Source: a virus | Taxonomy: Duplodnaviria > Heunggongvirae > Uroviricota > Caudoviricetes | DNA length: 52,139 nucleotides | Virus record (IMG/VR): IMGVR_UViG_2541047752_000007 | Span: 1-52,139 of that record | Reading direction: 5' to 3' (one strand) | Part shown: piece after piece, positions 1-52,139 of the stretch | How the letters are laid out: each line of letters begins with the position of its first letter | How positions within the stretch are numbered: the first letter of the stretch is position 1 | Position numbers and translations under genes: made by a program | Notes under the pieces: generated by a model | The model's database searches: none | What the model saw: the letters and a program-made list of their open reading frames with translations, nothing else | What the model was told of the DNA's origin: nothing

Positions 1-231
1 TTATGTATTATCTTTGGCTGACGTTAAACCAATCTGATCAAAGAACTGCATTACGTCCTGATAGCGGTACATAACGCCACGCCCGGTACCAAGTACATCA
101 ACAGGGGCCGGGAACGGAGTTCCGTTCCGTTCCCACTTTTTACGCCATAAATAAAACGTTCCCCTGCTAATTCCCCCCAGCATACGGCAGATGGCAGGGC
201 GACTAAGAAGAATTGTCCCGGTTTTATCCAT
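1..231 (-). CDS. AlpA/excisionase-like small DNA-binding protein
   Basis: 76 aa; GTFYLWRKKWERNGTPFPAPV resembles the AlpA/Xis HTH core; last gene of the leftward operon at the prophage edge. Confidence 0.5.
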   Translation of the reverse strand: MDKTGTILLSRPAICRMLGGISRGTFYLWRKKWERNGTPFPAPVDVLGTGRGVMYRYQDVMQFFDQIGLTSAKDNT

Positions 232-886
232 TATTCACCCCCGTGTATTCAACGTGTCCTATACATCCGTCTATAATAGCTTGCGCCATATTGCGATAAT
301 CGCACGAAAATTCGTTGTCGCGGTTAAAATCAATTTCTTTTGCAGCATCTTCACCGATAACCTTAGTAGCAAGTGCAAACGCAATTTCAGCCAGTATTTT
401 TTCTTTCGGATCTACATACAACTTATGAGCGAAATGCTTCCATTCCCCGGCTTGTTCAAAATCAGGCGCATCCATTTCTACAAAAAGAGCAAGGCGATCA
501 CTTATATACTTGTATTTCAGAATAACATATTTCCGACCATCGACAGGATCTAGAAGCTCAAGCCATACTCCGCATGGAGGCTTTTCTCCTGCCATCCATT
601 CCGTAACTTCTGGCGTATCGCAATCATGCCGCTCATCTTCGATTAATTCGTCAATGATTTCACTTTCTTTGTTCATGCCATCATCATCTTTATTAGATAA
701 ATTGGCATATTTATCAAACTTCCAGCTTGCCGCCATAACAGAATAAGTGCCGCGATCAGCGCGAACACCAACTAAATAACATGATCCAAAATTATATTCT
801 TCCCTGCATGTCGATACTTCAAACGATGGGTAGCATTCAGGGTTAGTGCGATGGCTAATCACACCGATTGCTTTTGATTTACTCAT
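224..886 (-). CDS. hypothetical phage protein
   Basis: 220 aa acidic ORF, start overlaps the downstream xis-like gene; no recognisable motif. Confidence 0.4.
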   Translation of the reverse strand: MSKSKAIGVISHRTNPECYPSFEVSTCREEYNFGSCYLVGVRADRGTYSVMAASWKFDKYANLSNKDDDGMNKESEIIDELIEDERHDCDTPEVTEWMAGEKPPCGVWLELLDPVDGRKYVILKYKYISDRLALFVEMDAPDFEQAGEWKHFAHKLYVDPKEKILAEIAFALATKVIGEDAAKEIDFNRDNEFSCDYRNMAQAIIDGCIGHVEYTGVNNG

Positions 887-900
887 TTGTTTATCCTCAA

Positions 901-1077
901 TTATGCCACTGGTACATCGTCAACTTTAATAAAATAATGTGGATGATTTCTAATATCTCTCAGGTAGTAGCACTGACACTCTCGCCACTCATTAGCCGCG
1001 CGATTAAGATAAAACACATTACCATTTTCTACCTTGTAATAAATCCCGGTCGGTTTAGCTTTAAAATACTCAACCAT
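901..1077 (-). CDS. hypothetical small protein (58 aa)
   Basis: Hand-translated MVEYFKAKPTGIYYKVENGNVFYLNRAANEWRECQCYYLRDIRNHPHYFIKVDDVPVA; ATG shares a base with the ninB stop; below ORF-track cutoff. Confidence 0.3.
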   Translation of the reverse strand: MVEYFKAKPTGIYYKVENGNVFYLNRAANEWRECQCYYLRDIRNHPHYFIKVDDVPVA

Positions 1078-1508
1078 TATTGCCCCCAGCGTTTTATAAA
1101 TTCCTCGTTTAATTTTGTATCACCTGACCACTGAACGCCATGCTCAGCGCCGAACGAGTAGATCAATTCGATTAGTTCACTGAATTCTGATTTACTCATT
1201 CGACTTGTAGATGTTCCCAATACAACGAAGCCGGATTTATCCAGATTAGGCACGACGCCATATTTTTTAAGCCCGGCGGTGAATACCGCTTTCCAGTCTT
1301 CCGGCGACAGCTTCTTACCGTACCAATTAACCTGATCACTAATGTCGGTTAGCAACGCCCATAGAAGGCTATTTTGGCTTAGCGAGCGGGTTTTCTCCTG
1401 GATGGTAATTATCAGCGGGCTTTTGCTATCAGGCTGGATCTCTCTTATCTGCCTGATAGCGTTTTCTTTTACGGCGTCGTTTACTATTTCAAATCTAATT
1501 TGCCTCAT
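1077..1508 (-). CDS. ninB: NinB/Orf-family recombination protein
   Basis: 143 aa; SQNSLLWALLTDISDQVNWYGKK and VVPNLDKSGFVVLGTSTSRMSKSEFSELIELI align with remembered lambda NinB. Confidence 0.75.
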   Translation of the reverse strand: MRQIRFEIVNDAVKENAIRQIREIQPDSKSPLIITIQEKTRSLSQNSLLWALLTDISDQVNWYGKKLSPEDWKAVFTAGLKKYGVVPNLDKSGFVVLGTSTSRMSKSEFSELIELIYSFGAEHGVQWSGDTKLNEEFIKRWGQ

Positions 1509-1702
1509 AATACACCGTTACTGTTTTTCCACTGCGCCCGCGCATACATGATCGCCTGCAAAGAAATTAGACGTGAGCTTGTCATGAAAGCGCTTTTTAA
1601 GTATCTCATATCAACCACAACAGGTTTATCAGGATCGTCACCGCGCATGTATTCCGCAATAGTGCTAAAGTCTTCAATGGTTAAATCTAACTCCTTATTC
1701 AT
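1505..1702 (-). CDS. hypothetical protein
   Basis: 65 aa ORF, 4-nt overlap with ninB start. Confidence 0.35.
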   Translation of the reverse strand: MNKELDLTIEDFSTIAEYMRGDDPDKPVVVDMRYLKSAFMTSSRLISLQAIMYARAQWKNSNGVL

Positions 1703-1711
1703 GATCGCCCC

Positions 1712-1918
1712 TCACACAATACGCATTGTGTTTCGTAATTCACCGCGCAGCACCCGCAGTGCATCACGCATTGGTACAAAAACCCGGTTAAATTTTACGT
1801 GTTTATATTTCCGCATCAGTGGCGGTGTATACACCTTTGCGTCGTATACTTCCCACGGATAATAAACGCGCGTATCGTCAACAAACGTTTCAACTGAATA
1901 AAAGATTACCCGTATCAT
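1712..1918 (-). CDS. hypothetical protein
   Basis: 68 aa ORF in operon context. Confidence 0.35.
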   Translation of the reverse strand: MIRVIFYSVETFVDDTRVYYPWEVYDAKVYTPPLMRKYKHVKFNRVFVPMRDALRVLRGELRNTMRIV

Positions 1919-2472
1919 AATTCCAACCCCGTTTCACCGTTAAGTTTTTCGATCTCAAATACTGGTTTATCCGGCAGCAGGCCGTTATTTTTCCGGTATT
2001 CATTCAGGCGGCTGTCAAAATCAAACGCGAGATCATTAGCGTGACCGAAGCGCCCAGGTTTAAACAGTGAGTAAAAATTAAGGCCGTGCTTATTGGTGTC
2101 TATGCAAAGCGTTTCATCCAGTACCATTAAACGCAGCGTGCGCGACAGGTAATTCCACGGAATACCAGTTTCCGCGCTAATGTCACGCATACGCTTTTTA
2201 ACGCTGTAGTCACTAAATAACGATGCCACACGATCGCGACGTTGTGCATACAAATATTTAATTCGATAGCCAAGCAACCTGCGGCGAGGTCCGAAATATG
2301 TATATACACGCTCGACAATGCCAGTGTCGATTAAGTGTTTAATTGTCTCAGGCAAACATCCAGCTTCGTCATATTCCGCTGATAATCCTGTTTTCTGGCG
2401 TAACTGGTGCATTGTGTCGATGCCATCAAGTTCAAGGATATTGATAATTTTTGCTTCAAGTTCAATGCTCAT
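1915..2472 (-). CDS. hypothetical protein, start chosen at MSIELEAK
   Basis: ORF track 1915-2508; internal ATG at 2472 has a GAGG RBS 9 nt upstream; immediately downstream of helicase. Confidence 0.4.
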   Translation of the reverse strand: MSIELEAKIINILELDGIDTMHQLRQKTGLSAEYDEAGCLPETIKHLIDTGIVERVYTYFGPRRRLLGYRIKYLYAQRRDRVASLFSDYSVKKRMRDISAETGIPWNYLSRTLRLMVLDETLCIDTNKHGLNFYSLFKPGRFGHANDLAFDFDSRLNEYRKNNGLLPDKPVFEIEKLNGETGLEL

Positions 2473-2551
2473 TGTTTTTCGCCTCGTTTTAAGCGCGAAA
2501 ACAGCCACTAGAAAGCGGTCAACTTTCCGGTAAGCCGTTTGCTCAAGTTAA

Positions 2552-3973
2552 TTAAAAAGATGCGTTGCTCTGGCTGTTTCGTGGGGAGAATCGACTTGCC
2601 GCCGGACGTTGTTGCATTGACTGAATGCAAGCGGACGCCGCGCGGGCCTGGTTGCATGGGATGATGTTGCCGTTATCGTCAAACCGCTGGTAAACAGTCC
2701 CCGTTTTCCCGTGACGGTTTTTTGAAACGATGATCTCCATATATTCGCGGGCAACCGATTGTTCGTTGTAGTAGCCGTCGCGGTAGACCATGATGATCCG
2801 GTCTGCGTCCTGTTCAAGATTACCGGAATCACGCAGATCAGAATTGTTCGGGCGCTTGTTCGGTCGTTCCTCAACGCGGCGGGATAATTGCGCCAGTGCC
2901 GCCACTGGCACGCGCAACTCTTTCGCCATCATTTTCAATGACCACGACAATTGCCCTACGGCGAGATCATGACGTTCGGCCTTAGCCAGTTTCATTAACC
3001 CGATATAGTCAATCATCACCATCCCCAGGTTAGGATGGTCCTGTTTCATCCGTTCGACGGTGGCGCGTATTTCCTCGACCGTTAACTGCGATGCGTCAAC
3101 AATCCACACATCGAGATCGGCAAGGGCACTCATTCCCTGGGTGACGTGCGCCCAACCTTCGTCATCCAGTTTTACCGGATTACGTAGGCAGTCGGTTGAT
3201 AAATTACCAGCGCCAGCTATAGCGCGTTCAGTCATCTGATCGAGTGACATTTCAAGCGTGAAGAACAAAACGCCAACCCGCTGATCTTTACTGCCAGGGT
3301 AAGGGCGCTCAGCAGCAGCGCGGGCAATCGCCAGCGCCAACGCAGATTTACCAGACCCAGGGCGTCCGGCGAGAAGTACCAAATCAGTAGCGTTAATACC
3401 GCCTAACATTTCGTCGAGCGGTTCTATCCCTGTTTTGATGTTGTCAGAATTGACACCGCATTCCATGCGCTTGCTTAAAACCTCTGTGTATTCCTGTACC
3501 GCATCGCGCAACAGAACAGGAATGATCTTGTCTTTAGTTGCCTTTAATTTTGAATACCGGGAATCAAAATCTTTCATCGTCTCTTTGACGACTTCAAGCG
3601 TCCCCGTTTCCAGCTTGTAGCGCATGTCGTCGATTAGTTCCAACATCTGCCTACGCTGGTGTTCTTCACGTAGTAGCTGTGCGTACCCTTTCAGGTTGGC
3701 AGCAGAAGGGCACGATCGCGCCGTTTGCATCAGCGGAACAAAGTTTTCATTGCCAATCTCATCGCCAACCAATAACGCGTCGATAAGATTCCTGTTTCTG
3801 GCTTGCGCCCGGATAATTTCAAACGCCCGCTTATACAGCGGAATAGTGAACACTTCAGGATCTAGTGTAGCGAGAACATCTTGCGCGTTAGGAGTGAGGC
3901 CGCCTAATAGCAGCCCGCCGATAACTGACGCTTCACGTTCCTGCCGTAGTGAGTTTATTTGCTCAGTTACCAT
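2552..3973 (-). CDS. DnaB-like replicative DNA helicase
   Basis: 473 aa; Walker A GRPGSGKS, IIVSKNRHGKTG and other DnaB C-terminal motifs; GGAGGT RBS; about 30 aa C-terminal extension. Confidence 0.9.
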   Translation of the reverse strand: MVTEQINSLRQEREASVIGGLLLGGLTPNAQDVLATLDPEVFTIPLYKRAFEIIRAQARNRNLIDALLVGDEIGNENFVPLMQTARSCPSAANLKGYAQLLREEHQRRQMLELIDDMRYKLETGTLEVVKETMKDFDSRYSKLKATKDKIIPVLLRDAVQEYTEVLSKRMECGVNSDNIKTGIEPLDEMLGGINATDLVLLAGRPGSGKSALALAIARAAAERPYPGSKDQRVGVLFFTLEMSLDQMTERAIAGAGNLSTDCLRNPVKLDDEGWAHVTQGMSALADLDVWIVDASQLTVEEIRATVERMKQDHPNLGMVMIDYIGLMKLAKAERHDLAVGQLSWSLKMMAKELRVPVAALAQLSRRVEERPNKRPNNSDLRDSGNLEQDADRIIMVYRDGYYNEQSVAREYMEIIVSKNRHGKTGTVYQRFDDNGNIIPCNQARAASACIQSMQQRPAASRFSPRNSQSNASF

Positions 3974-3991
3974 TATGTCATTACCTCCGGT

Positions 3992-5110
3992 TTACAAAAT
4001 GGAATATTCAGGGTAATAAACAAAGCGCCCAATTTCCCCATGATCCGGGCTGTAAATAATCACCGCTGCCAGACGCCGCGACCGCCAGCCGCCATTAGTT
4101 GAATATGCGTCTTTGCCAGCTAATGTGCCGTGGTGCTCAACTATTCCAAGTGATGTTTCAACAACTGATTGATGGTGCAGATGTCCAGTGTGAGCGTAAA
4201 CAGCCACAGACCTCCCGAAATCCTCCCGCCAGTCAGATACGCAAGCCGACAATAAATTTTCCGGCTTTTTGATAGTGTGCCCGTGGTGGTAAGCAAGGAA
4301 TGTTTTGCCGTACTGTGTGTGGTGGACGATAGCAGGGGACACATCAACAGTTACGCGCGGTTCATCTTCGTAAAAAGCCGCCAGCGCCGCACGTAGCCAA
4401 ATCATGCCAGACTGATCGTGATTGCCTGATAGTACCTGGATTTCAATATCCTTATGATTTAACAACATCTTTCCTACCGCCAGACGTACCGCTCGGATCG
4501 CTACATAGACAAGTTTTGCATAGCGTGAATCGCAATCCAGTACGTGATTGCTTGATGGCGTAACTGGCAACAGCCCGTCAGTGTGAAGAACATCCCCACC
4601 GAGAAGCAAAACAGCTTTTTCAGACATCGGCGCAGCGCCCACCGCGTAGTCAAAGAATTCATTCAACACGCGTTCAGCGATCCCAGTGTCGTAGCTCTCG
4701 CCGCATTCAGCTTTATGAGCAAGCGCCCCGATATGCAGATCAAATACCGGATAAAGGGCCAGGCTTTTTTGAAAATCAATTTCAGGCACTGGCACGGCCT
4801 CCGCGCGTGGTATTTCTTCCGTGAATGCGTCGCGGGCAGCTTCCATTAGCCTTTCCATTTCATCACGGTCACGGGCAGTTTTAATCCAGCGCATGACCGT
4901 ATTACCAGCCTTATCGACAAGAACAGATTCACCAGTAATGCCAAAACCAGGCGCGCGACGCGTTGATATTAAACCGCGTTTCGCCAGTTTTGCGCCTAGC
5001 CGCTCGACGTTGCGTTTTGACATGCCATATTTTTCAGCGATCTGCTTGTACGTTAAACCGTTGTTATATTCAGCGATCAATTGCTCATCGCTGATTTTTC
5101 TTTGCGACAT
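3992..5110 (-). CDS. HTH domain fused to calcineurin-like metallophosphoesterase
   Basis: 372 aa; N-terminal LTYKQIAEKYGMSKRNVERL HTH; phosphoesterase motifs FDLHIG, GGDVLHTDG, SGNHD, YHHGH, HTGHLHH. Confidence 0.6.
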   Translation of the reverse strand: MSQRKISDEQLIAEYNNGLTYKQIAEKYGMSKRNVERLGAKLAKRGLISTRRAPGFGITGESVLVDKAGNTVMRWIKTARDRDEMERLMEAARDAFTEEIPRAEAVPVPEIDFQKSLALYPVFDLHIGALAHKAECGESYDTGIAERVLNEFFDYAVGAAPMSEKAVLLLGGDVLHTDGLLPVTPSSNHVLDCDSRYAKLVYVAIRAVRLAVGKMLLNHKDIEIQVLSGNHDQSGMIWLRAALAAFYEDEPRVTVDVSPAIVHHTQYGKTFLAYHHGHTIKKPENLLSACVSDWREDFGRSVAVYAHTGHLHHQSVVETSLGIVEHHGTLAGKDAYSTNGGWRSRRLAAVIIYSPDHGEIGRFVYYPEYSIL

Positions 5111-5143
5111 AATGTTATTTCCTCATGTTTACATTTTGTATAT

Positions 5144-5866
5144 TTATTGACAACAAACAATCTCTTTATATGTTTCTTCTACCATGTCGAATACTTCCGG
5201 CCTGTAATAAAAAAATTCAGTGCTACCATCAAACTTAACAGGGAAGTTTATTTTATAGTCACTGAAAGCATCGTGCATTTTGCTTTCTATTTCCTGCATA
5301 ATCTCAGTAGGCCCATTCCATGTTTTAACTACCTGTAAATCAGTCAGCCTTACACCTGCCTTACGAGCACTTTTAAATACTCTGTTCCTCCTTTCGTTCT
5401 CTTTTACGCTTACACCAATTTTCATTTGTGTAGGCACTTCAAGATCATCAACCATGATGTAAAGTTTTCCGTTGTAGTGTGATAAAAACCCGTATTTAGC
5501 GCATTTCGGGCAACCGCGCCCGCTCTTAATGTCTCTAGGTTTAGCCGACCACTCATGATCACAAACCTTGCAGCGGCATAATACTTTTGTACTGTTATTA
5601 ACTATTTCAACCAGCACTTCAATATCAGGATTAACCTTAGCAATAGCCGATATTTGTTCTTCATGCGATAACTTCATATTCCCAGCGCATTTCTGGCAAC
5701 CACGTCCATATTTAATATTGCTAGGTGTAGCCGACCATTCATGGTTACAAACTTTGCAGCGACATAATACTTTTGTACTGTTATTAACAATTTCCCCTAA
5801 CACTTCAACATCAGGATTAACTTTCGCGATAGCTGCAACTTGTTCTTCATGTGTTAACTTGCGCAT
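5144..5866 (-). CDS. T5orf172 (GIY-YIG-like) domain protein with duplicated N-terminal zinc ribbon
   Basis: 240 aa; two copies of HEEQxAAIAKVNPDxEVLxEIVNNSTKVLCRCKVCxHEWSA...GRGCxKCA; C-terminal GKLYIMVDD...KIGVS...TEFF matches T5orf172 pattern. Confidence 0.5.
   Translation of the reverse strand: MRKLTHEEQVAAIAKVNPDVEVLGEIVNNSTKVLCRCKVCNHEWSATPSNIKYGRGCQKCAGNMKLSHEEQISAIAKVNPDIEVLVEIVNNSTKVLCRCKVCDHEWSAKPRDIKSGRGCPKCAKYGFLSHYNGKLYIMVDDLEVPTQMKIGVSVKENERRNRVFKSARKAGVRLTDLQVVKTWNGPTEIMQEIESKMHDAFSDYKINFPVKFDGSTEFFYYRPEVFDMVEETYKEIVCCQ
5490..5866. repeat. intragenic tandem duplication, about 180-bp unit x2
   Basis: 5570-5700 and 5750-5870 are near-identical (e.g. gcagcggcataatacttttgtactgttattaac vs gcagcgacataatacttttgtactgttattaac). 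Confidence 0.8.
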
Positions 5867-6005
5867 CGCTCCAACTCCTTAAGAACATCATGCGCGCTAC
5901 AACGCAAAAACCCACCGCGACACCCGTTTGCACAGGTTGCAGTGTCTTATTGCGTCAGAGACGCCATCAGGTGGCTAATTTTCGATTTACAGAATGGTAG
6001 GTAGG

Positions 6006-6107
6006 TTATGGATTGATTAGCAGGTACAGACCGCCGAACAAGGCGACGTTAACAGCGATTGCCGCAGCGATGGCAAAAGCCAGGGCGAAAACGTGTTTAC
6101 CGTCCAT
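6006..6107 (-). CDS. small hydrophobic peptide (33 aa, one predicted TM helix)
   Basis: Hand-translated MDGKHVFALAFAIAAAIAVNVALFGGLYLLINP; GAGAGGA RBS about 8 nt upstream; below ORF-track cutoff. Confidence 0.35.
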   Translation of the reverse strand: MDGKHVFALAFAIAAAIAVNVALFGGLYLLINP

Positions 6108-6240
6108 TTTAAAATCCTCTCTGTAACGCTCTATAACGAGCTAATCGCAAAAAGGTAAGCAAGTGTAGCACCACATGCGATTTAGCTCGCTGGTGAGGTT
6201 GTTTTGTGGGTAATTTTGGATTTTTGCGGATCGTGATTGG

Positions 6241-7293
6241 TCAAAGAACGCCAGCGCGCGTATCACGTAGCGTTTTTGGTTTAAGCAGGAAATCAAGTGT
6301 CGCGGTGAAGCCATCGCCGAAGTAAAAATCTGAAGCCGTGTTTTTGAACGTTTCGAAGTAGGCGACAAAGCCGTTAATGCTTTTGTCTTTCAGGTAGTCA
6401 GTGAACGCATAGATCTTGCGTTCAAGATCCCGATCCAGTTCGGCAGGTGGTAACAGGCCGTCAAACGTGCTGTTAAATGCTTCCACCACGTCGGCAGCGT
6501 TTACAGTGGCTGACAGTTTGCGCCATTGTTCAGCATCAGTCAGATACCCATCAAATTTAGTTACCCGGCAAATGTTGATAGGCTTAGGTACTCCACCACG
6601 GCTACGCCATTGGGTTAAAGCCCACTCAATTACTAACGTGATCTCATTCTCCGTATACGCTTTACGTGTTTTTGTTTCTGTCAGTAGTTCTACGAATGGC
6701 TTAGCATCACGACATTTGCATCCTGCCTTGTCGTTGTAGAAGGCAAGGCAACGCAATGCCGCTTCGTTTACGCCATCCTGATTGACCATTTTTTGTTCAT
6801 TTTCGACAATACACGAAGTGTATATATCTTTTTCTCTTTCTTTTTCTACTTCTAATTCTAATTCATGACCCTTTCCTGACCCGGTCATGACCCTATCATG
6901 ACCTTTTTGTGTTGGATTGATTAACTTTTCTAATTTTAATTGCTCCTTCGCTGTGTTTATGGCGGCCCTGTAAGCGCTTTTAGAAGTCATTGATTGGTCC
7001 AGCCTTTTCAATAACTTTAAACAAGTTATGTGGCCTTGAGAACATTCAAACAAACCAATTTCGATGAAGTATTTCATCATTTCTTCTATACGTTTTTCAG
7101 TAGATCCGACGTTTCGAGCAATGATTCTCGCGTCATGTCGTAGGTCAAAAGTCAGATTGTGCTGATCTACGTCATAAGTTATTAGTTCGAGGCAATACCA
7201 ATAAAGCCCGTACCCTTCCAGGCCATAATCTAACAAAACGTTTTGAAGTTTTTCATCGCGGTTCGCATCGCTGTCATGCTTAAACCACTTCAT
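6241..7293 (-). CDS. phage replisome organizer / replication initiation protein (DUF4373-like N-terminus)
   Basis: 350 aa; N-terminus MKWFKHDSDANRDEKL...GLEGYGLYWYCLELI typical of Lin1244-like N-domain; GGAGGG RBS. Confidence 0.6.
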   Translation of the reverse strand: MKWFKHDSDANRDEKLQNVLLDYGLEGYGLYWYCLELITYDVDQHNLTFDLRHDARIIARNVGSTEKRIEEMMKYFIEIGLFECSQGHITCLKLLKRLDQSMTSKSAYRAAINTAKEQLKLEKLINPTQKGHDRVMTGSGKGHELELEVEKEREKDIYTSCIVENEQKMVNQDGVNEAALRCLAFYNDKAGCKCRDAKPFVELLTETKTRKAYTENEITLVIEWALTQWRSRGGVPKPINICRVTKFDGYLTDAEQWRKLSATVNAADVVEAFNSTFDGLLPPAELDRDLERKIYAFTDYLKDKSINGFVAYFETFKNTASDFYFGDGFTATLDFLLKPKTLRDTRAGVL

Positions 7294-7296
7294 AGA

Positions 7297-7554
7297 TCAT
7301 CCCTCCGGCAACATCACTACATAGACATCACTGAATGCATCAAGACGACAAACAAATCCTTTATCCATTAACGCGGCGAAGGCATCATGTACCGTATGAA
7401 CAGGAAGTTCACACATTGCGGCTACTTCTTTGCGTGATGCATCATGTACCCGTCCTTTGTTATCTGCCTTTTCAGCCAGAGCCATTAAGACAAGTTTTTG
7501 AATCGGGCTATTAAGTTTTACGTTCCATGCTTTACTAATCATGTTTATACTCAT
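7297..7554 (-). CDS. winged-helix DNA-binding protein (HTH_36-like)
   Basis: Start moved to ATG 7554 (GGAGA RBS); KLVLMALAEKADNKGRVHDASRKEVAAMCELPVHTVHDAFAALMDKGFV resembles HTH_36; first gene of leftward operon. Confidence 0.5.
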   Translation of the reverse strand: MSINMISKAWNVKLNSPIQKLVLMALAEKADNKGRVHDASRKEVAAMCELPVHTVHDAFAALMDKGFVCRLDAFSDVYVVMLPEG

Positions 7555-7662
7555 CGCATTTTCTCCTATGGTTAGAGTGAACGCGCGGGCGGGCATCCCA
7601 TTAGCATTAGATAGCAGTGACTGACCGCTCAACAGATCCCGCCGTTGCGTGATATTTGTTTT

Positions 7663-7696
7663 TCGCTTCGCAGCGACACCGGATTTTTAAAGAGCA
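7663..7696 (-). promoter_or_regulatory. candidate nut-like site (boxA plus boxB hairpin), leftward operon
   Basis: Minus strand reads TGCTCTTTAAAAATCCGG then hairpin TCGCT-GCGA-AGCGA; resembles remembered lambda nutL CGCTCTTAAAAATTAA plus boxB. Confidence 0.35.
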
Positions 7697-7821
7697 TAAG
7701 GTAAGTGCCTTTTTGTGCCTTCCGTTATCTTTTTCCTTGCGTCTTTGCAAGTATGGCCTTACCTTGTCTGCAAGTTTACAAAATGGAATTTTAAGATCAA
7801 GGCTTAAAATACACGTTTTGT

Positions 7822-7850
7822 GACTTGCATCAAACTTTTTGAGGTTATAG
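7822..7850 (+). promoter_or_regulatory. weak PRM-like promoter for the repressor gene, possibly leaderless mRNA
   Basis: GTGACT-N18-TTATAG ending about 9 nt before the cI ATG at 7860; no SD upstream of ATG. Confidence 0.3.
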
Positions 7851-7859
7851 GGTAGCGAC

Positions 7860-8507
7860 ATGAAAACAAAATGGTATGACTTAGCAAAGCAGCTCATGCG
7901 GGCGCAGGGCATGAGCCAGGATTCGCTCGCGGATCGTATGGGGATAACTAAAGGCGGCCTGTCACACTGGCTGAACGGTCGCCGAGAGCCAAATCTTGAA
8001 GATATTGCGCGGATTATGCGCGAGCTTGGTCGTCGGCAGTTTACTGTTACACATGATGGCATGGTCATTGATGATTCTGTTTCTAATACACTTCAGGCCG
8101 TGCCGCCGCGTGATTTAGGTAGTTACCCGGTTATTGACTGGAAGGACACAGTAAACAATATGGATGACGCAAGGCGTTCAGCATTACGACACGTTACGAC
8201 TAGCGTTATTTGTTCAGATGACAGTTACTGGCTGGTTGCCAAAGGTGAATCAATGAACGCGCCGCAGGGGTTGAGCATCCCGGCGGGGACGATGATACTT
8301 GTGGACCCGCACGCGCCAGCTATTGACGGCAAACTGGTTATAGCCCAGCTTGAGGAAGGGCAGATACCGACGTTTAAACAGTTGATTATTGATGGAGGTC
8401 AAAGGCTTTTACGTTCGCTCAATCCGCTGTATCCGCCAATCCCTATGAATCCAGAATCAAAAATTATAGGCGTGGTGGTTGATGCGAAGATCGTAAACCT
8501 GCCATAA
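7860..8507 (+). CDS. CI-like phage repressor (HTH_XRE plus S24 LexA-like peptidase)
   Basis: 215 aa; N-terminal HTH MSQDSLADRMGITKGGLSHWLNGRR; C-terminal GESM (Ser) and VVDAK (Lys) autocleavage dyad. Confidence 0.85.
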   Translation: MKTKWYDLAKQLMRAQGMSQDSLADRMGITKGGLSHWLNGRREPNLEDIARIMRELGRRQFTVTHDGMVIDDSVSNTLQAVPPRDLGSYPVIDWKDTVNNMDDARRSALRHVTTSVICSDDSYWLVAKGESMNAPQGLSIPAGTMILVDPHAPAIDGKLVIAQLEEGQIPTFKQLIIDGGQRLLRSLNPLYPPIPMNPESKIIGVVVDAKIVNLP

Positions 8508-8512
8508 ACATT

Positions 8513-8538
8513 AGCCGCCGAATGGCGGCTTTTCTTTG
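8513..8538 (+). terminator. rho-independent terminator after repressor gene
   Basis: agccgcc-gaat-ggcggct stem-loop followed by tttctttg. Confidence 0.5.
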
Positions 8539-8630
8539 CCTGGAAAACACCAAAACGTAAACAGAAAACGTTATTTATTATTTAAATATCAATGGCATAT
8601 AAAATATTTTAAAAAAGTATACAAAATGGA

Positions 8631-8659
8631 TTGACTCGATGTTTTACGGGGCGTATATT
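8631..8659 (+). promoter_or_regulatory. strong sigma70-like promoter (pL-like) for rightward early operon
   Basis: TTGACT-N17-TATATT; immediately preceded by the recurring tatacaaaatgga motif. Confidence 0.55.
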
Positions 8660-8701
8660 GCGAGTCAAAGGAAGGGCGCAGGTAACAAAAGCAACTTCCT
8701 G

Positions 8702-8718
8702 GCACTTTAAAAATCAGG
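8702..8718 (+). promoter_or_regulatory. candidate boxA-like element in 340-nt leader
   Basis: GGCACTTTAAAAATCAGG shares CTTTAAAAATC with the minus-strand boxA-like site at 7679-7696. Confidence 0.3.
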
Positions 8719-9007
8719 CTTAACACCTTGTCAACCGTGGAGTAACTCCCCGATGGGGGACCGAAAGCGGCACTGATAACAAGGCGCATGGGGTGTTTAA
8801 AGCGTTACATCCCCCACGAAACCGCACGCAAGGCGACGAGTCAGCTTGCTTGGAGTGAGCAAGGTCACGCCGGGAACGGCGATGATTGCGGGATTAGTTG
8901 AAAGATGTTAAGCCGCTCATTAACAATCTGGTCAGCCGCTGGAAGTGCGGCAATTAACGAAGATGATTTTTTATTAAGTATCATCAAGGATATACGGAGA
9001 TCAGATT

Positions 9008-9298
9008 ATGAGCGTTACAATTATATATGGTAAATGTGATAGCAAAATGAATGCCAGGGAACGCAGAAGGATAAAAAGAGAAAACGAAAGAAAATCATCA
9101 CCTGCAATCAATAAAACAGACAATGTGGATAAAGCTATTCGATTTGCAAACGAGGAAAGATGCAAACCAAATAGCATTAAAGAACGTCGCAAAGGATCAG
9201 TAAAATGGTATACGGAAAATGAAAGCGGCAGCTACTACCACGCAACGCAACCACGCCATTTAGGGGAAAAACCCCTGGATAAAGTCCGCTACCATTAA
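9008..9298 (+). CDS. basic protein with arginine-rich N-terminal motif, possible N-like antiterminator
   Basis: 96 aa; NARERRRIKRENERK resembles an arginine-rich RNA-binding motif; first gene after promoter and long leader. Confidence 0.35.
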   Translation: MSVTIIYGKCDSKMNARERRRIKRENERKSSPAINKTDNVDKAIRFANEERCKPNSIKERRKGSVKWYTENESGSYYHATQPRHLGEKPLDKVRYH

Positions 9299-9328
9299 TA
9301 CAAAATGTAAACATCCGGAGATGACATT

Positions 9329-9451
9329 ATGGTTATTCAGGCGCTTCAATTCAAACTGGCAGTAGCGGAAATGCTTCACGATGCCGAAATGTGGAGCGCC
9401 GCGAATAAAGCCTTATACATAGTGTTAACAGCACGGGAGATTAAATGGTGA
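9329..9451 (+). CDS. hypothetical small protein (40 aa)
   Basis: Hand-translated MVIQALQFKLAVAEMLHDAEMWSAANKALYIVLTAREIKW; GGAG RBS; stop overlaps erf start. Confidence 0.3.
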   Translation: MVIQALQFKLAVAEMLHDAEMWSAANKALYIVLTAREIKW

Positions 9452-10089
9452 AAACAGAGTTACATAAAAAGCTATGGACGATTCAGCAAACGCTGAACGC
9501 GCCGAAAAATCAGCGTAATAATTTTGGTGGATATAATTACAGGTCGGCGGAGGATATTTTAGAGGCGGTTAAACCACTGCTTCAAAATATCACGCTGACT
9601 GTTAGTGATGAAATTGTCCTGATCGGCAATCGCTATTATGTGAAAGCAACGGCGACGCTAAGCGACGGTGAAGACGTAATAGCGGTAACTGCTTATGCCA
9701 GGGAGGAAGAAAACAAGAAGGGTATGGACGCCAGCCAGCTAACAGGAGCAACATCAAGTTACGCGCGTAAATATGCTTTGAACGGTTTATTCTGTATAGA
9801 TGATGCTCGCGATCCTGATACTGATGCTTACGCGAAGCAGACAGGCCAGCAGCCGCGACAACAGAAAAACCCACCAAAACAACAACCGCAGCAGAAGAAA
9901 GCGCCGCCAAATCCTGATGAAGTATTAGCACGTTTCTGTGATGCAGCAGCGAAAGCGCAGGACGCTAACAAGCTGCGTGAAATATTTGGCAAATGCTGGA
10001 AATTACTACCGGAAGGATCGGAACATCGAATCAAGGCAAAAGATGTTTATGACATCCGGGTCGCAGAGCTTAACGGGGAGATGGGTTAA
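9445..10089 (+). CDS. erf: ERF-family single-strand annealing protein
   Basis: 214 aa; NFGGYNYRSAEDILEAVKPLL and overall ERF-like pattern; followed directly by ssb. Confidence 0.8.
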   Translation: MVKTELHKKLWTIQQTLNAPKNQRNNFGGYNYRSAEDILEAVKPLLQNITLTVSDEIVLIGNRYYVKATATLSDGEDVIAVTAYAREEENKKGMDASQLTGATSSYARKYALNGLFCIDDARDPDTDAYAKQTGQQPRQQKNPPKQQPQQKKAPPNPDEVLARFCDAAAKAQDANKLREIFGKCWKLLPEGSEHRIKAKDVYDIRVAELNGEMG

Positions 10090-10508
10090 TGAGTTTGAAT
10101 TCAATTACGCTGGGCGGGAATATCGGAAACGACATGGAAGTTCGCTACACGCAAAACGGTAAAGCGATTGGTAGTTTTCCGTTAGCTGTAACGAATGGCT
10201 ACGGTGATAACAAGCGGACAATGTGGATCACTTGCCTGGTATTTGGTGAGCGTGCGGAAAAATTAGCGCCACATATCCGCAAGGGTGGAAAAATAGTGGT
10301 AAGCGGTCGCCTGGATGTTCGGCAATATGACCGGAACGACGGCACGAAGGGGACTGCGGTAGAAGTGGCGGTTAATGAATTTGAATTCATGAATGTTAAC
10401 CAACAAGGCCAGCAGCAAGGACAGCAGCAGAAAGCGCCGCCGCAGCAGCAGAATAATAACGGGAATAATCCGCCTCCGATGGACTTCGACGACGATATTC
10501 CTTTTTAG
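10089..10508 (+). CDS. ssb: single-stranded DNA-binding protein
   Basis: 139 aa; OB-fold N-terminus, Gln/Gly-rich linker, acidic tail DFDDDIPF. Confidence 0.9.
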   Translation: MSLNSITLGGNIGNDMEVRYTQNGKAIGSFPLAVTNGYGDNKRTMWITCLVFGERAEKLAPHIRKGGKIVVSGRLDVRQYDRNDGTKGTAVEVAVNEFEFMNVNQQGQQQGQQQKAPPQQQNNNGNNPPPMDFDDDIPF

Positions 10509-10524
10509 AATCAATGTGTTAGCG

Positions 10525-10803
10525 ATGAGTGATTATCTAAAACCGCCACCGCAACCACGAACAAAAGAGCAAGTATTAAAAGAAGCCCGCGATCAAATCG
10601 ATCGCGGGCTTTTTTTATGCGGCACGGCAGCGGATCGAATGGCGAAAAGATTTAGTGACCTGTACGCGAAGCAAATCTGGTTTGACAACTGGCGAGCGAG
10701 TTCTTACCCGCTACAGAAAACTGATGATATGCAGTGGCCTGAATATGTTGATCCACGAATGCGCAAATATCGCGGGCGTATGGGCAAGGTTATTAACGAT
10801 TAA
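10525..10803 (+). CDS. hypothetical protein (ORF spans a terminator-like hairpin)
   Basis: ORF-track frame 10393-10803 with first ATG at 10525; contains hairpin 10585-10617. Confidence 0.35.
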   Translation: MSDYLKPPPQPRTKEQVLKEARDQIDRGLFLCGTAADRMAKRFSDLYAKQIWFDNWRASSYPLQKTDDMQWPEYVDPRMRKYRGRMGKVIND

Positions 10804-10815
10804 TGAGGTATTACC

Positions 10816-11067
10816 ATGACAGCTACAACATTAAGCGAAAATAACGGGCGCGGTTTTCAGGGGACTGCGGAAACCTCAGACGATGGTGATGTATTTGTCG
10901 AATTCGGTGGCGGTAACTATGAATTCGAAACGTCGGCGGGCTGGCACGATAAATGGCCTTTCCCGACGCGCAAGGAATTAAGCGAACGTAAATCATTTGG
11001 CGAAGATGCCGAACGGCTGGCTAATAACAAATGGCTTGATAAGTTCATTGCGGAGGGTGGCAAATGA
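10816..11067 (+). CDS. hypothetical protein
   Basis: 83 aa acidic ORF. Confidence 0.4.
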   Translation: MTATTLSENNGRGFQGTAETSDDGDVFVEFGGGNYEFETSAGWHDKWPFPTRKELSERKSFGEDAERLANNKWLDKFIAEGGK

Positions 11068-11171
11068 AAAAGATTGCAATGTTATCCGCCGCCGTTGCTG
11101 TGGCGGCTGTTTACCTTAGTGCGTCACTCTATATCACTGTGGCGATTGTTAAGCTGATTACTGACATGTGA
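11064..11171 (+). CDS. small single-TM peptide (35 aa)
   Basis: MKKIAMLSAAVAVAAVYLSASLYITVAIVKLITDM; GGAGGGTGG RBS; ATGA overlap with upstream stop. Confidence 0.4.
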   Translation: MKKIAMLSAAVAVAAVYLSASLYITVAIVKLITDM

Positions 11172-11178
11172 GGTTTAT

Positions 11179-11295
11179 ATGCGAGTCGACAAAAATACTG
11201 TCAAGGCTGTTTTCTGTGTGGTCGCTTTCGTCTTCATGGTGGTAATAGCTGGCGCGACTGCGGCAATTATTAGCTATATCGGCGGGGTGATGTGA
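11179..11295 (+). CDS. small single-TM peptide (38 aa)
   Basis: MRVDKNTVKAVFCVVAFVFMVVIAGATAAIISYIGGVM; GAGG RBS. Confidence 0.4.
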   Translation: MRVDKNTVKAVFCVVAFVFMVVIAGATAAIISYIGGVM

Positions 11296-11567
11296 TGCCA
11301 TTCATGAATATCAAAACGGGTGATCTGGTCGTGCTCCCGGAATACCGTAAAGACCCTGGTCTGGTTGTGCTGAATAAGACATATAACGATCTTGAGCGTC
11401 CGATCCTGGTTAAATATCTGGACGGAACAATTATAGAGCCGCGCTTCTTTGACAAGATCGAACTGAAGGCCCGTAATGTTCGCGTTAAGCCGTTCCGGGC
11501 TTATGTTGAAGACCACTGGCGGAAATTGTTCGCCGGACTGAATGGGATGTTCGGCGTATGGCTATAA
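11295..11567 (+). CDS. hypothetical protein
   Basis: 90 aa ORF, ATG at 11295. Confidence 0.4.
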   Translation: MPFMNIKTGDLVVLPEYRKDPGLVVLNKTYNDLERPILVKYLDGTIIEPRFFDKIELKARNVRVKPFRAYVEDHWRKLFAGLNGMFGVWL

Positions 11568-11749
11568 AATTGGTAAAAGTTAAAGATTTAAAAGGCGGCG
11601 AAAAGATCCGTACGTGGTATGGGTATAAATTTATCATAGCTGCCTTTTCTTTTGGGCCTGGTGGTCAGGTAACATTATTTGACGAGGAAGATGATGAGGT
11701 GGGTCAATGGCATCTTGAACAATATGTTGAGGTGTTAAATGAAAATTAA
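11558..11749 (+). CDS. hypothetical protein
   Basis: 63 aa ORF. Confidence 0.35.
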   Translation: MAIKLVKVKDLKGGEKIRTWYGYKFIIAAFSFGPGGQVTLFDEEDDEVGQWHLEQYVEVLNEN

Positions 11750-12071
11750 ATTCCATAAAGCATATGATAGCGAAACAAACAAGCTATCACTATTTATCGA
11801 ATTCGAACGCCGGATCGTGGTTGTGCCCTGGGCGCGGCGCTTCAATGACGCTGGCGGACGTAGACAATTCGCGGTCGATATGCTGTTACGCGGCTGCGGC
11901 CTTATGCGTCCGCTATCTGATTTAAAACGAATGATGCCGGGATCGTTCGGTCAGATTGATGAAATAGAAATAAGCCCGGAAGAACTGAAACGGGAGCGTG
12001 ATTTATTCCTTTCAAGCGAAGGAAACCCGTTTAATTCAGAAACTGAAATGAAATGGCATCACCCACTATAA
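11739..12071 (+). CDS. hypothetical protein
   Basis: 110 aa ORF. Confidence 0.4.
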   Translation: MKIKFHKAYDSETNKLSLFIEFERRIVVVPWARRFNDAGGRRQFAVDMLLRGCGLMRPLSDLKRMMPGSFGQIDEIEISPEELKRERDLFLSSEGNPFNSETEMKWHHPL

Positions 12072-12084
12072 AAGGATAAATATC

Positions 12085-12705
12085 ATGAACGACATCAAAA
12101 CAGCTTACTCTCTCGGTAATGAAGGTATGTTGATCACTCGCTATACAGATGATGCAAACTTTCACGAAGTGGAAATTAAAGATTATCACGAAGTATTGAA
12201 AGATATGGAAGCTGGCGCGTATGACGCTGATTTGAATCTGGCGCTACAGGTTGTTGATATTGTGATGGGTGCGTCAATCCGCGATTACGTGTCTTTAAGT
12301 ATGGAAGAAAAAACATCGGTAGCGCGTTATGTATTCTCTCTTACTTTTGTGAAGCGCATGGAGGAAGAATTCGGACGCGTACCAGTGCCGGAAGAGGTTG
12401 ATCCGCTCGCGTTCGGAAGTGCTGTCATTTTCCCGTTGAACAAGGAACAGCTTGGTAGTGTTTCACTGCATCCTATGCGCGGCCTGATGAAAAATATCTT
12501 TGAGGTTAAGATGTTGCAGAAATGCATTGAGGAAGGCCACAAAGAGGAAGAAGTAAAAGCGCTCATGCCATTGTTTTACGGTGAAATGGTTGGCAATGAT
12601 ATGCGTGCAAATGATTTCGGCGTACGGGCGGCTATCGCTGTGCTTAATGACGCACGGAAAAACGCACAGCCGACGCCTGAACAGGGAAAACGTGTACTGC
12701 ATTAA
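12085..12705 (+). CDS. hypothetical protein
   Basis: 206 aa ORF, no recognised motif. Confidence 0.45.
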   Translation: MNDIKTAYSLGNEGMLITRYTDDANFHEVEIKDYHEVLKDMEAGAYDADLNLALQVVDIVMGASIRDYVSLSMEEKTSVARYVFSLTFVKRMEEEFGRVPVPEEVDPLAFGSAVIFPLNKEQLGSVSLHPMRGLMKNIFEVKMLQKCIEEGHKEEEVKALMPLFYGEMVGNDMRANDFGVRAAIAVLNDARKNAQPTPEQGKRVLH

Positions 12706-12804
12706 CCGAGTAATTCCGATCACATAAATATACATTTTGTATTGTGATTGTATATCCGTTTTGTAAGCCGAAATCAAAAGGTTTACGGTGCGGAGGAAGC
12801 AAAA

Positions 12805-13023
12805 ATGGAACGCGAATTGATGCTTTATTGCGTAGAAGGTGGCGTAGGTCACGATGCCTACGTCGCCGGGAAAGACTATCCAGCCGATGAAGTGCTTTCT
12901 AATATGCACTTCAGAGAAAATGAAAGCCAGGTGTCTGTGTGGAAACGGTGTATTGATGGTATTGAGGTTGTAAGTATCGAACGGTATTTAGGCACGTTTG
13001 ATTACGGTGTTATTGAGGCTTAA
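12805..13023 (+). CDS. hypothetical protein
   Basis: ORF-track frame 12748-13023, ATG MERELML at 12805. Confidence 0.35.
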   Translation: MERELMLYCVEGGVGHDAYVAGKDYPADEVLSNMHFRENESQVSVWKRCIDGIEVVSIERYLGTFDYGVIEA

Positions 13024-13025
13024 TT

Positions 13026-13118
13026 ATGGACGATACATTGTTTTATATGTGCTGTTTCTGGGGTTTTATTGCCTTATACCTGTTTATCAGGTGGTTTATT
13101 GAATACCATATGAGGTAA
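13026..13118 (+). CDS. small hydrophobic peptide (30 aa)
   Basis: MDDTLFYMCCFWGFIALYLFIRWFIEYHMR; GAGG RBS 8 nt upstream. Confidence 0.35.
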   Translation: MDDTLFYMCCFWGFIALYLFIRWFIEYHMR

Positions 13119-13121
13119 TGT

Positions 13122-13316
13122 ATGGAACAAGAAACTGATTATCGAATACCTGATAGCCTAAAATTAGTTGGCATTGGTTTCGGGTGTAGATTTGTATCTG
13201 ACGCAAAAGGAGCGATTTATTTAATACGTCTTATTGATGGCGTTCAACATATAAGGAGATTAGGAATTTACATCAAAGCATTCAGAAGAGGTTATTTAAA
13301 AACTCATGAAATTTAA
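13122..13316 (+). CDS. hypothetical protein
   Basis: 64 aa ORF. Confidence 0.35.
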   Translation: MEQETDYRIPDSLKLVGIGFGCRFVSDAKGAIYLIRLIDGVQHIRRLGIYIKAFRRGYLKTHEI

Positions 13317-13509
13317 ACATTACATGGAATGGAAAATTCCAGAAGCAGCAACAAAGGCAGCGCCAGGAAATTTTTCTGGCGTTTATTTTTATATGGATGG
13401 CAAATGGTATTTCGGCAGCAGGCCGGATCACTACTATCAAGAAATATGCAAGCCTCACGTATGGGATATTAAAGAGCGCGTGAAAGGCGGGGTAATTGAG
13501 GACGTTTAA
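13306..13509 (+). CDS. hypothetical protein
   Basis: 67 aa ORF. Confidence 0.35.
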   Translation: MKFKHYMEWKIPEAATKAAPGNFSGVYFYMDGKWYFGSRPDHYYQEICKPHVWDIKERVKGGVIEDV

Positions 13510-13510
13510 A

Positions 13511-13747
13511 ATGCTTAAGAGCTTTTTTAACTGGTTGGGGGTGTGGCTTTTGGCTACGCTTTTTGTTTTCCTGGCGGCCCTGACTGTTATCGGTGTTATT
13601 ATGCTGGGTGCTATGTTTATTACGTGGTCGCTTCCTGAATTTAACGACATTGGGAATATTCTTTTTGCAGCCCGCGCTTTATTGGCTGTTAGCGCATTCA
13701 TTGGTTTTTGCTGGACTGCCGCGCCGGATTGGACTGACACATGGTGA
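13511..13747 (+). CDS. small membrane protein (two predicted TM helices)
   Basis: MLKSFFNWLGVWLLATLFVFLAALTVIGVIMLGAMFITW...; GAGGA RBS. Confidence 0.4.
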   Translation: MLKSFFNWLGVWLLATLFVFLAALTVIGVIMLGAMFITWSLPEFNDIGNILFAARALLAVSAFIGFCWTAAPDWTDTW

Positions 13748-13751
13748 TCCT

Positions 13752-13985
13752 ATGGCCTTATTCAATATGTCAGAGCCGCAATTTAACGCCGTAAAGACTG
13801 CCGCCCGCGCCGCGCTTTCGGCCTGCAAAGCGGAGGTAGAGAAGAACGGCTACAGCGATAAAGCCACGCGGCTGATATTAGATAAGCATTATCGCAAGGT
13901 CGCCCCGCTAATCAGTATTGAGCGTTTTGTGTGGTTGGTGGGGTATCTGAATAACCGCTGGGGAACAGATCAGGATTATTTCTAA
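13752..13985 (+). CDS. hypothetical protein
   Basis: 77 aa, MALFNMSEP start. Confidence 0.35.
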   Translation: MALFNMSEPQFNAVKTAARAALSACKAEVEKNGYSDKATRLILDKHYRKVAPLISIERFVWLVGYLNNRWGTDQDYF

Positions 13986-13994
13986 GGGGGCGTA

Positions 13995-14534
13995 ATGAAA
14001 AATGATTACGGCGGCAGCCATACGCCGAAAGAAATAAAGGACTTATGGCAAACGCCAAAACCCGTTTTTAGAGGAATGGATCGGGAATTCGAGTTCGTCG
14101 CGGATGTGGCGGCAAACAAGGAAAACGCATTAATCCCGAGATATATAACCGAAGAAATGGACACGCTCCATTATCCGTGGGGAGCGGTGGCGATGCCTGG
14201 TGAGTATGTCTGGATGAATCCGCCATATTCTAATCCGGGACCATTCGTTGATAAGGCGGCGCTTGAACATCAACGAAATCACATTGGCTGTGTAATGCTA
14301 TTGCCCGCTGACATTTCTGTTAGCTGGTTTATGAACGGCGTGGAGACGGCAAACGAATGCCGATTAATCACGCGCGGGCGGCTGGCGTTTATCAATGCTG
14401 CAACAGGGAAACCAGTAAGCGGGAACAATAAGGGGAGCTTGTTCTTGATCTGGCATCCACGATGCAGACATGAATGTATTTTCACGCAGATAACACGTAA
14501 AGAGCTATATGCAAGAGGTGCAGATAATGACTAA
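13995..14534 (+). CDS. dam: phage-type DNA N6-adenine methyltransferase (Dam family)
   Basis: 179 aa; LWQTPKPVF N-terminus and catalytic NPPYS motif. Confidence 0.8.
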   Translation: MKNDYGGSHTPKEIKDLWQTPKPVFRGMDREFEFVADVAANKENALIPRYITEEMDTLHYPWGAVAMPGEYVWMNPPYSNPGPFVDKAALEHQRNHIGCVMLLPADISVSWFMNGVETANECRLITRGRLAFINAATGKPVSGNNKGSLFLIWHPRCRHECIFTQITRKELYARGADND

Positions 14535-14859
14535 GGCAGCAGATTTATTGAGACTTGCAGCGGAAACCATAGAGCAAAGAGGTAAACAAAACGGCTACGA
14601 CAAAAAAGAGGAAAAATCAGCGCCAAAAATAGCCACTATTTACAACGCTAAGAAGGGAGCAGATTTAACCCCGCTTGATGTATGGGATCTGCTAATTTGT
14701 CTCAAGGAGGCGCGTTTAGAGGCCATTTTAAGCAATAAATCAGATCCGACAGACACGCTAATTGATTTGATTAGCTATAACGCGCTAAAAGCGGAGCAAA
14801 TATTAACGGAGCGGGAGGAAGCCCAAAGAAAGAAACGGGCTGTTTTGATATACCGTTAA
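14527..14859 (+). CDS. hypothetical protein
   Basis: 110 aa from ATG 14527 (GAGGTG RBS). Confidence 0.4.
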   Translation: MTKAADLLRLAAETIEQRGKQNGYDKKEEKSAPKIATIYNAKKGADLTPLDVWDLLICLKEARLEAILSNKSDPTDTLIDLISYNALKAEQILTEREEAQRKKRAVLIYR

Positions 14860-14925
14860 ATTGCGGCTGTAAGAATGCCTCAATACCAGGCGACTTAATC
14901 GCCAGCAGCAAGGTAACGCTAAATA

Positions 14926-15501
14926 GTGTCCTTGCAAACAGGCTTGATGGTAAGTGTGATAACGAATCACTACTACGCGCGGCGGGGTATCATAAAAATG
15001 GAAAGGGTGACAATTGACAGGTTATTGGCCTGCATTTATGTCGCCGTTTTCGTGATCATTAACCTTATTGTTAACCACTGCGGCCCGTGGGTAATTCCGA
15101 TCACCACGGTAGCCGCCGTGTGCGTCAATATGATGATCCGTGACTTCCTGTTATATGACGGCGGCCTGAAATGGTCGGCTACAACATGCGCCGCCGCTGG
15201 CGCAATCACGGTGCTGATAAACTACGATGCCGGGATGGTGGCGATCGCGTCATTCGTCGCGGTTGTTTCCGGTGCGCTTATTTCTGGCGGTGTTTACCGG
15301 ATTTTACCTGGCGATTTCGATTCAAAACGCTGGCCTGCGAATATAGCGTCCGCCATTGGTGATGCGTTAATTTTTCCCACGCTATCGTTTATGGCATTTA
15401 TGCCGGAAATATCAGCTATGCAATTCATCTCAAAAATGGCGGCTGTAACGGTGATCACTATCATCATTCGTCGCTATTTTACGTTCGAGGGTAGGAAATG
15501 A
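14926..15501 (+). CDS. integral membrane protein (4-5 predicted TM helices)
   Basis: Hydrophobic segments throughout; likely start ATG 14998 (MERVTIDRLL). Confidence 0.5.
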   Translation: MSLQTGLMVSVITNHYYARRGIIKMERVTIDRLLACIYVAVFVIINLIVNHCGPWVIPITTVAAVCVNMMIRDFLLYDGGLKWSATTCAAAGAITVLINYDAGMVAIASFVAVVSGALISGGVYRILPGDFDSKRWPANIASAIGDALIFPTLSFMAFMPEISAMQFISKMAAVTVITIIIRRYFTFEGRK

Positions 15502-16262
15502 GTGGGCTTAGAAATTGGGTGGTGTGGTCGCTGTACGACGGCAGCGGGTACGCCGTTAAAGATTGGGCCGACGCTGGCTATAAGTGTTATTGTTTCAATT
15601 ATGACGGCGCTAATCATGGCGATTATGAAGGCGTCAAGATCATTCATCCTAACATTGAATATGTCAACGTATGGATTGACAGCCATTTCCTGGTAATGTT
15701 CTCCCCTGAATTGTCTGTTTATCCAGATCCTGACATTATCCTGGGCTTTCCTCCGTGCGACGATCTTGCGGTGTCCGGCGCTCGTTGGTTTTCAAGCAAG
15801 CGTGAAAAAGATCCTTACTTCCAGCAGAAGGCGGCATACAACGCAAAACTGGTAGAAACGCTTGCTGACATGTACCACGTCCCGTGGATGGTGGAAAACC
15901 CGGTTGGAGCACTGTCAACGTTATGGCGTAAGCCGGATTTCATTTTTAATCCGTGCGCTTACGGTGGCTACCTGCCGGAAGATGATAAGCATCCAGCTTT
16001 CCCGGAATACATCGCCGACCGCGACGCCTACACGAAGAAAACTTGTATCTGGTGCGGCAACGGATTTAAACAGCCGCTATTTCGGCCTGTACCAATGCCT
16101 GATGAGTGGGAAGATAGTAAGCAGCACGCGAAGTTAGGCGGGAAGTCGAAGCGCACTAAGATGATCCGCTCACTCACGCCGCGAGGATTCGCCCGTGCTG
16201 TATTCCTGGCTAATGACCGGGCAATCACGCGGACTACTCTTAACCGCGTTTTACCGGATTGA
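15498..16262 (+). CDS. compact DNA cytosine-5 methyltransferase-like protein
   Basis: 254 aa; motif I-like SLYDGSGY, PC motif GFPPCDDLAVSG, ENV motif WMVENPVG; no obvious target-recognition domain. Confidence 0.5.
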   Translation: MSGLRNWVVWSLYDGSGYAVKDWADAGYKCYCFNYDGANHGDYEGVKIIHPNIEYVNVWIDSHFLVMFSPELSVYPDPDIILGFPPCDDLAVSGARWFSSKREKDPYFQQKAAYNAKLVETLADMYHVPWMVENPVGALSTLWRKPDFIFNPCAYGGYLPEDDKHPAFPEYIADRDAYTKKTCIWCGNGFKQPLFRPVPMPDEWEDSKQHAKLGGKSKRTKMIRSLTPRGFARAVFLANDRAITRTTLNRVLPD

Positions 16263-16422
16263 TGTTTACAAAATGGCGTCATTGTGTGATGTGGATCACA
16301 TAATGGCGCTTTATTGTTTGTTCGCATGTATCCGTTTTGTATACTTCAAACAAACAAAATGCTCTTTAAAAATCCGGTAACGCTGAAATGCGTAAAAATC
16401 ACCTGAAAAAGGAGAGAGCATT

Positions 16423-16599
16423 ATGTCTTTTGAGAATTACCAATGGCATGACGACTATGAACGGGAAAGTGTCATGCGTGCAATGTGCAGTGTATGCAGC
16501 ACGAAGAAGGGAGAATGTAACGAGTGCAACGAATGCGTAGATCGCTTGCTAAGGGCTGGACACGCCGAAAGGCTGAACGAAACAGAGAATCAAGAATAA
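16423..16599 (+). CDS. small cysteine-rich protein (58 aa)
   Basis: MSFENYQWHDDYERESVMRAMCSVCSTKKGECNECNECVDRLLRAGHAERLNETENQE; below ORF-track cutoff. Confidence 0.3.
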   Translation: MSFENYQWHDDYERESVMRAMCSVCSTKKGECNECNECVDRLLRAGHAERLNETENQE

Positions 16600-16613
16600 T
16601 CGGGGTGGTTTTT

Positions 16614-17219
16614 ATGCAAAACCCTAAGAAACCAATAAGACGCCGTTGCAAATGCTGCGGCGTTTTTTTTGAGCCTAAATATCACAACCAGACGTGGTGC
16701 AGTGAAGAATGTCTGGAAGAACTGAAATTTGATCAGCTATGCCGCGACCGTGAAAAGGCAATGAAGGCGATGGAACGGAAGAAACGCCGTGACAGCCAGC
16801 GCGAGGAACGAAACCGGAAGCGGAAACAGTTAAATCCGCGCAGCTACTGGATCAAGCAAGTTCAAAATGTATTTAACGCCTATATCCGCGAACGTGACGC
16901 GCGGTTGCCGTGCATATCCTGCGGGACTTACTACGGTGAGCAATGCGGGTGGGATGCCGGACACTATAGGACGGTTGCCGCTGCCGGACACCTTCGCTTT
17001 AACGAAGATAATTGCCATAAACAATGTAGACACTGCAACCAGACGTTAGACGGCAACATCGGAGGTTATCGCCCGGCACTGATTAGAAAAATCGGCCTCG
17101 CCAGGGTGGTAGCACTGGAGAACAACAACGATACGCACAAATGGACGATCGCAGAATGTAAGGAGCTAATAAACATCTACCAGGCGAAATTGGACGCCTT
17201 AAGGAGAAAGGCAGCATGA
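16614..17219 (+). CDS. ninG: NinG/Rap recombination protein
   Basis: Start at MQNPKK; RRCKCCGVFFEP, PRSYWIKQ, LPCISCG, WDAGHYR, LRFNE, HKQC align with remembered lambda NinG. Confidence 0.8.
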   Translation: MQNPKKPIRRRCKCCGVFFEPKYHNQTWCSEECLEELKFDQLCRDREKAMKAMERKKRRDSQREERNRKRKQLNPRSYWIKQVQNVFNAYIRERDARLPCISCGTYYGEQCGWDAGHYRTVAAAGHLRFNEDNCHKQCRHCNQTLDGNIGGYRPALIRKIGLARVVALENNNDTHKWTIAECKELINIYQAKLDALRRKAA

Positions 17220-17617
17220 ATGAATATACTTTTAGCCTGCCTTACCCGCCATCGAATAACCGCTATTACCGACATTCGCGTGGTTTTCACTATATCAGCA
17301 AGGTAGGGAAAGAATACCGTGAACGAGTAAGAGACATCATCGAATTATTAAATTTAAACATCAACATATCTTGCCGACTGGCAATCATCATTTATGCCGC
17401 ACCGCCGGATAACAGGACCAGGGATCTCGATAATATCCCAAAATGCCTATTTGACAGCCTTACATATTCCGAATTCTGGAAAGACGACGGTCAGATCGAT
17501 TCTATAAAAATTGTTCGCTGCCGTAAGGTAAAAGGCGGGCGATTGTTTATCAAGGTGCGCGAACGCGGAGACCTGCTACCTGATATTAACGAATACGCAA
17601 CTAATATGTGGTGGTAA
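17216..17617 (+). CDS. rusA: RusA Holliday-junction resolvase
   Basis: 133 aa; LPYPPSNNRYYRH, RDLDNIPKCLFDSL, KGGRLFI match RusA. Confidence 0.85.
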   Translation: MNEYTFSLPYPPSNNRYYRHSRGFHYISKVGKEYRERVRDIIELLNLNINISCRLAIIIYAAPPDNRTRDLDNIPKCLFDSLTYSEFWKDDGQIDSIKIVRCRKVKGGRLFIKVRERGDLLPDINEYATNMWW

Positions 17618-17619
17618 CA

Positions 17620-17801
17620 ATGAAAAACGAAATTAAAGATCTGCAAATAGACATTCAGCGCGACGAGCGTGATTTAGCCACAGTTCGACAAATTCAGGCT
17701 TTTCACATGTGAGAATTACTTGCACTGAAAGAGTTTGAGAGAAAGCTGGTGCAATCAATTTCTGATCGTAAACGCCTTATTGCTCGTTACGGGGGCAAAT
17801 A
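17620..17801 (+). pseudogene. coiled-coil small ORF interrupted by in-frame TGA
   Basis: MKNEIKDLQIDIQRDERDLATVRQIQAFHM, TGA at 17710, then same frame continues ELLALKEFERKLVQSISDRKRLIARYGGK to TAA at 17800. Confidence 0.3.
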
Positions 17802-18530
17802 ATGAATTTAGAATCCATTCTAAAATTCCACTTTCCCAAATCACCGCGATTGTCAGACGAAAGCAGGGGAACATCACCTGATGCACTTAATACGACGGAT
17901 GCGCTTACCGCCGCTGGTATGGCGCAATCGCGCGTAGCGCTTGGTTACAGCGCTTTTTTGGGGAAGATGGAACTATCGCAAACTGAAAAACACAGGGCCG
18001 TAGTTTTGCTTACAGAGCGTTTAAGAGCTATGGCAAAAGATTACGAATACGTTATGGAGTTGGACGATGAGCGACGCAATGATCTTATTATTCTTGTTGC
18101 CGTTTTCGCGTTTCGGGATTACTGCCAGAGTGCGGCGACCGAAAAGGTTTGCCCTAAATGCGGTGGAAACGGGCTTTTACCGCATCCATGCTGCGAATAC
18201 ACATCAACGGTTTGTTCGCGGTGCAACGGGAAAGGCTACGTTAAAAACCATTGCCAGCGGTGCAAAGGGCGCGGCGAGATACCGGATAAAGCAGCCAGTG
18301 AAGCAGCGGAAATGCCAGTTTTCAAAACGTGCCAGCATTGTGGCGGGCGCGGGTACTCGCGTTTCCCGGTAGATCTTGTCCGACAGGCGGTTAATCAGCT
18401 TGTTTTCCCGGTAAGCCGATCAACATGGTGGAAGAAATACAGGGTTTTCTATGAGGACGCCATAGCGGAGCTATTTAAAGAAGAAGCCCGCGCGGAAAGC
18501 GAAATTAAACGAGTGACACGGGGTGAATAA
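17802..18530 (+). CDS. Q-like late-gene antiterminator
   Basis: 242 aa; four CxxC pairs (CPKCGGNG, CSRCNGKG, CQRCKGRG, CQHCGGRG); follows ninG-rusA. Confidence 0.7.
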   Translation: MNLESILKFHFPKSPRLSDESRGTSPDALNTTDALTAAGMAQSRVALGYSAFLGKMELSQTEKHRAVVLLTERLRAMAKDYEYVMELDDERRNDLIILVAVFAFRDYCQSAATEKVCPKCGGNGLLPHPCCEYTSTVCSRCNGKGYVKNHCQRCKGRGEIPDKAASEAAEMPVFKTCQHCGGRGYSRFPVDLVRQAVNQLVFPVSRSTWWKKYRVFYEDAIAELFKEEARAESEIKRVTRGE

Positions 18531-18732
18531 TGACAAGTTAGAAATAAACGATCAGTTTGCCGTTATATTGTTCGAAGATAAAACTGGCGGCGCATGGTGT
18601 AAGAGAGTCACTGGTGCAGAAGCGCGTTTAATATTAGGTATGGCAAGCGCGTTAAACGAAGGAGAATTACCCGCCATCCCTGTTAAACCAGTCCACATCT
18701 ATAAACGGGGCGACGATGATGAAAATAATTAA
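18523..18732 (+). CDS. hypothetical protein
   Basis: 69 aa, GTG start overlapping Q stop. Confidence 0.3.
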   Translation: MNNDKLEINDQFAVILFEDKTGGAWCKRVTGAEARLILGMASALNEGELPAIPVKPVHIYKRGDDDENN

Positions 18733-19066
18733 TATTGGGTGGCTGTATTGCGAAAACTGCGACGACGACGGCATGGTTGTTAAAACTGAAAAAGGCTGCG
18801 GCTTCATACTGTATCAAGATGATAAATTTGTTTGCCCGCGATGCGGTGGTCGTGGTGAGATAGAGATCGTTGATGATATTGCTACCGCACCCAAGCCATC
18901 GCGCATTGTCCTTGATGAAAAAATAAAAATTCATCCTGATTTATTACAGCAAATTATCGATCACGTATCGGCAGCCGCAATCTATAGCGATAACAATTAT
19001 CAGCGTGAAATGAACGTCAAACGTGCGCTTAATCAGTATTTTAAGGGTGACGATGATGAAGCCTAA
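18716..19066 (+). CDS. hypothetical zinc-ribbon protein
   Basis: 116 aa; CENC...CPRCGGRG. Confidence 0.4.
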   Translation: MMKIINIGWLYCENCDDDGMVVKTEKGCGFILYQDDKFVCPRCGGRGEIEIVDDIATAPKPSRIVLDEKIKIHPDLLQQIIDHVSAAAIYSDNNYQREMNVKRALNQYFKGDDDEA

Positions 19067-19328
19067 ATTAAAAGAACATGTTTACCGCCAGTTGGTTAAC
19101 GAGTTGGCTGACACGGCCCGCCATTACGCCGGAACACAACAGCTACGCGGTCGGCTATCTTCGGTTGTTAACCGTTATATTGATGCTGGATGCCATCGCA
19201 AAGGTGAAATTACGATGGACGAGGCAATCAAGCGCCGGACGGCTGAATGGTCAGTGAGTAATACCGGATTAACCGGATACATTGAAGGCTATAACGACTG
19301 TTTACAGGATCATGGCGATGGCAAGTAA
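19053..19328 (+). CDS. hypothetical protein
   Basis: Frame of ORF 19023-19328, ATG at 19053. Confidence 0.35.
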   Translation: MMKPKLKEHVYRQLVNELADTARHYAGTQQLRGRLSSVVNRYIDAGCHRKGEITMDEAIKRRTAEWSVSNTGLTGYIEGYNDCLQDHGDGK

Positions 19329-19626
19329 AGATCTACATTTAAACCTGAAAGGAGAATACTTTTACGCCATCCGGGCGGGAAAGAAGGTGGAGGAATACCG
19401 ACTTTATAATGACTATTGGCGTAAACGCCTGAAAGGGCGGGAATATGAACGCCTGATAATCAAGCTGGGGTATCCAGCCAGCCACGAAACACACCGGATC
19501 ATAAACCTGCCTTATTTCGGGTATGAAGTGAAAACTATCACACATCCATTGTTCGGCCCTGATCCTGTTAAGGTATTCGCAATTAAATGTGATGTGAATT
19601 GGATGTTAAGGTGGGGTGAGCAATGA
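19318..19626 (+). CDS. ASCH-like (PUA-fold) protein
   Basis: LNLKGEYFYAIRAGKKVEEYRL fits ASCH N-terminal pattern; weak. Confidence 0.35.
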   Translation: MASKDLHLNLKGEYFYAIRAGKKVEEYRLYNDYWRKRLKGREYERLIIKLGYPASHETHRIINLPYFGYEVKTITHPLFGPDPVKVFAIKCDVNWMLRWGEQ

Positions 19627-19838
19627 AAAAAGCTGGCCTATCAATTAGCCGTGTATTGTGCGGTGACGAAAACGAGATCCGCATAGAAATTAAATTTAGC
19701 ACAGGTAAAGAGATAATCCTTTACACGACACCTGAAAACCTGACGCTGGCGCTTACTGGTAAATCTGAAACGCCGTGCGACGTCCGGTTGCGCAATATTG
19801 AAATTAAGGAATTAAGGAAGGTGAAAGATGAAAAGTAG
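19623..19838 (+). CDS. hypothetical protein
   Basis: 71 aa ORF. Confidence 0.35.
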   Translation: MKKAGLSISRVLCGDENEIRIEIKFSTGKEIILYTTPENLTLALTGKSETPCDVRLRNIEIKELRKVKDEK

Positions 19839-20028
19839 AATGAAACGCATGGTAAGAGCTTACGATAAGGCTTTAATGGTTTTTGATGATTTGCGACGCA
19901 ATAAGCGTGAGCGTCGTAAATGGGCGCGTTTATTCGCGAAAGAATGGCACGAAGACGATGCGACAATCGACTGTCAAAAAGACGCTGACGAATTAGCTGA
20001 CGATAACGTTTATTATATGATGTGGTGA
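19828..20028 (+). CDS. hypothetical protein
   Basis: 66 aa ORF. Confidence 0.35.
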   Translation: MKSRMKRMVRAYDKALMVFDDLRRNKRERRKWARLFAKEWHEDDATIDCQKDADELADDNVYYMMW

Positions 20029-20032
20029 CAAC

Positions 20033-20398
20033 ATGCAAATAATCATTGATTACCTTTGCCATGCAGCAAATACACTTTTCGGTTTTTATCAACAACCTTT
20101 CCTTAAAGAGTGGGATTCGATGTTAAACGATATCCTCGACAAAGGATTAATAATGGAGGTTGACGAGCTTACAATCAAAATTAATTATGAAGGTGAAGAA
20201 TATCAAATTTGGGTGGGTAATAGATGGTATTCATACGGTCATATTTATTCAATTGGTGGTAAGTTCATTAAAAGAAACCAGGAATTCAGACCGCGCTTCC
20301 GCACAATGCGCCGACTACATAACCTGCATATGAATCTATTTGAAGACCAGGAAGCACGGGAACTATTCAAGATCTACGGAGATAAATCATGGAGCTAA
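20033..20398 (+). CDS. hypothetical protein
   Basis: 121 aa ORF. Confidence 0.4.
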   Translation: MQIIIDYLCHAANTLFGFYQQPFLKEWDSMLNDILDKGLIMEVDELTIKINYEGEEYQIWVGNRWYSYGHIYSIGGKFIKRNQEFRPRFRTMRRLHNLHMNLFEDQEARELFKIYGDKSWS

Positions 20399-20619
20399 AA
20401 ATCTGGAAGGCTATCGACGTAGTTGATAATGAGTTAAGTATGTTTGCCACTGACGGAAAGCGCGCGGTGATCGCCACATGGACGCGTAACCATGATGATA
20501 TCGCTTTTCGTCGCAAGGCTGCGGAGTGGCTTTTCTCTGATGGCGGCTACACGATGAACATCGCCCAGCTTGCCAGAATGAAGGATGAAAAGCTGGTAGA
20601 CAGCTACACAACTGCATAG
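20389..20619 (+). CDS. hypothetical protein
   Basis: 76 aa ORF. Confidence 0.35.
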   Translation: MELKIWKAIDVVDNELSMFATDGKRAVIATWTRNHDDIAFRRKAAEWLFSDGGYTMNIAQLARMKDEKLVDSYTTA

Positions 20620-20629
20620 CGGGGTAAAT

Positions 20630-20863
20630 ATGCGTATCTATGAGCACAAGCGGGATAAAACCCGCTTTTTTGTTCGTGCTGGCGTTGCATACCAGTATCA
20701 CGAATGCGGATACATTGAGGCGCTTGCTTACGATCTGGATTTCGAGCAGGAAAAAGAATGGTTCGATTTCAAAATATACCGCAAGCGTAAACCAACGCGC
20801 TACGAGCGCCACGCTATCCGGGACTTTTTAATCAGCATTGAGCGCTGGGGGACAGAAGAATGA
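20630..20863 (+). CDS. hypothetical protein
   Basis: 77 aa ORF. Confidence 0.35.
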   Translation: MRIYEHKRDKTRFFVRAGVAYQYHECGYIEALAYDLDFEQEKEWFDFKIYRKRKPTRYERHAIRDFLISIERWGTEE

Positions 20864-21138
20864 GAACAAAGAAAACAGCAGATCAGAAAGCGTTAGTTAT
20901 CGCTACAACGGATGTATCGTTATTCACGAAGGGTGAAGAGATAGATCTTAAATTGCTTTTTGGAATGTTTGAGCCACACGAAAAGCCGTGGTTCGTACAT
21001 GAAGATAAACAAGGCAATATGCGCGTAGTAGTGCCTGACAGTAAAAGCGATATATTTTTTGGTATTCCAGATCCGTTACATGACGGTGAGATGTTGGCGG
21101 TGTTGTTGATCTCTGATGCTGTTACTTATAAGGGGTAA
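20860..21138 (+). CDS. hypothetical protein
   Basis: 92 aa ORF. Confidence 0.35.
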   Translation: MRTKKTADQKALVIATTDVSLFTKGEEIDLKLLFGMFEPHEKPWFVHEDKQGNMRVVVPDSKSDIFFGIPDPLHDGEMLAVLLISDAVTYKG

Positions 21139-21140
21139 AG

Positions 21141-21368
21141 ATGAAAGTCAAATTCTTGCACGATCACGGTTATCCGTCATTGAAACAGGTTGTTGGTAAG
21201 GTCGTTAATGTCGTTCATAGCGATGATGTCACTTGCATGATTAACGGTGCTGATTTAATCGCCGCTGGCGCTGATGATCATTACATCAATCCGGCGTGGT
21301 CGTATACGTTCAGCCTGGGTGACTTCGTTGGCGACAAGGGGCGCGGGCTGCAAGTGGTCGAGGGTTAA
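21141..21368 (+). CDS. hypothetical protein
   Basis: 75 aa ORF. Confidence 0.35.
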   Translation: MKVKFLHDHGYPSLKQVVGKVVNVVHSDDVTCMINGADLIAAGADDHYINPAWSYTFSLGDFVGDKGRGLQVVEG

Positions 21369-21371
21369 TAT

Positions 21372-21621
21372 CATGGACGTTTACGAAGATCTATACCTTC
21401 AGACGAATACCCACACTTTTTATTTTTTGAAAAACGGCGTTGTATATCGCAGCGACGACGGGATGGTAATGAAGGAGTGGTTATTTAAGCGTAAAGACCT
21501 ACTCGACGATCTGGTTTTTGCCGGGATATTTCGTAAACGTCCGGCTAACCTGGAAGAAGAAATGTTGATTGAGGTAATTAAAAATGAAAATCAGGGTAAG
21601 TTATTTCCGGGCGAAAGATAA
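21372..21621 (+). CDS. hypothetical protein
   Basis: ATG 21372 within ORF-track frame 21274-21621. Confidence 0.35.
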
Positions 21622-21835
21622 GGCAACAGGAAAGCAGATGGCGATCCTGGTTAACGAGGCCAATTATATGTTTGTACTTCGGCCGTGGTGCATAGCTGAC
21701 TATAACGATGATTATCGTCGTCACGGTGCGCGGAGTGCGGTAGGCATGAAAGGCTGGCAACCGCGCGACATGGAAAACTATTGTGAATGGAAATTAGTAG
21801 CAAAATACACTGTCGATTATAAAGGTGTTTTCTGA
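21584..21835 (+). CDS. hypothetical protein
   Basis: 83 aa ORF. Confidence 0.35.
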   Translation: MKIRVSYFRAKDKATGKQMAILVNEANYMFVLRPWCIADYNDDYRRHGARSAVGMKGWQPRDMENYCEWKLVAKYTVDYKGVF

Positions 21836-21838
21836 TTA

Positions 21839-22207
21839 ATGTTACTTTCACGGAAGATATGCGAACCAGTGGGGCAAATGACCCCATCAAGCCAGAAGGG
21901 TTTAATCATGAAAAGCGATAAATTCATTGCGTGCTGTTTTGTTGAAGTGCCTAAAGGTGATGCCTTCTGCGATTATGAATTTAAAGACAGTTGGGGAAAA
22001 TCTCATGTTGTAGTTGGCAAGCGCGGAGACTGGTTATACATAACAGACGACGACATGATTTTTACTGCAAACCAGTTATTCAAAATTAAGTCAGAAAATA
22101 GTGAAACGCCACTTTGCAGCATGTTTAACATGCATTATCACTCACTATTATTGTTAAAACAAGATGTTATAAATAAAGCGCGTAGCTTACCTGGTGCGGA
22201 GTTTTAA
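21839..22207 (+). CDS. hypothetical protein (start uncertain, possibly ATG 21908)
   Basis: 122 aa ORF; better RBS before MKSDKF. Confidence 0.35.
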   Translation: MLLSRKICEPVGQMTPSSQKGLIMKSDKFIACCFVEVPKGDAFCDYEFKDSWGKSHVVVGKRGDWLYITDDDMIFTANQLFKIKSENSETPLCSMFNMHYHSLLLLKQDVINKARSLPGAEF

Positions 22208-22230
22208 TTTATTACGAAGGGGAATAATAA

Positions 22231-22554
22231 ATGTCTAAATTTATCAGCGTTAAGGTTTTTCGTGGCAATTTTCCAGAAGATAAAGAAATTGGACAATTCG
22301 CAGGTGAACGTGGCGTATGTTTCCGTGTAGCTACTGAAGACGATGCGCACGTTAAATGCTTTCACGTATCTGAACCGCCTTTTAATGCAGACCATCTTGA
22401 AGACCTGAATAGAATTAAAAGCCTTATTTTTGCCTATCTGGCGTTCCCTGGCATAGCTAATGCTGATGTGGGATTGGTTGGAGCTGAACTAGTGGCAGAA
22501 TATAAAATGACTGAAGGAGAAGAAGGGGGAATTAAAATTGAGCGCATCAAATAA
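22231..22554 (+). CDS. hypothetical protein
   Basis: 107 aa ORF. Confidence 0.4.
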   Translation: MSKFISVKVFRGNFPEDKEIGQFAGERGVCFRVATEDDAHVKCFHVSEPPFNADHLEDLNRIKSLIFAYLAFPGIANADVGLVGAELVAEYKMTEGEEGGIKIERIK

Positions 22555-22792
22555 GGTATACAAAATCAGGTGTAAAGGTGAATACCCTGGCTTTACGACT
22601 GGTTGCGAATACCTGGGCCACATTGGATACGGTCCTTTCGGTGAGTTAGGGATGAATACGATTGATGACGATGGCGACAGCAGGACGCTTGGTCTTGATT
22701 CTGATGATTTCGAATACATCCCGCCGATAACTTACCGCGACGTTGATGATTTCATGGCTGAACATGACGACGAGGACGATGATTATGATTGA
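22538..22792 (+). CDS. hypothetical acidic protein
   Basis: 84 aa, Asp/Glu-rich C-terminus. Confidence 0.35.
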   Translation: MSASNKVYKIRCKGEYPGFTTGCEYLGHIGYGPFGELGMNTIDDDGDSRTLGLDSDDFEYIPPITYRDVDDFMAEHDDEDDDYD

Positions 22793-22985
22793 ATGCCTTA
22801 TTGCTGTGACTGTTTTGCTTTATATCGCTGGCGCGATCCTGATGTCATGTTTTATTAAGTTTAGCGGTGCCGAACATGGTGGACTTGAGATTCCTTTTTG
22901 GCCTGTGACTGTGTTTATCGCTTTCTTCGACGCTACGGCAGAGCAAATCAGGCGAGCCATTAAGGAGCGTAAAAATGGGAAATAG
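22785..22985 (+). CDS. small membrane protein (two TM helices)
   Basis: MIECLIAVTVLLYIAGAILMSCFIKF...; GAGGA RBS. Confidence 0.35.
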   Translation: MIECLIAVTVLLYIAGAILMSCFIKFSGAEHGGLEIPFWPVTVFIAFFDATAEQIRRAIKERKNGK

Positions 22986-23172
22986 CGACCATGAATATGA
23001 TGGCGTTTATCAGTCATTGGCTACGCGAGCTTATTACCGCCTCGAAGGTGAGCACGTTTTGATGCGCCTCGGTAGTCTTGATCGGTGGCATGAGCCATTT
23101 TTACCTATGACAGCGAAAGAAGTTATCACGATGGTTAATCATAGATACTGGCGCAAGGTTGGTGATTTGTAA
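22975..23172 (+). CDS. hypothetical protein
   Basis: 65 aa ORF. Confidence 0.35.
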   Translation: MGNSDHEYDGVYQSLATRAYYRLEGEHVLMRLGSLDRWHEPFLPMTAKEVITMVNHRYWRKVGDL

Positions 23173-23235
23173 CCATAATCGCGCATAAAAAACAAATAGA
23201 TTAAAATATTTCCTAACAATGCGAAATTGTAATTG

Positions 23236-23257
23236 CCCGGCCACGCGCCGGGTTTTT
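23236..23257 (+). terminator. rho-independent terminator immediately upstream of holin (tR'-like)
   Basis: cccggc-cacgc-gccggg followed by ttttt. Confidence 0.5.
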
Positions 23258-23278
23258 GCTTTGTTGGAGGTAAATCTA

Positions 23279-23478
23279 TGTTCGACAGAATACGGGAGGC
23301 GTGCGCGTATGTGACTGGGGCCGTAACTGCTTTTTTCGGCGCGATAACCATCAATGACATTGCCGTCTTTGTGGGTATCTTATCAACCGTAGGCACATTT
23401 GCCGTCAATTATTACTTCAAATCACAGGAGAACAAGCGAGCGCAAGAGGAACACGACGCGCGAATGGGGAATAAGTAA
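23279..23478 (+). CDS. class II holin (pinholin-like)
   Basis: 66 aa, two predicted TM segments and charged C-terminus; GGAGG RBS; directly precedes SAR endolysin. Confidence 0.6.
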
Positions 23479-23971
23479 CATGATTAGCCAATCGCTGAAG
23501 AATAAGATTATTGCTGCGGCGGCTGGTGGGGCGATCGCTATTGCGGCGGTGATGGTTAAACCATTAGAGGGCGTGGAGTACGATCCCTATCGTGATGTTA
23601 TCGGCGTATGGACCGTTTGCTATGGTCACACCGGAAAAGACATCATGCTTGGTAAGACTTACACGCAATCAGAATGCGATGCTTTGTTAAACAAGGATCT
23701 CCACAAAACCGCAAAAGCGATTGACCCCTATATTAAAGTCGAAATATCAGATTTTACCCGCGCGGCGCTTTATTCATTCGCCTATAACGTAGGTGCAACC
23801 AATTTCAAAACATCAACCTTATTAAAACTACTCAATGACGGCAAGAAATCAGAAGCGTGCGCACAGCTTAAACGCTGGGTATACGCTGGCGGTAAGAAGT
23901 GGCAAGGCCTGGTAAACCGCCGCGAGGTTGAATATGCCGTTTGCGAATGGGGGGAAACGTGGACAAGGTGA
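23479..23971 (+). CDS. SAR endolysin (T4-lysozyme-like, phage 21 R-type)
   Basis: N-terminal SAR segment [15 protein letters not shown]; [34 protein letters not shown] nearly identical to remembered phage 21 endolysin. Confidence 0.85.
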
Positions 23972-24429
23972 AGGCGTTAATTATCGCCGCTGTTGTTTGC
24001 ATTATTGCCGGACTGACCGCCGTAACATGTTATTACCAGGGTGAGGCGGCAAGGTTACAGGAAGAAGTCACGGTAACGAAAGGCGCACTGAAAACGGCAA
24101 GTAACACTATTCAGCAGATGAAGGAGCGAAACGCCGAACTGTCAAAACTTGATAAGAGGTATCACGATGAGATTAAAGCTATCAGATCTGACATTGCCGA
24201 TCTGCGCACTGGCATTGATAACGGTACTATCCGGTTGCGCGTCAACGCAATACCCGTGCGAGTGTCCGACCCCGCCGCGACCGCCAGCCGCATTGATGGA
24301 GCCACCTGCGAGCTTGATGCCACTGCTAGACAATCTTATCTATCCCTCAGAGAACAACTAAAAGAGAAAGACGCACAGATCACTGGCCTACAGGACTACA
24401 TCAAAACTCAGTGTTTACGCAAAGAATAG
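23947..24429 (+). CDS. i-spanin (Rz-like)
   Basis: N-terminal [16 protein letters not shown] then coiled-coil; start codon uncertain (ATG 23947 or GTG 23959). Confidence 0.6.
24167..24361 (+). CDS. o-spanin (Rz1-like) embedded in +1 frame of Rz
   Basis: [24 protein letters not shown] lipobox then Pro-rich [13 protein letters not shown]; AAGAGG RBS. Confidence 0.6.
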   Translation: MRLKLSDLTLPICALALITVLSGCASTQYPCECPTPPRPPAALMEPPASLMPLLDNLIYPSENN

Positions 24430-24708
24430 CAGCGCGTTGACGTGTCGCCGTTTCTGTCAGCCAGCCATAACCTGGCCAATCCTTCCCGCGAGCGACGGCG
24501 GAATAGTCAAAAACACGTAATACCGGATCAACAGTCCCATTAACAGGTCAGGCGCTACCTGGGTAGAAGAAAGCGCCATTCACCAATTTTATAAAATTCT
24601 GGAAACGGTACTGATGAAGCGCCGTTTTCAGTGTTTTATAACTGTTTTCACTCCCTGCGGTGTCGAGTTTTGCGGGGGTTATATTTTTCAGAATAGGAGA
24701 TTATTCTG

Positions 24709-25251
24709 ATGGCTAAGGCTAAAGGCATTAAATTGCCTCAATTTAAGATCCCACTCTTTGAGCATACAACCGTTTTCTTTTGCCCGACCCGCGAGATGTT
24801 CTATGAATTTTGCGAAAAGGCAGGAATTCCGATTGAACCTGATTTCGAGTTGGCTGGAGGATTAACGCTTACTTGCACTGGCGAGAATGGTGGTAACTTC
24901 TACGTGATCGCAGTATTCAACAATGAGTTGGGAACGCTGGTCCATGAATGCGCCCACACTACATTCCACGTTTTAAGTGATGTAGGCGTCGTGGCTACCA
25001 CGGATCCTACCCATCCGGCGAATGAGACTTACGCTTACATGGTAGGCCGTATCTTCGATGCGTTTTTCCCTATCCTAGCAGAATCAAACGAAGCACAGGT
25101 TGCAGCAATGCAGGCGGCAGAAGTCGTCGATCAGGCGCTGGAACAGGCAGAACAGCCGAAGGAAGAAGAAAAGCCAGCGAAGAAAGGTAAACGTAAGCCT
25201 AAGCAAAAAGATGCGTTAGTCCAGCGTGTAATGAGCTTTAAACGAGGCTGA
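24709..25251 (+). CDS. putative HExxH zinc-metallopeptidase-like protein with Lys-rich tail
   Basis: 180 aa; LVHECAHTTFH motif; C-terminal KPAKKGKRKPKQK. Confidence 0.4.
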   Translation: MAKAKGIKLPQFKIPLFEHTTVFFCPTREMFYEFCEKAGIPIEPDFELAGGLTLTCTGENGGNFYVIAVFNNELGTLVHECAHTTFHVLSDVGVVATTDPTHPANETYAYMVGRIFDAFFPILAESNEAQVAAMQAAEVVDQALEQAEQPKEEEKPAKKGKRKPKQKDALVQRVMSFKRG

Positions 25252-25253
25252 TT

Positions 25254-25343
25254 ATGATTGCATCAATATTAACGTTTATAGGCGGTATGGCGGCTGGATT
25301 CATTCTTTGCATGTTTCTGGTGGTTATGTCTAAGCAGGATTGA
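25254..25343 (+). CDS. small single-TM peptide 1 (29 aa)
   Basis: MIASILTFIGGMAAGFILCMFLVVMSKQD; GAGG RBS 7 nt upstream. Confidence 0.45.
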   Translation: MIASILTFIGGMAAGFILCMFLVVMSKQD

Positions 25344-25345
25344 TT

Positions 25346-25453
25346 ATGGATGATTACATTATCGCCGGATTAATCGGTATCTCTGTGTTTCTGGTGGGTT
25401 CTATTATAGTTGCGCTGATAAACGTATATATCAAGTATTTGGTGGAGGGGTAA
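25346..25453 (+). CDS. small single-TM peptide 2 (35 aa)
   Basis: MDDYIIAGLIGISVFLVGSIIVALINVYIKYLVEG; AGGA RBS. Confidence 0.45.
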   Translation: MDDYIIAGLIGISVFLVGSIIVALINVYIKYLVEG

Positions 25454-25454
25454 G

Positions 25455-25529
25455 ATGATTGACCCGCTCATTATCCTTTCTGCCTGCGTCGCTGTATGGC
25501 TGGCGATCATGATATTCATTGAAAGCTGA
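25455..25529 (+). CDS. small single-TM peptide 3 (24 aa)
   Basis: MIDPLIILSACVAVWLAIMIFIES; GGAGGGG RBS. Confidence 0.45.
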   Translation: MIDPLIILSACVAVWLAIMIFIES

Positions 25530-25540
25530 AGGTATTCACC

Positions 25541-25621
25541 ATGAACGCATATGAAATGCTATTGCTGGTGGCTGTGGTTGTAGTCATTGCCGTAGATGTT
25601 TATCGGGAGTTTAAAAAATGA
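25541..25621 (+). CDS. small single-TM peptide 4 (26 aa)
   Basis: MNAYEMLLLVAVVVVIAVDVYREFKK; GAAGG RBS. Confidence 0.45.
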   Translation: MNAYEMLLLVAVVVVIAVDVYREFKK

Positions 25622-25686
25622 AATGGCTTGATTTCCTTTTCCTGATTGTTGCGATTGTTCTTACCATGACCGCGCTGACTCAATAG
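25618..25686 (+). CDS. small single-TM peptide 5 (22 aa)
   Basis: MKWLDFLFLIVAIVLTMTALTQ; ATGA overlap with peptide 4; GGGAG RBS. Confidence 0.45.
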   Translation: MKWLDFLFLIVAIVLTMTALTQ

Positions 25687-25694
25687 GTGAGTAA

Positions 25695-25769
25695 ATGGAT
25701 GTTATCGAAGCCGTATTATTCGTATGTATCGCCGCGTTAATTATCGTTGGGGTGATTATCAATGTCTGA
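25695..25769 (+). CDS. small single-TM peptide 6 (24 aa)
   Basis: MDVIEAVLFVCIAALIIVGVIINV; AGGTGA RBS. Confidence 0.45.
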   Translation: MDVIEAVLFVCIAALIIVGVIINV

Positions 25770-25830
25770 CCGTGAATTATTAATCATAGCTATAGGTTCG
25801 CTGTTAGCTGTTATTGTTTTCTTCTGGTGA
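25762..25830 (+). CDS. small single-TM peptide 7 (22 aa)
   Basis: MSDRELLIIAIGSLLAVIVFFW; 8-nt overlap with peptide 6; GGGGTGA RBS. Confidence 0.45.
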   Translation: MSDRELLIIAIGSLLAVIVFFW

Positions 25831-25838
25831 GAAATATT

Positions 25839-25982
25839 ATGTTTGAATTTATCGATCTACTGATGTTCTTGCTTTGCGCTGGTGTGCTTATTATCGCGTT
25901 AATGTTATGCGCATACGTGATTGTAATGATTGGCGCGCTTATTTACAGAGAAGCAAAACAGAGATTTAAGGGTAAACAATGA
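25839..25982 (+). CDS. small single-TM peptide 8 (47 aa)
   Basis: MFEFIDLLMFLLCAGVLIIALMLCAYVIVMIGALIYREAKQRFKGKQ; GGTGAG RBS. Confidence 0.45.
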   Translation: MFEFIDLLMFLLCAGVLIIALMLCAYVIVMIGALIYREAKQRFKGKQ

Positions 25983-26062
25983 AAGAGCTATTCGACTGGT
26001 TGGAAGTATTAACATACTGCGCAAGTTTTGCGGCTTGCGTATATATCATCAATAAATATTGA
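25979..26062 (+). CDS. small single-TM peptide 9 (27 aa)
   Basis: MKELFDWLEVLTYCASFAACVYIINKY; ATGA overlap with peptide 8; AAGGG RBS. Confidence 0.45.
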   Translation: MKELFDWLEVLTYCASFAACVYIINKY

Positions 26063-26073
26063 GGGGTGACGTG

Positions 26074-26217
26074 GTGAGCAATGAAGAACTAAAAATGGCT
26101 GATGAAATAAGAAAGGCACTTGACGCGGCAGAAAATAATGAAACCGTCTACATTTCCGAACGGGAAGTGGAAAAGATGATGGATGAATTTAAATTAAAAT
26201 TTGAAAAAGATAATTGA
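26074..26217 (+). CDS. small acidic hydrophilic protein (47 aa, GTG start)
   Basis: VSNEELKMADEIRKALDAAENNETVYISEREVEKMMDEFKLKFEKDN; GAGGGG RBS; ends at TerS start. Confidence 0.3.
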   Translation: MSNEELKMADEIRKALDAAENNETVYISEREVEKMMDEFKLKFEKDN

Positions 26218-26228
26218 GAGGTGAAATT

Positions 26229-26744
26229 ATGGCCCGCACGAAAAAGGCAAATGCTGACGATAAAAAGCCAGCCGCTAAAAAGGTGGGCCGTCCGCATGGT
26301 TATACCGAAGAAAAGGCGTTAGAAATCTGTGAACTGGTGGCGGACGGTCAGAGCGTTAACAAAATTTCGAAGATGCCTGGTATGCCTACCCGTTCAACAA
26401 TCCTGAAATGGTTTAGAGACGTGCCGGAATTCTCGGACATGTACATGCGCGCGAAGGAAATCGGCTTCGAGGTATTAGCTGATGAGATCCTCGATATAGC
26501 TGATGATGCTAAGAACGTTGATAAAGACCAACTACGCCGCCACCAACTGATGATTGAAACGCGCAAATGGTTACTGGCAAAACTGCAACCGCGCAAATAT
26601 GGCGAACGCGTCACACAGGAGATCGTCGGTAACAAGGAAGAAGCACCCGTCCAGGTAGAAGTAAATCAGACTACTGTCCTTGAGATAATCGATAACCTGA
26701 ATAAGGAGTACAATACTCATGGAGACTGCGACGACAAAGATTGA
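26229..26744 (+). CDS. terminase small subunit
   Basis: Start at MARTKK; GRPHGYTEEKALEICELVADGQSVNKISKM HTH and KDQLRRHQLMIETRKWLLAKLQPRKYG typical of TerS. Confidence 0.8.
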   Translation: MARTKKANADDKKPAAKKVGRPHGYTEEKALEICELVADGQSVNKISKMPGMPTRSTILKWFRDVPEFSDMYMRAKEIGFEVLADEILDIADDAKNVDKDQLRRHQLMIETRKWLLAKLQPRKYGERVTQEIVGNKEEAPVQVEVNQTTVLEIIDNLNKEYNTHGDCDDKD

Positions 26745-28233
26745 CAGAGAGGTTCTAAGGGGGTTGTGTGTTAAAGGTTGTGCTCCCAAAGACATATCAG
26801 CACCTTTGTTTTTTAGTTCCTACTTTTATAAGCAACAGGTTGGCAAGGACTTTTTGGTTGGGCGTCATCACAGAATAATTGCCGATACGCTACAACGAGT
26901 TATTAATGGTGAAATCACCAGGTTGATAATCAACATCCCACCGGGCTATGGCAAAACAATGATTGCCACAATTCACATGATGGCCCGCTGCCTCGCAATA
27001 GAACCCCGCACCAGATTCCTGCATGTATCGTATTCACACGGACTCGCCTTGCTTAATTCCTCAGAGACAAGAAACATAATCACGATGCCGCAATATCAGG
27101 AATTGTGGCCTATGCAAATGCGCAACGATTCGAACGCGAAAAACCTGTGGTGGACCACTCAGGGTGGCGGCGTGTATGCGACGTCATCGCTTGGACAGGT
27201 GACAGGGTTCCGCGCCGGGTACATGGAACCTGGGTTTAACGGCGCAATGATTATTGATGACCCCCTGAAACCAGCTGACGCTTATTCTGATGTGGTGCGA
27301 AAGCAGGTTAATACCAATTACAACGACACGCTTTCTTCGCGCCTGGCTGTGCAAACAACGCCAGTGATCGTCATCATGCAGCGTATCCACTACGATGATT
27401 TATCCGGCTACCTGTTACGTGGCGGTAGTGGTGAGAAATGGCATCACCTTTGCCTGCCAGTGAAGATCGACAACAGTCTTGACTATTGGGATCTGTACCC
27501 GGAAAACAAATTTGCTATTCCTGTTCCTCACAACCTGCCGGATGGCTGGCTATGGTTGCATAAGCATAGTGATAAAGATGAATCAACTCTTAAATCACAT
27601 CGCCGAACATTCGAAGCTCAATATATGCAGTGTCCGCGCAAGTTCGATCAAGAGGGCGCATTGTGGACTGAAGCGATGATAACCGCCGCGCACATGATGC
27701 AGATAACGCAGGAGAAAATTCGCACGGTGATAGCCATCGACCCGGCGACAACATCATCTGATGAGTCAGACGAAACAGGGATTGTAGCCTGTTCCGCTTA
27801 TGGTGGTGGCAAGAATGCTCAGTATTCAGTAGACGGTGACTACTCAGGCCGCATGTCACCTAATGACTGGGCGCAAGCAGCAATGAACGCCTACAACATC
27901 CATGAAGCTGACGCGATGGTTATCGAAACCAACCAGGGTGGTGATATGGCAGAGGCCACACTACGCAATGCAGGATTTAAGGGCCGCATTGTTAAGGTGC
28001 ACGCAAGCAAGGGTAAATTTGCCCGCGCCGAACCAATATCTGCATTGTATGCACAGGGTAGGGTAGCCCACACTGGCAGCCTGTACACGCTGGAAAATCA
28101 AATGATGGAATATGTGCCAGCTACCGCTAAAAAATCCCCTGACCGTATGGATGCGATGGTATGGGGGATCACTGAATTAAGCCAACCACAGGCGATGGGT
28201 CTTATGTTACCTAAACGCCTGCGCGGATTTTAA
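26719..28233 (+). CDS. terminase large subunit
   Basis: 504 aa; ATPase Walker A-like PPGYGKTM; C-terminal nuclease-like region; overlaps TerS end. Confidence 0.9.
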   Translation: METATTKIDREVLRGLCVKGCAPKDISAPLFFSSYFYKQQVGKDFLVGRHHRIIADTLQRVINGEITRLIINIPPGYGKTMIATIHMMARCLAIEPRTRFLHVSYSHGLALLNSSETRNIITMPQYQELWPMQMRNDSNAKNLWWTTQGGGVYATSSLGQVTGFRAGYMEPGFNGAMIIDDPLKPADAYSDVVRKQVNTNYNDTLSSRLAVQTTPVIVIMQRIHYDDLSGYLLRGGSGEKWHHLCLPVKIDNSLDYWDLYPENKFAIPVPHNLPDGWLWLHKHSDKDESTLKSHRRTFEAQYMQCPRKFDQEGALWTEAMITAAHMMQITQEKIRTVIAIDPATTSSDESDETGIVACSAYGGGKNAQYSVDGDYSGRMSPNDWAQAAMNAYNIHEADAMVIETNQGGDMAEATLRNAGFKGRIVKVHASKGKFARAEPISALYAQGRVAHTGSLYTLENQMMEYVPATAKKSPDRMDAMVWGITELSQPQAMGLMLPKRLRGF

Positions 28234-28335
28234 GTTATTGATTATTATCAACTTCGAAAAATTTTCGAAGATGAACAAGAATAATTCTCAATTGGCTACA
28301 TAAAATCTGTCTCACAATCCCCCACAAGTTTTTCT

Positions 28336-28359
28336 ATTTTTCGCGTAGCAACGCGTAAA
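28336..28359 (+). promoter_or_regulatory. conserved 24-bp motif upstream of portal gene (copy 1)
   Basis: atttttcgcgtagcaacgcgtaaa; 22/24 identical to 40773-40796. Confidence 0.5.
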
Positions 28360-28381
28360 CATGTATTCAGGAGTAAACATT

Positions 28382-29761
28382 ATGCCATCCAATTTAGAAT
28401 TGGCGGTTAATGCTGCCTTGTCACAACGCCAGGCGGCCTTTGCCCGCTATGCAGCCGCTAACCCATTCTCAATGGGTATTGATGCAAAACGTGATGCTGC
28501 GTGGAGTGAATACGGATTCAAAGAAGAAATCACCTATGCCGATTTATACAAACTGTATCGTCGCGGTGGTATCGCTCACGGTGCTATTGAGAAGATCATT
28601 ACTACGTGCTGGCGCACCAGGCCAACGCTGATTGAAGGTACGGAAGACGAGAAAGCGGAAAAGGAAACTTCGTGGGAAAGAGAAATCAAAAAACGATTCG
28701 ACAATAGATTCTGGCGCGTAATTGCTGAATGCGATCGCCGCCGCCTCATCGGTCGTTATGCTGGACTGTTAATTCACGTCAGGGATAACAAGCCGTGGGA
28801 TCAGCCAGTAACAAAAGGCGTAGGCATTGCCAAATTTACCCCCGTATGGGCTGGTGCTCTTACACCGAAGGACTTCGAAGAAAACCCGGATAAAGAAAAC
28901 TATGGCCTGCCTACATGGTGGGAATACAAGGAGCGCATTAACAGTAAGACCATAGCAAGAAAGATACATCCAGATCGTATATTTATCTTCGGTGATTATT
29001 CTGATGATGCCATCGCTTTCCTTGAACCGTCCTATAACGCATTCGTTTCACTGGAGAAAGTGGAAGGCGGCAGCGGTGAATCATTCCTGAAAAACGCCGC
29101 ACGTCAACTGGCTATCTCATTCGACAAAGAGATTGATTTCCGTTCCCTGGCTGCGACATACGGTTGCGACGTTACAGAGCTGCGCGAAAAATTCAATGAA
29201 GCGGCAGAGGATATAAACAAAGGGAATGATGTGATGATGGCATTACAGGGAGCCACCGTTAGCCCGCTGGTCACTGCCGTAGCAGATCCGTCCGCAACCT
29301 ATGACGTCAACCTGCAAACCGCCGCCGCTGGTATCGACATTCCAACGCGTATCCTGGTTGGGAATCAGCAGGGCGAACGCGCATCAACTGAAGACCTCCG
29401 CTACTTCAATAATCGCTGTATGACCCGCCGTGAGGAAATAGGAGGCGAGCTTGAGGAACTATTCCGCAAGATGGCAGATCTCCGCCTTATCAGTATGCCA
29501 GTCGATGTATCAGTGTTATGGGATGACCTTAACGCCATGACAAAAGCCGAACTACTGGAAGCGGCACACAAGATGGCGCAAATCAATCAGGCATGTCTCG
29601 CTACTGGTGAGGAAATATTTAGCGGCGATGAGATCCGCGAAGCTGCCGGATATGAAGGGCCAACGCAGGAAGTAGAAGTGGAAGACGAGGACGATAAAGA
29701 TGAAGATGAAAGTAAAGAGAATAATCAAAAAGATTCCGCCGTCCGCGATAATGCCATCTAA
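28382..29761 (+). CDS. portal protein
   Basis: about 459 aa from ATG 28382 (AGGAG RBS); size, acidic C-terminus and position after TerL. Confidence 0.8.
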   Translation: MPSNLELAVNAALSQRQAAFARYAAANPFSMGIDAKRDAAWSEYGFKEEITYADLYKLYRRGGIAHGAIEKIITTCWRTRPTLIEGTEDEKAEKETSWEREIKKRFDNRFWRVIAECDRRRLIGRYAGLLIHVRDNKPWDQPVTKGVGIAKFTPVWAGALTPKDFEENPDKENYGLPTWWEYKERINSKTIARKIHPDRIFIFGDYSDDAIAFLEPSYNAFVSLEKVEGGSGESFLKNAARQLAISFDKEIDFRSLAATYGCDVTELREKFNEAAEDINKGNDVMMALQGATVSPLVTAVADPSATYDVNLQTAAAGIDIPTRILVGNQQGERASTEDLRYFNNRCMTRREEIGGELEELFRKMADLRLISMPVDVSVLWDDLNAMTKAELLEAAHKMAQINQACLATGEEIFSGDEIREAAGYEGPTQEVEVEDEDDKDEDESKENNQKDSAVRDNAI

Positions 29762-30647
29762 CACCGAAGACCCGACCATGACAGGTAAGTTGCGGTCTGG
29801 AGCTATTAAGCGTTTTAAATCCTGCCTGAAGAAAATAGCCGATCCATATATCGCCATACTGGACAAAATACAATATAGCCTGGCTGTTAATAAGAAATAT
29901 ACCTTCCAGATTTACATGGATGAATTGCACGACATGCTGGAGGACGCCAGCGACATGATTGATGAGATATTCGAGCTAACCGACCCGGAAAGTTTTTGGT
30001 TCTGGCAGGAATACGTGAAGGTCGCGTATCAGCGAGGCACGGCACAGGAATACGCCAACCTTACTAACCAGTCTGTCACGTACTCAAGCGTTTATCCCGA
30101 TGTATCTGCCGTACTATCAAGCACAACCTACCGCACGCGCCTTGCCCTGGTCCGTACCCGTGTATTTGAGGAAATGCGCGGGCTGACAGCACAGATCAAA
30201 AAGGATATGGCCCGCCGACTAACTGAAGGCATGGCCCGTGGTTTAAACCCACTGGAAATAGCGCGCACATTGAATCAGGAGACGCAATTACCGCTATACA
30301 GATGCAAACGTATTGCTCGAACTGAAATATGCACAGCGTTACGCACAGCGCGTATGGATGAGGCAGAAGCGGCGACAGAAGAATTTAATCTGCGCACTAT
30401 GCAAATGCACATTTCGGCATTGTCACCGACTACCAGGCTATCGCACGCGCAGCGGCACGGGAAAACATACACCATAGATGAGCAGCGCGAATGGTGGAGT
30501 AGATCCCCTAATTCAATTAACTGCAAATGTAGCACGATTACCGTATTAGTTGACGAAGACGGTAACATATTAAACGAAAGAATATTAGATCGGGCGCAAG
30601 AAAACTATAAAGTTGCGCACGCTAAATATGGCGAAGATTGGGAGTAA
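29700..30647 (+). CDS. minor head / head morphogenesis protein (Mu F / SPP1 gp7-like)
   Basis: 315 aa; position after portal; family call from remembered pattern. Confidence 0.65.
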   Translation: MKMKVKRIIKKIPPSAIMPSNTEDPTMTGKLRSGAIKRFKSCLKKIADPYIAILDKIQYSLAVNKKYTFQIYMDELHDMLEDASDMIDEIFELTDPESFWFWQEYVKVAYQRGTAQEYANLTNQSVTYSSVYPDVSAVLSSTTYRTRLALVRTRVFEEMRGLTAQIKKDMARRLTEGMARGLNPLEIARTLNQETQLPLYRCKRIARTEICTALRTARMDEAEAATEEFNLRTMQMHISALSPTTRLSHAQRHGKTYTIDEQREWWSRSPNSINCKCSTITVLVDEDGNILNERILDRAQENYKVAHAKYGEDWE

Positions 30648-30652
30648 AAACC

Positions 30653-31942
30653 GTGAGTAAAGAATTAATTCAGGTTAATACCAAATTAACCGCTAATACC
30701 ATACGCCGGGAAACTTATAACGGACGCGAGCACATTGTTGTGCCATCATATACGCTGCCATTCAATATCGTTATGAATCGTGAGTATTACCCAGAAGCTG
30801 AAATTATCGCTAATTACCAGTTACTGGAGGGGACGCTTGCACCGTTAGGCCATCCTACCGTTGACGGTAAATTTGTTTCCGCATTTAGCCCGGAAGGATT
30901 GAACACGGGTTTTTGTGGAGCGTGGAACAGAAACGTTGAGTTACGCGGCAACCGTGTTTATGTGGAAAAATGGGTGGACGTGGAAACCGCCAGCCATTCA
31001 GAGCAGGGCCGGGAATTGTTAAGCCGACTGGAAGCGCTGGAGAAGGGAGAGAGCAAAGATCCTATCTGGTCGTCCGTCGCTGTATATCGCCAGCGTATGC
31101 CAGCCACCGAAGATATGAAAGCCCAGGGCGCTGACCATGTAGTGAAAATCATGTCGATCGACCATGACGCTATTTTGCTGCATGAGCCTCCAGCCGCTTC
31201 ACCGGAACAAGGTGTAGGCCTGATGGTTAATACTGACCAGGCAAAACCGTTAATGTCGGTGGCGATGAAAGAAAACAGCTACAGAACACTTGAGAAACAA
31301 TTAACAGACGCGGCGCGGGATTTATTCCCTGATGCTGATTATGTGTATGTGGTGGACTTCACTGATAAAGAGGTGACGATCGCCACTAATGCGGAAAGTG
31401 CTCAAGTTTGCGCATATGAAAAACAGGCTGATAAAATTATTCTCAATAATGGCGAGCTTGCAACCAACGAGGAAAGTAAATCATGGTTTGCTCAGTTCGC
31501 TGAACACCTTTCTAATCTTTTCTCCCTGAATGAAAAAATTAAGGCCAATAAATCGGAGGACGATCCCATGCCTTTGACAAAAGAAGAACGCGCCGAACTG
31601 GTAAAAGAAATTAACGAAGGCTTAGCCGCCAATATCGCTAATGCAGTAGCAGAGGCATTAAAACCAGTACAGGCAAGCGTAGAAGAATTACAGACCAACC
31701 AAGAAGAATTACAGACCAACCAGAAAGCAATTAAAGAAGAAATTGCAGCAAACGCAAATAAAGAAGTAGCAGAAAAACGCGCCGCAGTAGCAAAAGTTCA
31801 CGGCGAAATTGTTGCTAACGCATTAAGCGGTGAAGCATTAGAGGCAATGTTTAAATCCCTGGGTAAAGCAACTCCGCTAGCCGCCAACACAGCAAGTGAA
31901 GACAAAAAAGGTGAAGTCCCTGACTTTAACACTTATTTCTAA
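30653..31942 (+). CDS. putative scaffolding protein
   Basis: GTG start 30653 after GGAGT RBS; coiled-coil Glu/Ala/Lys-rich C-terminal half; precedes capsid genes. Confidence 0.5.
   Translation: MSKELIQVNTKLTANTIRRETYNGREHIVVPSYTLPFNIVMNREYYPEAEIIANYQLLEGTLAPLGHPTVDGKFVSAFSPEGLNTGFCGAWNRNVELRGNRVYVEKWVDVETASHSEQGRELLSRLEALEKGESKDPIWSSVAVYRQRMPATEDMKAQGADHVVKIMSIDHDAILLHEPPAASPEQGVGLMVNTDQAKPLMSVAMKENSYRTLEKQLTDAARDLFPDADYVYVVDFTDKEVTIATNAESAQVCAYEKQADKIILNNGELATNEESKSWFAQFAEHLSNLFSLNEKIKANKSEDDPMPLTKEERAELVKEINEGLAANIANAVAEALKPVQASVEELQTNQEELQTNQKAIKEEIAANANKEVAEKRAAVAKVHGEIVANALSGEALEAMFKSLGKATPLAANTASEDKKGEVPDFNTYF
31682..31723 (+). repeat. 21-bp perfect tandem repeat x2 inside scaffold gene
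   Basis: gaagaattacagaccaacca(a/g) twice, encoding EELQTNQ EELQTNQ. Confidence 0.85.
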
Positions 31943-31956
31943 CTGGAGGGAATACA

Positions 31957-32385
31957 ATGTCTCGTTTTCGTCGTGTAAATATTGATGGTAAATCCATTAC
32001 CGAAACCTACACTGCTAAGGTCGCAGTAAAACCAGGTGAACTGGTAAAACTGGACGGAGGTAAGTTTGCAAAAGCAACCAGTGCTGATGTCGGTGCAGCT
32101 CAGTTGTACATCGTCAACCCGGCATTCCACGAAGGCAAAACCATTACTGATGCAATCGCTGCAAATGAAACTGTTGTTGCTGATTATGTGGAACAGGGCC
32201 GAGAGTTTGCTCTCCTTGTTCCTGCAGCCGCTTATGTTAAGGGTGCAGCTATTGCTCTCGCAGCTGACGGGGTGAAACTGTTTGTTGCGCCAAGTGAACA
32301 GGCAGCGCCAGATCCGATCATCGCATACTGCCAGGAAGACGTAACCCTGGAAGCGGAAGATTTTATCCGCGTTCGCGTGGCTTAA
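31957..32385 (+). CDS. putative head decoration / structural head protein
   Basis: 142 aa, Ala/Val-rich; between scaffold and major capsid; GGAGGG RBS. Confidence 0.45.
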   Translation: MSRFRRVNIDGKSITETYTAKVAVKPGELVKLDGGKFAKATSADVGAAQLYIVNPAFHEGKTITDAIAANETVVADYVEQGREFALLVPAAAYVKGAAIALAADGVKLFVAPSEQAAPDPIIAYCQEDVTLEAEDFIRVRVA

Positions 32386-32402
32386 TTTAAAAGGGGAATA
32401 AC

Positions 32403-33467
32403 ATGTACTTTACTAAAGAAAACCTTGTCGCCAACTCCCGGATGCAGAGCCATTGGAAAGAACTGTGGGCGCAACGCAATATCTTCAACGAGCAGCACAA
32501 CGCCATGATTGCAGCAAATCAGGCAAATATGACCGCTGAAATGTTGACCTGTAACGCCGTCGGCGGCTTCGCAAAAGAATTCTGGAAAGAAATCGATAAC
32601 CAAATCATTGAACTGAACACCGAAGAGGTCGGTATCGAGATCGTAAACGACCTGATGGGTGTACAGACCGTATTACCAATCGGTAAAACGCTGAAAATGT
32701 ACAACGTATCCGGCGACATTAACGATGAGGTCGTAATGTCTATGGATGGTCAAGCGCCACACAGCTTTGATCACACCGAATACGGCAGCGATGGCGACCC
32801 GATCCCGATGTTCGCAGCGGGTTACGGTGTTAACTGGCGTTTAGCTCAGGGCTTAAATACTGTAGGTATCGACCTTGCATTAGACAGCCAGCGCCTTAAA
32901 CTGAAAAAATTCAACAAAGCACGCGTCCAGTTCTACCTGAATGGTAACGATCGCATCGTGGTTGATGATCATAAAGCAATGGGTATTAAAAACCACAAAA
33001 ACACCCAGCAACTTAAACTGAAAACTGTTGCTAAAATCGACCTTACCACTGCGGCTTTCGATAAGATTATTGAATTCTTTACCACTGGTGAGTTCGGGAA
33101 ACTGGCCCGCGCCAACTTCGTAGCTAAATACGATGTAATGTGGGTATCGCCAGAAATCATGGCTAACCTGGCACGCCCACACATCGTTAATGGCGCAATT
33201 GTTGGTAGTGTGCTGGATGTTATCAAGCCGTTTGTCCCGGTTGGTGATATTCGCCAGACCTATGCGCTGACTGGCAACGAATTTATCGCTTATCAGCGTA
33301 GCCGCAGCGTCATCACCCCGCTGATTGGCATGACCACTGGCGTAGTTCCGTTACCGCGCATGATGCCGACTGATAACTACAACTTCCGCATCATGTCCGC
33401 TGAGGGTCTGCAAATCACCCGTGACATGGAAGGTCGTTCAGGAGTGGTCTACGGCAGCAATACCTGA
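32403..33467 (+). CDS. major capsid protein
   Basis: 354 aa; position; followed by strong terminator. Confidence 0.7.
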   Translation: MYFTKENLVANSRMQSHWKELWAQRNIFNEQHNAMIAANQANMTAEMLTCNAVGGFAKEFWKEIDNQIIELNTEEVGIEIVNDLMGVQTVLPIGKTLKMYNVSGDINDEVVMSMDGQAPHSFDHTEYGSDGDPIPMFAAGYGVNWRLAQGLNTVGIDLALDSQRLKLKKFNKARVQFYLNGNDRIVVDDHKAMGIKNHKNTQQLKLKTVAKIDLTTAAFDKIIEFFTTGEFGKLARANFVAKYDVMWVSPEIMANLARPHIVNGAIVGSVLDVIKPFVPVGDIRQTYALTGNEFIAYQRSRSVITPLIGMTTGVVPLPRMMPTDNYNFRIMSAEGLQITRDMEGRSGVVYGSNT

Positions 33468-33485
33468 TTGATATGTTTCTGTAGC

Positions 33486-33513
33486 TCCCCGGCGCAATGC
33501 CGGGGATTTTTTT
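33486..33513 (+). terminator. rho-independent terminator after major capsid gene
   Basis: ccccggc-gcaat-gccgggg stem-loop followed by a T-run. Confidence 0.75.
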
Positions 33514-33532
33514 TGTATGTGGAGAAAACAAA

Positions 33533-33919
33533 ATGGTTACCACACAACAGGCGCGGGAATATCTCGAAAGCCAGGGGATTGAAATACCAGACGTGGTTTT
33601 ATCTTTGCTGGTGGAGCAGGCAAATAGCGTTAATGAATGCCTTGATGCCAATTATCCGTCCTCCACTGCAACATTGATTCAGCTTTATCTCATTGGCCTG
33701 TTAGGACTCAGCCAGGCTGATAAATACGTTTCCTCGCAGACTGGTCCGAACGGTGCAAGCCAGTCTTACCGCTATGTCGATTTTAATAAGCGATGGAAGG
33801 CGGCCTATTCGTTGCTTTACTCACTGGACAAACACCATTGTACAGCCGAACTAATTCCACCAGATCCAGAAAACACCGCGCACGCCGGGCTGTGGATTGG
33901 TAAGAGCAGGAGGATGTGA
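33533..33919 (+). CDS. putative head-tail connector / packaging protein
   Basis: 128 aa from MVTTQQARE; GGAGA RBS; position. Confidence 0.4.
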   Translation: MVTTQQAREYLESQGIEIPDVVLSLLVEQANSVNECLDANYPSSTATLIQLYLIGLLGLSQADKYVSSQTGPNGASQSYRYVDFNKRWKAAYSLLYSLDKHHCTAELIPPDPENTAHAGLWIGKSRRM

Positions 33920-33921
33920 CA

Positions 33922-34107
33922 ATGTGGAACGACCTGACATTACCAAATCCAGTATTGCCGAAACCATTTACCCGCGTGTGGGTTAAAACGGATAGCGGAC
34001 GCCAGGTGGCGGCCTACCTCAATGATGCTGGCTTATGGGTAATTCTTTGCCCGCGCGTGGCGAAAACTCATCCAAAGGTCATTAGCTGGAGTTACGGCTA
34101 TGAGTAA
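33922..34107 (+). CDS. hypothetical head-tail joining protein
   Basis: 61 aa; AGGAGGA RBS. Confidence 0.35.
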   Translation: MWNDLTLPNPVLPKPFTRVWVKTDSGRQVAAYLNDAGLWVILCPRVAKTHPKVISWSYGYE

Positions 34108-34468
34108 GATTGCGCGATTCAGTTACAAGGCATTAGCCACCATCTACCCCGTAACGCATGACGACTGGACAAACGCCGACGTATACGGCGCACCATACCT
34201 GATTAACTGCGCATGGGAGCGCACCGACGGCACTGCAACAGACACAAACGGTAATGAGGTTAGCAATACAATAACCGTATTTACCGAACTGCTTCATAAT
34301 ATGCAGCCAGTGCAGCGCCCGAAAAACGGCTGGATGATTGCCACTGGCGACACCACTAATATTTCCGACCCGCTGGTGGCTGGGGCCAACGTTATTACCG
34401 GGATCGTTGAATGGGATATGAGCATGTTTAACGACACGCCGGATTATAAGATCGTGACAGGGGGTTAA
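34100..34468 (+). CDS. putative head-tail adaptor
   Basis: 122 aa; position. Confidence 0.4.
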   Translation: MSKIARFSYKALATIYPVTHDDWTNADVYGAPYLINCAWERTDGTATDTNGNEVSNTITVFTELLHNMQPVQRPKNGWMIATGDTTNISDPLVAGANVITGIVEWDMSMFNDTPDYKIVTGG

Positions 34469-34470
34469 TC

Positions 34471-34935
34471 ATGCCTATCAAGGGGGTTAAACGCGTCCGT
34501 GAGAGATTAAAGCAGGAACTAAAGGAAATCACCGATAAAAAGACGCACGAAGTTTTATGGCGCGTCGGTATGCTGGCTGGTGGCTTCGCGGCTAATATGA
34601 CGCCAGTCGATACGGGCTTCTTAATTAACAGTCAGTTCCAGTACATAGGGAACACGGCGGACGGTATGCAATTACGCCTGGGATATACGGCCCGCTACGC
34701 TGAATGGGTGCACAATATGCCGGGTACATTAAAAGGCCAGCCGCGCGAAGATTTCGGCAAAACGAATAACCTTTCAGATTTCGGACCGAAACAGGTAATT
34801 AGTTTTGGTGGTGGTACTGGAAAGGGTAATTATTGGGATCCAAATGCGGAGCCTGGATTCTTGCGTAAGGCATTCGAAGATCCTAACCACGCCGATGATA
34901 TTTATAAAGAAATTGTAGAAGGTTACAAAGTATGA
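34471..34935 (+). CDS. HK97 gp10-like head-tail joining protein
   Basis: 154 aa; position and general resemblance. Confidence 0.45.
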   Translation: MPIKGVKRVRERLKQELKEITDKKTHEVLWRVGMLAGGFAANMTPVDTGFLINSQFQYIGNTADGMQLRLGYTARYAEWVHNMPGTLKGQPREDFGKTNNLSDFGPKQVISFGGGTGKGNYWDPNAEPGFLRKAFEDPNHADDIYKEIVEGYKV

Positions 34936-35318
34936 AACGCAGCGAAGTTTACGACGAAATAAGGGATTGGATTCAATCCCACGGATACGATGAAGGCTAT
35001 ATTTTGCAGGCCCGTTTCTGGAATGAGCGAAGTAATTCGAATAATGACAGATACATCGTGATCCAGCAAAACGGCGGCGCGGCTGGTGAGGAAGCAATAA
35101 CCCGTGATTATTTCCGCATCCTGGTTATTTCAGCGCGTAATGATGCAAATATCAGTGAGGTGGAAGACCTTGCCGATGCCATCCGTCAAAGTATGTTAAC
35201 AGAATATAAAACTGATAAAATTACACACATGAAGCCAGTTGGCGCTATTCCTGCAATACAGACAAGAGAAGGGCGCTTTATTTTTACCGTAGCCTTTCAA
35301 ACCATCATATCAAGATAA
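34932..35318 (+). CDS. putative tail completion protein
   Basis: 128 aa; immediately upstream of major tail protein. Confidence 0.4.
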   Translation: MKRSEVYDEIRDWIQSHGYDEGYILQARFWNERSNSNNDRYIVIQQNGGAAGEEAITRDYFRILVISARNDANISEVEDLADAIRQSMLTEYKTDKITHMKPVGAIPAIQTREGRFIFTVAFQTIISR

Positions 35319-35331
35319 GAGGTAAATTAAC

Positions 35332-35808
35332 ATGTCTCAGACTTGCGAAAAAGGCACGTTTTCAGGCCGTGACGTTGCTGTATTCTTCGCTATCGCTTGT
35401 CCAAATGCGAAGCCGGAAACTGGAGCGTACAAAGCGTTAGGCATGATGCGTGGTAAAACACTTTCCGTTGAATGGGAAACCGCTGACGCCACCGCCGATA
35501 AATCAGCCGATTACACGAAAGAATCAATGGTTACTTACAAATCCGTTTCTTTCTCCGGCGACGGTGTGTCCCGCACTGAAGAAATCCATAATCAGAAAGC
35601 GCTGAAACGCCACGTAATTACGCCAGGTGAAACCACCGGATCACAACCTTATGTATGGCTGAAGATCGTTTCTCCTGTAGACGTAACTGAAGGCCCATTC
35701 CTTTGCACTTCCTTTAAAGAAGAAGATCCGTATGATGATGTTTCCACCTGGTCTATTGAGTGCGAAAGCGCTGGCAAGGTAACGGTAGGCGACGTTCCGC
35801 CAGCATAA
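35332..35808 (+). CDS. major tail (tube) protein
   Basis: 158 aa; position before chaperone and tape measure; terminator follows. Confidence 0.55.
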   Translation: MSQTCEKGTFSGRDVAVFFAIACPNAKPETGAYKALGMMRGKTLSVEWETADATADKSADYTKESMVTYKSVSFSGDGVSRTEEIHNQKALKRHVITPGETTGSQPYVWLKIVSPVDVTEGPFLCTSFKEEDPYDDVSTWSIECESAGKVTVGDVPPA

Positions 35809-35826
35809 CAGCCAATATTAACAATC

Positions 35827-35851
35827 GGGGCCATTTGGCCCCTTTTCTTTT
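35827..35851 (+). terminator. rho-independent terminator after major tail gene
   Basis: ggggcc-attt-ggcccc followed by ttttctttt. Confidence 0.65.
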
Positions 35852-35863
35852 AAGGTGAATACT

Positions 35864-36541
35864 ATGATCCATGTTCGTACAGGGCAATTTGCGGCTGTGG
35901 TGAACGGTAAGCGCTATGAGTTTAATCCTTGCTTTGCTGCGATGGCTAAAATCGGCAACGATAGTGAGCTTGTCGAATATTTCGCACTTATCCACGGCAG
36001 CAAATACCCTTCACGATTACCTACAGATCCAGACCTCCGCAATCGCATTATGGCACGGTGTTATGGTGAGATAGTGCAAACGTCAATGCGCATCCTGAAA
36101 TGTTGCTCAGACGACGAAACAGGCCCGTTATTGGGCAAATGTAGGTTTACTCCTTCTGGTAAATTGAGACTAAAACCCGGACTGATGCCTACAAGTGATG
36201 TTATCACGCTGGCGCAACATTGCATGTACCACGGTTTAATTGGTGACGGGCCGGAAGAAGACACGGGCGCGATCCAGGAAGGCGAGTACAAGCCGACATT
36301 TGACGTACTTGAGTTTGTTTATTCTGCCGTTGCTCACCTGGGATTGTCAGAATCAGAAGCATGGAATATGACAATGACCGGATACAGGGCCGCAGTGCGC
36401 GCTAAAACGCCGCCAGACGAAAGAAATGAAAGAAGTAGACCAAATGTTCACATAAATAAACGTGCTTATGACGAGCAAATGGAGGCCGCTAAAAAGGCAC
36501 TGGAAAGAATGAAAAATAGCAAGCAAGAAAAAGCCCGGTAG
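35864..36541 (+). CDS. putative tail assembly chaperone
   Basis: 225 aa from ATG 35864; between major tail and tape measure; no slippery heptamer found. Confidence 0.4.
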   Translation: MIHVRTGQFAAVVNGKRYEFNPCFAAMAKIGNDSELVEYFALIHGSKYPSRLPTDPDLRNRIMARCYGEIVQTSMRILKCCSDDETGPLLGKCRFTPSGKLRLKPGLMPTSDVITLAQHCMYHGLIGDGPEEDTGAIQEGEYKPTFDVLEFVYSAVAHLGLSESEAWNMTMTGYRAAVRAKTPPDERNERSRPNVHINKRAYDEQMEAAKKALERMKNSKQEKAR

Positions 36542-36556
36542 ATCCGGGCGTTCATC

Positions 36557-36976
36557 TTATTTGATTCTAATAATATCAATAAACCCGTTACCCAAATCTA
36601 CAATTGCGTAATTTTTTGCGCCCGCGCCGCCTTCATTAAAAATTCTTTCCGCGAAAGCAACTTTATTTGCCTTGCACTCGTTTGCTATCCTGTTTTTTAT
36701 TTCGCTATTATTTTCAAAGACTACGCCTACAGCAGCCTCGTTTACAAGGCCATAATTAAACCAGCGAGCATAAACTGGTTTACCTTCAAATTTTTTATCA
36801 ATTGCCTTAAAAAGAATTGCTGGCGCGGCTGGTTCTTTTTTGATCATGTCGTGATATGCTGCTACATGGTTTGCCACTTCTTCACAGTTAATGCTTATGG
36901 CCTCGTTAGCGTTCGCGTTAAATGCGAGTGCGGCAATCACAGTAAGTGCCATTTTTGCTAACCGTTTCATAATCAA
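36557..36976 (-). CDS. secreted (signal-peptide) protein, reverse-strand moron
   Basis: 139 aa; N-terminal MKRLAKMALTVIAALAFNANA signal peptide; convergent with chaperone gene. Confidence 0.5.
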   Translation of the reverse strand: MIMKRLAKMALTVIAALAFNANANEAISINCEEVANHVAAYHDMIKKEPAAPAILFKAIDKKFEGKPVYARWFNYGLVNEAAVGVVFENNSEIKNRIANECKANKVAFAERIFNEGGAGAKNYAIVDLGNGFIDIIRIK

Positions 36977-37200
36977 CTCCTACCGCTTATTATGATTTGC
37001 TAAATTCTTCCTTTAACTTATTTATACACGCATATTGTTTATTTTTTAAGTGCTTTTAACATTTCTTCGATGAAATCCGCATAGCGTTCATGTTCGTTGG
37101 GGCGGTAGTTTGCGTTTTTCATTTTCTTGTCCCCTTTTGCTTCCTCCGGTTAATCCGGCCTTTTAAATCCATTTGCTCTATCCCTTCCCTTTAGCTTCTT

Positions 37201-37240
37201 TATACAAAATGTATTCGTTGAAATGAAGCCATTTTGTATA
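37201..37240. repeat. perfect 11-bp inverted repeat upstream of tape measure gene
   Basis: tatacaaaatg - 18 bp spacer - cattttgtata; 40 bp upstream of TMP start. Confidence 0.8.
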
Positions 37241-37279
37241 AAATAGAGGCATACATCACATTCTGCATGAGGTTAAATC

Positions 37280-39619
37280 ATGGCTACCAGTGTAGGTACA
37301 ATTTATTACGAAGTTGATGCGAAAACTGGTCAACTTCTCGTTGCACAACGACAGGCAGACCAGGCCTTTGATCGTATAGAGCGCGGCGCAAAACAGGCTG
37401 ACCGCCAGGTAAACACCCTGAAAACATCCATCAAGGCACTGACCAGGGTTATCCATTTGCTAATTGCTGCCGAGGCTGTGCGCCAATTTATGGATATGGC
37501 GGAGCAAGCAAAAATGCTTCGCGTAAAAATCAAAATGCTTACGGGCGATGCAGAGTCCGCCGGACGGGTTTTTGACGGCCTGAAAGCAATATCCAGGGAG
37601 ACGGGTCAGAGCCTGAAGGATACTGGCGAACTATGGCAAGGCCTGGCTATCTCACTGAAGAACACGTCAGCTACCGAAGGTCAATTACTTAACCTTGTCG
37701 GCACTATTCAGAAAATGGGGGCGTTAGGCGGTGCGTCAGCAGAGCAAATGTCAAACTCTATGCGCCAGTTCCGCCAGTCTATAGACGGCGGCGTGCTGCG
37801 TGCTGAAGAATTTAACAGCCTACTTGAAAACACCCCGACCATCGTACAAACAATGGCCCGCCATATGGGATTATCAATGGGCCAGTTCCGCGCCGAAATG
37901 CTGGACGGTAAGATCACGGCAGAAAGGATGGTTAACGCAATCCAGGCGGCTACGCAGGAAACAAACGAGAAGTTTGCGCAGTTGCCGCGCACATCCGGCA
38001 CGGCTATCAATGAACTAAAAGTCGAGGTAATGGGTCTGGTGGAACAACTGGACGATCTTTTCGGTGTATCAGATGGCGTAGTCTCAGCTATCGACTTGAT
38101 CACAAAAGGAGTTAATGGGCTAGGTGAGGGCGCTAAATTCGCTAAAACCTGCTTTGATACGCTCAAAACGGCTGGTAGCGAATTCATCGACATGTTTGAT
38201 GATGTGGCTGTGAAGGCTGGCGAGGTGGCAGAGAAGATCATCGCAATGGTGACGCCAATCAAGGCGCTAATGGATGGCTATAAATGGATGAAAGAGATTG
38301 TCGATGAACGCAAGGAAGAACTAAACAGCAACAACGAGAAAAAATTTGGCCCTACCATCGGTAAATTCATGACGTTTAAAAACGACATTGAAAAGGCGAC
38401 CGCCGCTTATGACGAGCTTATGCAGAAACAGGCAGAAGCCAACGACGGAGCTATTACCGGATTCGATAAGCCAGTTGATAAGCCGAAAAAACAGAAAAAA
38501 GAGAAGAAATCGGAAGCTGATCGGCTTGGAGACAAGGGCATAAGCGTTTCTGATCAGTACAACAAAGACGCCGCCGCCATGCGCAAAGCGTTAGAGAACG
38601 GCAAGGCCATTGATGCTGCGTTCGCCCAGGGTAAAATCACACTCCTTGAGTACCGCGCCGCGCAAAAAGGGATCGGCAAGGAGCTGAAAGAAGAATTAGC
38701 GCAGATCCCGGTAGATGAATTGCGTGATAAATGGTCGCAAATAGTTAGCCCAATGGACCAGCTAAAAGGCGAAGTTGACCCTATCCAGCAGGCGCAAAAT
38801 GAATGGGCCGTCCGTAAGCAAATGCTTATCGACCTGGGCGCTACAGAAGCACAACAGAAACAGGAATTATTAGCCTATGAGCAGCAGATCCGCGATCTGA
38901 AGTGGGAACAGTGGCAGGCGCAAAGCCAGACAAACGGCCTGATCGGTGATTGCGTTAATGGCCTTAAAGGTGGCATGAGCAATGCGCTTGTTGGCCTGCT
39001 TAACGGTACTCAATCATTGAGCGATGTTTTTGCTAACTTAGGCAGCAATATACTTGGGAATATCGGTAACAGACTTTCGGACATAGCTGCCAACTGGATA
39101 GCAGATCAAATCATGATGGAGACACAAAGCAAAGCCACGCAGGCCAGCACAACGGCAAGCGCGGTTGCCGCTCAGGGAAGCATTGCTGCGGCGGCGGCCC
39201 CGGCGGCGGCAGCGACAGCGGCATCAACTGGCGGTAGCTGGGCGGCGGCTGGCTCGGCGGCGCTTACTGCGATCATGTCGCTGGCAACATCCATTTTCGG
39301 CGGCGGGCGCTTTAATGGTGGTAGCGTAATTGGTGGCAATATGTACCGCGTCGGGGAACATAACAGGCCGGAGCTATTCCAGACGTCTAACGGCAACCAA
39401 TACATGATCCCCGGCGAGAATGGCAGGGTTATCCCGGGCCGTGATATTGGCGGCGGCGGCGGTATCAGTATGCCTGTTTACATCGACATTCAAACCACAA
39501 ACGGATTTAGTGACGAAGACAGCCGCAGACTTGAACAGACAATGGAACGTGTAGCCATGAAAATGATAACAAGGGAATCGCAAAGACCTGGCGGGATGTT
39601 GCAACCGCGCCGCAAATAA
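37280..39619 (+). CDS. tail tape measure protein (lambda H-like)
   Basis: 779 aa; coiled-coil, Ala/Gly-rich C-terminal region; position. Confidence 0.85.
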   Translation: MATSVGTIYYEVDAKTGQLLVAQRQADQAFDRIERGAKQADRQVNTLKTSIKALTRVIHLLIAAEAVRQFMDMAEQAKMLRVKIKMLTGDAESAGRVFDGLKAISRETGQSLKDTGELWQGLAISLKNTSATEGQLLNLVGTIQKMGALGGASAEQMSNSMRQFRQSIDGGVLRAEEFNSLLENTPTIVQTMARHMGLSMGQFRAEMLDGKITAERMVNAIQAATQETNEKFAQLPRTSGTAINELKVEVMGLVEQLDDLFGVSDGVVSAIDLITKGVNGLGEGAKFAKTCFDTLKTAGSEFIDMFDDVAVKAGEVAEKIIAMVTPIKALMDGYKWMKEIVDERKEELNSNNEKKFGPTIGKFMTFKNDIEKATAAYDELMQKQAEANDGAITGFDKPVDKPKKQKKEKKSEADRLGDKGISVSDQYNKDAAAMRKALENGKAIDAAFAQGKITLLEYRAAQKGIGKELKEELAQIPVDELRDKWSQIVSPMDQLKGEVDPIQQAQNEWAVRKQMLIDLGATEAQQKQELLAYEQQIRDLKWEQWQAQSQTNGLIGDCVNGLKGGMSNALVGLLNGTQSLSDVFANLGSNILGNIGNRLSDIAANWIADQIMMETQSKATQASTTASAVAAQGSIAAAAAPAAAATAASTGGSWAAAGSAALTAIMSLATSIFGGGRFNGGSVIGGNMYRVGEHNRPELFQTSNGNQYMIPGENGRVIPGRDIGGGGGISMPVYIDIQTTNGFSDEDSRRLEQTMERVAMKMITRESQRPGGMLQPRRK

Positions 39620-39624
39620 CACTA

Positions 39625-39650
39625 AGGCCGCTATAAGCGGCCTTTATTTT
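39625..39650. terminator. bidirectional rho-independent terminator after tape measure gene
   Basis: aggccgc-tataa-gcggcct followed by ttatttt; between convergent genes. Confidence 0.55.
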
Positions 39651-39756
39651 ACATGGTAAGGATATAAATTAAACAGCACAGGAATGCGGGCGCGGCGAAG
39701 TCGCAAACGCTAGCCATATTCCATGCTTTTGGTAAAAAACCACCATACCACGGCAT
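39649..39756 (-). CDS. small hydrophobic peptide (35 aa)
   Basis: MPWYGGFLPKAWNMASVCDFAAPAFLCCLIYILTM; GGAGGG about 12 nt upstream; C-terminal part of ORF-track 39649-39840. Confidence 0.3.
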   Translation of the reverse strand: MPWYGGFLPKAWNMASVCDFAAPAFLCCLIYILTM

Positions 39757-39799
39757 TCTTTCTCGTTTCCCTCCGCAAAATTCCGCTATGTAACGATAT

Positions 39800-39934
39800 T
39801 CAGCCTGTGTGTTCCCGCGCAAAAAAGAATGTACATCCAATCAGGCCGCCAGTGAGATAATCGCCAGTAAGCAGGCCGATAACAACCTGTATAGTCGCCG
39901 CAGCCAGTGCGTGACCAATAACGGTTAAATCCAT
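39800..39934 (-). CDS. small glycine-zipper membrane peptide (44 aa)
   Basis: Hand-translated MDLTVIGHALAAATIQVVIGLLTGDYLTGGLIGCTFFFAREHTG; GGGAGGA RBS 7 nt upstream. Confidence 0.4.
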   Translation of the reverse strand: MDLTVIGHALAAATIQVVIGLLTGDYLTGGLIGCTFFFAREHTG

Positions 39935-39936
39935 CG

Positions 39937-40122
39937 TTAATCCTCCCGATCGTTCTCAAATGTGCCATCTACAAATTTTTGCAGCCCGGCGATAAGTTGT
40001 GTTGCCTGCGATTTTTCAATCACTATGGTTTCAGTCCCCATAAGTTCGGTTATCCACAGCCGACCATCCTCATCAAGATCTAACCTAACTCCGTAACATA
40101 ACTCTGTTTCGTCAATAATCAT
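39937..40122 (-). CDS. hypothetical acidic protein
   Basis: 61 aa; stop overlaps start of the 44-aa peptide gene. Confidence 0.4.
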   Translation of the reverse strand: MIIDETELCYGVRLDLDEDGRLWITELMGTETIVIEKSQATQLIAGLQKFVDGTFENDRED

Positions 40123-40231
40123 TTTTCCTCCTATAATCTTCCGTTACGTGCGACGTAACCCCTGCCGAACATCACTAACCAGATGTTCCAGATCTCCCGC
40201 TAGGTATATTTCTCCTCCTCCATATTCCACC

Positions 40232-40486
40232 TCACTTATGAGCGCCTTTCACTCCGCAATGACGGTTGTATTCCAGGTGATCGATAATTAACCAAATATT
40301 CAAATCTTCACTGAACAGCCGCCAGTCAGGATTGATATCGAATTTAAAGCCATAACCATCACGTAATTTTTTGGGGCGGGCTTCTTTTTTCAGGAAGGCG
40401 TTAAGCAACTTCTTGCCTTTCTTGATTACCCGTTCCTGTGCATTCTTTTGTGCTTTCAGGTTTTTTTCGATAGTTACCAGTTTCAT
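40232..40486 (-). CDS. hypothetical basic protein (84 aa)
   Basis: Lys-rich N-terminal half; possible toxin-like fold but no confident family. Confidence 0.4.
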   Translation of the reverse strand: MKLVTIEKNLKAQKNAQERVIKKGKKLLNAFLKKEARPKKLRDGYGFKFDINPDWRLFSEDLNIWLIIDHLEYNRHCGVKGAHK

Positions 40487-40503
40487 AACTCACCCCATCG
40501 TCC

Positions 40504-40659
40504 TTAGTTAAGCGCCCTCAGGAAGAAATCCCGGTATTCATCATCCTTCGCGTTCATCATGAATTGACCGTATTTGAATGCGTCGTCGAAACCCTTAACA
40601 ATTGCTACTTCCACTTGCTCGAATGCGTTGTTTAGCATCACTACTACATAGCTACTCAT
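40504..40659 (-). CDS. hypothetical small protein (51 aa)
   Basis: Hand-translated MSSYVVVMLNNAFEQVEVAIVKGFDDAFKYGQFMMNAKDDEYRDFFLRALN; 17 nt upstream of the 84-aa gene. Confidence 0.35.
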   Translation of the reverse strand: MSSYVVVMLNNAFEQVEVAIVKGFDDAFKYGQFMMNAKDDEYRDFFLRALN

Positions 40660-40772
40660 TTTTGGGCCTCACTTGCTGGTACCGCTTTTCTTCTTGCTTC
40701 CTGTATACAGCTTGTTGCTTCATGTGTGAATCCATATTGTAAACTAGCTATAATTCTTGTGATGAATATCTC

Positions 40773-40796
40773 ATTTTTCGCGTAGAAGCGCGTAAA
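40773..40796 (+). promoter_or_regulatory. conserved 24-bp motif upstream of tail gene M (copy 2)
   Basis: atttttcgcgtagaagcgcgtaaa, followed by tatacaaaatgtaa motif and RBS. Confidence 0.5.
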
Positions 40797-40830
40797 GATA
40801 TATACAAAATGTAACTTACAGGAGGGGGGT

Positions 40831-41184
40831 ATGCCGGAAGTGTTCAGATGGACACCACAGAGAAGCTACAGCGTAAACAGTGAGCCTAACGTGTCCGTTA
40901 TCAAGCTGGGCGATGGCTATGAACAGCGCCAGACAAAAGGGATTAATCCACTACTTGACAGCTATACGCTGGTCTTTAAAGGTACGAGCGCCGGATGCGG
41001 TGACGCCGGAAACGTGGCGCTCCAGGTTGACGCATTTTTAAGAGCACGTTGCGCGGTCGAGGCGTTTTACTGGACGCCATCTACAGACGGAGTGAAAAGG
41101 CTTTTTGTATGCCGAAAGTGGAGCATGGCGAAAGACGGCCCGGTATGCACTCTGAATGCAACGTTTGAACAAGTTATCAATTAA
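40831..41184 (+). CDS. M: minor tail protein M
   Basis: 117 aa; FRW, GDGYEQRQ, FEQVIN align with remembered lambda gpM. Confidence 0.8.
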   Translation: MPEVFRWTPQRSYSVNSEPNVSVIKLGDGYEQRQTKGINPLLDSYTLVFKGTSAGCGDAGNVALQVDAFLRARCAVEAFYWTPSTDGVKRLFVCRKWSMAKDGPVCTLNATFEQVIN

Positions 41185-41197
41185 TGGAGAAGTCAAT

Positions 41198-41383
41198 ATG
41201 TATGCTATTTGTGTAGTTGACCGCACGGGCGCTTTTACATTATTTGACGACTATGAAATCAAAGATCTTACCGTAAAGGCTGACAATGGCGAGATCTGGT
41301 ATCTTCATGACGTTGGTGACGGGTATGTCGGATGCAGATCGAGAGAGGGTAGGGAAGTTTTATTCTTGCTTGATGGCGTATAA
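41198..41383 (+). CDS. hypothetical small protein
   Basis: 61 aa from MYAICVVDR; GGAGA RBS. Confidence 0.4.
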   Translation: MYAICVVDRTGAFTLFDDYEIKDLTVKADNGEIWYLHDVGDGYVGCRSREGREVLFLLDGV

Positions 41384-41412
41384 ACACTACCCCGCGCGAA
41401 GCGGGGTTATTA

Positions 41413-41529
41413 TTATTCCATTTCCATTAACGCTATATTTTCCGCTATCGTTTTCCAGTCCAGATCTACAGCATGAACACCAAATACTATCAATCCCATT
41501 GCGATTAGTGCTAAAACTTCGATTTTCAT
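41413..41529 (-). CDS. small single-TM peptide (38 aa)
   Basis: MKIEVLALIAMGLIVFGVHAVDLDWKTIAENIALMEME; GAGG RBS. Confidence 0.35.
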   Translation of the reverse strand: MKIEVLALIAMGLIVFGVHAVDLDWKTIAENIALMEME

Positions 41530-41541
41530 AATCAACCTCAC

Positions 41542-41622
41542 TTAATTAAGAAAGGCATAAACGATGACAATCGCGCCAGCCACTACCAAAACGTTTTCGA
41601 TTACTTCGTCCACTCTATTCAT
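41542..41622 (-). CDS. small single-TM peptide (26 aa)
   Basis: MNRVDEVIENVLVVAGAIVIVYAFLN; start shares a base with upstream stop. Confidence 0.3.
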   Translation of the reverse strand: MNRVDEVIENVLVVAGAIVIVYAFLN

Positions 41623-41825
41623 TAAGGTAACTCCACTTCATTAAATGTAACAAGCACCCCTTGATTTTCTTTATTTATAATTATGAAGGCATTAATTGAA
41701 GGCAGACATCTTTCCACGCGGTAAACGTCACCAATATCTAAACTGTAATATTCTGTTAATTCTCTATTGTTCCCTTTAGCAAAACCCGTAAACCTAACCA
41801 TTCCTTGACCGTCGTACTTTAACAT
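41622..41825 (-). CDS. hypothetical protein
   Basis: 67 aa ORF in moron operon. Confidence 0.4.
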   Translation of the reverse strand: MLKYDGQGMVRFTGFAKGNNRELTEYYSLDIGDVYRVERCLPSINAFIIINKENQGVLVTFNEVELP

Positions 41826-41833
41826 ATACAGTC

Positions 41834-42082
41834 CTATAGGCTATCACGCAGATAATTAACGCCCTTATCAGTGACGAATGAATGATTAACCTGGTTTTCA
41901 TCCGTCATGATGATGAATAACTTTTCCTGTAGGTATTTCGCTTTCGGGTACAGCGTTAAGCAGACCTGGTACAAAATCCCGCGCTCAATCAGCAAATCAA
42001 TAAATTCGTGCTCATGATAACCGATAAGGCGGGCGGCCTGCTTCAACGTGTACACATAATCACTGTGATTGCGCCGCGCCAT
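41834..42082 (-). CDS. putative HTH DNA-binding protein
   Basis: 82 aa; YTLKQAARLIGYHEHEFIDLLIERGIL helix-turn-helix-like. Confidence 0.4.
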   Translation of the reverse strand: MARRNHSDYVYTLKQAARLIGYHEHEFIDLLIERGILYQVCLTLYPKAKYLQEKLFIIMTDENQVNHSFVTDKGVNYLRDSL

Positions 42083-42090
42083 ATTGCCAC

Positions 42091-42438
42091 CTATTTGTCG
42101 AACGCTCCAAGATTATCTATACAGAAATCCTTTGCCGCTTTTTCGTATTCGCGTTTTGCTTGCGGATCGTCAGCCGGGAAACCTTTTGCGTGTATTTCAC
42201 CAGGGCAAGACTGATCCATAGAGTCTGCAAAATTAACATTGAAGTTAACATTAATATCTTTCGGGTTCATATCTTCCACCTCATCAACTATCTGTACCGG
42301 ATTAGCAGCATATTTCACTGGATGGCCTAAACTACATTCAAGAATCCTGCCTTCTTCCAGGGCTACTTCTTCGCTATCAAATAATCCGAAACACTCCTTT
42401 CTGCCACTTAACCACACATCAAGACTGTATTTTTTCAT
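42091..42438 (-). CDS. hypothetical protein (about 115 aa from MKKYSL)
   Basis: ORF-track 42091-42540; internal start chosen to avoid long overlap. Confidence 0.4.
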   Translation of the reverse strand: MKKYSLDVWLSGRKECFGLFDSEEVALEEGRILECSLGHPVKYAANPVQIVDEVEDMNPKDINVNFNVNFADSMDQSCPGEIHAKGFPADDPQAKREYEKAAKDFCIDNLGAFDK

Positions 42439-42606
42439 TTTTGTTAGCCTCATATTTGACAGGTTCGATCTGGTATCCCAAAAGGCGGTCATCCTCAACA
42501 AGTAAAAGCGCGTCAACCAATGCTTCCCCCTCGTCGTCATACAGGGCGATAACCTTTTCCCTACCGTCTGTCATGAATGCCGTCAACTTCCATAGCTTTT
42601 CAGTCA
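42419..42606 (-). CDS. hypothetical small protein (62 aa)
   Basis: MTEKLWKLTAFMTDGREKVIALYDDEGEALVDALLLVEDDRLLGYQIEPVKYEANKNEKIQS; GGAGGTG RBS; first gene of moron operon. Confidence 0.45.
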
Positions 42607-42736
42607 TAACGCACCTCCGCGCCATTTTGTTAACTCCTCCTTCGTTTGAGTAAAATATACATATTGTAAAAACCACGATCAATCCATTTTGGTATGATTT
42701 GGCGTGACGCAGATCACAAAATGACAAGGTGAGAAA

Positions 42737-43441
42737 ATGCGCAATATTCCGAGAGAGATGATTATTGATTCCGTCGATGCCGGAGTTGGCGCGGTCATTG
42801 ACTTATTTGAACTGGACCTTACTCCCCTGGGAGGCGAGGTTATCCGCTTCCATTCCGGCGCGAACGGCTATTACGGCCAGGTTATCTGGAAGGGAGTAGC
42901 TTACAACAGCTACCCGATCGAGGCGACGGGCTTCGAAATGAAAAATGAGGGTGTTTATTCGCGGCCTCAAATGATTGTAGCCAATATCGGCGGACTCATT
43001 ACGGGGATGAACAACGATTTTAACGACCTTAGAGGAATGAAGGTTACGCGCCGCCAGGTGGAGGTGAAATATCTTGACGCCGTTAACTTCCCTAACGGTA
43101 ATCCAGACGCAGATCCATCTATTGAGGCTGTATCTTTTTACGTCGTTGAAGCAATGAGCGAAGAAACAGCGGATCAGGTGCAGTATGAACTGTCAACGCC
43201 AATTGATGCAGATAAAGCTGTCATCCCTGGGCGCACCATCCTTGCTGACGTTTGCCAGTGGCAATACAGAGGCGACGGGTGTATGTACGCTGGCGGACCA
43301 GTAGCAAACGATAAAGACGAGCCGACAAGCGATCCTAAAGCCGACAGATGTAGCCACCGTCTGAGCGGTTGTCGTTTACGTTTCCCGCGTCCAAATCCGT
43401 TACCAATTTCCTGTTTCCCCGGTTCAAGTAAGGTGGGCTAA
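42737..43441 (+). CDS. L: minor tail protein L
   Basis: 234 aa; LDLTPLGGE, ARFLDAVNFxNGN-like YLDAVNFPNGN, AVIPGRTILADVCQWQYRGDGC align with remembered lambda gpL. Confidence 0.85.
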   Translation: MRNIPREMIIDSVDAGVGAVIDLFELDLTPLGGEVIRFHSGANGYYGQVIWKGVAYNSYPIEATGFEMKNEGVYSRPQMIVANIGGLITGMNNDFNDLRGMKVTRRQVEVKYLDAVNFPNGNPDADPSIEAVSFYVVEAMSEETADQVQYELSTPIDADKAVIPGRTILADVCQWQYRGDGCMYAGGPVANDKDEPTSDPKADRCSHRLSGCRLRFPRPNPLPISCFPGSSKVG

Positions 43442-43443
43442 TT

Positions 43444-44175
43444 ATGGCACTTGAAGACAAAATGGTTCGCTACGCCGCAGCTCACCCGCGTGAGGAAGTT
43501 TGCGGCCTGGTGATAAATAACGAATATTTTTACCCGTGCGCTAACGTATCTGAAACGCCATACAACAGCTTCAAAATTTCGCCGGACGATTACATCAAAG
43601 CTGACGAATTAGGCGTTATAACCGCCGTTTTTCACTCTCACGTTGATGATATTCCGGTATTGTCTGCGCTGGATCGACAACAACAGGTTATTTCCGGCCT
43701 CCCGTGGCTTTTATGTTCCGGTGGCAGGGTTAGAAAATTCCGCCCGGTAGCGCACCTGTTAGGCCGAAAATTTGAGCACGGGAAAACAGACTGCTACGCG
43801 CTTTTCCGCGACGCATATCACCTTTGTGGCGTGGATCTGCCGGACTTCGAGCGCCTTGATGGCTGGTGGCTTCGCGGTGAAAACCTGTATTTAAAAAACT
43901 TGCCGCGAAACGGGTTTTATCAGGTTGATGCGCAAAGCATCCAGCCAGGTGACGTAATAATCAGGCAGCCGTTCAAAGGCGCTGACCCATGCCACGCGAT
44001 GATTTACCTGGGCGATAACACTGTTTTGCATCATGACAATGCCGGACTGTTAAGCCGCCGCGAGCAAATGCGGCCCGCTTATGTTCGACAAACGCATTCA
44101 ATATGGAGATCTGATAAATGCTCAAATTTAGATTTACGGGCAATCTTCGAAGATATTACAGCAAAGTGTGTTTAA
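43444..44175 (+). CDS. K: tail assembly protein K (MPN/JAB plus NlpC/P60-like)
   Basis: 243 aa; HSH.D metal motif, downstream Cys/His region; position after L. Confidence 0.8.
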   Translation: MALEDKMVRYAAAHPREEVCGLVINNEYFYPCANVSETPYNSFKISPDDYIKADELGVITAVFHSHVDDIPVLSALDRQQQVISGLPWLLCSGGRVRKFRPVAHLLGRKFEHGKTDCYALFRDAYHLCGVDLPDFERLDGWWLRGENLYLKNLPRNGFYQVDAQSIQPGDVIIRQPFKGADPCHAMIYLGDNTVLHHDNAGLLSRREQMRPAYVRQTHSIWRSDKCSNLDLRAIFEDITAKCV

Positions 44176-44648
44176 ACGTTGAAACGCCAGCGCAAGGGCT
44201 TCGCTTATTGACCGCGCAGAATCAGGAATTCAAGAAGGCGTTTTTAAACACTCCTTTGCGCTTACGAATTGCCGGGAAAGATTACGACGAAAAGACCGCG
44301 CCAGCTGCGGTTAATAGCAAATATCCAGATGGAACTACTGTGATTATTGCGCCAATAGTGGAAGGTGGTATTGCAGGTATTGGTGTGATCGGCTGGATTA
44401 TGATTGGGATATCAGTTGTCAGTGTCGCTTTTTCTATTTTTATGTCTCGCAACATGAAGGTAAAAACATCATCAGAAAGCGCACAGGACAACACCATAAC
44501 TAATAACACTTACACCAGCATAGAAAACAGGGTAGGCCAGGGTAGACCAGTGCCAATTTTATTAGGCGAAATGAAAGTAGGTTCAAACGTCGGATCGTTA
44601 GGCATAGACACAACCAACAATAAAGACGCCTTAGACGTTGTAAGTTAA
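44118..44648 (+). CDS. I: tail assembly protein I
   Basis: 176 aa; hydrophobic Gly-rich central segment; overlaps K end as in lambda. Confidence 0.7.
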   Translation: MLKFRFTGNLRRYYSKVCLNVETPAQGLRLLTAQNQEFKKAFLNTPLRLRIAGKDYDEKTAPAAVNSKYPDGTTVIIAPIVEGGIAGIGVIGWIMIGISVVSVAFSIFMSRNMKVKTSSESAQDNTITNNTYTSIENRVGQGRPVPILLGEMKVGSNVGSLGIDTTNNKDALDVVS

Positions 44649-44662
44649 CAGGAGAAATAACC

Positions 44663-47600
44663 ATGAGTAGCGGCGGCGGCAAAGCAAAAACACCGACTTT
44701 GATTAATGATAACCTTTATCACAAACAGTTTTATCGTGTGCTGGATATTATTTCGGAAGGTCCGATTTATGGCCCTGTCAATACCAGTGCGCCATTAAAT
44801 AGCGTAATGCTTAATGACACTCCTGTAACTGACGCGAACGGTAATACCAGTATCCCTGGTGTTAGCGTTGCGTGGCGAAATGGTACTGCCGACCAGTCAC
44901 CAATCAACGGCTTTAATGCCATCGAATCAACGGTAATGGTTAACGCGCAGGTGAAGCACGACACGCCACTTGTAAGGACGGTATCAGATCCGAACGTGAC
45001 GCGAGTCCGGTTAAATATTGGCGTGGATTCACTGGTGGAAAGCGATAGCCAATCAAACCAGAAAGAAACATCTGTCATTATGGCGATCGACGTTAAACCG
45101 TCCTCATCCTCAACATGGTCGTCTATTAAGGCCGTGCAAATAGGTCCAGGTAAAATCAGCGGAGAATACCTTGAAGCGCATATTATTGATGCGCCAGATG
45201 AAAAGCCGTTTGATATTCGCGTTCGCCGCGTAACCGCTGATAACACAAGTGATCTATTGCAGAATGATACGCGGTGGAGTAGCTACAGCGAAATAATCGA
45301 CGATAATTTGTCTTATCCTCACACTGCTGTAGCAGGCGCGGTAATTGATCACGATCAGTATACTGACACACCTACACGCACTTATCACCTGCGTGGGCTT
45401 ATTGTTGACGTGCCTGATAACTACGACCCGGAAACGCGCACTTATTCCGGTTTATGGCTTGGCGGATTTAAACAGGCTTACACTAATAACCCTGCGTGGA
45501 TCTTTCGTTACCTGGTTAAAAACGAGCGTTTCGGCCTTGCCCGCCATGCTGGTTATATCGACGTTGACGACGGCGCATTATACACACTTTCCCAATACTG
45601 CGACCAGTTGGTCGATGATGGTTACGGTGGCCTTGAGCCTCGCGTGACGCTTAATGCGTACATAACAGAGCAAATGAGCGCCCGCGATTTGCTGGACAAT
45701 ATCGCCGGGATGTTCCGTGGCATCGCGTTATGGGACGGGCAACGTCTTACCGTAATGATTGATGCACCGCAAGATCCAATAGCCACCATTACGAATGCAA
45801 ACGTCGTTGATGGCGCGTTCACTCGTTCGAGTATCGCCCGTGCGGAATGCTACAACGCCGTGATCGTATCCTGGACTGACCCGGAAAACGGGTGGGAGCA
45901 GTCAAAAGAGTATGTAGCAGATGATGAGCTAATCGCCCGCGATGGTTACAACGAAACCACGATGGAGGCGTTCGGCTGTACGTCACGCGGGCAAGCGTAC
46001 CGCGCGGGCAAATGGCTGATAGAAACAGCAAAACGCGAGCCGTCAAAATTCACGTTTAAAATGGCACGTGACGCGATTCACTTTACGCCAGGGGATATAG
46101 TCGAAATCCTCGACAATAACCGCGCAGGTGCGCGTTTAGGTGGGCGTATCGTGGCGAACAATGGAAACGTGATAACGGTCGATAAGGTTGACAGCGACTA
46201 TATCACAGCAGGCGACACCATCAGCTTACTCGACAGCGACGGCAAATTTAAAAAACATCAGATTACTGGTGTAAACGGAAACGAAATCACACTAGCGGCG
46301 GCCCCGGCATGGATTCGGAACGGTACTGTATTTGCTGTATCCACCGAAGCGGCAAAACCCGTTTTATGCCGGATCACCAGTGTAGCCGAAACCGAAAATA
46401 ATAGCGTGTATACCATCGAAGCAGCGCAACATGACCCGAACAAACAAGCGGTAGTCGATGAAGGCGCGATATTTGAAATCAACAACGACACGCTTAATCA
46501 CTTCCGTGTCCCGAACATTGAAAACCTGAAAGTGGTAAACATCGGATCTGAAACAGTTCAATGCCGAGCTACATGGGAAACACAGACAACCACGCATCGC
46601 ATGACATTCGAGATCCGCATATACAATACTGATGGTGCGGTGGTTAAAAGCTACGAAACAACGAAATACAGTTATGATTTTTATGGTATTGACGCTGGCG
46701 CGTATTCGTTAGGCGTTCGCGGAAGAAACGATACTGGCATGAAAGGCGCTGAAAGCATTGTTGATCTTGTTATTGGTGCTCCAGCCGCGCCAGTTGGCGT
46801 AAATTGGGTTCCAGGCGTATTTCAGGCGACCGTGTACCCGATAAGCAAAACCACGCTTACTACCGATACGTCATATGAATTCTACTATGCAGGGGAAAAT
46901 CAGATCACAGATCCGGCAAAAATAACCACGTCGGCACAGTTTACCGGGCGCGGGTATCAGTGGACGTTCGGCGGCATGAATACGGGCCATACTTATTACG
47001 TTTATGTGCGCACTCGTAATGCTTTTGGTGTGTCTGATTTCGTCGAGGCATCAGGTAAGCCAACAGAGGATTTTGACGAAATCACTGATTACGTTACAAA
47101 GGATGTAATGGAATCAGAGCAATTCAAGGAGATGATTAGCGACATTAAAGATCTTGGTGATCGCACTGATATTGTAGAAGGAGCTACCGAAGACCTTAAA
47201 ATAGCTACAGAGGATCTTAAAGCTGACACAGATACACTTAAAAAAGACACCGAAGACCTTTATAAAAAAGTCGAAGAAAACGCCGATGAAATAGGCAAAC
47301 ATGAGGTAAGAATAGACTCATTAGAGGTATCAAACGAAAACGTTAACAACGAACTGGCACAGGCAAAAGCAAGTTTACAAAACGCTTCGCTTGCTCTGAT
47401 CAATAACTCGCTTGCTCAAACTAACACGCGGGTTACTCTTACCGCTCAATATAAGAAAGGTCGCAACGAAACAAAGGCACAGATTGACCGCATCGACAAC
47501 GTTATCGCAGAGGAGAAAAAAGCGACAGCGGAATCACTGGAAACCATCACAGCCGAAATAAATACGATAGACTCAAACATCAAAGGAGAAATAGCCCGCG

Positions 47601-48715
47601 TAGACAAAGCAATAGCAACCGAAACGCAGGCGAGAACGGAAGCTATAAGCAACGTTAACGCCAGTATCAGCAGCCTGGAAAACAAAACTGATGCGAGCGT
47701 TTCTCGTCTCGATCAAGCTATCGCTGACGAATCAAGCGCCCGCGCTCAGGCAATATCAGGAATCAGTGCGGAGCTTGGTCTTGTTGAAAATGAGGTTGAT
47801 AAAAACAGCAACGAAATAGATCAGGCGAAAGCAAGTCTGCAAAACGCCTCGATTGCACTTATCAACAACTCAATAGCGCAAAGCAAGATGAGCACCGTTA
47901 TTGAGGCGAAGTACAGGAAAGGCCAGACAAAAACAAAAGCGGAAATAGCAAGGATCGACACAGCAATAGCAGACGAAACCCAGGCCCGCGCGGAGGCTAT
48001 AGCATCACTTGAAGCCAATATTAATGAAAACATTTCAGCAAAAATAACAGATATATCAACGGCGCTCGCAACTCACGAGGCATCAAGTGCTGAAAAATTT
48101 GTCAAAATATCGGCATCTTTCGACGATGTAAATTCAAGTATCACGGAATGGTCACAGGCTATGGCAACGGCAGACGAGGCATTATCAACCAAAATTGATC
48201 AGCTAACAGTTACCGTTAACGGAAACACAACAGCTATCGAGACGACATCGAAAGCATTAACTGATTTCAAAGGTGACGTTAACGCATCATATTCAATCAA
48301 GATTGCCACTGATAACAACGGAATGAAATATGCCACTGGCATGTCGCTTGGCCTGACTGGTAGCGGTACGAACGCTCAATCGCAGTGTATTTTCCTCGTC
48401 GATCGCTTCGTGTTAATGACGGCAGCAAACGGCACATACACAACGCCTTTCTATGTCACTGGCGGAGCAATGTATGTACGTGAAGCGTTTATTAAGGACG
48501 CATCAATCACCAACGCGAAAATAGGTTCTTACATCCAGTCAAATAACTATGTTTCCGGCAGCACAGGCTGGAAACTTGATAAATCAGGTACATTCGAAAA
48601 CTACGGATCAGTAAGCGGTGAAGGAGCAATGAAATGGACGAACACAACTATCTCAGTAAAAGATGGTAATGGCGTGTTACGCGTCCAGGTTGGGCGAATT
48701 ACCGGATCATGGTAG
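44663..48715 (+). CDS. J: tail tip / host-specificity protein J (central tail fiber)
   Basis: 1350 aa; position after I; conserved J-like N-terminal two thirds; coiled-coil repeat region near C-terminus. Confidence 0.85.
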   Translation: MSSGGGKAKTPTLINDNLYHKQFYRVLDIISEGPIYGPVNTSAPLNSVMLNDTPVTDANGNTSIPGVSVAWRNGTADQSPINGFNAIESTVMVNAQVKHDTPLVRTVSDPNVTRVRLNIGVDSLVESDSQSNQKETSVIMAIDVKPSSSSTWSSIKAVQIGPGKISGEYLEAHIIDAPDEKPFDIRVRRVTADNTSDLLQNDTRWSSYSEIIDDNLSYPHTAVAGAVIDHDQYTDTPTRTYHLRGLIVDVPDNYDPETRTYSGLWLGGFKQAYTNNPAWIFRYLVKNERFGLARHAGYIDVDDGALYTLSQYCDQLVDDGYGGLEPRVTLNAYITEQMSARDLLDNIAGMFRGIALWDGQRLTVMIDAPQDPIATITNANVVDGAFTRSSIARAECYNAVIVSWTDPENGWEQSKEYVADDELIARDGYNETTMEAFGCTSRGQAYRAGKWLIETAKREPSKFTFKMARDAIHFTPGDIVEILDNNRAGARLGGRIVANNGNVITVDKVDSDYITAGDTISLLDSDGKFKKHQITGVNGNEITLAAAPAWIRNGTVFAVSTEAAKPVLCRITSVAETENNSVYTIEAAQHDPNKQAVVDEGAIFEINNDTLNHFRVPNIENLKVVNIGSETVQCRATWETQTTTHRMTFEIRIYNTDGAVVKSYETTKYSYDFYGIDAGAYSLGVRGRNDTGMKGAESIVDLVIGAPAAPVGVNWVPGVFQATVYPISKTTLTTDTSYEFYYAGENQITDPAKITTSAQFTGRGYQWTFGGMNTGHTYYVYVRTRNAFGVSDFVEASGKPTEDFDEITDYVTKDVMESEQFKEMISDIKDLGDRTDIVEGATEDLKIATEDLKADTDTLKKDTEDLYKKVEENADEIGKHEVRIDSLEVSNENVNNELAQAKASLQNASLALINNSLAQTNTRVTLTAQYKKGRNETKAQIDRIDNVIAEEKKATAESLETITAEINTIDSNIKGEIARVDKAIATETQARTEAISNVNASISSLENKTDASVSRLDQAIADESSARAQAISGISAELGLVENEVDKNSNEIDQAKASLQNASIALINNSIAQSKMSTVIEAKYRKGQTKTKAEIARIDTAIADETQARAEAIASLEANINENISAKITDISTALATHEASSAEKFVKISASFDDVNSSITEWSQAMATADEALSTKIDQLTVTVNGNTTAIETTSKALTDFKGDVNASYSIKIATDNNGMKYATGMSLGLTGSGTNAQSQCIFLVDRFVLMTAANGTYTTPFYVTGGAMYVREAFIKDASITNAKIGSYIQSNNYVSGSTGWKLDKSGTFENYGSVSGEGAMKWTNTTISVKDGNGVLRVQVGRITGSW
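47360..48010 (+). repeat. intragenic duplication in J C-terminal coiled-coil region
   Basis: QAKASLQNASLALINNSLAQ...YKKGRNETKAQIDRIDN repeated as QAKASLQNASIALINNSIAQ...YRKGQTKTKAEIARIDT about 460 bp later. Confidence 0.7.
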
Positions 48716-48764
48716 AATTAAGGGGCCGACTTGTTCGGCCTCATTTTATTATGGAGGTGTAATA

Positions 48765-49076
48765 ATGGCTACTTTCGGCGTGGCAACATGGGACGCCAAC
48801 GGAAATCCTAATAACTACGGAATTAAACCTTCCGTAGTAGTCGGCTATATTTCCCTATCTTCCGGGCAAGTATCCGGCACATATAATTTTACCGTTCCTA
48901 CAGGATGTAAATTATCATATGCTATGACGCTTGATTATGGCACAACATCATCAACGCGCAGAAAGATCAGTATTTCAGGCGGTACTGTTTCCATTTCCTC
49001 AGCAGGTGATACGGTTGGTGCTAATATATGGCCCGCATCGCAGTGTGAACTGGTTATTTTTACGGAGAGCGCATAA
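48765..49076 (+). CDS. hypothetical tail-associated protein (MATFG paralog 1)
   Basis: 103 aa from MATFGVATW; GGAGGTG RBS. Confidence 0.45.
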   Translation: MATFGVATWDANGNPNNYGIKPSVVVGYISLSSGQVSGTYNFTVPTGCKLSYAMTLDYGTTSSTRRKISISGGTVSISSAGDTVGANIWPASQCELVIFTESA

Positions 49077-49676
49077 ATGGCTACTTTCGGCGCTTATTTA
49101 CGTTTAAGTAATGGCAATATTTTCGTAACTCCAGATTCGACACCTATGTGCCTTTATTCGCGGGTTGCTCTAAATTCAAGCCAACAGCAAACAATAGCCG
49201 TTCCCAATGGTAAGCCTGTAATGGTATTCATAAAAAACACAAACGATACCGCTACTGGTGTAGCCTATCGCAATTCATCGTCTACCATAGTGATCCCACC
49301 TGGGAATGGTTATGCGTATATATTCAGCATCTTCCCACAATCGCGTCCTAAGTGGGGGATGGCTATATGGAACGCTTCAGGGGAACTGGTATTGACAAAC
49401 GAATCAAGAATATTAACAGACATTGTTACGGTAGGCACGGCTGGATCGAGTGGTGGGATTTATATTGATCAGACGTTATCAGGATCTTATGCGGTAGTTC
49501 CTCAGATATTGGGGGCCGCTGTAGGTATGGGTTCCGCAACAATATATACAGAATCATACTACAACGGCAGCAATACACGAATTCGCGGGAAGATGGTTGG
49601 TAGCTTGCAACAGATTTACGGTTACATTAATCACGGGAACGCTATCACCGCCATTAAAACCGACGCCTATGATTAA
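49077..49676 (+). CDS. hypothetical tail-associated protein (MATFG paralog 2)
   Basis: 199 aa starting MATFGAYL; N-terminal similarity to preceding gene. Confidence 0.45.
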   Translation: MATFGAYLRLSNGNIFVTPDSTPMCLYSRVALNSSQQQTIAVPNGKPVMVFIKNTNDTATGVAYRNSSSTIVIPPGNGYAYIFSIFPQSRPKWGMAIWNASGELVLTNESRILTDIVTVGTAGSSGGIYIDQTLSGSYAVVPQILGAAVGMGSATIYTESYYNGSNTRIRGKMVGSLQQIYGYINHGNAITAIKTDAYD

Positions 49677-49912
49677 TTCAGTTCCGGGCAATCCGTTTTC
49701 TTGAAGTGGTCAACGCTTACCCATTGGAAGTTAAACGGATACCCGGCCTTAACCATTTTATGACCGCCAACATCCGCGACACCGAAGACTGCAACCGCAT
49801 ATTCATTACCTCCAGCCTGATAAGTTGCCGTGCATTCACGTTTCGGCATATCAGCGCAACCAACCATACCAGCGACCATTGCAGCTATAGCGATATTTTT
49901 AAAGCCTTTCAT
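49673..49912 (-). CDS. small lipoprotein, Cor/Llp-like superinfection-exclusion candidate
   Basis: 79 aa from MKGFKNIAIAAMVAGMVGC (lipobox MVGC); GGAGGA RBS; reverse strand just downstream of J. Confidence 0.45.
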   Translation of the reverse strand: MKGFKNIAIAAMVAGMVGCADMPKRECTATYQAGGNEYAVAVFGVADVGGHKMVKAGYPFNFQWVSVDHFKKTDCPELN

Positions 49913-50071
49913 TGTCTTATCCTCCATTGTTCCGTCGGTTGTAGTATCCATAAACATCGTTTTCTCAACATTGATATAAATCAATAAATACATTTTGTAT
50001 AAACCAGAAATGTAACGCAGATCACAAAATGGTAAAATTACCAGGTTAATTAACATAATGGAGTCATTGCG

Positions 50072-51862
50072 ATGATTTACACAACAGGCACGATAGCCGT
50101 TAGCGGAAACACAGTTACCGGAAAGGGGACTGAATTCAACGCCGCATTATCTCTGATCAGAGTTGGTTGCACCCTTATTGCCATTAGCAATCCGGTGCAG
50201 ATTTTCTCAATCACAGAGGTAAAAAGCGCAACAAGTTTATCAGTAACACCTGCGGCAAGTCCTGCTATTCCGGCTGGAACTAAATTTAGCATCCTGCTTT
50301 CAGATTCGATCTCTGTGGATGGTCTTGCTCAGGATGTCGCCGAAACACTGCGTTACTATCAGGGCAAAGAATCAGAAATAGCGGACGCAGTTGAATTTTT
50401 TAGCGACAACAAAGATGTGATTTCAGCCTCAAAATTAGCATCACAATCAGCTACCACTGCAACCAACGCTGCAACAACAGCGACAACCGCCGCCGATTCA
50501 GCCAAGACATACAGAGACGAGGCCCACGAATACGCCAATCAGACAGCAGAGCCGTACAGATATGTTTTACAGCCGCTGCCGGATGTGTGGATACCCTTTA
50601 ATGATTCGCTGGATATGATTACGGGCTATTCTCCGGGTTATAAAAAAGTGAAGATTGGTGATAATGTGGTTCAGGTTGCCAGTGATAAACAGGTTAATTT
50701 CAGTCGCGCATCAACGGCAACATATATCAACAAATCTGGCGAACTGAAAACGGCGGAAATTAATGAGCCACGATTTGAAAAAGAAGGTTTATTGATTGAA
50801 GGTCAGCGAACCAACTACATGTTGAATTCAGTAACTCCAGCTTCTTGGGGTAAATCTGCAAATATGAATGTCGCTGAGGTTGGAACTGATAGTTTTGGTT
50901 TTACTTATGGAAAGTTTGTTTGTAATGAATCATTAATTGGGCAAAGTACAACCCTTAATATGGCAGCAGTTTCAACCTCGGGGGGGGTCGATGTATCAGG
51001 CGATAATAAGAGTGTGACGACATCGTGCAGATTTAAAACGGATTTGGAACTCCTGTTAAGGATCAGGTTTGAAGCCTTCGATGGCAGCACTTCATCTAAT
51101 CTTGGATATGCCATTGTTAATACGCGGTCTTTATTGGTTGAAATCACCGGTGTAGCTGCCGACAGGCTCACCGCACGAGTTAACAAAGATGAAGCTACGG
51201 GCTGGATTTTTGTAGAGGCAACGATTCAAGCAAGTAAAGAAACTTACATAACCTCTGCAATACAATACGCACCAAAAAAAGGTGGTGTCGTTGAATCTGG
51301 TGACTATATTTATCTGGCCACCCCTCAGGTTGAGGATGGTTCGTGTGTATCATCTTTTATTATATCAGGAACGACGGCGGCGACGCGCGCAAGCGATATG
51401 GTTACAGTTCCGATTAAGAATAATCTTTATAATCTTCCTTTTACGGTTCTTTGTGAGGTACATAAGAACTGGTATAAAACGCCAAATGCAGCACCGCGTG
51501 TTTTTAATATCAGCGGTCATCAAACCGGAGCGGGGATCGAAATGGGGTTTGGTTCATCAGGTAGGTACGACGGTTTTCCGTATTGCAATATAAGTGGTTC
51601 AGACCGACGAATAAATGAAAATGCCGGGCTGAAAAAAATGCTTATTGGTATGCGGGTAAAGTCCGAACGGTCCACATGTGTAGTCAGTAACGGTAAGTTA
51701 AGCAGCGAAACAAAAACAACCTGGACTTATATTCAAAGCTCCGCAACTATTCGTATCGGTGGTCAGACAACGACAGGACAACGTCATTTATTTGGTCATG
51801 TTAGAAATTTTCGAGTATGGCATAAGGCATTAACTGATGCGCAATTAAGCGAAATTGTTTAA
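50072..51862 (+). CDS. tail fiber protein
   Basis: 596 aa; N-terminal MIYTTGTIAVSGNTVTGKGTEF; Ala/Thr-rich stretch ATTATNAATTATTAADSAKTYRDEA. Confidence 0.6.
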   Translation: MIYTTGTIAVSGNTVTGKGTEFNAALSLIRVGCTLIAISNPVQIFSITEVKSATSLSVTPAASPAIPAGTKFSILLSDSISVDGLAQDVAETLRYYQGKESEIADAVEFFSDNKDVISASKLASQSATTATNAATTATTAADSAKTYRDEAHEYANQTAEPYRYVLQPLPDVWIPFNDSLDMITGYSPGYKKVKIGDNVVQVASDKQVNFSRASTATYINKSGELKTAEINEPRFEKEGLLIEGQRTNYMLNSVTPASWGKSANMNVAEVGTDSFGFTYGKFVCNESLIGQSTTLNMAAVSTSGGVDVSGDNKSVTTSCRFKTDLELLLRIRFEAFDGSTSSNLGYAIVNTRSLLVEITGVAADRLTARVNKDEATGWIFVEATIQASKETYITSAIQYAPKKGGVVESGDYIYLATPQVEDGSCVSSFIISGTTAATRASDMVTVPIKNNLYNLPFTVLCEVHKNWYKTPNAAPRVFNISGHQTGAGIEMGFGSSGRYDGFPYCNISGSDRRINENAGLKKMLIGMRVKSERSTCVVSNGKLSSETKTTWTYIQSSATIRIGGQTTTGQRHLFGHVRNFRVWHKALTDAQLSEIV

Positions 51863-51872
51863 GGTGGTTAAC

Positions 51873-52139
51873 ATGAAAGACGTTAGCTTGCAATTTACTG
51901 ACAAACAGCAATACAACGACATTGTGATTAATAGCGGCTGGCTGGATGCCAATTGGTCAACCGTGTTTATTGATGATATCGGTTTTGTCCTTGTATTCGA
52001 CGATCCAGAAAGCGAGACACCTGTACTTATTGGGAAAAAAGGTTATTACGTCAACGTGCGTATAACTGGTGACGATGTTGATATTTCTCAGCTTGAGCCT
52101 TTCATCGTTCCAGATCCAGGCGTCCGCGCATGGGCTTAA
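51873..52139 (+). CDS. hypothetical protein, possible tail fiber assembly protein
   Basis: ORF 51855-52139, ATG at 51873; stop at last base of window. Confidence 0.3.
   Translation: MKDVSLQFTDKQQYNDIVINSGWLDANWSTVFIDDIGFVLVFDDPESETPVLIGKKGYYVNVRITGDDVDISQLEPFIVPDPGVRAWA

Follow-up and report, generated by a model that had tools for sequence, protein, structure and literature searches.

An antisense moron-type gene for a predicted periplasmic protein in a cargo-exchange slot between tail genes of mEpimmI-type coliphages

In the 52,139-nt stretch of DNA that we analysed (the window), which derives from an mEpimmI-type (mEp021-like) temperate coliphage, two plus-strand tail genes enclose a short unit that is read in the opposite direction. 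One neighbour is a DUF6246 gene, a putative tail assembly chaperone by gene position only, and the other is a TMP_3 tape measure gene; both lie downstream of a Phage_tail_2 tail tube gene. On the minus strand between them are a micro-ORF and a gene that we term cargo A (Table 1). The ORF named in the original prediction is present at 36557..36976 of the minus strand, with 139 aa when counted from a TTG codon, and translation almost certainly begins at the ATG at 36970 instead, which gives 137 aa (MKRLAKM...). MKRL is the N-terminus of every cargo A homologue. The Shine-Dalgarno sequence directly abuts the alternative TTG start, and both the ATG and the ribosome-binding site are conserved among homologues.

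Table 1. Features of the locus in the window, and cargo families found in the slot of related loci
Feature	Coordinates	Strand	Basis or description
Left backbone gene DUF6246 (PHROG 791)	35855..36541	+	Pfam E 3.5e-54; PHROG match
Intrinsic terminator of antisense unit	36523..36549	-	Terminator scan; stem GCCCGG/CCGGGC 36533-36549, U-tract 36532-36523
Exchangeable cassette	36550..37040		Windowed identity, window vs loci L007, L009, L006, L005, L047
Cargo gene A, 137-aa precursor	36557..36970, stop codon included	-	ORF listing, homologues
Mature protein, 116 aa	36560..36907	-	Alignment; AF2 model
Signal peptide, 21 codons, MKRLAKMALTVIAALAFNANA	36908..36970	-	Rule-based check
Shine-Dalgarno AGGAG	36981-36977	-	Read from sequence; 6 nt upstream of ATG 36970
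Candidate sigma-70-like promoter TTAAAA-17 nt-TATAAA	37049-37021	-	Read from sequence; weak; not reported by scanner
Conserved 27-aa micro-ORF MKNANYRPNEHERYADFIEEMLKALKK	37039..37122	-	ORF listing; upstream of cargo, same strand
Palindrome TTTATACAAAATG-N18-CATTTTGTATAAA	37199..37242	.	Repeat search; between divergent antisense unit and tape measure gene
Right backbone gene, tape measure protein (TMP_3)	37280..39619	+	Pfam E 2e-50
Cargo family A		-	137-139-aa signal-peptide protein
Cargo family B		-	100-aa, two hydrophobic segments, presumably membrane
Cargo family C		-	116-119-aa signal-peptide protein
Cargo family D		-	124-aa lipoprotein, weak below-cutoff BamE-like match
Cargo family E		-	203-219-aa VasI/TagO-like lipoprotein; PF11319, E 2e-16
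Cargo family F		-	106-aa protein, no export signal
Cargo family G		-	165-aa signal-peptide protein
Cargo family H		-	245-aa lipoprotein

Cargo A is a real gene under strong purifying selection. Between allele types, whose proteins are ~70% identical, dN/dS is 0.05-0.24 with synonymous sites saturated, and an alignment of 15 sequences contains 63 invariant columns. The homologues include mEp021_63, mEp010_97 and MagusPhagus CDS0039. A chance antisense frame with a hydrophobic N-terminus in a non-coding spacer would agree with the database names of cargo A, which are 'hypothetical protein' only. That reading is refuted because of the substitution pattern; the conserved start codon and ribosome-binding site, the invariant columns and a confident fold prediction also speak against it, and we leave it a negligible probability.

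The signal peptide, described as canonical in the original prediction, stood up to a rule-based check of its n-, h- and c-regions. Its n-region carries the charges K2, R3 and K6, an uncharged hydrophobic core of ~11-13 residues follows, and A-N-A occupies positions -3/-1 before N22, which places a putative SPase I site at ANA|NE. The window has 145 ATG-ORFs of 60 aa or more; two of them satisfy these rules, one being cargo A. Among homologues the h-region differs in sequence and keeps its hydrophobicity. The signal peptide has no cysteine, and no lipobox ([LVI][ASTVI][GAS]C) is found at its end; the first cysteine is residue 8 of the mature part and has no lipobox context. By these rules cargo A is predicted to carry a Sec-type (Sec/SPase I) signal peptide of the cleavable type, and the protein would be exported and cleaved. 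We consider it very likely that the locus holds a genuine exported accessory cassette.

The mature protein has a mass of 12.8 kDa, a pI of 6.9 and a hydrophilic composition (GRAVY -0.12), and it contains two invariant cysteines, C29 and C99 of the precursor. An AF2 model (pLDDT 86.4, pTM 0.81) predicts an N-terminal strand, five helices and a C-terminal beta-hairpin, which together form a helical bundle with a small sheet; this model had no fold match in PDB or BFVD. The sequence had no match in Pfam (E <= 0.1), PHROGs, NCBIfam, PADLOC or the PDB sequences, and a Pfam search with 15 family members at E <= 10 returned noise only. A word-indexed search of 5.8 billion proteins recovered the cargo A family itself only, in 17 clusters that all derive from E. 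coli or Caudoviricetes, and an exhaustive profile search of 1.84 billion representative proteins extended this by EF-hand repeat proteins and a single repeat protein only. Every family member that was looked up occupies the same slot, and no chromosomal or pathogen-specific homologues were found in these searches. The cargo A family is an orphan, without a sequence or structural relative. An EF-hand identity was considered and rejected, the HMM matches to eukaryotic EF-hand repeat proteins being a product of repeat summation. In the 12-residue calcium-binding loop of an EF-hand, positions 1, 3 and 5 are D, N or S and position 12 is E, whereas positions 3, 8 and 12 of the EF-hand-like loop of cargo A (DKKFEGKPVYAR) are K, P and R, respectively; we dropped this lead because the hhalign probability is 8.8% and the calcium ligands are missing.

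Both structural elements that had been proposed to bound the gene were located, the hairpin (predicted at 36530-36550) at 36533-36549 and the inverted repeat (predicted at 37201-37240) at 37199-37242. The hairpin has six G-C pairs and a fold of -16.5 kcal/mol (z -4.2), and because the minus strand carries its U-tract (UUUUUCUUGC) we assign it as the terminator of the cargo A gene. It shares sequence with the final codons and stop codon of the plus-strand DUF6246 gene and is present in all slot-bearing loci irrespective of the cargo, with variable loops. At the other end of the unit, the micro-ORF ends 14 nt before the cargo ATG in mEp021-type loci. It has 17 peptide variants in 37 loci and an in-frame indel, its variable columns number 11, 5 and 18 of 28 at codon positions 1, 2 and 3, and it has also been called by other annotators. 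A tblastn search of 50,697 phage records found it in mEpimmI phages only.

Further upstream, the outer arms of the palindrome (TTTATACAAAATG and CATTTTGTATAAA) match perfectly over 13 bp. The arm cores are kept in 40 of 40 distinct upstream sequences, with a loop that varies, and the arms persist even at loci whose tape measure proteins share only 31% identity. The palindrome is stable as RNA on both strands, and its motif occurs in the window more often than expected (11 matches against 3.5). Copies also stand ahead of structural genes, as with the minor tail gene at 40831, from which the end of one copy is separated by ~20 nt, and another precedes a probable exclusion lipoprotein gene near 49.9 kb. 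We regard the palindrome as a candidate bidirectional regulatory or promoter element and the TATACAAAATG motif as a putative binding site of a factor; the palindrome could be the site at which a phage regulator activates the unit during lytic growth and not in the lysogen. A consensus sigma-70 scan of the minus strand upstream of the unit found no promoter site. The weak sigma-70-like candidate in Table 1 is found only in window-type cargo A loci, and a palindrome arm contains TATAAA, another weak promoter candidate. A pairing by eye of the palindrome and GATCACA motifs as -35 and -10 elements was rejected because the spacing differs between motif copies. The conserved spacer had no match above noise in Rfam.

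Cargo A is one of several occupants of its position. In 53 related loci of the E. coli type the slot measures 640-1319 nt and each locus has minus-strand ORFs assignable to cargo families, of which there are at least eight, mutually unrelated and mostly envelope-targeted by prediction (Table 1). The sequences of cargo C and G that were examined likewise have two cysteines in the mature part. In relatives with ~30-40% DUF6246 identity the gap to the tape measure gene is only 0-89 nt and there is no slot. Homology between the window and other-cargo loci stops immediately to the right of the terminator and immediately to the left of the micro-ORF. A comparison of a locus carrying cargo A and D (L043) with one carrying C and B (L032) gave ~90-95% identity across the palindrome, micro-ORF and signal peptide, a drop to ~35-40% directly after the ANA codons and a return of identity at the terminator. 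The signal peptides of families A and C are 95% identical in nucleotides and those of D and H 86%, and BLASTP found no similarity between the mature parts of either pair; with hhalign, A resembles C over residues 1-43 only. These BLASTP and hhalign comparisons, in which the similarity lies in the signal peptide only, led us to reject a common origin of cargo A, C and G. The slot cleanly illustrates how recombination breakpoints can fall at a signal-peptide cleavage site. No relation is visible between cargo type and the N-terminal tape measure allele and, therefore, nothing ties cargo A to a tape measure target.

These observations bear out the suggestion, made in the original prediction, that the gene is accessory cargo running against the tail operon. 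The unit is a moron-type accessory cargo: it is replaced by other cargo in close relatives and has no slot in the phages with a more distant DUF6246; its base composition deviates from that of its neighbours (39.6% GC in cargo A and 38.2% in the slot, against 47.2% in the DUF6246 gene, 51.2% in the tape measure gene and 45.9% in the window); and it has its own minus-strand terminator. In addition, mEp021_63 is not among the genes annotated as virion proteins detected by mass spectrometry. One of the main ways in which temperate phages alter their hosts is through morons carried in tail operons, and to our knowledge most of their products have no assigned function. [quoted passage not shown] Cargo A has the same genome position and is likewise accessory, and both products are envelope-located, that of cargo A by prediction. 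Unlike gp15, however, cargo A has a cleavable-type signal peptide, a predicted soluble domain of 116 aa and no bacterial homologues, and unlike gene 15 it is antisense, preceded by a micro-ORF and placed in an exchange slot for many families. No sequence relation of cargo A to gp15 or YebO was detected with Pfam or among the 1.84 billion representative proteins. Neither the cargo A gene nor the slot is discussed in the paper on the mEpimmI phages, a group reported to be prevalent in the human gut.

Our results suggest the following course of events. The unit would be read leftward from the conserved regulatory region with the palindrome, through the micro-ORF and the cargo gene, to the terminator overlapping the DUF6246 stop codon; the micro-ORF and cargo A may be co-transcribed, and expression may take place in the lysogen. 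The precursor would be exported by Sec and cleaved after Ala21 to yield a soluble 116-aa periplasmic protein, mainly helical by prediction and probably stabilised by one disulfide. The conserved borders (on the right the regulatory region, micro-ORF and signal-peptide codons, and on the left the terminator and the 3' end of the DUF6246 gene) may act as recombination anchors, so that unrelated mature domains could be exchanged downstream of one shared export signal. Cargo A would most likely serve to alter the envelope of the host cell of the phage, and the guess that we favour is superinfection exclusion, acting when DNA injection reaches the periplasm. We judge this account as a whole, of an antisense moron-type unit with exported cargo, in an exchange slot and with a role at the host envelope, to be reasonably probable; exclusion as the specific function is a tentative assignment that may well turn out otherwise.

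Several known exclusion systems offer parallels. Spackle of T4 (Sp, gp61.3) is a periplasmic, signal-peptide-bearing, helical and disulfide-bonded protein. Like Spackle, Imm of T4, Sim of P1 and SieA of P22, which stop incoming DNA after adsorption, cargo A is a small phage-encoded protein, predicted to act in the envelope; it differs in that it has no sequence or fold match among PDB and BFVD entries and in that no counterpart of their targets (the tail lysozyme gp5 and others) is recognised here. Ltp of the Streptococcus phage TP-J34 is a secreted, helical protein that blocks DNA injection via the tape measure protein. It provides a mechanistic model for a periplasmic protein encoded beside a tape measure gene, although it is a lipoprotein with HTH-like repeats from a Gram-positive system and is not encoded in the tail operon, and no similarity of cargo A to Ltp was detected. 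Llp of T5 prevents the loss of progeny on debris. Cor inactivates the outer-membrane receptor FhuA (PMC3594210), and the mEpimmI phages carry, elsewhere in the genome, exclusion lipoproteins that exclude mEpimmI phages and lambda (PMC11893012). Like Cor, Llp and the mEpimmI lipoproteins, cargo A is a prophage-encoded, signal-peptide-bearing and predicted envelope protein near tail genes; the difference is that they have a lipobox and are lipoproteins, whereas the lipobox cysteine is missing from cargo A, for which a soluble periplasmic state is predicted. A probable homologue of the Cor/Llp/Lpp type lies on the minus strand of the window at ~49.7-49.9 kb. Known exclusion and defence proteins gave no match to cargo A in PADLOC, Pfam, PHROGs or the PDB/BFVD fold search.

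Other functions for an exported protein at this position have to be weighed against exclusion. The original prediction had raised membership of a periplasmic lysozyme-inhibitor family, which would act either against host lysozymes, as do Ivy, MliC/PliC and PliG, or against an incoming tail lysozyme in the manner of Spackle. Cargo A is the right kind of protein for this role, being small, with a signal peptide and a conserved cysteine pair, and Spackle is equally small, helical, disulfide-bonded and periplasmic. This suggestion was not supported: the Ivy, MliC/PliC and PliG models had no match to 15 members of the cargo A family at E <= 10, cargo A does not show the characteristic fold of a lysozyme inhibitor, and its confident model has no fold match in PDB or BFVD, which makes this role highly improbable. 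Cargo A might instead be an orphan immunity protein against competitor toxins that act in the periplasm (colicins, amidase or muramidase effectors of type VI secretion systems, or CDI toxins), in a slot that gathers envelope-defence genes helping the lysogen in bacterial competition. The presence of many unrelated envelope proteins with a fast turnover behind conserved export signals is the pattern of an arms race, and one alternative cargo is the VasI/TagO-like 'T6SS-associated' lipoprotein of family E. We nevertheless find this explanation unlikely, as cargo A has no similarity to any known immunity family and no adjacent toxin gene.

An equally unlikely alternative is a Bor/Lom-type host-fitness or virulence factor, that is, an envelope protein expressed by the prophage without a part in conflicts between phages, which would alter serum resistance, adhesion, stress tolerance or outer-membrane homeostasis. 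Such a role is the classical one for morons in lambdoid tail regions (PMC3594210), the carriers of cargo A include gut, animal, food and STEC isolates, and the alternative cargo D has its weak BamE-like match; however, the family is confined to the phage slot, without chromosomal or pathogen-specific homologues, and cargo A is predicted to be soluble in the periplasm and not surface-exposed. It is also conceivable that the unit is switched on via the palindrome after induction or infection and that the protein acts during phage growth, by blocking secondary injection, preventing progeny loss on debris or tuning lysis. The conservation of the arms across divergent tape measure genes, the recurrence of the motif ahead of structural genes and the failure of the consensus scan to find a clear constitutive promoter all favour a lytic role of this kind. 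Against it, cargo A is dispensable and replaced by unrelated cargo in close relatives, morons expressed by prophages typically run antisense and have a terminator of their own, as this unit does, and the motif also stands before the probable exclusion lipoprotein gene; we consider a lytic role improbable.

A further question is why unrelated proteins share an export signal. P2/P4-type prophage hot spots hold many unrelated accessory genes at a fixed position between conserved genes, and bacteriocin and conotoxin genes combine a conserved export leader with hypervariable mature parts. The slot resembles both the P2/P4-type defence hot spots and these leader-conserved, cargo-variable loci, but unlike the hot spots its cargo is predominantly envelope-targeted and no PADLOC defence model matched cargo A, the micro-ORF or seven alternative cargo proteins. 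The shared signal peptide may be a by-product of homologous recombination between conserved flanks and not a selected platform. A bolder interpretation, which we think doubtful, is that the gap between chaperone and tape measure genes of the mEpimmI phages is a dedicated export-ready dock, with the fixed palindrome, micro-ORF and signal-peptide codons on one side and a terminator built into the DUF6246 end on the other, at which unrelated mature domains are recombined exactly at the signal-peptidase site. If true, the locus would generate diversity among periplasmic and lipoprotein effectors used in warfare between phages or between bacteria, and cargo A would found a new exclusion family, periplasmic and with a new fold.

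What is new here is an orphan family of predicted periplasmic proteins, with a confident predicted fold that has no structural relative, at the genome position of HK97 gp15. The more useful result is the slot itself, where the unrelated and mostly envelope-targeted families stand behind shared signal peptides. It provides a compact, delimited panel of ~10 small genes that can be screened for exclusion, toxin protection or envelope phenotypes, and the isolated mEp phages are a ready experimental system for its cargo.

Cargo A, the antisense signal-peptide gene between the DUF6246 gene and the tape measure gene, is an accessory gene under selection; it has the features of an export signal, ends at a terminator of its own and lies in a hot spot where envelope-protein genes recombine. 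The ORF of the original prediction is present at 36557..36976 (-); judging from its sequence, the true start is almost certainly the ATG at 36970, giving 137 aa. All homologues begin with MKRL, and an AGGAG sequence lies 6 nt 5' of this ATG and directly abuts the TTG start. The N-terminus (MKRLAKMALTVIAALAFNANA, followed by NEA after the predicted cut) has the features of the signal peptide that had been claimed: the n-region is charged, the hydrophobic core carries no charge, A-x-A precedes the cut and no lipobox is present. A rule-based signal-peptide scan of the window's 145 ATG-ORFs of 60 aa or more was passed by just two, one of them cargo A. The c-region is coded by a hexanucleotide repeat, AACGCN, specifying Asn-Ala; some homologues (P0003, P0004 and the one in locus L013) have one or two added units (NANANA.., 139 and 141 aa), which points to slippage exactly at the predicted cleavage site.

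Comparison of alleles shows that cargo A is a real gene. Among the 16 distinct DNA alleles recovered, window-type and mEp021-type alleles share 69% nucleotide identity, with saturated synonymous sites and a dN of ~0.15-0.2, while dN/dS inside allele types is 0.10-0.24. An alignment of 15 proteins has 63 invariant columns, including cysteines C29 and C99.

Features of the slot and of other accessory regions in the window
Feature	Coordinates	Strand	Remarks
Tail tube gene (Phage_tail_2)			neighbour of cargo A
DUF6246 gene	35855-36541	+	putative tail chaperone, by gene order alone
Terminator hairpin	36533-36549	-	GCCCGGAUCUACCGGGC-UUUUUCUUGC, -16.5 kcal/mol
Cargo A	36557..36970	-	
AACGCN repeat	36908-36925	-	signal-peptide c-region
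AGGAG	36981-36977	-	
~26-nt segment	37020-37045		..GTTATACACGCATATTGTTTATT..
Weak promoter candidate	37049-37021	-	TTAAAA-17-TATAAA; window-type loci only
Micro-ORF	37122..37039	-	MKNANYRPNEHERYADFIEEMLKALKK; hydrophilic, 27-29 aa across loci; between palindrome and cargo
Palindrome	37199-37242		
TMP_3 tape measure gene	37280-39619	+	
Motif TATACAAAATG / CATTTTGTATA	5132-5144, 8616-8628, 9295-9307, 37199-37211, 37230-37242, 40799-40811, 49991-50003		
CI-like repressor gene	7860-8507	+	HTH_3 + Peptidase_S24
Gene near repressor	5144-5866	-	240 aa, DUF4379/CapR zinc-finger domains
Gene near repressor	6241-7293	-	350 aa, Lin1244_N
Antisense island	39649-40659	-	between tape measure and minor tail genes; four small ORFs
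ParE-like toxin-domain protein	40232-40486		within island 39649-40659
Antisense island	41413-42540	-	includes KilAC/ANT-like ORF, 41834-42082
Antisense island	~49673-49915	-	lipoprotein ORF, MKGFKNIAIAAMVAGMVGC...

Matches to the region come from Escherichia phage MagusPhagus (94% nucleotide identity), from the mEp021 group and from prophages, the last in 35 of the 5,426 complete E. coli genomes. These are mEpimmI phages, a group of Nus-dependent, non-lambdoid temperate siphoviruses. The study that describes the group characterised its exclusion lipoproteins (gp81 of mEp021, gp116 of mEp010) along with the repressor, integrases and receptors; it contains no discussion of the cargo A gene or its slot (PMC11893012). 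We surveyed the slot, from the DUF6246 end to the tape measure gene start, in 76 viral contigs encoding DUF6246 relatives and in annotated phages and prophages. Gap sizes ran from 640 to 1319 nt in the 53 E. coli-type loci, all of which have minus-strand ORFs assignable to cargo families. Where DUF6246 is only ~30-40% identical (viral contigs L058, L061, L062, L065, L069, L071), the tape measure gene follows within 0-89 nt; hence, the antisense slot is apparently confined to the E. coli mEpimmI lineage.

The cargo comprises at least eight unrelated families: A, the signal-peptide protein of the window (137-139 aa); B, with two hydrophobic segments, presumably membrane (100-107 aa); C, a signal-peptide protein (116-119 aa); D, a lipoprotein with a weak, below-cutoff BamE-like match (124 aa); E, a VasI/TagO-like lipoprotein (PF11319; 203-219 aa); F, lacking an export signal (106 aa); G, a signal-peptide protein (165 aa); and H, a lipoprotein (245 aa). 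They occur as A alone (17/53 loci), A+D (1/53), B alone (9/53), C alone (3/53), C+B (2/53), C with a 74-aa ORF (1/53), E+D (10/53), E+F (7/53), G (1/53), H with a 60-aa ORF (1/53) and E-like alone (1/53). All family A members looked up lie in this slot, and cargo type does not correspond to the tape measure N-terminal allele across loci. GC content is 38% in the window's slot versus 47-51% in the flanks. PADLOC gave no match to the slot cargo proteins, whose PHROGs have no assigned function.

Between the window and loci with other cargo, homology ends at ~36550 and ~37040. Two loci, L043 (A+D) and L032 (C+B), are ~90-95% identical over the stretch that begins at the tape measure start and takes in the palindrome, the micro-ORF and the signal peptide; identity drops to ~35-40% directly after the Ala-Asn-Ala codons, returns in a 100-nt linker, is lost again in the second cargo and is back at the terminator. 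In the DNA of the signal peptide, A and C genes share 95% identity and the D and H lipoprotein genes 86%; no similarity was found between the mature parts of A and C or of D and H. The slot borders are fixed, and the signal peptide is the anchor for cargo exchange; this exchange, which spans at least eight families, is what most deserves further work. The linker corresponds to a 33-aa hydrophobic micro-ORF of relatives (MDIIKSIIDVYMSAWVAFNVMTVFVLAVTIKEK; 4417-4518 in locus L085) that overlaps the stop codon of the first cargo. This conserved joint between first and second cargo genes (L025, L032, L043) is absent from the window and is broken by a TGA codon in L043.

The hairpin that had been noted beside the ORF has its U-tract on the minus strand and is therefore the terminator of the antisense gene. 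It overlaps the final codons and stop of the DUF6246 gene, whose end (..QEKAR*) in the mEpimmI lineage encodes the antisense terminator; hairpin and U-tract are kept in all slot-bearing loci regardless of cargo, and only the loop varies.

At the other border, the inverted repeat of the original prediction was likewise located, and its arm cores are conserved in 40 of 40 distinct upstream sequences, including phages with a tape measure protein only 31% identical. The arm motif has 11 matches in the window at up to 2 mismatches versus 3.5 expected, a count reached in 0 of 100 shuffles. In one of its orientations the motif stops ~20 nt short of the start codons at 5110 (-), ~9329 (+) and 40831 (+, minor tail protein); it also lies ~90 nt before the probable exclusion-lipoprotein gene, and often has a GATCACA element 12-25 nt away. 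This over-representation and positioning suggest that the motif may bind a phage regulator, and it may be a promoter, operator or RNA element of mEpimmI-type phages. The micro-ORF is probably translated, since its 24 distinct alleles have 11/5/18 variable columns at codon positions 1/2/3 and their sole internal indel is in frame; it is also called by other annotators, is unannotated in mEp021, and occurs beside cargo types A, B, C, E and G. In mEp021-type loci its stop lies 14 nt before the cargo ATG, suggesting an operon. With a ~26-nt segment that is absent from other loci, window-type cargo A loci have a spacer of 68 nt instead of 14, and the segment gives rise to a TATAAA resembling the palindrome arm. 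A promoter scan of the window gave no minus-strand site for the antisense unit; besides the weak candidate tabulated, the TATAAA within the palindrome arm is another candidate, also weak.

Cargo A behaves as a moron by classical criteria, and so adds a new, uncharacterised example to a well-known kind of element, at the position classical for it. It had no match in Pfam, PHROG, NCBIfam or PADLOC. A search of 5.8 billion proteins gave just 17 clusters of relatives, every one of E. coli or Caudoviricetes origin, and an exhaustive profile search of 1.84 billion representative proteins added nothing credible. It is encoded by MagusPhagus, mEp010 and mEp021 alone out of 50,697 phage records; in mEp021 the homologue, mEp021_63, carries the label "hypothetical protein" rather than "virion structural protein." In its mature form (116 aa, 12.8 kDa, pI 6.9) the protein is confidently modelled (pLDDT 86.4, pTM 0.81) with five helices, a strand at the N-terminus and a hairpin at the C-terminus. 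An EF-hand look-alike at residues 39-75 was rejected (hhalign probability 8.8%, Ca ligands absent).

We propose that cargo A and the micro-ORF would be co-transcribed from the conserved region near the palindrome, and that the protein would be exported by Sec, cleaved after Ala21 and disulfide bonded in the periplasm. Phage exclusion is among the commonest roles of envelope-located morons of temperate coliphages, e.g., gp15 and Cor (PMC3594210, PMC11893012); HK97 gene 15, the very first moron, has the same genome position as cargo A, and its product is an envelope-located superinfection-exclusion protein (PMC3594210). By analogy, exclusion of other phages is the leading candidate for its function, which we put forward tentatively; a soluble periplasmic protein encoded beside the tape measure gene would be well placed to disturb the periplasmic stage of DNA injection. 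The other commonest role of envelope-located coliphage morons is host protection or adaptation, as with Bor and Lom, and a contribution of cargo A to host fitness is conceivable but improbable, as, to the same degree, is immunity to a toxin. A regulator bound at the motif may turn on the antisense unit in lysogeny or in lytic growth, and a lytic-cycle role is a little less probable again. Exported accessory cargo, as originally proposed, was right in kind; the known lysozyme-inhibitor families named with it are unsupported, given the orphan search results, and lysozyme inhibition appears very unlikely.

Near the CI-like repressor gene, two minus-strand genes may be further accessory or defence-type genes. 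More antisense islands break up the tail operon, and the lipoprotein ORF in the last of them probably encodes the mEpimmI phages' Cor-like Lpp exclusion protein.

Follow-up and report, generated by a model that had tools for sequence, protein, structure and literature searches.

The window analysed here, a stretch of 52,139 nucleotides from a Caudoviricetes virus (IMG/VR record IMGVR_UViG_2541047752_000007), carries a unit of minus-strand genes between the tape measure gene and M, two tail genes that are neighbours in phage lambda. The host phage is an mEp021-type (mEpimmI) temperate coliphage, and the cassette is one of three reverse-strand insertions in its tail cluster (36557-36976, 39649-40659, and 41413-42727). 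Among 5,426 complete E. coli genomes, 32 match the cassette. All five ORFs listed in the first-pass annotation (51, 84, 61, 44, and 35 aa) are present in the window at the coordinates first reported and on the minus strand; however, those of 44 and 35 aa are parts of one split gene, and a sixth element, g30, had been overlooked. The features of the locus are collected in Table 1.

Table 1. Genes, gene remnants, and other sequence features of the cassette (coordinates in the window)
Feature	Coordinates	Strand	Description
Bidirectional intrinsic-terminator hairpin	39624..39644	both	GC-rich 9-bp stem, 3-nt loop
g95 pseudogene	39649..39934	-	95-aa membrane protein, phrog_1443; split by 2-bp deletion
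63-aa ORF	39649-39840	-	C-terminal part of g95; the 35-aa ORF is the portion after an internal Met
44-aa ORF	39800-39934	-	N-terminal stump of g95
g61	39937..40122	-	Intact, very acidic, 61 aa; phrog_13627; AGGAGG ribosome-binding site
g30 pseudogene	40131..40223	-	Gene of a Trp-rich basic 30-aa peptide; amber codon 40200-40202
g84	40232..40486	-	Intact, basic, 84 aa; Pfam PF24732 ParE_like; RelE/ParE-superfamily-like predicted fold
g51	40504..40659	-	Intact, acidic, 51 aa; phrog_29810; first gene of the operon
Cassette promoter-like region	40702..40763	-	Conserved, predicted from sequence
Promoter candidate a	-35 ATCACA 40763-40758; -10 TACAAT 40741-40736	-	Predicted
Promoter candidate b	-35 TTCACA 40730-40725; -10 TATACA 40707-40702	-	Predicted; 17-nt spacing
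Genome-wide motif, one copy	40733-40743	-	TTTACAATATG; inside the promoter-like region
Conserved imperfect palindrome	40775..40796		TTTTCGCG-TAGAAG-CGCGTAAA; between two divergent promoter-like boxes
Genome-wide motif, rightward copy	40801..40811	+	TATACAAAATG; stops 20 nt short of the M start codon (40831)

The reverse-strand cassette is real, and its earlier description as a moron-like, self-contained unit is borne out by the promoter-like sites, the terminator, the base composition, and the variable cargo. It stands out by a GC content of 0.43-0.47, lower than the 0.52-0.56 of the 3' portion of the tape measure gene next to it, and by a negative GC skew (-0.28), and its gene content differs between otherwise syntenic phages, down to a single remaining gene, g51, in locus L015, where the remainder has been deleted. 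The intergenic region with the promoter-like sites keeps a mean column identity of 87% across seven phages. Within the same region, the palindrome is a possible operator, and the rightward copy of the genome-wide motif may act as a promoter or leader through which expression of the tail genes resumes beyond the cassette. At the other end, the first-pass annotation had placed convergent terminators, where we find instead one bidirectional hairpin with strand values of about -15 and -17 kcal/mol (z -3.4 and -3.1), whose T-run is good on the plus strand, for the tape measure transcript, and weaker on the minus strand, for the cassette transcript. In the records of mEp021 and mEp010, a terminator is annotated at the same place.

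No cassette protein matched the known defence systems in PADLOC or any family in NCBIfam, and Rfam returned no credible non-coding RNA in 36000-43000. Searches of Pfam, PHROG, and NCBIfam likewise showed in the cassette proteins none of the tail-assembly homology that the first-pass annotation had named as counting against its reading. The cassette genes are not discussed in the text or the supplements of the mEpimmI paper (PMC11893012).

Accessory genes g95, g61, and g30

The 44-aa product had been described as a glycine-zipper peptide, but it is actually the N-terminal remainder of a 95-aa membrane protein whose gene is frameshifted; the GGGAGGA ribosome-binding site reported before this ORF is plainly visible in the sequence. 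Both halves of g95 match one PHROG family, phrog_1443, at positions 1-43 and 40-94, and the lesion between them is a loss of 2 bp that turned (AC)4 into (AC)3 at 39806-39812. The gene is a single 288-nt CDS in E. coli PAR, GN05505, KKa019, and L018-L021, carriers that include near-identical prophages. Once repaired, the protein of the window has the same sequence as that of the intact L018 gene, and L017 carries the same deletion. The lesion also occurs in an independent assembly, GCA_029998135.1. The protein is hydrophobic at residues ~5-38 and ~75-95, and its dN/dS against relatives is 0.14-0.22. Since relatives have one continuous ORF and a run of three to four AC units is very short, a programmed frameshift or phase variation at this site was rejected, and the deletion is most simply read as an ordinary slippage mutation.

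The stop codon of g61 lies 2 nt before the start of g95. This gene encodes a protein with a pI of 4.05 and a net charge of -10.5, and its dN/dS of 0.12-0.16 against relatives indicates strong purifying selection. The remnant g30 has a TGG to TAG change at codon 8, and it is found intact, with its own ribosome-binding site and with synonymous variation, in mEp021, mEp010 (mEp010_102), mEp515, L012, and L016. It is this gene that accounts for the conservation of the spacer between g84 and g61, which folds no better than shuffled sequence (z -0.9).

These observations suggest an ancestral gene content of g51, g84, g30, and g61, to which g95 would have been added in the present clade; in the window, g30, with its amber codon, and g95, with its slippage deletion, are recent pseudogenes. 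For annotation, the supposed genes of 44 and 35 aa are to be joined into one frameshifted pseudogene, the remnant of the 30-aa gene is to be added, and the 84-aa gene can be labelled as a ParE_like or RelE-ParE-fold protein.

The g51 and g84 proteins

Even though no family had been assigned to g84 in the first-pass annotation, a profile search places it in Pfam PF24732 (ParE_like), where it scores 42 bits (gathering cut-off 24.4; E 9.2e-11) and covers positions 2-67 of a profile of 67. Nearly all of its homologs carry the precomputed PF24732 label, and PGAP calls them 'ParE family toxin-like protein'. The protein has a pI of 9.95 and a net charge of +10, and its dN/dS of 0.04-0.07 against relatives, with many synonymous changes, indicates strong purifying selection. 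In an alignment of ten sequences of the family, with identities down to 29%, K40, L41, G46, R56, H70, and N74 are the same in every sequence, and Y73 is nearly invariant. The predicted fold is RelE/ParE-like, with one N-terminal helix and an N-terminal beta-hairpin. A link to solved toxins at the level of sequence was sought by phmmer and profile searches of the PDB, which gave nothing usable, and by hhalign against E. coli YoeB (2a6q_E), which gave no usable alignment. Truncated versions of g84 are found in PAR, Ecol_244, and about a dozen other protein clusters, and a search for plasmid-borne relatives found none.

The profile searches were less informative for g51, whose sole family match is phrog_29810, a family with no assigned function; searches of Pfam, NCBIfam, PADLOC, and the PDB linked it to no family of antitoxins or DNA-binding proteins, such as RHH, Phd/YefM, HTH, AbrB, ParD, or PaaA2. 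Its AlphaFold model is a single helix of low confidence (pLDDT 72, pTM 0.36). Residues 4-38 are invariant across the six loci aligned, and a dN/dS of 0.05-0.07 against relatives indicates strong purifying selection. A common look, with a hydrophobic strand followed by DD and a helix, prompted the idea that g51 is a paralogue of the first genes of the M-L cassette or of other small ORFs; this idea was rejected after phmmer --max over 436 ORFs of at least 35 aa gave nothing with E < 4.

A putative toxin-neutraliser pair and its alternatives

The 17-nt gap between g51 and g84, noted in the first-pass annotation, can be read directly from the sequence, and with g51 upstream and provided with its own ribosome-binding site, this is the canonical antitoxin-toxin layout. 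The pair joins an acidic protein with a basic one (pI 4.46 and 9.95), and g51 lies before g84 in all the mEp-type loci with g84 that were examined, even where g84 identity is 61-67%. Among these loci, therefore, g84 has the adjacent, co-oriented small partner and the conserved pairing that are expected of a type II toxin-antitoxin system. Of the toxin-antitoxin hunch first attached to this pair, the toxin side has been strengthened by the family and the predicted fold of g84, while the evidence for an antitoxin role of g51 is mixed.

On these grounds, we tentatively read the cassette as a leftward accessory operon whose conserved core, g51-g84, is a toxin-neutraliser module in the style of type II systems, a reading that we put a little short of an even chance. 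The operon would be an insertion that separates the tape measure gene from M, would be transcribed from its own promoter region at about 40700-40765, and its transcript would end at the bidirectional hairpin. The toxin would be g84, probably an RNase of the RelE/YoeB/YafQ kind rather than a gyrase poison of the ParE kind, since Arg56, His70, and Asn74 are invariant throughout the family and Tyr73 is nearly so. The catalytic residues of YoeB are E46, R65, H83, and Y84, and such a pattern is typical of the RNase branch (YoeB, RelE). The acidic g51, translated first from the common mRNA, would restrain g84, probably by binding it with its first ~30 residues, which are invariant. In a lysogen, the module would stabilise the prophage, or else abort or exclude infection by other phages.

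A quite possible, if rather doubtful, alternative is that g84 acts alone during infection as a RelE/ParE-fold effector, for instance a nuclease directed at host mRNA or ribosomes or some other modulator, and not as an addiction toxin, with g51 as an unrelated operon-mate that has no neutralising role. The distribution of PF24732 fits this. Its distant members lack a g51 homolog and stand outside two-gene modules; they are found in Sortsnevirus, in Alcyoneusvirus/RaK2-like jumbo phages, in metagenomic phage contigs, and in one E. coli integrative element. Most of the members belong to virulent phages and to arrays of small early-type genes that all run on one strand, and they lack a conserved partner. 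The relative in jumbo phage Muenster is annotated as 'putative YafQ-like ribonuclease toxin'. The partner protein points the same way, as g51 lacks antitoxin features and is nearly invariant while g84 identity spans 61-100%, with no co-variation between them, and its survival as the only cassette gene of L015 suggests a function of its own. Such an independent role of g84 is harder to reconcile with the strict adjacency of the two genes, which is kept in all mEp-type loci even after replacement of the g84 allele, with the pairing of an acidic and a basic protein, which fits a complex, and with the orientation of the cassette against the late operon and its predicted own promoter and terminator, an arrangement typical of prophage-expressed genes.

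The natural decay of the pair bears on both readings. In three independent lineages, a truncated g51 lies upstream of an apparently intact g84, owing to frameshifts in L027 and L029 and to a stop at codon 32 in L028, as would be expected if g84 needed no neutraliser. However, all three truncations fall after residue ~29-31 and retain the invariant residues 1-29, and these loci fit the pair model only if residues 1-29 suffice or if lysogens leave the operon unexpressed. The reverse situation, a truncated g84 with an intact g51, is represented by PAR (one such locus read) and, like the survival of g51 alone in L015, speaks for the pair. Among the mEp-type loci, every g84 is accompanied by g51, whole or as a remnant, and no g51-null with an intact g84 was seen among those examined.

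It is improbable that the two genes form a toxin-neutraliser pair in which a ParE-like g84 poisons DNA gyrase instead of cleaving mRNA. In the fold comparison, the ParE proteins come out below RelE, HigB, YafQ, and YoeB, whose identity to g84 is higher as well: it is 17-19% for YafQ, Thermus thermophilus RelE, the Helicobacter pylori toxin 4ls4_A, and YoeB, and 10% and 9% for the two top matches, RelE3 and HigB1, whereas the ParE proteins reach 6-8%. The position of the invariant Arg, His, and Asn and the near-invariant Tyr, next to the last strand, also follows the pattern of the RNase branch.

Still less credit is due to the suggestion that the neutraliser of g84 is not g51 but the very acidic g61 or the g30 peptide. 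Even though the charge of g61 is the most complementary to that of g84, and homologs of g30 and g61 follow g84 in most mEp-type cassettes, g84 occurs without g61 in mEp021, g30 has become a pseudogene, with g84 intact, in both the window clade and the PAR clade, and an HNH endonuclease gene lies between g84 and these two genes in mEp515 and L016. Finally, an origin of the ORFs by chance, or a role of their products in tail assembly, for which nothing but their position inside the tail gene cluster speaks, can practically be dismissed in view of their low dN/dS with saturated synonymous divergence, their PHROG and Pfam families unrelated to tail proteins, their strand opposite to the tail operon, and a content that varies between syntenic phages.

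Returning to the toxin-neutraliser reading, a bolder extension of it, which we consider unlikely, would make PF24732 a family of phage-specific RelE-fold nucleases that virulent and jumbo phages use singly against the host and one of which, in mEp021-type phages, has been domesticated by coupling to a new and unrelated mini-inhibitor, g51, whose first ~30 residues suffice, giving a new toxin-antitoxin or abortive-infection family inside a tail operon. Should g51-g84 indeed work as a toxin with its neutraliser, the pair would establish a new family of antitoxins and provide the first functional handle on PF24732, a family of E. coli prophages as well as of virulent and jumbo phages. The cassette also shows how these phages tolerate reverse-strand accessory operons, with their terminators, inside the tail gene cluster.

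Comparison with known systems

The closest relatives of g84 are the other members of PF24732 ('ParE-like toxin domain'), for example in Klebsiella phages RaK2, phiKp_21, and Muenster, Yersinia phage fHe-Yen9-04, and Escherichia phage Sortsne, which share its predicted fold (TM 0.72-0.85) and the conserved R...H..YN core; they differ from the cassette in their mostly virulent phage background, their same-strand small-gene arrays, and their lack of a g51-like neighbour. Our literature search found no experimentally characterised member of PF24732 and no paper naming PF24732 or 'ParE family toxin-like'.

The type II RelE/ParE modules (YefM-YoeB, DinJ-YafQ, RelBE, and HigBA) show no detectable sequence similarity to g84. 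Their toxins usually have a two-helix hairpin, where g84 is predicted to have one N-terminal helix and a beta-hairpin, and g51 has no recognisable DNA-binding or antitoxin domain to set beside their antitoxins. The PaaR2-PaaA2-ParE2 system of E. coli O157:H7 prophages (PDB 5czf/5cw7) differs as well: ParE2 is only 8% identical to g84, the cassette has no gene for a PaaR2-like regulator, and g51 showed no resemblance to PaaA2 in the searches run.

As a genetic unit, the cassette is a fairly ordinary phage add-on and not a new kind of system. It resembles the morons of the lambdoid tail region, such as HK97 gene 15 and lambda lom and bor, reviewed in 'The moron comes of age' (PMC3594210), in that it forms a separate unit, with a promoter-like region and a terminator of its own, and in that its cargo varies among relatives. 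It differs from them in being an operon of four to five genes, and one of three reverse-strand insertions in the same tail cluster.

The reverse-strand block and its setting

The window represents a temperate coliphage or prophage of the mEp021 type (mEpimmI group), in which M (Pfam Phage_min_tail, 99 bits) is followed by L, K, I and J. The block between the tape measure gene and M is a genuine reverse-strand accessory operon, the conserved core of which consists of a PF24732 protein with a RelE/ParE-like predicted fold, encoded by g84, and a small acidic upstream gene, g51. The five minus-strand ORFs reported here by the first-pass annotation are all present as located, and both the 17-nt gap between g51 and g84 and the GGGAGGA ribosome-binding site before the 44-aa ORF are visible in the sequence. 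Its convergent terminators, on the other hand, are actually a single bidirectional hairpin with a 9-bp stem, its folding energy being about -15 kcal/mol on one strand and -17 kcal/mol on the other. The ORFs g51, g84 and g61 are real genes; their dN/dS values against relatives are 0.05-0.07, 0.04-0.07 and 0.12-0.16, respectively, with synonymous divergence saturated in several of these comparisons. GC content falls to 0.43 (GC skew -0.28) in block 40001-40500, compared with 0.52-0.56 over the 3' portion of the adjacent tape measure gene.

Matches to the cassette region among phage records are limited to six, at 80-85% identity (mEp021, mEp010, mEp044, mEp554, mEp515 and MagusPhagus), and 32 of 5,426 complete E. 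coli genomes have a match, the top one at about 90%. The exact g84 protein is common in draft assemblies (307 blocks of the collection). The sole paper on the mEpimmI phage group (PMC11893012) does not treat the genes between H and M.

Positions of the features discussed, in the window unless another locus is named
Feature	Position	Strand	Remark
139-aa ORF	36557-36976	-	before tape measure gene
Inverted TATACAAAATG pair	37201-37240		18 nt apart
Tape measure gene	37280-39619	+	
Terminator hairpin	39624-39644		
g95 pseudogene	39649-39934	-	lesion at 39806-39812
g61	39937-40122	-	61 aa
g30 remnant	40131-40223	-	3' of g84
g84	40232-40486	-	84 aa
g51	40504-40659	-	51 aa
Promoter candidate TTCACA/17/TATACA	40730-40702	-	read from sequence
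Promoter candidate ATCACA/16/TACAAT	40763-40736	-	
Imperfect palindrome	40775-40796		
TATACAAAATG box	40801	+	ends 20 nt before M start
M	40831-41184	+	
M-L cassette	41413-42727	-	
TTTACAATATG boxes	40733-40743, 42660-42670		
CI-like repressor gene	7860-8507		
TATACAAAATG sites	3991, 5132, 7775, 8618, 9297, 12733, 16265, 16333, 22557, 28545, 37201, 37230, 40801, 49991		within 1 mismatch
g30 copies	L001 3507-3596; L002 3456-3545; mEp515 (L011) 3401-3490		
HNH endonuclease gene	mEp515 (L011) 2743-3249; L016 3243-3755		
g95 homolog	1H12 (L030) 2501-2794	+	
P0126 gene	L022-L026 4001-4249		E. coli chromosomes
g51 lesion	L027, after K29		frameshift
g51 lesion	L028, codon 32		stop; 4 contigs
g51 lesion	L029, codon 29/30		frameshift; 3 contigs

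Pseudogenes and variable gene content

The 44-aa and 35-aa ORFs, previously counted as two genes, are pieces of one pseudogene, g95, between which the match to phrog_1443 is split: the 44-aa ORF matches positions 1-43, and a 63-aa ORF positions 40-94. Since the two are one frameshifted gene, the supposed glycine-zipper peptide of 44 aa is the truncated N-terminal part of a membrane protein with both ends hydrophobic. E. coli PAR, GN05505 and KKa019, as well as four near-identical prophages, carry this DNA as an uninterrupted 288-nt CDS of 95 aa, and intact alleles show dN/dS values of 0.14-0.22. The lesion in the window is the loss of 2 bp, (AC)4 to (AC)3; once two bases are put back, the protein is the same as that of one of these prophages (L018), with one synonymous difference. 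The deletion is shared by assembly GCA_029998135.1, where 1212 of the 1213 cassette positions are as in the window. Lambda-like phages, 1H12 and about 50 others, contain relatives at 51-58% identity that have no annotation and keep the loop AREHTQAEYR...MPW(Y/W)GGF. In 1H12, the one locus read, the homolog lies directly 3' of the side tail fibre genes and adjoins the sitABCD cargo, a position that may be considered typical of superinfection-exclusion genes.

A further pseudogene, g30, was overlooked in the earlier gene count, hidden in the 109-nt "spacer" between g84 and g61. This gene for a Trp-rich basic peptide of 30 aa is intact in mEp021, mEp010 (annotated mEp010_102), mEp515, L012 and L016, with its own ribosome-binding site, many synonymous differences, and the consensus M-x-x-x-K-(F/Y)-TWRE(I/L)W-x-IW-x-VMF-x-R-x-Y-x-x-RNGRL. 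Codon 8 (W8) has changed from TGG to TAG in the window clade, and the PAR/GN05505/KKa019 clade has a 1-nt deletion, also at codon 8; g30 has been lost twice at one codon, by two different lesions in two clades.

Synteny across 20 mEp-type loci gives g51-g84-g30-(variable)-g61 as the ancestral cassette, with g95 restricted to the two clades just named. A zinc-ribbon protein and one further gene stand in mEp021 where g61 stands elsewhere, and in mEp515 and L016 an HNH endonuclease gene directly follows g84, overlapping its end. In the lineage with the HNH insertion, the g84 allele has diverged furthest (61-67% identity).

The g51-M intergenic region and a genome-wide motif

The 170 nt between g51 and M show a mean column identity of 87%, above that of coding DNA, and contain two leftward sigma-70-like promoter candidates, an imperfect palindrome and the box TATACAAAATG. 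Within one mismatch, this box occurs at 14 sites genome-wide where 1.8 would be expected, a number that 0 of 100 shuffles attained. Its oriented consensus is (T/A)(T/A)TACAA(A/T)ATG(G/T). Of the sites read, which do not include 28545, most are intergenic and directed at the downstream same-strand gene where identified, and the genes 3' of them include the CI-like repressor, the replication operon, the Erf operon, M and both reverse cassettes. The motif may serve as a promoter, a leader or an operator.

At sites 5132 and 9297 the shared sequence is longer, about 35 nt, and reaches the start codon, and two exact inverted copies lie about 40 nt before the start codon of the tape measure gene. A 17-nt block, CATTTTGTGATCTGCGT, is common to the L-proximal intergenic region (42600-42740) and about 50000-50030, standing upstream of a motif copy at both places. 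The tail cluster has two more reverse-strand insertions: an ORF with a signal-peptide-like N-terminus and the M-L cassette, which encodes an 82-aa KilAC-type antirepressor-domain protein (PF03374, 31 bits) and whose promoter region has the TTTACAATATG box in common with that of the g51-g84 cassette.

The ParE-like protein g84 and its neighbour g51

Although no family had been assigned to the 84-aa protein, it matches Pfam PF24732, "ParE-like toxin domain" (42 bits; cut-off 24.4), and phrog_1525, and some of its homologs are named "ParE family toxin-like protein" by PGAP. Its AlphaFold2 model (15-sequence alignment; pLDDT 89.7, pTM 0.80) has a beta-beta-alpha-beta-beta-beta-alpha topology, for which Foldseek places YoeB, YafQ, HP0894, HigB, GraT and ParE2 at the top of the PDB with weak statistics (E at least 0.13, TM 0.4-0.54); sequence searches against solved toxins found no sequence-level link. 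Among predicted viral structures, fHe-Yen9-04 and RaK2, both jumbo virulent phages, provide the best matches with their "ParE-like toxin domain" proteins (TM 0.72-0.85). With a pI of 9.95, g84 is strongly basic. A ten-sequence alignment with members down to 29% identity has six invariant positions (K40, L41, G46, R56, H70 and N74) and four near-invariant ones (P38, G44, D54 and Y73); K40 is replaced in P0126, a more distant PF24732 member. The RNase-branch pattern consists of a conserved strand Arg and a His/Tyr right after the last strand (R65, H83 and Y84 in YoeB), onto which the conserved Arg/His/Tyr of g84 would map.

That g84 is a toxin neutralised by g51 is the best single explanation, though a tentative one of slightly less than even probability. 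It is favoured by the position of g51 upstream of g84, with its own ribosome-binding site, by its acidic character (pI 4.46) and by the very strong purifying selection on it. Every mEp-type locus has g51 before g84, even where g84 is only 61-67% identical, and L015 has its cassette reduced to g51 alone, all other genes being deleted. Truncated g84 in PAR, Ecol_244 and about a dozen other protein clusters argues in the same direction.

A serious rival, of appreciable but lesser probability, is a stand-alone g84 effector with g51 as an unrelated neighbour. Against a neutraliser, g51 gave no match in Pfam, NCBIfam, PADLOC or the PDB, its family is limited to these mEp-type phages, and its predicted model is a low-confidence helix. 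It has also stayed nearly unchanged (six loci agree throughout residues 4-38) as g84 diverged, and its C-terminal variants do not follow g84 alleles. Between the window (40232-40659) and GN05505, DNA identity is 97% for g51 but only 80% for g84 (dS about 2; proteins 85% identical), a sharp mosaicism within the operon that points to replacement of the g84 allele by recombination.

Distant PF24732 members, moreover, lie outside two-gene modules and have no g51-like neighbour; they are located in Sortsne, phiKp_21, metagenomic phage contigs and a widespread E. coli element beside DnaB/DUF2857/DUF7446. P0126 (82 aa; 3,872 blocks of the collection) belongs to a long operon with all genes on one strand, DnaB - 541 aa - DUF2786 - DUF2857 - ParE_like - DUF7446 - Ead/Ea22. 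This operon appears to be an integrative element, and P0126 has no two-gene TA layout in it. Finally, in three independent lineages g51 is disrupted while g84 is intact with its invariant residues kept. These lesions cluster within about 10 nt and all spare the invariant residues 1-29, so that no true g51-null beside an intact g84 was seen among the loci examined. The simple TA prediction, that an intact toxin always has an undamaged antitoxin beside it, does not hold cleanly for g51 and g84.

Compared with known systems, the operon falls into classes already described, being a prophage moron with a RelE/ParE-like toxin family present in Pfam and PGAP; its novelty is confined to g51, possibly a new partner family.

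What the first reader, a model, noticed from the sequence alone, without database searches (positions are those of the whole stretch)
41413..42727. Reverse-strand six-gene moron operon inserted between tail genes M and L
In lambda, M and L are adjacent. Here about 1.5 kb separates them and carries co-directional, tightly packed minus-strand genes: a 62-aa protein (strong GGAGGTG RBS), a roughly 115-aa protein, an 82-aa HTH-like protein, a 67-aa protein and two tiny TM peptides. A promoter-like TTGATC-N17-TATATT lies on the minus strand near 42650-42690, again preceded by ccaaaatgga. An independently transcribed cassette inside the tail operon is a classic moron locus, where lysogenic-conversion, defense or anti-defense genes reside; none of the products matches a family I can name.
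Basis: partly seen in the sequence, partly recalled or inferred. Interest (0 to 1): 0.7.

Follow-up and report, generated by a model that had tools for sequence, protein, structure and literature searches.

The report
Reverse-strand accessory operon inside tail genes
A six-gene operon on the opposite strand, with its own promoter, sits between tail genes M and L of an mEp021-type E. coli phage; it is real and present in every relative examined, but apart from one KilAC-domain gene its products have no known relatives and their function is untested.

Summary
Six tightly packed minus-strand genes (62, 115, 82, 67, 26 and 38 aa) lie between M and L, with Shine-Dalgarno sites, a conserved sigma-70-type promoter and a terminal hairpin.

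The window is an mEpimmI (mEp021-like) coliphage. All 44 related phage and prophage loci that span the M-L interval carry the core 62-aa/115-aa/82-aa genes at this spot. All but one sequence type end with tiny membrane peptide(s). The 67-aa gene and other inserts come and go.

All genes except the 26-aa peptide are clearly under purifying selection (dN/dS 0.11-0.28). The closest outgroup, Salmonella phage S137, has M and L adjacent. So this is a lineage-specific insertion that became fixed, not a sporadic moron.

- The 82-aa protein is a stand-alone KilAC domain.
- The 62-aa protein is a paralogue of the N-domain of the 115-aa protein. Both are hypervariable.
- The C-domain of the 115-aa protein is nearly invariant. 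In unrelated ~120-kb phage contigs it occurs alone, next to the same membrane peptide.
- The promoter is a paralogue of the phage's early rightward promoter and has a conserved CRP-like site upstream.

The best reading is a self-transcribed conflict or host-manipulation module. Its function and expression timing are inferred, not shown. Interest is moderate.

The parts
42704..42718 (-). CRP-like site TGTGA-N6-TCAC(g), centred about 61.5-63.5 nt upstream of the predicted transcription start
   Evidence: the pattern has 4 matches in the window vs 0.36 expected; the half-sites are invariant at 4/5 and 3/4 columns in 34 distinct sequences, while the 6-nt spacer is invariant at only 1/6. Binding by CRP is inferred from the consensus, not tested.
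42654..42682 (-). Sigma-70-type promoter TTGATC-N17-TATATT; predicted start near 42647
   Evidence: -10 invariant 6/6, -35 5/6; promoter plus leader aligns over about 75 nt with the early rightward promoter at 8618-8690 (score 44 vs 16.6 +/- 2.3 in shuffles).
42651..42668 (.). 18-bp near-palindrome TACAATAT-GT-ATATT(T/G)TA overlapping the -10. It is a candidate operator, and it also creates a -10-like hexamer on the plus strand.
   Evidence: unique in the window (0.02 expected); 15/18 columns invariant. It is a perfect 8+8 palindrome in the mEp021 subgroup; plus-strand TTGTTA-18-TAAAAT at 42627-42656.
42622..42634 (-). Leader copy of the recurrent motif GTWTACAAWATGG (here GTTAACAAAATGG)
   Evidence: 28 matches vs 6.0 expected in the window, mostly intergenic; 11/13 columns invariant.
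42419..42607 (-). p62: 62-aa acidic protein (pI 4.4), a beta-beta-alpha-beta domain, paralogue of the N-domain of p115; hypervariable
   Evidence: phrog_29559; BLASTP E=4e-5 vs p115 N-terminus; 16 clusters only; dN/dS 0.28; mean pairwise distance 0.30; natural fusion with p115 in P0054.
42091..42438 (-). p115: 115-aa acidic protein. It has a hypervariable N-domain (res 1-50), a mosaic linker, and a nearly invariant C-domain (res 71-115; C78 and C106 invariant, H83 nearly invariant).
   Evidence: N-domain pLDDT about 90, C-domain 45-64; orphan: 14 hits in 1.84 billion representatives; dN/dS: N 0.23, C 0.08.
42091..42270 (-). Possible internal translation product of p115 (59 aa, from Met57), equal to the stand-alone C-domain proteins of other phages
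   Evidence: the GGTGGAA core of an SD-like motif, (A/G)AGGTGGAA-N3-ATG in most, is kept at synonymous sites in 13 of 14 distinct sequences; stand-alone homologues start at the equivalent Met (MKYDIDN...). Inference only.
41834..42082 (-). p82: stand-alone KilAC/ANT domain protein, highly conserved
   Evidence: PF03374, E=3.2e-7, above cutoff; phrog_5689; 35-38% identical to C-terminal domains of Rha/Ant proteins of Vibrio and Cronobacter phages; dN/dS 0.11; distance 0.056. The TDKG motif matches the 'TxKG' noted for KilAC proteins.
41622..41825 (-). p67: 67-aa accessory protein of unknown function, present in only about a quarter of related loci
   Evidence: 10-11 loci; dN/dS 0.19; phrog_14327, E=1.5e-5; no phage-record or PDB match.
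41542..41622 (-). tm26: 26-aa hydrophobic peptide, start overlapping the p67 stop
   Evidence: 23-26-aa versions in several loci; Kyte-Doolittle 17-residue maximum 2.3. Coding support is weak.
41413..41529 (-). tm38: 38-aa single-helix membrane peptide with an acidic tail (38- or 45-aa forms in relatives)
   Evidence: dN/dS 0.17, 31 loci; hydrophobicity 2.55; 36 clusters only; a homologue directly follows the stand-alone p115 C-domain in ~120-kb phage contigs.
41389..41407 (.). GC-rich hairpin shared by the convergent M-g70 transcript and the cassette (bidirectional terminator-like)
   Evidence: (-16.5/-16.7 kcal/mol; the U-run is better on the plus strand); annotated as a bidirectional terminator in mEp021.
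41198..41383 (+). g70: 61-aa acidic plus-strand gene after M, convergent with the cassette. It belongs to the M-L insertion but to the late operon.
   Evidence: phrog_3249; mEp021_70; dN/dS 0.13. Any role as a late-expressed partner of the cassette is speculation.

Best explanation
This is a self-contained accessory operon embedded antisense in the tail-gene cluster. It is a hallmark of the mEpimmI (mEp021-like) coliphage family.

Transcription. Host RNA polymerase starts near 42647 from a conserved sigma-70 promoter. That promoter is a duplicate of the phage's early rightward promoter. It carries a CRP-like site about 62 nt upstream and an 18-bp palindrome over its -10. Transcription runs leftwards through six genes to the hairpin at 41389-41407. 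When antiterminated late transcription crosses the region from the other side, it should collide with and be antisense to the cassette. That is the 'non-contiguous operon' logic shown for Tai/Ati in phage phi80.

Products. They are not virion parts. I read them as a conflict or host-manipulation module with a toxin-antitoxin-like or sensor-effector design.
- Effectors: the stand-alone KilAC protein p82 and/or the tiny membrane peptides. The KilAC domain family elsewhere blocks cell division or the SOS response.
- Constant partner or adaptor: the nearly invariant Cys/His C-domain of p115. It may also be made alone from an internal start.
- Specificity elements: the hypervariable beta-beta-alpha-beta domains, p62 and the p115 N-domain.

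Shown: the genes, signals, conservation, paralogy, domain mosaicism and gene linkage. Inferred: promoter activity, CRP control, timing, protein partners and the biological role.
For: - Real genes under purifying selection; operon-like packing and SD sites.
- Fixed position in all 44 related loci that span the M-L interval, with variable internal slots. Absent from the closest outgroup tail module.
- Promoter conservation pattern, with half-sites versus spacer of the CRP-like site. Unique palindrome over the -10.
- Paralogy of promoter plus leader with the early promoter.
- p82 is KilAC. A solo KilAC protein, CreP, is a bacteriostatic division inhibitor (bioRxiv 10.1101/2024.01.05.574328). The AriS KilAC domain inhibits SOS (PMC9043618).
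- p62 is a paralogue of the p115 N-domain, and the two are naturally fused in P0054.
- The N-domains are 5-7 times more divergent than neighbouring genes, with high synonymous divergence too. The p115 C-domain and p82 are nearly invariant.
- The stand-alone C-domain plus a tm45 homologue are adjacent in an unrelated phage background.
- All but one sequence type of the cassette end with a tiny hydrophobic peptide.
- The neighbouring minus-strand cassette is a ParE-like toxin module with the same promoter-adjacent motif.
- Precedents for defence genes set against the late operon: PMC11364771. Precedent for a moron in the late operon with a late-expressed counter-protein: PMC10884400.
Against: - There is no expression, binding or phenotype data of any kind.
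- No match to any PADLOC defence model, NCBIfam model or solved structure.
- Homology of the promoter to the early promoter may mean the cassette is repressed in lysogens and acts early in infection. That fits host takeover or anti-defence better than prophage-encoded defence.
- The C-domain of p115 is predicted with low confidence, so a partner-binding role is a guess.
- In the ~120-kb contigs the C-domain/tm45 pair occurs without any KilAC gene, so KilAC need not be the partner.
- N-domain divergence shows no co-variation with the adjacent tail proteins. That argues against one attractive target model.
- The hairpin's U-run on the cassette strand is weak.
Confidence: 0.5

Rival explanations
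1. Early host-takeover or anti-defence operon with an autoregulator, organised like an anti-CRISPR/Aca operon. The promoter fires as soon as DNA enters. The variable acidic small proteins (p62, p115, optional cargo) neutralise host defences or host functions. The conserved HTH-like p82 binds the palindrome over the -10 and shuts the operon down. In the lysogen the unit is kept off together with the early promoters.
For: - Promoter plus leader is a paralogue of the early rightward promoter that drives the N-like gene.
- The architecture is 'variable small acidic genes followed by a highly conserved DNA-binding-type gene'.
- An invariant palindrome overlaps the -10.
Against: - The fold hits are not significant.
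- KilAC domains characterised so far act on cell division or SOS, not as operator-binding autorepressors.
- The conserved membrane peptides and the C-domain/peptide pair are not explained.
- The CRP-like site suggests host-state control, which is unusual for an immediate-early anti-defence unit.
- The sister cassette with the same upstream motif is a ParE-like toxin module, a kind normally expressed in lysogens (established knowledge of prophage TA modules).
Confidence: 0.25
2. Secondary immunity or antirepressor region, analogous to immI of P22, which also lies among late genes. p82 would be a minimal antirepressor or SOS modulator that tunes the lysis-lysogeny switch or prophage induction. 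p62 and p115 would be its regulators. CRP would feed nutritional state into the decision.
For: - p82 belongs to the domain family found in P1 Ant/KilA-type antirepressors. mEp021_71 is annotated 'putative antirepressor'.
- The KilAC domain of AriS down-regulates SOS and so prophage induction.
- The recurrent motif GTWTACAAWATGG links the cassette promoter with the regions flanking the CI-like repressor gene.
- There is a CRP-like site.
Against: - p82 lacks the N-terminal domains (AntA/B, Bro-N, Rha) present in the antirepressor-family proteins that carry a KilAC domain. In AriS the N-terminal domain carries the phage-gene-regulating activity.
- Nothing explains the hypervariability of p62 and the p115 N-domain when the repressor is about 96% conserved across the group.
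- The membrane peptides are unexplained.
Confidence: 0.12
3. Superinfection-exclusion unit in which the tiny inner-membrane peptides are the active parts and block DNA entry of related phages, as HK97 gp15 does. The soluble proteins would be accessory or unrelated cargo.
For: - At least one small hydrophobic peptide ends nearly every version of the cassette.
- The location in the tail cluster matches HK97 gp15, a moron encoding a single-pass membrane exclusion protein (PMC3430355, cited; details from my own knowledge).
- tm38 is under purifying selection.
Against: - The most conserved and always-present genes are the soluble ones.
- The group already has characterised Lpp-type exclusion lipoproteins (PMC11893012).
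- There is no homology to gp15/YebO-type proteins.
- Peptides of 24-26 aa that end inside the membrane look more like small toxins than like receptor blockers (inference).
Confidence: 0.1
4. Tail-assembly or virion accessory genes that merely happen to be on the other strand.
For: The cassette has a conserved position within the tail module in every relative.
Against: - The strand is opposite to the late operon, with a separate sigma-70 promoter and a hairpin.
- The cassette is absent from the closest outgroup with a homologous tail tip.
- It includes a KilAC domain, and two of its products are hypervariable while M and L are nearly constant.
- It contains optional inserts, including an HNH gene.
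Confidence: 0.03

Closest known systems
Morons of temperate phages (Hendrix/Juhala definition; examples: lambda bor, HK97 gp15, JBD26 tab)
   Same: The extra DNA lies between two genes that are adjacent in related phages (lambda, S137). It has its own promoter-like and terminator-like signals and a lower G+C, and it sits inside the late/tail region. Its products are unrelated to virion building.
   Different: It has six genes rather than one. It is fixed in every member of the family rather than sporadic, and it holds variable sub-slots inside. Its promoter is a duplicate of the phage's own early promoter. Expression from the prophage is not shown.
Tai/Ati 'non-contiguous operon' of phage phi80 (PMC11364771) and Tab/anti-Tab of JBD26 (PMC10884400)
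   Same: Like tai, the unit is set in the opposite orientation inside the late operon, so late transcription can switch it off. As with Ati and anti-Tab, a small co-directional late gene (g70 here) lies right next to it and could serve as a counter-partner. (tab itself is a moron within the late operon, between the terminase genes; the passages read do not give its orientation.)
   Different: No sequence or fold similarity was found to anything known. Tai and Tab were not directly compared because their sequences are not in the tools used. The location differs (phi80: near Q and packaging; JBD26: between the terminase genes). No evidence points to a tail protein as target (no co-variation). 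The lysogen expression shown for Tai and Tab is untested here.
KilAC/ANT domain proteins: P1 KilA, phi11 Gp07, Listeria AriS, and the stand-alone CreP of Acinetobacter baylyi
   Same: p82 passes the Pfam KilAC threshold and carries the TxKG motif. Like CreP (103 aa), it consists of the KilAC domain alone.
   Different: p82 is shorter (82 aa) and only about 35% identical to its nearest phage KilAC domains. It sits in an operon with orphan proteins rather than next to a CRISPR-like repressor RNA. Toxicity, FtsZ or RecA effects are untested.
Type II toxin-antitoxin and TA-like abortive-infection modules (the ParE-like module in the neighbouring cassette is one)
   Same: It is a small operon of acidic proteins followed by potentially toxic products, with a palindrome over the -10 typical of autoregulation. 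A sister cassette 1.5 kb away with the same upstream motif encodes a ParE-like toxin.
   Different: No component matches a known toxin or antitoxin family except, loosely, KilAC. The unit has three to six genes instead of two, and which product is toxic is unknown.
Anti-CRISPR/Aca operons
   Same: A strong promoter with an inverted repeat is followed by small variable acidic genes and then a conserved helix-turn-helix-type gene.
   Different: No homology to any Acr or Aca was detected with the libraries at hand. The conserved gene is KilAC, which I do not know to be an Aca family (my own recall, not checked). Membrane peptides are part of the unit.

Membership tests
Moron (independent accessory transcription unit in a phage genome) | Present between two genes that are adjacent in related phages | tested here: met
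   M and L are adjacent in Salmonella phage S137, the closest outgroup (L 69.5% id). They are also adjacent in lambda (established knowledge). Within the mEpimmI family, however, the insertion is fixed (all 44 related loci that span the interval).
Moron (independent accessory transcription unit in a phage genome) | Own promoter and own terminator | tested here: inconclusive
   There is a conserved sigma-70-like promoter and a GC-rich hairpin. The U-run on the cassette strand is weak, and neither signal has been tested for activity.
Moron (independent accessory transcription unit in a phage genome) | Nucleotide composition differing from the surrounding genome | tested here: met
   G+C is 0.382 (41501-42000) and 0.432 (42001-42500), against about 0.45-0.51 in the adjacent tail-gene windows (41001-41500 0.456; 42501-43000 0.476; 43001-43500 0.508) and about 0.46 across the window. 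The GC skew is reversed.
Moron (independent accessory transcription unit in a phage genome) | Expressed from the repressed prophage and beneficial to the lysogen | not testable with these tools
   This needs RNA-seq or reporter assays on a lysogen. Promoter paralogy with the early promoter leaves the question open.
KilAC/ANT domain (PF03374), for p82 | Profile match above the curated threshold over most of the domain | tested here: met
   31.1 bits vs cutoff 25.3, E=3.2e-7; residues 7-82 match profile positions 20-105 of 108. tblastn hits fall on C-terminal parts of Rha/Ant proteins.
KilAC/ANT domain (PF03374), for p82 | Conserved 'AKxLxL' and 'TxKG' motifs described for CreP/KilA | tested here: inconclusive
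   TDKG is present (residues 71-74). The first motif appears only loosely, as AARLIG. No alignment with CreP or KilA was made because their sequences are not held.
KilAC/ANT domain (PF03374), for p82 | Growth/division inhibition or SOS inhibition on expression | not testable with these tools
   Experimental property; for the precedents.
Defence/counter-defence non-contiguous operon (Tai/Ati type) | Gene(s) in opposite orientation interrupting the late operon | tested here: met
Defence/counter-defence non-contiguous operon (Tai/Ati type) | Homology to a known defence protein | tested here: not met
   There were no PADLOC hits for any product. PADLOC v2.0.0 dates from 2023, before the Tai and Tab papers read here, so it probably lacks them; they were not directly compared.
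Defence/counter-defence non-contiguous operon (Tai/Ati type) | Adjacent late-operon gene that neutralises the defence protein | tested here: inconclusive
   A candidate exists (g70, 41198-41383, phrog_3249), but nothing links it functionally to the cassette. Its divergence is uncorrelated with the p115 N-domain (r=0.01).
Class I CRP-activated promoter | TGTGA-N6-TCACA site | tested here: met
   TGTGATCTGCGTCACg matches 9 of 10 core positions. The half-sites are conserved and the spacer is free.
Class I CRP-activated promoter | Site centred near -61.5 (or one or more helical turns further upstream) | tested here: inconclusive
   The centre falls at -63.5 if transcription starts 7 nt after the -10. 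It is -62.5 in the subgroup with a 1-nt deletion. It depends on an unmapped start site.
Type II toxin-antitoxin operon | Adjacent antitoxin and toxin genes from recognised families | tested here: not met
   Only the neighbouring cassette has a recognised toxin (ParE_like PF24732). In this cassette, p62, p115, p67 and the peptides had no significant family match. The p62/p115 profile shows no similarity to the 51-aa gene upstream of ParE.

The most novel reading that the evidence does not exclude
A previously unrecognised modular phage conflict system. Interchangeable beta-beta-alpha-beta 'sensor' domains (p62, p115 N-domain) are coupled through a constant Cys/His C-domain to small effectors: a stand-alone KilAC division/SOS inhibitor and micro membrane peptides. 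The C-domain would also be made alone from an internal start. The whole unit is wired antisense into the tail operon, under CRP control and an operator shared with the phage's early promoters, so that host state and late transcription gate it. The C-domain/peptide pair in unrelated ~120-kb phages would then be the minimal core of a wider family.
Probability: 0.2. Interest if true: 0.75.

Novelty: new variant of a known kind. Interest (0 to 1): 0.45.

Why it matters
mEpimmI phages are reported to be as common as lambdoid phages in a collection from human faeces (PMC11893012). This cassette is one of their family-defining features that has no assigned role.

If it is a defence, exclusion or host-control module, three things follow:
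- It adds new protein families (the p62/p115 domain, the p115 C-domain, the tm38/45 peptides) to the catalogue of phage conflict genes.
- It gives a second natural setting for stand-alone KilAC proteins.
- It provides another example of genes gated by being placed against the late operon.

The work also supplies concrete, cheap experiments on phages that are in hand (mEp021 and its relatives grow on E. coli K-12). If the cassette proves dispensable and silent, it is simply conserved cargo of unknown use.

Tried and rejected
- **Family searches.** Pfam, NCBIfam, PADLOC and PHROGs on all products gave only KilAC for p82 and unnamed PHROGs for the rest.
- **PDB sequence searches** for p115, p82 and p67 found nothing meaningful.
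- **Profile search** of the p115 family against 1.84 billion representatives returned only the family itself and fragments.
- **N-domains tracking the phage's own tail proteins.** I tested whether the variable N-domains co-vary with M, L, the tape-measure C-terminus or g70. Distance-matrix correlations for the p115 N-domain were 0.01-0.16, so this idea was rejected.
- **Hidden paralogues.** I tested whether the small acidic neighbours (51-aa and 61-aa genes of cassette 1, g70) are paralogues of p62/p115. hhalign probabilities were at most 1.2%, so this was rejected.
- **Rfam**, over the whole window at gathering threshold and over 39500-43000 at E<=1, found nothing.
- **Exact repeat of 'ccaaaatgga'.** It occurs once only; the real recurrence is CAAAATGGATTGA at 8622.
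- **The recurrent motif as a -35 element** (TTTACA). I rejected this by inspection, because no -10 follows at 16-18 nt at the exact copies.
- **The palindrome as a LexA box.** I rejected this by inspection: it has CAAT...ATTG, not CTGT...ACAG.
- **Upstream in-frame ATG at 42625 as the p62 start.** This is unlikely, because in other loci it opens a 7-codon mini-ORF or is out of frame.
- **Literature.** The text and supplements of the mEpimmI paper do not mention gp70-74.
Full report
**What is there.** The window is a phage or prophage of the mEpimmI (mEp021-like) group. The M-L region is 83-87% identical in DNA to mEp021, mEp010/013/044/515/554 and MagusPhagus, and a similar cassette is found in 35 of 5,426 complete E. 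coli genomes. The tape-measure gene (37280-39619), M (40831-41184, PF05939) and L (42737-43441, PF05100) are on the plus strand.

Between M and L lie 1552 bp. They hold a plus-strand 61-aa gene (g70, 41198-41383), a GC-rich hairpin (41389-41407) and six minus-strand genes:
- p62 (42607-42419)
- p115 (42438-42091)
- p82 (42082-41834)
- p67 (41825-41622)
- tm26 (41622-41542)
- tm38 (41529-41413)

Each gene has an SD-like motif, and several overlap or abut, which suggests translational coupling. The only omissions are g70 and the fact that p82 can be named.

**Are they genes?** I collected 42 IMG/VR loci with the p115 family, plus mEp021, MagusPhagus and an E. coli N25 prophage, and mapped all genes by tblastn. 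Nei-Gojobori estimates gave these dN/dS values:

| Gene | dN/dS |
|---|---|
| p62 | 0.28 |
| p115 | 0.23 |
| p82 | 0.11 |
| p67 | 0.19 |
| tm38 | 0.17 |
| L | 0.05 |
| M | 0.08 |

. So these are protein-coding genes under purifying selection. tm26 rests on too few sequences to judge.

**Conservation and variability.** The p62-p115-p82 core sits between L and g70/M in every related locus that spans the M-L interval (44 of 44). The odd one out, L045, is a different ~120-kb phage. Variable slots exist:
- a 77-79-aa gene (mEp021_72 type) or an HNH endonuclease between p115 and p82
- p67 after p82, in about a quarter of loci
- the 3' end, which carries a 24-aa peptide (MCEHYVLEMIIIIIGLLCILLSTL), a 23-26-aa peptide, a 38/45-aa peptide, or two of them

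All but one sequence type of the cassette end with at least one tiny hydrophobic peptide.

In the closest outgroup by L (Salmonella phage S137, 69.5% identical), M and L are 35 nt apart. The cassette is therefore a lineage-specific insertion that became a fixed family feature. The mEpimmI paper lists a 'KilAC-like antirepressor' among manually defined core genes and says nothing more about these genes (PMC11893012).

**The proteins.**
- *p82* is a stand-alone KilAC/ANT domain (PF03374, above threshold). Its nearest non-family relatives are the C-terminal domains of Rha/Ant proteins of Vibrio and Cronobacter phages, at 35-38% identity.
- *p62 and the first ~50 residues of p115* are paralogues (BLASTP E=4e-5). 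AlphaFold gives the p115 N-domain a confident beta-beta-alpha-beta fold (pLDDT about 90), whereas the C-terminal 45 residues are poorly predicted.
- *A natural 172-aa fusion* of a p62-like domain with p115 exists at the same locus in another prophage (P0054). It models as two tandem beta-beta-alpha-beta domains.
- *p62, tm38/45 and p67* are equally narrow.

**Mosaic evolution.** Mean pairwise amino-acid distance over 43 loci:

| Region | Distance |
|---|---|
| p115 N-domain | 0.395 |
| p62 | 0.302 |
| p115 C-domain | 0.067 |
| p82 | 0.056 |
| L | 0.053 |
| M | 0.094 |

. Synonymous divergence is also highest in the N-domain (pS 0.64 vs 0.42 in the C-domain). This looks like old allelic types being shuffled, not simple decay.

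Recombination breakpoints fall at the domain junction. One example is E. coli strain 127, where megablast similarity starts at about residue 52 of p115. N-domain divergence does not track the flanking tail proteins (r at most 0.16).

The C-domain has invariant C78 and C106 and a nearly invariant H83.

**A linked pair in other phages.** In unrelated ~120-kb phage contigs, a 60-64-aa protein consisting of the p115 C-domain alone is immediately followed by a 47-aa homologue of tm45. It starts at the residue equivalent to Met57 (MKYDIDN...). A more distant 56-aa C-domain-like protein in a third phage type is followed two genes later by a 42-aa membrane peptide. This is the best evidence for a functional link between the C-domain and the peptide.

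In p115 itself, Met57 is nearly invariant. It is preceded by an SD-like motif whose GGTGGAA core is kept at synonymous positions in 13 of 14 distinct sequences, as (A/G)AGGTGGAA-N3-ATG in most. An internal start that yields the C-domain alone is therefore plausible, but it is an inference.

**Signals.** The promoter TTGATC-N17-TATATT (42682-42654) is individually unremarkable by consensus, since the region has as many promoter-like hits as shuffles. Three things support it:
- *Conservation in 34 distinct sequences*: -10 invariant at 6/6, -35 at 5/6, while the first five spacer bases are 0/5.
- *An 18-bp near-palindrome over the -10*, TACAATAT-GT-ATATT(T/G)TA. It is unique in the window and invariant at 15/18 columns.
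- *Homology to the early rightward promoter.* Over about 75 nt, promoter plus leader aligns with the early promoter at 8618-8690. That promoter lies downstream of the CI-like repressor gene (7860-8507) and upstream of an arginine-rich N-like gene (9008-9298).

Upstream lies TGTGATCTGCGTCACg (42718-42703). Its half-sites are conserved and its spacer is free. It is centred about 61.5-63.5 nt from the predicted start, so it resembles a class I CRP site. CRP binding is inferred.

The hairpin at 41389-41407 is stable on both strands, but its U-run is better for the plus-strand M-g70 transcript.

**A recurrent motif.** GTWTACAAWATGG has 28 matches with at most 2 mismatches, against 6.0 expected. More than half are in the roughly 10% of the window that is non-coding. 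Its positions:
- It abuts the -35 of the early promoter and of both minus-strand cassette promoters.
- It flanks the repressor gene.
- It often occurs as inverted pairs 29-30 or 68 nt apart: 16264/16332, 37200/37229, 40732/40800 and 49990/50020.

I could not identify the binding protein. Candidates are the CI-like repressor, another phage regulator or p82. This bears directly on whether the cassette is on or off in lysogens, and I leave that open.

**Interpretation.** The shown facts fit an autonomous accessory operon set against the late operon. Three published KilAC studies suggest what p82 could do:
- A stand-alone KilAC protein, CreP, is a bacteriostatic division inhibitor (bioRxiv 10.1101/2024.01.05.574328).
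- The KilAC domain of Listeria AriS blocks the SOS response (PMC9043618).
- The KilA-C part of phi11 Gp07 inhibits growth (PMC5944126).

The neighbouring minus-strand cassette (39649-40742) is a ParE-like toxin module (PF24732) with the same promoter-adjacent motif. Precedents exist for conflict genes placed in or against the late operon, with a late-expressed counter-partner next to them: Tai/Ati in phi80 (PMC11364771) and Tab/anti-Tab in JBD26 (PMC10884400).

My best reading, at 0.5, is a toxin-antitoxin-like or sensor-effector conflict module:
- effectors: p82 and/or the peptides
- constant partner: the p115 C-domain
- specificity elements: the variable beta-beta-alpha-beta domains

The main rival, at 0.25, is an early anti-defence or host-takeover operon autoregulated by p82 through the palindrome. 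The promoter's kinship with the early promoter favours it. An antirepressor/immI-like role (0.12), a pure membrane-peptide exclusion role (0.10) and a structural role (0.03) follow.

**Verdict.** The 'moron' interpretation is partly supported: the cassette is an independent, compositionally distinct, lineage-specific insertion, but it is fixed and multi-gene, and its expression timing is unknown.

It is a new variant of a known kind. The genes are already deposited as hypothetical proteins in published genomes, but they are uncharacterised. Interest is moderate (0.45). Every mechanistic step is inferred, yet the locus has several unusual and testable features, and the phages are available.

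Noticed in passing
window 39624-40830 (minus-strand genes 40504-40659, 40232-40486, 39937-40122): A second minus-strand cassette lies between the tape-measure gene and M. It holds a 51-aa gene, an 84-aa ParE-like toxin (PF24732, E=9e-11; RefSeq 'ParE family toxin-like protein') and a 61-aa gene, and it is bounded by a bidirectional hairpin at 39624-39644. It is conserved in nearly all related loci. Its promoter region shares AGTTTACAATATGGATTCAC with the early promoter.
   Followed up: partly
window, 28 sites; exact copies at 3990, 7774, 8617, 16264 (+) and 40732 (-): The recurrent motif GTWTACAAWATGG has 28 matches vs 6.0 expected and is mostly intergenic. It often forms inverted pairs 29-30 or 68 nt apart. 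It abuts the -35 of the early rightward promoter and of both reverse cassettes, and it flanks the CI-like repressor gene. The binding factor is unknown.
   Followed up: partly
window 16264-16344: A perfect CRP-type palindrome TGTGATGTGGATCACA (16285-16300) is flanked by an inverted pair of the recurrent motif, in an intergenic gap after the ORF 15498-16262. It may be a regulatory node (late-gene control?).
   Followed up: no
window 36557-36970 (-) and 37200-37241: A third minus-strand ORF (137 aa, no Pfam or PHROG match) lies just upstream of the tape-measure gene. An inverted motif pair sits in the divergent gap. So the tail cluster appears to be interrupted three times by reverse-strand units.
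   Followed up: no
window 41198-41383 (+): g70 is a 61-aa acidic gene (phrog_3249, mEp021_70) after M and convergent with the cassette. It is absent from lambda. It is a possible late-operon partner of the cassette, by analogy with Ati and anti-Tab, but nothing tested supports this.
   Followed up: partly
window 42627-42656 (+): A plus-strand promoter-like site TTGTTA-18-TAAAAT has a -10 that overlaps the cassette's -10 inside the palindrome. The gap could therefore be a back-to-back bidirectional promoter that restarts transcription toward L. It could equally be a by-product of the palindrome.
   Followed up: no
L045 3471-3801; L049/L050 4001-4349: In ~120-kb phage contigs unrelated to mEpimmI, a stand-alone homologue of the p115 C-domain (60-64 aa) is directly followed by a 47-aa homologue of the tm45 peptide. 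The pair lies within a long run of small same-strand genes.
   Followed up: yes
L024 (between p115 and p82); L001 7083-7649 (mEp021_78): HNH endonuclease genes are inserted at different points of the tail region in some relatives: inside this cassette in L024, and between I and J in mEp021. This suggests homing-endonuclease traffic in the module.
   Followed up: no
window 7769-7829: A large imperfect inverted repeat (27-nt arms, 70% complementary) lies immediately upstream of the CI-like repressor gene. Each arm contains a copy of the recurrent motif. It is probably the main operator region.
   Followed up: no
RefSeq annotation of p62 homologues (e.g. WP_085654716.1): The 62-aa soluble acidic protein is named 'transporter' in RefSeq and nr. 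Nothing in the sequence supports that name: it has no hydrophobic segment and no family match.
   Followed up: partly

Follow-up and report, generated by a model that had tools for sequence, protein, structure and literature searches.

Promoters that depend on both FNR and CRP exist, for instance in the class III arrangement of E. coli ansB, and cluster K mycobacteriophages carry start-associated sequences, a short repeated motif. The CRP motif is N3-TGTGA-N6-TCACA-N3, centred at -61.5 in class I and at -41.5 in class II promoters, and a CRP site at +11.5 of lacZp1 is also mentioned (PMC10199772). In the malE-malK control region, CRP belongs to the activating complex (PMC3161199). Phages of the mEpimmI group are recently described and common prophages of gut E. 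coli whose promoters and operators are not mapped, and exclusion of the Lpp type has been shown experimentally for mEp021 and mEp010 (PMC11893012).

The whole stretch of DNA analysed here (52,139 nucleotides, hereafter the window) is an E. coli prophage that belongs to the mEpimmI group, the relatives of mEp021. Its tail operon is unusual in being interrupted four times by reverse-strand gene blocks, and a CRP-type dyad is conserved at three of these four interruptions. This element is an ordinary kind of regulatory site that is new for the mEpimmI group; our search of the literature yielded no relevant work on promoter or operator mapping in this group, or on control of cor-type genes by CRP. 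Our main reading, to which we give a probability of about 0.5, is that the dyad is the operator of a dimeric regulator, for which host CRP-cAMP would be the best candidate.

The 17-mer repeat and the conserved dyad

The initial annotation had drawn attention to a perfect 17-bp repeat, ACGCAGATCACAAAATG, upstream of tail gene L and of the tail-fibre gene. Exactly two copies occur on the plus strand of the whole window, and there is no third one in it even when up to two mismatches are allowed. The repeat is real and not due to chance, with 0 matches in 100 dinucleotide-preserving shuffles. The distance from the end of the repeat to the next ATG is 13 nt for copy 1 (L homologue, 42737) and 40 nt for copy 2 (fibre gene, 50072). 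Both lie in a divergent intergenic region, on the right of a reverse-strand gene (42419-42607 and 49673-49912, respectively). The elements concerned are:

42703-42718, unstranded: L-junction dyad CGTGA-N6-TCACA, centre 42710.5; CGTGA and GATCACA invariant and the four central bases variable in 35 distinct relatives
42707-42723, plus strand: 17-mer copy 1, comprising the last base of the left half-site with the spacer (ACGCAGA) and the right half-site TCACA, and overlapping the ACAAAATG core
50011-50026, unstranded: dyad of the fibre junction, TGTAA-N6-TCACA, centred on 50018.5; in relatives, TG(T/C)AA and GATCACA flank a variable centre, with TTACA on the right in 4 loci
50015-50031, plus strand: 17-mer copy 2, an exact match to copy 1

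Judging from the orthologues, the boundaries of the 17-mer are not those of the functional unit, and the conserved unit at both sites is the 16-bp dyad (C/T)GTRA-N6-TCACA. The 17-mer was rejected as a unit because its five 5' bases, which are unconstrained dyad spacer, vary and because 17/17 identity between the two sites is found in only 3 of 34 genomes. The CRP-type dyad that the annotation had perceived around the repeat is present, since CGTGA-cgcaga-TCACA (42703-42718) and TGTAA-cgcaga-TCACA (50011-50026) each match 9 of the 10 positions of the TGTGA-N6-TCACA core. Entropy was profiled by column in distinct orthologous sequences (n=35 for the L junction and n=33 for the fibre junction). 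At the L, fibre and M junctions, variability is zero across the two half-sites and peaks in the central three to four bases of the spacer. Since both half-sites are conserved while the central spacer varies, the dyad is, to all appearance, the footprint of a dimeric DNA-binding protein.

Every close relative keeps both sites at the orthologous positions; the lambdoid group of about 71% identity has neither. Furthermore, the window contains 6 dyads with at most one mismatch to TGTGA-N6-TCACA versus 1.46 expected, a number reached in none of 300 simulations, and 5 of these 6 are intergenic, non-coding DNA making up 13% of the window. The enrichment is restricted to this threshold, the 20 dyads with at most two mismatches being at chance level (20.8 expected). 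Moreover, the AAATG(G) that follows TCACA is conserved and lies outside the CRP consensus.

Divergent control regions at the tail-operon interruptions

All promoters and start sites described here are predictions. The first five of the following features surround the dyad of the L junction, and the sixth belongs to the M junction:

42419-42607, minus strand: first gene of the reverse block upstream of L, 62 aa (phrog_29559)
42654-42682, minus strand: predicted leftward sigma-70 promoter TTGATC-17-TATATT of the reverse-strand block
42678-42697, minus strand: motif copy (consensus TATACAAAATGGA) abutting the leftward -35
42690-42698, plus strand: TGGTATGAT, putative extended -10 of a rightward promoter for L, immediately before copy 1
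42737-43441, plus strand: tail protein L homologue
40758-40773, unstranded: TGTGA-N6-TCTCA, the third dyad at a tail junction, ahead of the M-like gene (40831)

The centre of the L dyad would be located at about +5.5 of the predicted rightward start and at about -63.5 of the predicted leftward promoter, which shares its architecture with the early rightward promoter (CAAAATGGATTGAyy-N17-TATATT). The M-junction dyad lies 4 nt past an invariant TATAAT (40749-40754). Its centre would be at +4.5 with respect to rightward transcription and at about -70.5 with respect to a predicted leftward promoter, TTCACA-17-TATACA. Like operators that overlap a promoter start, such as lac O1, and like the +11.5 site of lacZp1, the dyads at L (+5.5) and M (+4.5) are centred shortly past the predicted rightward start; unlike there, the phage promoters are only predicted and the repressor only putative.

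The fibre junction includes:

49673-49912, minus strand: gene for a Cor-type superinfection-exclusion lipoprotein (phrog_1119, E 4.9e-23)
49943-49948, minus strand: GATACT, putative -10 for the leftward transcription of cor, at a distance of exactly 22 nt past the FNR-like box
49971-49984, unstranded: FNR-consensus palindrome TTGAT-ataa-ATCAA, centre 49977.5, that is -41.5 of the predicted leftward cor promoter
50030-50038, plus strand: putative extended -10 TGGTAAAAT of the tail-fibre promoter, whose TG is the last two bases of copy 2
50072-51862, plus strand: tail-fibre gene

The tail-fibre extended -10 reads TGGTAGAAT in most relatives. With respect to the predicted promoters, the centre of the dyad is found at about -26.5 on the rightward side and at -82.5 on the leftward, cor side. 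Of 40 fibre loci, 35 have the dyad, with the FNR-like box alongside in 34 of these 35, and the dyad-bearing loci usually carry a leftward lipoprotein gene, which can be any of at least four types. The 5 loci that lack the dyad also lack both the FNR-like box and the leftward lipoprotein gene. In a different lipoprotein cassette, GATATT occurs at the same spacing from the FNR-like box; of three types of lipoprotein cassette compared, one has no good -10 at this spacing.

The predicted cor promoter resembles class III promoters of the ansB type, with a consensus FNR-type box at -41.5 and a CRP-type dyad about four helical turns upstream (-82.5); it differs from them in that the arrangement is entirely predicted and its -10 (GATACT) is weak. 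Like the cor morons of the lambdoid phages phi80, N15, HK022 and mEp167, it would drive an accessory lipoprotein gene that has its own promoter in the tail region and for which prophage expression is expected. Unlike in these morons, the gene opposes the tail operon, and the shared divergent control region is conserved while the gene is exchanged.

The 3' end of the 17-mer, ACAAAATG, overlaps the commonest intergenic motif of the phage. No other 8-mer of the window is as frequent as ACAAAATG (13 plus-strand copies versus 1.3 expected), and its approximately 18 strong copies are all within control regions. Nearly all promoter regions of the phage have the motif. Further copies of the motif with consensus TATACAAAATGGA are located as follows:

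42616-42635, minus strand
42653-42672, minus strand
42711-42730, plus strand
49984-50003, minus strand
50019-50038, plus strand

In reverse orientation, the motif constitutes the -10 hexamers of several conserved promoters (PL-like, P16 and the one at the tape-measure junction). The ACAAAATG motif is lineage-specific, distant lineages carrying other abundant 8-mers, and often immediately precedes an RBS with its start codon (for example at 9298-9314, 5125-5141 and 40799-40818). It therefore resembles the start-associated sequences of cluster K in being short, lineage-specific, present in many copies and often upstream of an RBS or start, whereas its sequence and host are different, it overlaps -10 or -35 elements and it is near-palindromic.

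Candidate regulators and rival readings

What makes CRP-cAMP the best candidate is the N6 spacing, together with an invariant half, GATCACA, that is identical to the extended consensus half-site of CRP. In addition, the fibre dyad TGTAACGCAGATCACA is identical at 14 of 16 positions to TGTAACAGAGATCACA from the divergent malE-malK control region of E. coli K-12, which we take to be a footprinted CRP site. Like the CRP sites between malEp and malKp, the phage element is a 16-bp dyad with an N6 spacer that combines a consensus half, GATCACA, with a weaker half, TGTAA, and it lies between divergent promoters. However, the phage dyads are only putative binding sites and overlap the rightward promoters, whereas the mal sites are upstream of both promoters. 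Moreover, the left halves of the L and fibre dyads are never consensus, and the flanking AAATG(G) would be conserved for another reason.

According to the operator model, each 17-mer copy would consist of the spacer and right half of an operator (C/T)GTRA-N6-TCACA, fused on its 3' side to the ACAAAATG core. A dimeric transcription factor, with CRP-cAMP as the candidate, would occupy the dyad inside compact divergent control regions that separate reverse accessory genes from forward tail genes. On the rightward side, the dyad would overlap the start (L, about +5.5) or the core (fibre, about -26.5) of weak extended -10 promoters, so that its occupancy should hinder them. On the leftward side, it would stand at activator-like distances from the accessory-gene promoters (about -63.5 at L and about -82.5 for cor), the cor promoter carrying in addition a putative FNR-type box at -41.5. 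Functional CRP distances taken as reference are -41.5, -61.5, about -72, about -82 and about -92, and the values obtained for the predicted leftward promoters (-63.5, -70.5 and -82.5) fit class I phasing only approximately. The repeat, the conservation of the sites with their dyad footprint, the joint occurrence of dyad and leftward gene, and the spacing to conserved promoter-like hexamers are observed; which protein binds, where transcription starts and in which direction regulation goes are inferred.

Class II activation of L or of the fibre gene by CRP was rejected because it would imply a start within L itself or, for the fibre gene, within its RBS. By-eye comparison with the sigma-54, IHF, TyrR, LexA, PurR and OmpR consensus gave no fit in spacing or key positions. 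The dyad was also rejected as an immunity operator of a CI-like repressor, since the early rightward promoter (8631-8659) has none; the only one in this region, at 7819-7834, is weak and atypical. This last dyad is a doubtful member of the set: its right half is TCAAA, and its spacer also serves as a -35 and is conserved for that reason.

The main rival reading, which we consider possible yet rather unlikely, is that the dyad is the operator of another dimeric regulator, encoded by the phage or by the host, that recognizes TGTRA/TYACA half-sites and toggles between leftward accessory and rightward tail transcription. The left half-sites are sub-optimal for CRP, and stably so. At L, the left half is always CGTGA, and the G:C pairs that occupy positions 7 and 16 in the 22-mer are kept (GTGA/TCAC). 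At the fibre junction, it is TGTAA or TGCAA, never TGTGA; its G is always replaced by A, and the C of the right half is also replaced by T in 4 loci. The resulting symmetric TGTAA-N6-TTACA lacks both G:C pairs that are most important for CRP, and would fit better a factor with TGTRA specificity. Furthermore, the AAATG(G) extension and the symmetry of a 13-mer at 16275-16310 exceed the CRP core, the accompanying ACAAAATG motif is restricted to the lineage, and many small phage proteins are without known function. On the other hand, the GATCACA half and its N6 spacer are exactly as in the CRP consensus, and a near-identical dyad exists in a CRP-dependent control region of E. coli. For a phage regulator, a CI-like repressor is excluded by the early rightward promoter, which has no dyad, and no candidate phage protein was found. 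Pfam or PHROGs searches covering 30 products of the phage gave no member of the CRP/FNR family. A broader and distinctly unlikely version is that the dyad and the ACAAAATG motif form a lineage-specific code read by a phage-encoded factor. At each reverse-strand interruption of the tail operon, a compact bidirectional module would then toggle between leftward, prophage-expressed accessory genes and rightward tail genes, as a lysogeny/lysis switch distributed in the structural operon, with host CRP and FNR inputs on top.

The annotation had also proposed that the repeat marks promoters at which rightward transcription re-initiates. Part of this stands, as putative rightward elements are close by (TGGTATGAT upstream of copy 1 and TGGTAAAAT starting from the TG of copy 2); the 17-mer itself is no promoter and is in the position of an operator. 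In its present form, this reading takes the conserved 12-mer GATCACAAAATG as a variant of the general promoter-associated motif that marks the promoters of L and of the fibre gene, which we find improbable. The excess of ACAAAATG and the confinement of its strong copies to control regions agree with it, as do the -10 elements that the reversed motif supplies at several promoters and the TG that completes the extended -10 at the fibre junction. However, the scan found no sigma-70 promoter inside the 17-mer, of which only the terminal TG of copy 2 joins an adjacent extended -10; neither orientation has a usable -10, the reverse complement TGATCT lacking the essential A. At L, the motif is too close to the RBS for a promoter to fit in, and the G of ATG is variable. 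Lastly, this reading leaves unexplained the conserved left half-site 6 bp away and the freely varying spacer.

In the operator model, the dyads act as DNA. That they act instead in RNA as hairpins (terminator remnants or protein-binding stem-loops) is very improbable. The parallel here is a related element of the window:

16275-16310, plus strand: long palindrome with a perfect TGTGA-N6-TCACA (16285-16300), terminator-like, TERM_4 in the mEp021 annotation

This palindrome, whose arms are inverted copies of the 13-mer ATCACA-N-AATGRC, folds at -18 kcal/mol (z -5.6) with a T-rich tract behind. It is located about 60 bp upstream of a conserved promoter that is followed by a boxA-like sequence, and the 13-mer behaves in it as a repeat unit by itself. 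The dyad at 16285, the only perfect one in the window, was withdrawn as independent support for CRP because it is the core of this palindrome annotated as a terminator in mEp021. A variable loop with conserved arms would also fit a hairpin, and the minus strand of the fibre copy forms a weak one (z -2.5). By contrast, the L and fibre arms allow only 4-5 pairs, the minimum-free-energy structures bypass the dyad, and the plus strand folds no better than shuffles (z -1.2 for copy 1 and -0.3 for copy 2). No T tract follows either copy; among these elements, only the 16275-16310 palindrome has the features of a terminator. Moreover, the left halves TGCAA and CGTGA are conserved though they do not pair with TCACA, and one-sided changes in the 16285 stem are uncompensated.

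Finally, the annotation's other suggestion, that the repeats are recombination junctions left by the acquisition of reverse-strand cassettes (morons), is scarcely credible and already largely refuted: the entire control region with its dyad is common to at least four unrelated lipoprotein cassettes, the homology breakpoints lie 25-90 bp leftward and, against cassette-free relatives, at gene starts and not at the 17-mer, the two copies flank L-K-I-J instead of one cassette, and the 5' part of the 17-mer is hypervariable. In its favour, copies of the general motif occur near some mosaic breakpoints, such as CCATTTTGTTAAC at 42622-42634, where variable reverse genes meet the conserved intergenic block, and fibre-junction similarity to 3 cassette-free relatives decays within the dyad. 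Gene conversion between the two sites was rejected as well, the spacer identity within a genome (6 versus 3.85 expected, P=0.07) being not significant.

Significance for mEpimmI phages

The analysis provides a map of the control regions at the tail-operon interruptions, in which a CRP-type dyad, an FNR-type box before the exclusion gene and a phage-wide promoter-associated motif are combined. As the element is a conventional transcription-factor site, its value is mainly for the annotation and study of mEpimmI phages. If CRP and FNR truly control the exclusion lipoprotein and the reverse genes, the phage resistance that these prophages confer would vary with the carbon and oxygen status of the gut.

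A repeated 17-mer in divergent control regions

The window is related to mEp021, mEp013 and MagusPhagus. These are mEpimmI phages, temperate coliphages that are non-lambdoid and Nus-dependent and whose description dates from 2025 (PMC11893012). That description covers a CI-like repressor, an N-like antiterminator with three nut sites, a Q-like protein and Lpp exclusion lipoproteins, and describes no promoters or operators (PMC11893012). Besides the genes listed below, Erf, SSB, DnaB, NinB and NinG were confirmed in the window. Four reverse-strand blocks break up the tail operon, one each before the tape-measure, M-like, L and fibre genes.

Features of the window
7860-8507: CI-like repressor (HTH_3 and Peptidase_S24)
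13995-14534: Dam-type methyltransferase
17802-18530: Q antiterminator
42419-42607, reverse strand: 62-aa gene, left neighbour of copy 1
42703-42718: L-junction dyad, centre 42710.5
49673-49912, reverse strand: Cor-type superinfection-exclusion lipoprotein, 79 aa (phrog_1119, E 4.9e-23), left neighbour of copy 2
49971-49984: perfect FNR-type consensus palindrome TTGATataaATCAA (TTGAT-ataa-ATCAA), at -41.5 of the predicted cor promoter
50011-50026: fibre-junction dyad, centre 50018.5

The exact 17-bp match reported by the initial annotation before L and the tail-fibre gene was confirmed: ACGCAGATCACAAAATG occurs twice on the + strand (42707-42723 and 50015-50031), with no third copy in the window even when two mismatches are allowed and 0 matches in 100 shuffles. 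Both copies lie in divergent intergenic regions with a reverse-strand gene to the left, and their 3' ends precede by 13 nt the ATG of the L homologue (42737) and by 40 nt that of the tail-fibre gene (50072). Another pair of identical 17-mers, ATACAAAATGTAAACAT, is found at 9298-9314 (+) and 5125-5141 (-), each copy directly 5' of an RBS and start codon that are followed by closely alike leader sequences.

The dyad as the constrained unit

Eighty loci were retrieved via the L protein. Both orthologous positions bear the dyad motif in the 43 close relatives (L 84-100% identical); in a lambdoid group with L about 71% identical, neither does. Among 35 distinct L-junction sequences, CGTGA and GATCAC(A) are invariant and enclose at least 11 different tetranucleotides (CGCA, TGGC, TTTA, TTGA, CGGC, CAGC, CACA, CTCA, CTTA, CGTA and CGTC included). 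The 33 distinct fibre-junction sequences read TG[T/C]AA, C, three variable bases, then GATCACAAAATGGTA[G/A]AAT. At both junctions, column entropy is zero across the half-sites and maximal at the centre. Since the half-sites are invariant and the spacer is free, the constrained unit is the 16-bp dyad (C/T)GTRA-N6-TCACA. The 17-mer thus opens with the final base of the left half-site, the rest of its first five bases being unconstrained spacer, and the two sites are 17/17 identical within a genome in only 3 of 34 genomes. The repeat is real and probably functional, its nature being ordinary. Gene conversion between the sites left no clear sign, both spacers being identical within a genome in 6 cases against 3.85 expected (P=0.07).

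The window has six matches to TGTGA-N6-TCACA with no more than one mismatch, versus 1.46 expected, and 0 of 300 first-order Markov simulations gave that many; with two mismatches allowed, the motif is not enriched across the window. Five of the six lie in the non-coding 13% of the sequence (7819, 16285, 40758, 42703 and 50011). At the M junction (40758-40773, TGTGA-N6-TCTCA), the halves are conserved and the spacer varies in 41 sequences. The dyad at 7819-7834 is atypical: its right half is TCAAA, and its spacer also serves as a -35 and is conserved for that reason. At 16285 the perfect dyad, whose spacer is hypervariable in 25 sequences, is the core of a 30-36-bp palindrome (16275-16310; -18 kcal/mol, z -5.6) followed by a T-rich tract, scored as terminator-like by the scan and annotated TERM_4 in mEp021. 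Therefore, it is not independent support for a protein site. Its use lies in its arms, which repeat in inverted orientation the 13-mer ATCACA-N-AATGRC that is also present in the 17-mer. Beyond this palindrome come a conserved TTGTTC-16-TATACT promoter (16318-16345) and, 3' of it, a boxA-like GCTCTTTAA (16361-16369) with a boxB-like hairpin; the 16275-16369 region is presumably nutR2.

Insertion scar, RNA element or protein site

The proposal that the repeat marks recombination junctions left by moron acquisition was not supported. Among 40 loci with the fibre gene, 35 carry the dyad. An FNR-like box accompanies it in 34 of these 35, and nearly all of the 35 have a leftward lipoprotein gene, which belongs to one of at least four types. 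The other five lack dyad, box and lipoprotein alike, and in three of these five a terminator directly upstream takes their place. Compared with relatives without reverse blocks, homology breaks at gene starts. Since dyad and box accompany at least four lipoprotein types and are absent together, the dyad is part of a conserved control region taking in different exclusion genes, not an insertion scar. Two extra forward-strand ORFs (103 and 199 aa; 48765-49676), located after the J terminator (48722-48742) and before the cor-type gene, are missing at this position from mEp021, mEp013 and MagusPhagus. One related locus (L030) differs about 160 bp upstream of its M-like gene: the control region that other relatives have there, after the reverse-strand block preceding M, is replaced by a forward-strand gene for an HNH/AP2-like endonuclease. 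An HNH gene is also present in mEp021, where it lies between I and J.

An RNA-level function is unlikely for both copies: on the + strand they fold no better than shuffles, there is no U tract after them and the left-half variants that are conserved do not pair with TCACA. The 17-mer is probably part of a protein-binding dyad operator. The initial suggestion of a CRP-type dyad was supported: the invariant half GATCACA is the half-site of the extended CRP consensus, N6 separates the conserved halves and the L and fibre dyads each match 9/10 of the CRP core. Furthermore, the fibre dyad TGTAACGCAGATCACA is identical at 14 of 16 positions to TGTAACAGAGATCACA, a footprinted CRP site in the E. coli K-12 malE-malK control region, both differences being within the spacer. 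CRP is part of the activating complex at malE-malK (PMC3161199). What speaks against CRP is that the left halves are sub-optimal in a stable way, that TGTAA-N6-TTACA occurs in four loci and that the conserved AAATG(G) lies outside the CRP consensus. No CRP/FNR-family protein was found among 30 phage products scanned with Pfam or PHROGs. We give a probability of about one half to the full reading: the 17-mer would be part of an operator bound by a dimer, most likely CRP-cAMP, within divergent control regions, and would overlap a phage-wide promoter-associated motif at its 3' end.

Predicted promoter geometry and the phage-wide motif

The idea of re-initiation promoters stood in part: predicted rightward extended -10s adjoin both copies, but the 17-mer is not itself a promoter. 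The L-dyad centre lies about +5.5 from the predicted start of the extended -10 TGGTATGAT (42690-42698) and about -63.5 from a predicted leftward TTGATC-17-TATATT promoter. The fibre-dyad centre is at about -26.5 relative to the predicted conserved extended -10 TGGTAAAAT (50030-50038), whose TG is the last bases of copy 2, and at -82.5 from the predicted leftward cor promoter. The M-dyad centre lies at +4.5 relative to an invariant TATAAT and at -70.5 relative to a predicted leftward promoter. The predicted cor -10, GATACT (49948..49943), lies exactly 22 nt after the FNR-type palindrome, and another lipoprotein cassette keeps GATATT at the same spacing. The palindrome, at exactly -41.5 of this predicted promoter, hints that superinfection exclusion in this gut prophage may be under anaerobic control. 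Two leader elements were also seen: a perfect AT-rich palindrome, GTTAATTAAC (50045-50054), in the fibre-gene leader, resembling the ArcA box core and kept in all relatives including those without the dyad, and a small conserved hairpin, CGCG-TAGAAG-CGCG (40779-40792), in the M-like gene leader between dyad and motif copy, which might be a boxB-like element.

The 3' end of the 17-mer overlaps the phage-wide motif. ACAAAATG is the commonest 8-mer of the window (13 + strand copies versus 1.3 expected) and ATACAAAATG the commonest 10-mer. A position matrix gave about 18 strong copies (consensus TATACAAAATGGA, often a near-palindrome ATACA-AAA-TGTAT), all inside control regions and none in the 17-37 kb head and packaging operon.

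Strong motif copies, (-) marking the reverse strand
Copies 1-9: 3989, 5125(-), 7773, 8616, 9295, 12726(-), 16263, 16326(-), 37199
Copies 10-18: 37223(-), 40726(-), 40799, 42616(-), 42653(-), 42678(-), 42711, 49984(-), 50019

The motif overlaps the -10 or -35 of most predicted promoters. Reversed, it provides the -10 of conserved promoters, the leftward early one (CCATTTTG-TAAACT) and the one before the boxA-like sequence at 16361 (CCATTTTG-TATACT). Forward, it adjoins the -35 in CAAAATGGATTGAyy-N17-TATATT, at the early rightward (8622-8659) and leftward L-junction (42691..42654) promoters. These two have ATAC(A/C)AAAATGGATTGAyy-N17-TATATT in common (8616-8659 and 42654-42697(-)), and because of this likeness the reverse block before L, one of whose products is an ANT/KilAC-like protein (41834-42082), may be co-regulated with early genes. 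At the tape-measure junction (37199-37242), which has no CRP-type dyad, two copies 24 bp apart face each other, the reverse complement of each being the -10 (TATAAA) of the opposite promoter, in a symmetric, fully overlapping divergent pair.

The CI-like repressor is a candidate binder of this motif. In distant lineages it is missing and other 8-mers are hyper-abundant instead; therefore, it is lineage-specific. More distant phages that share the methyltransferase-like gene (IMG/VR loci L122-L133) each have their own, AATAGCAC, ACCAATCA and TTTGTTAA, at 10-21 copies per 13-20 kb. Repeated lineage-specific control motifs may be a general feature. The probable dyad operator itself matters mainly for understanding the mEpimmI group.
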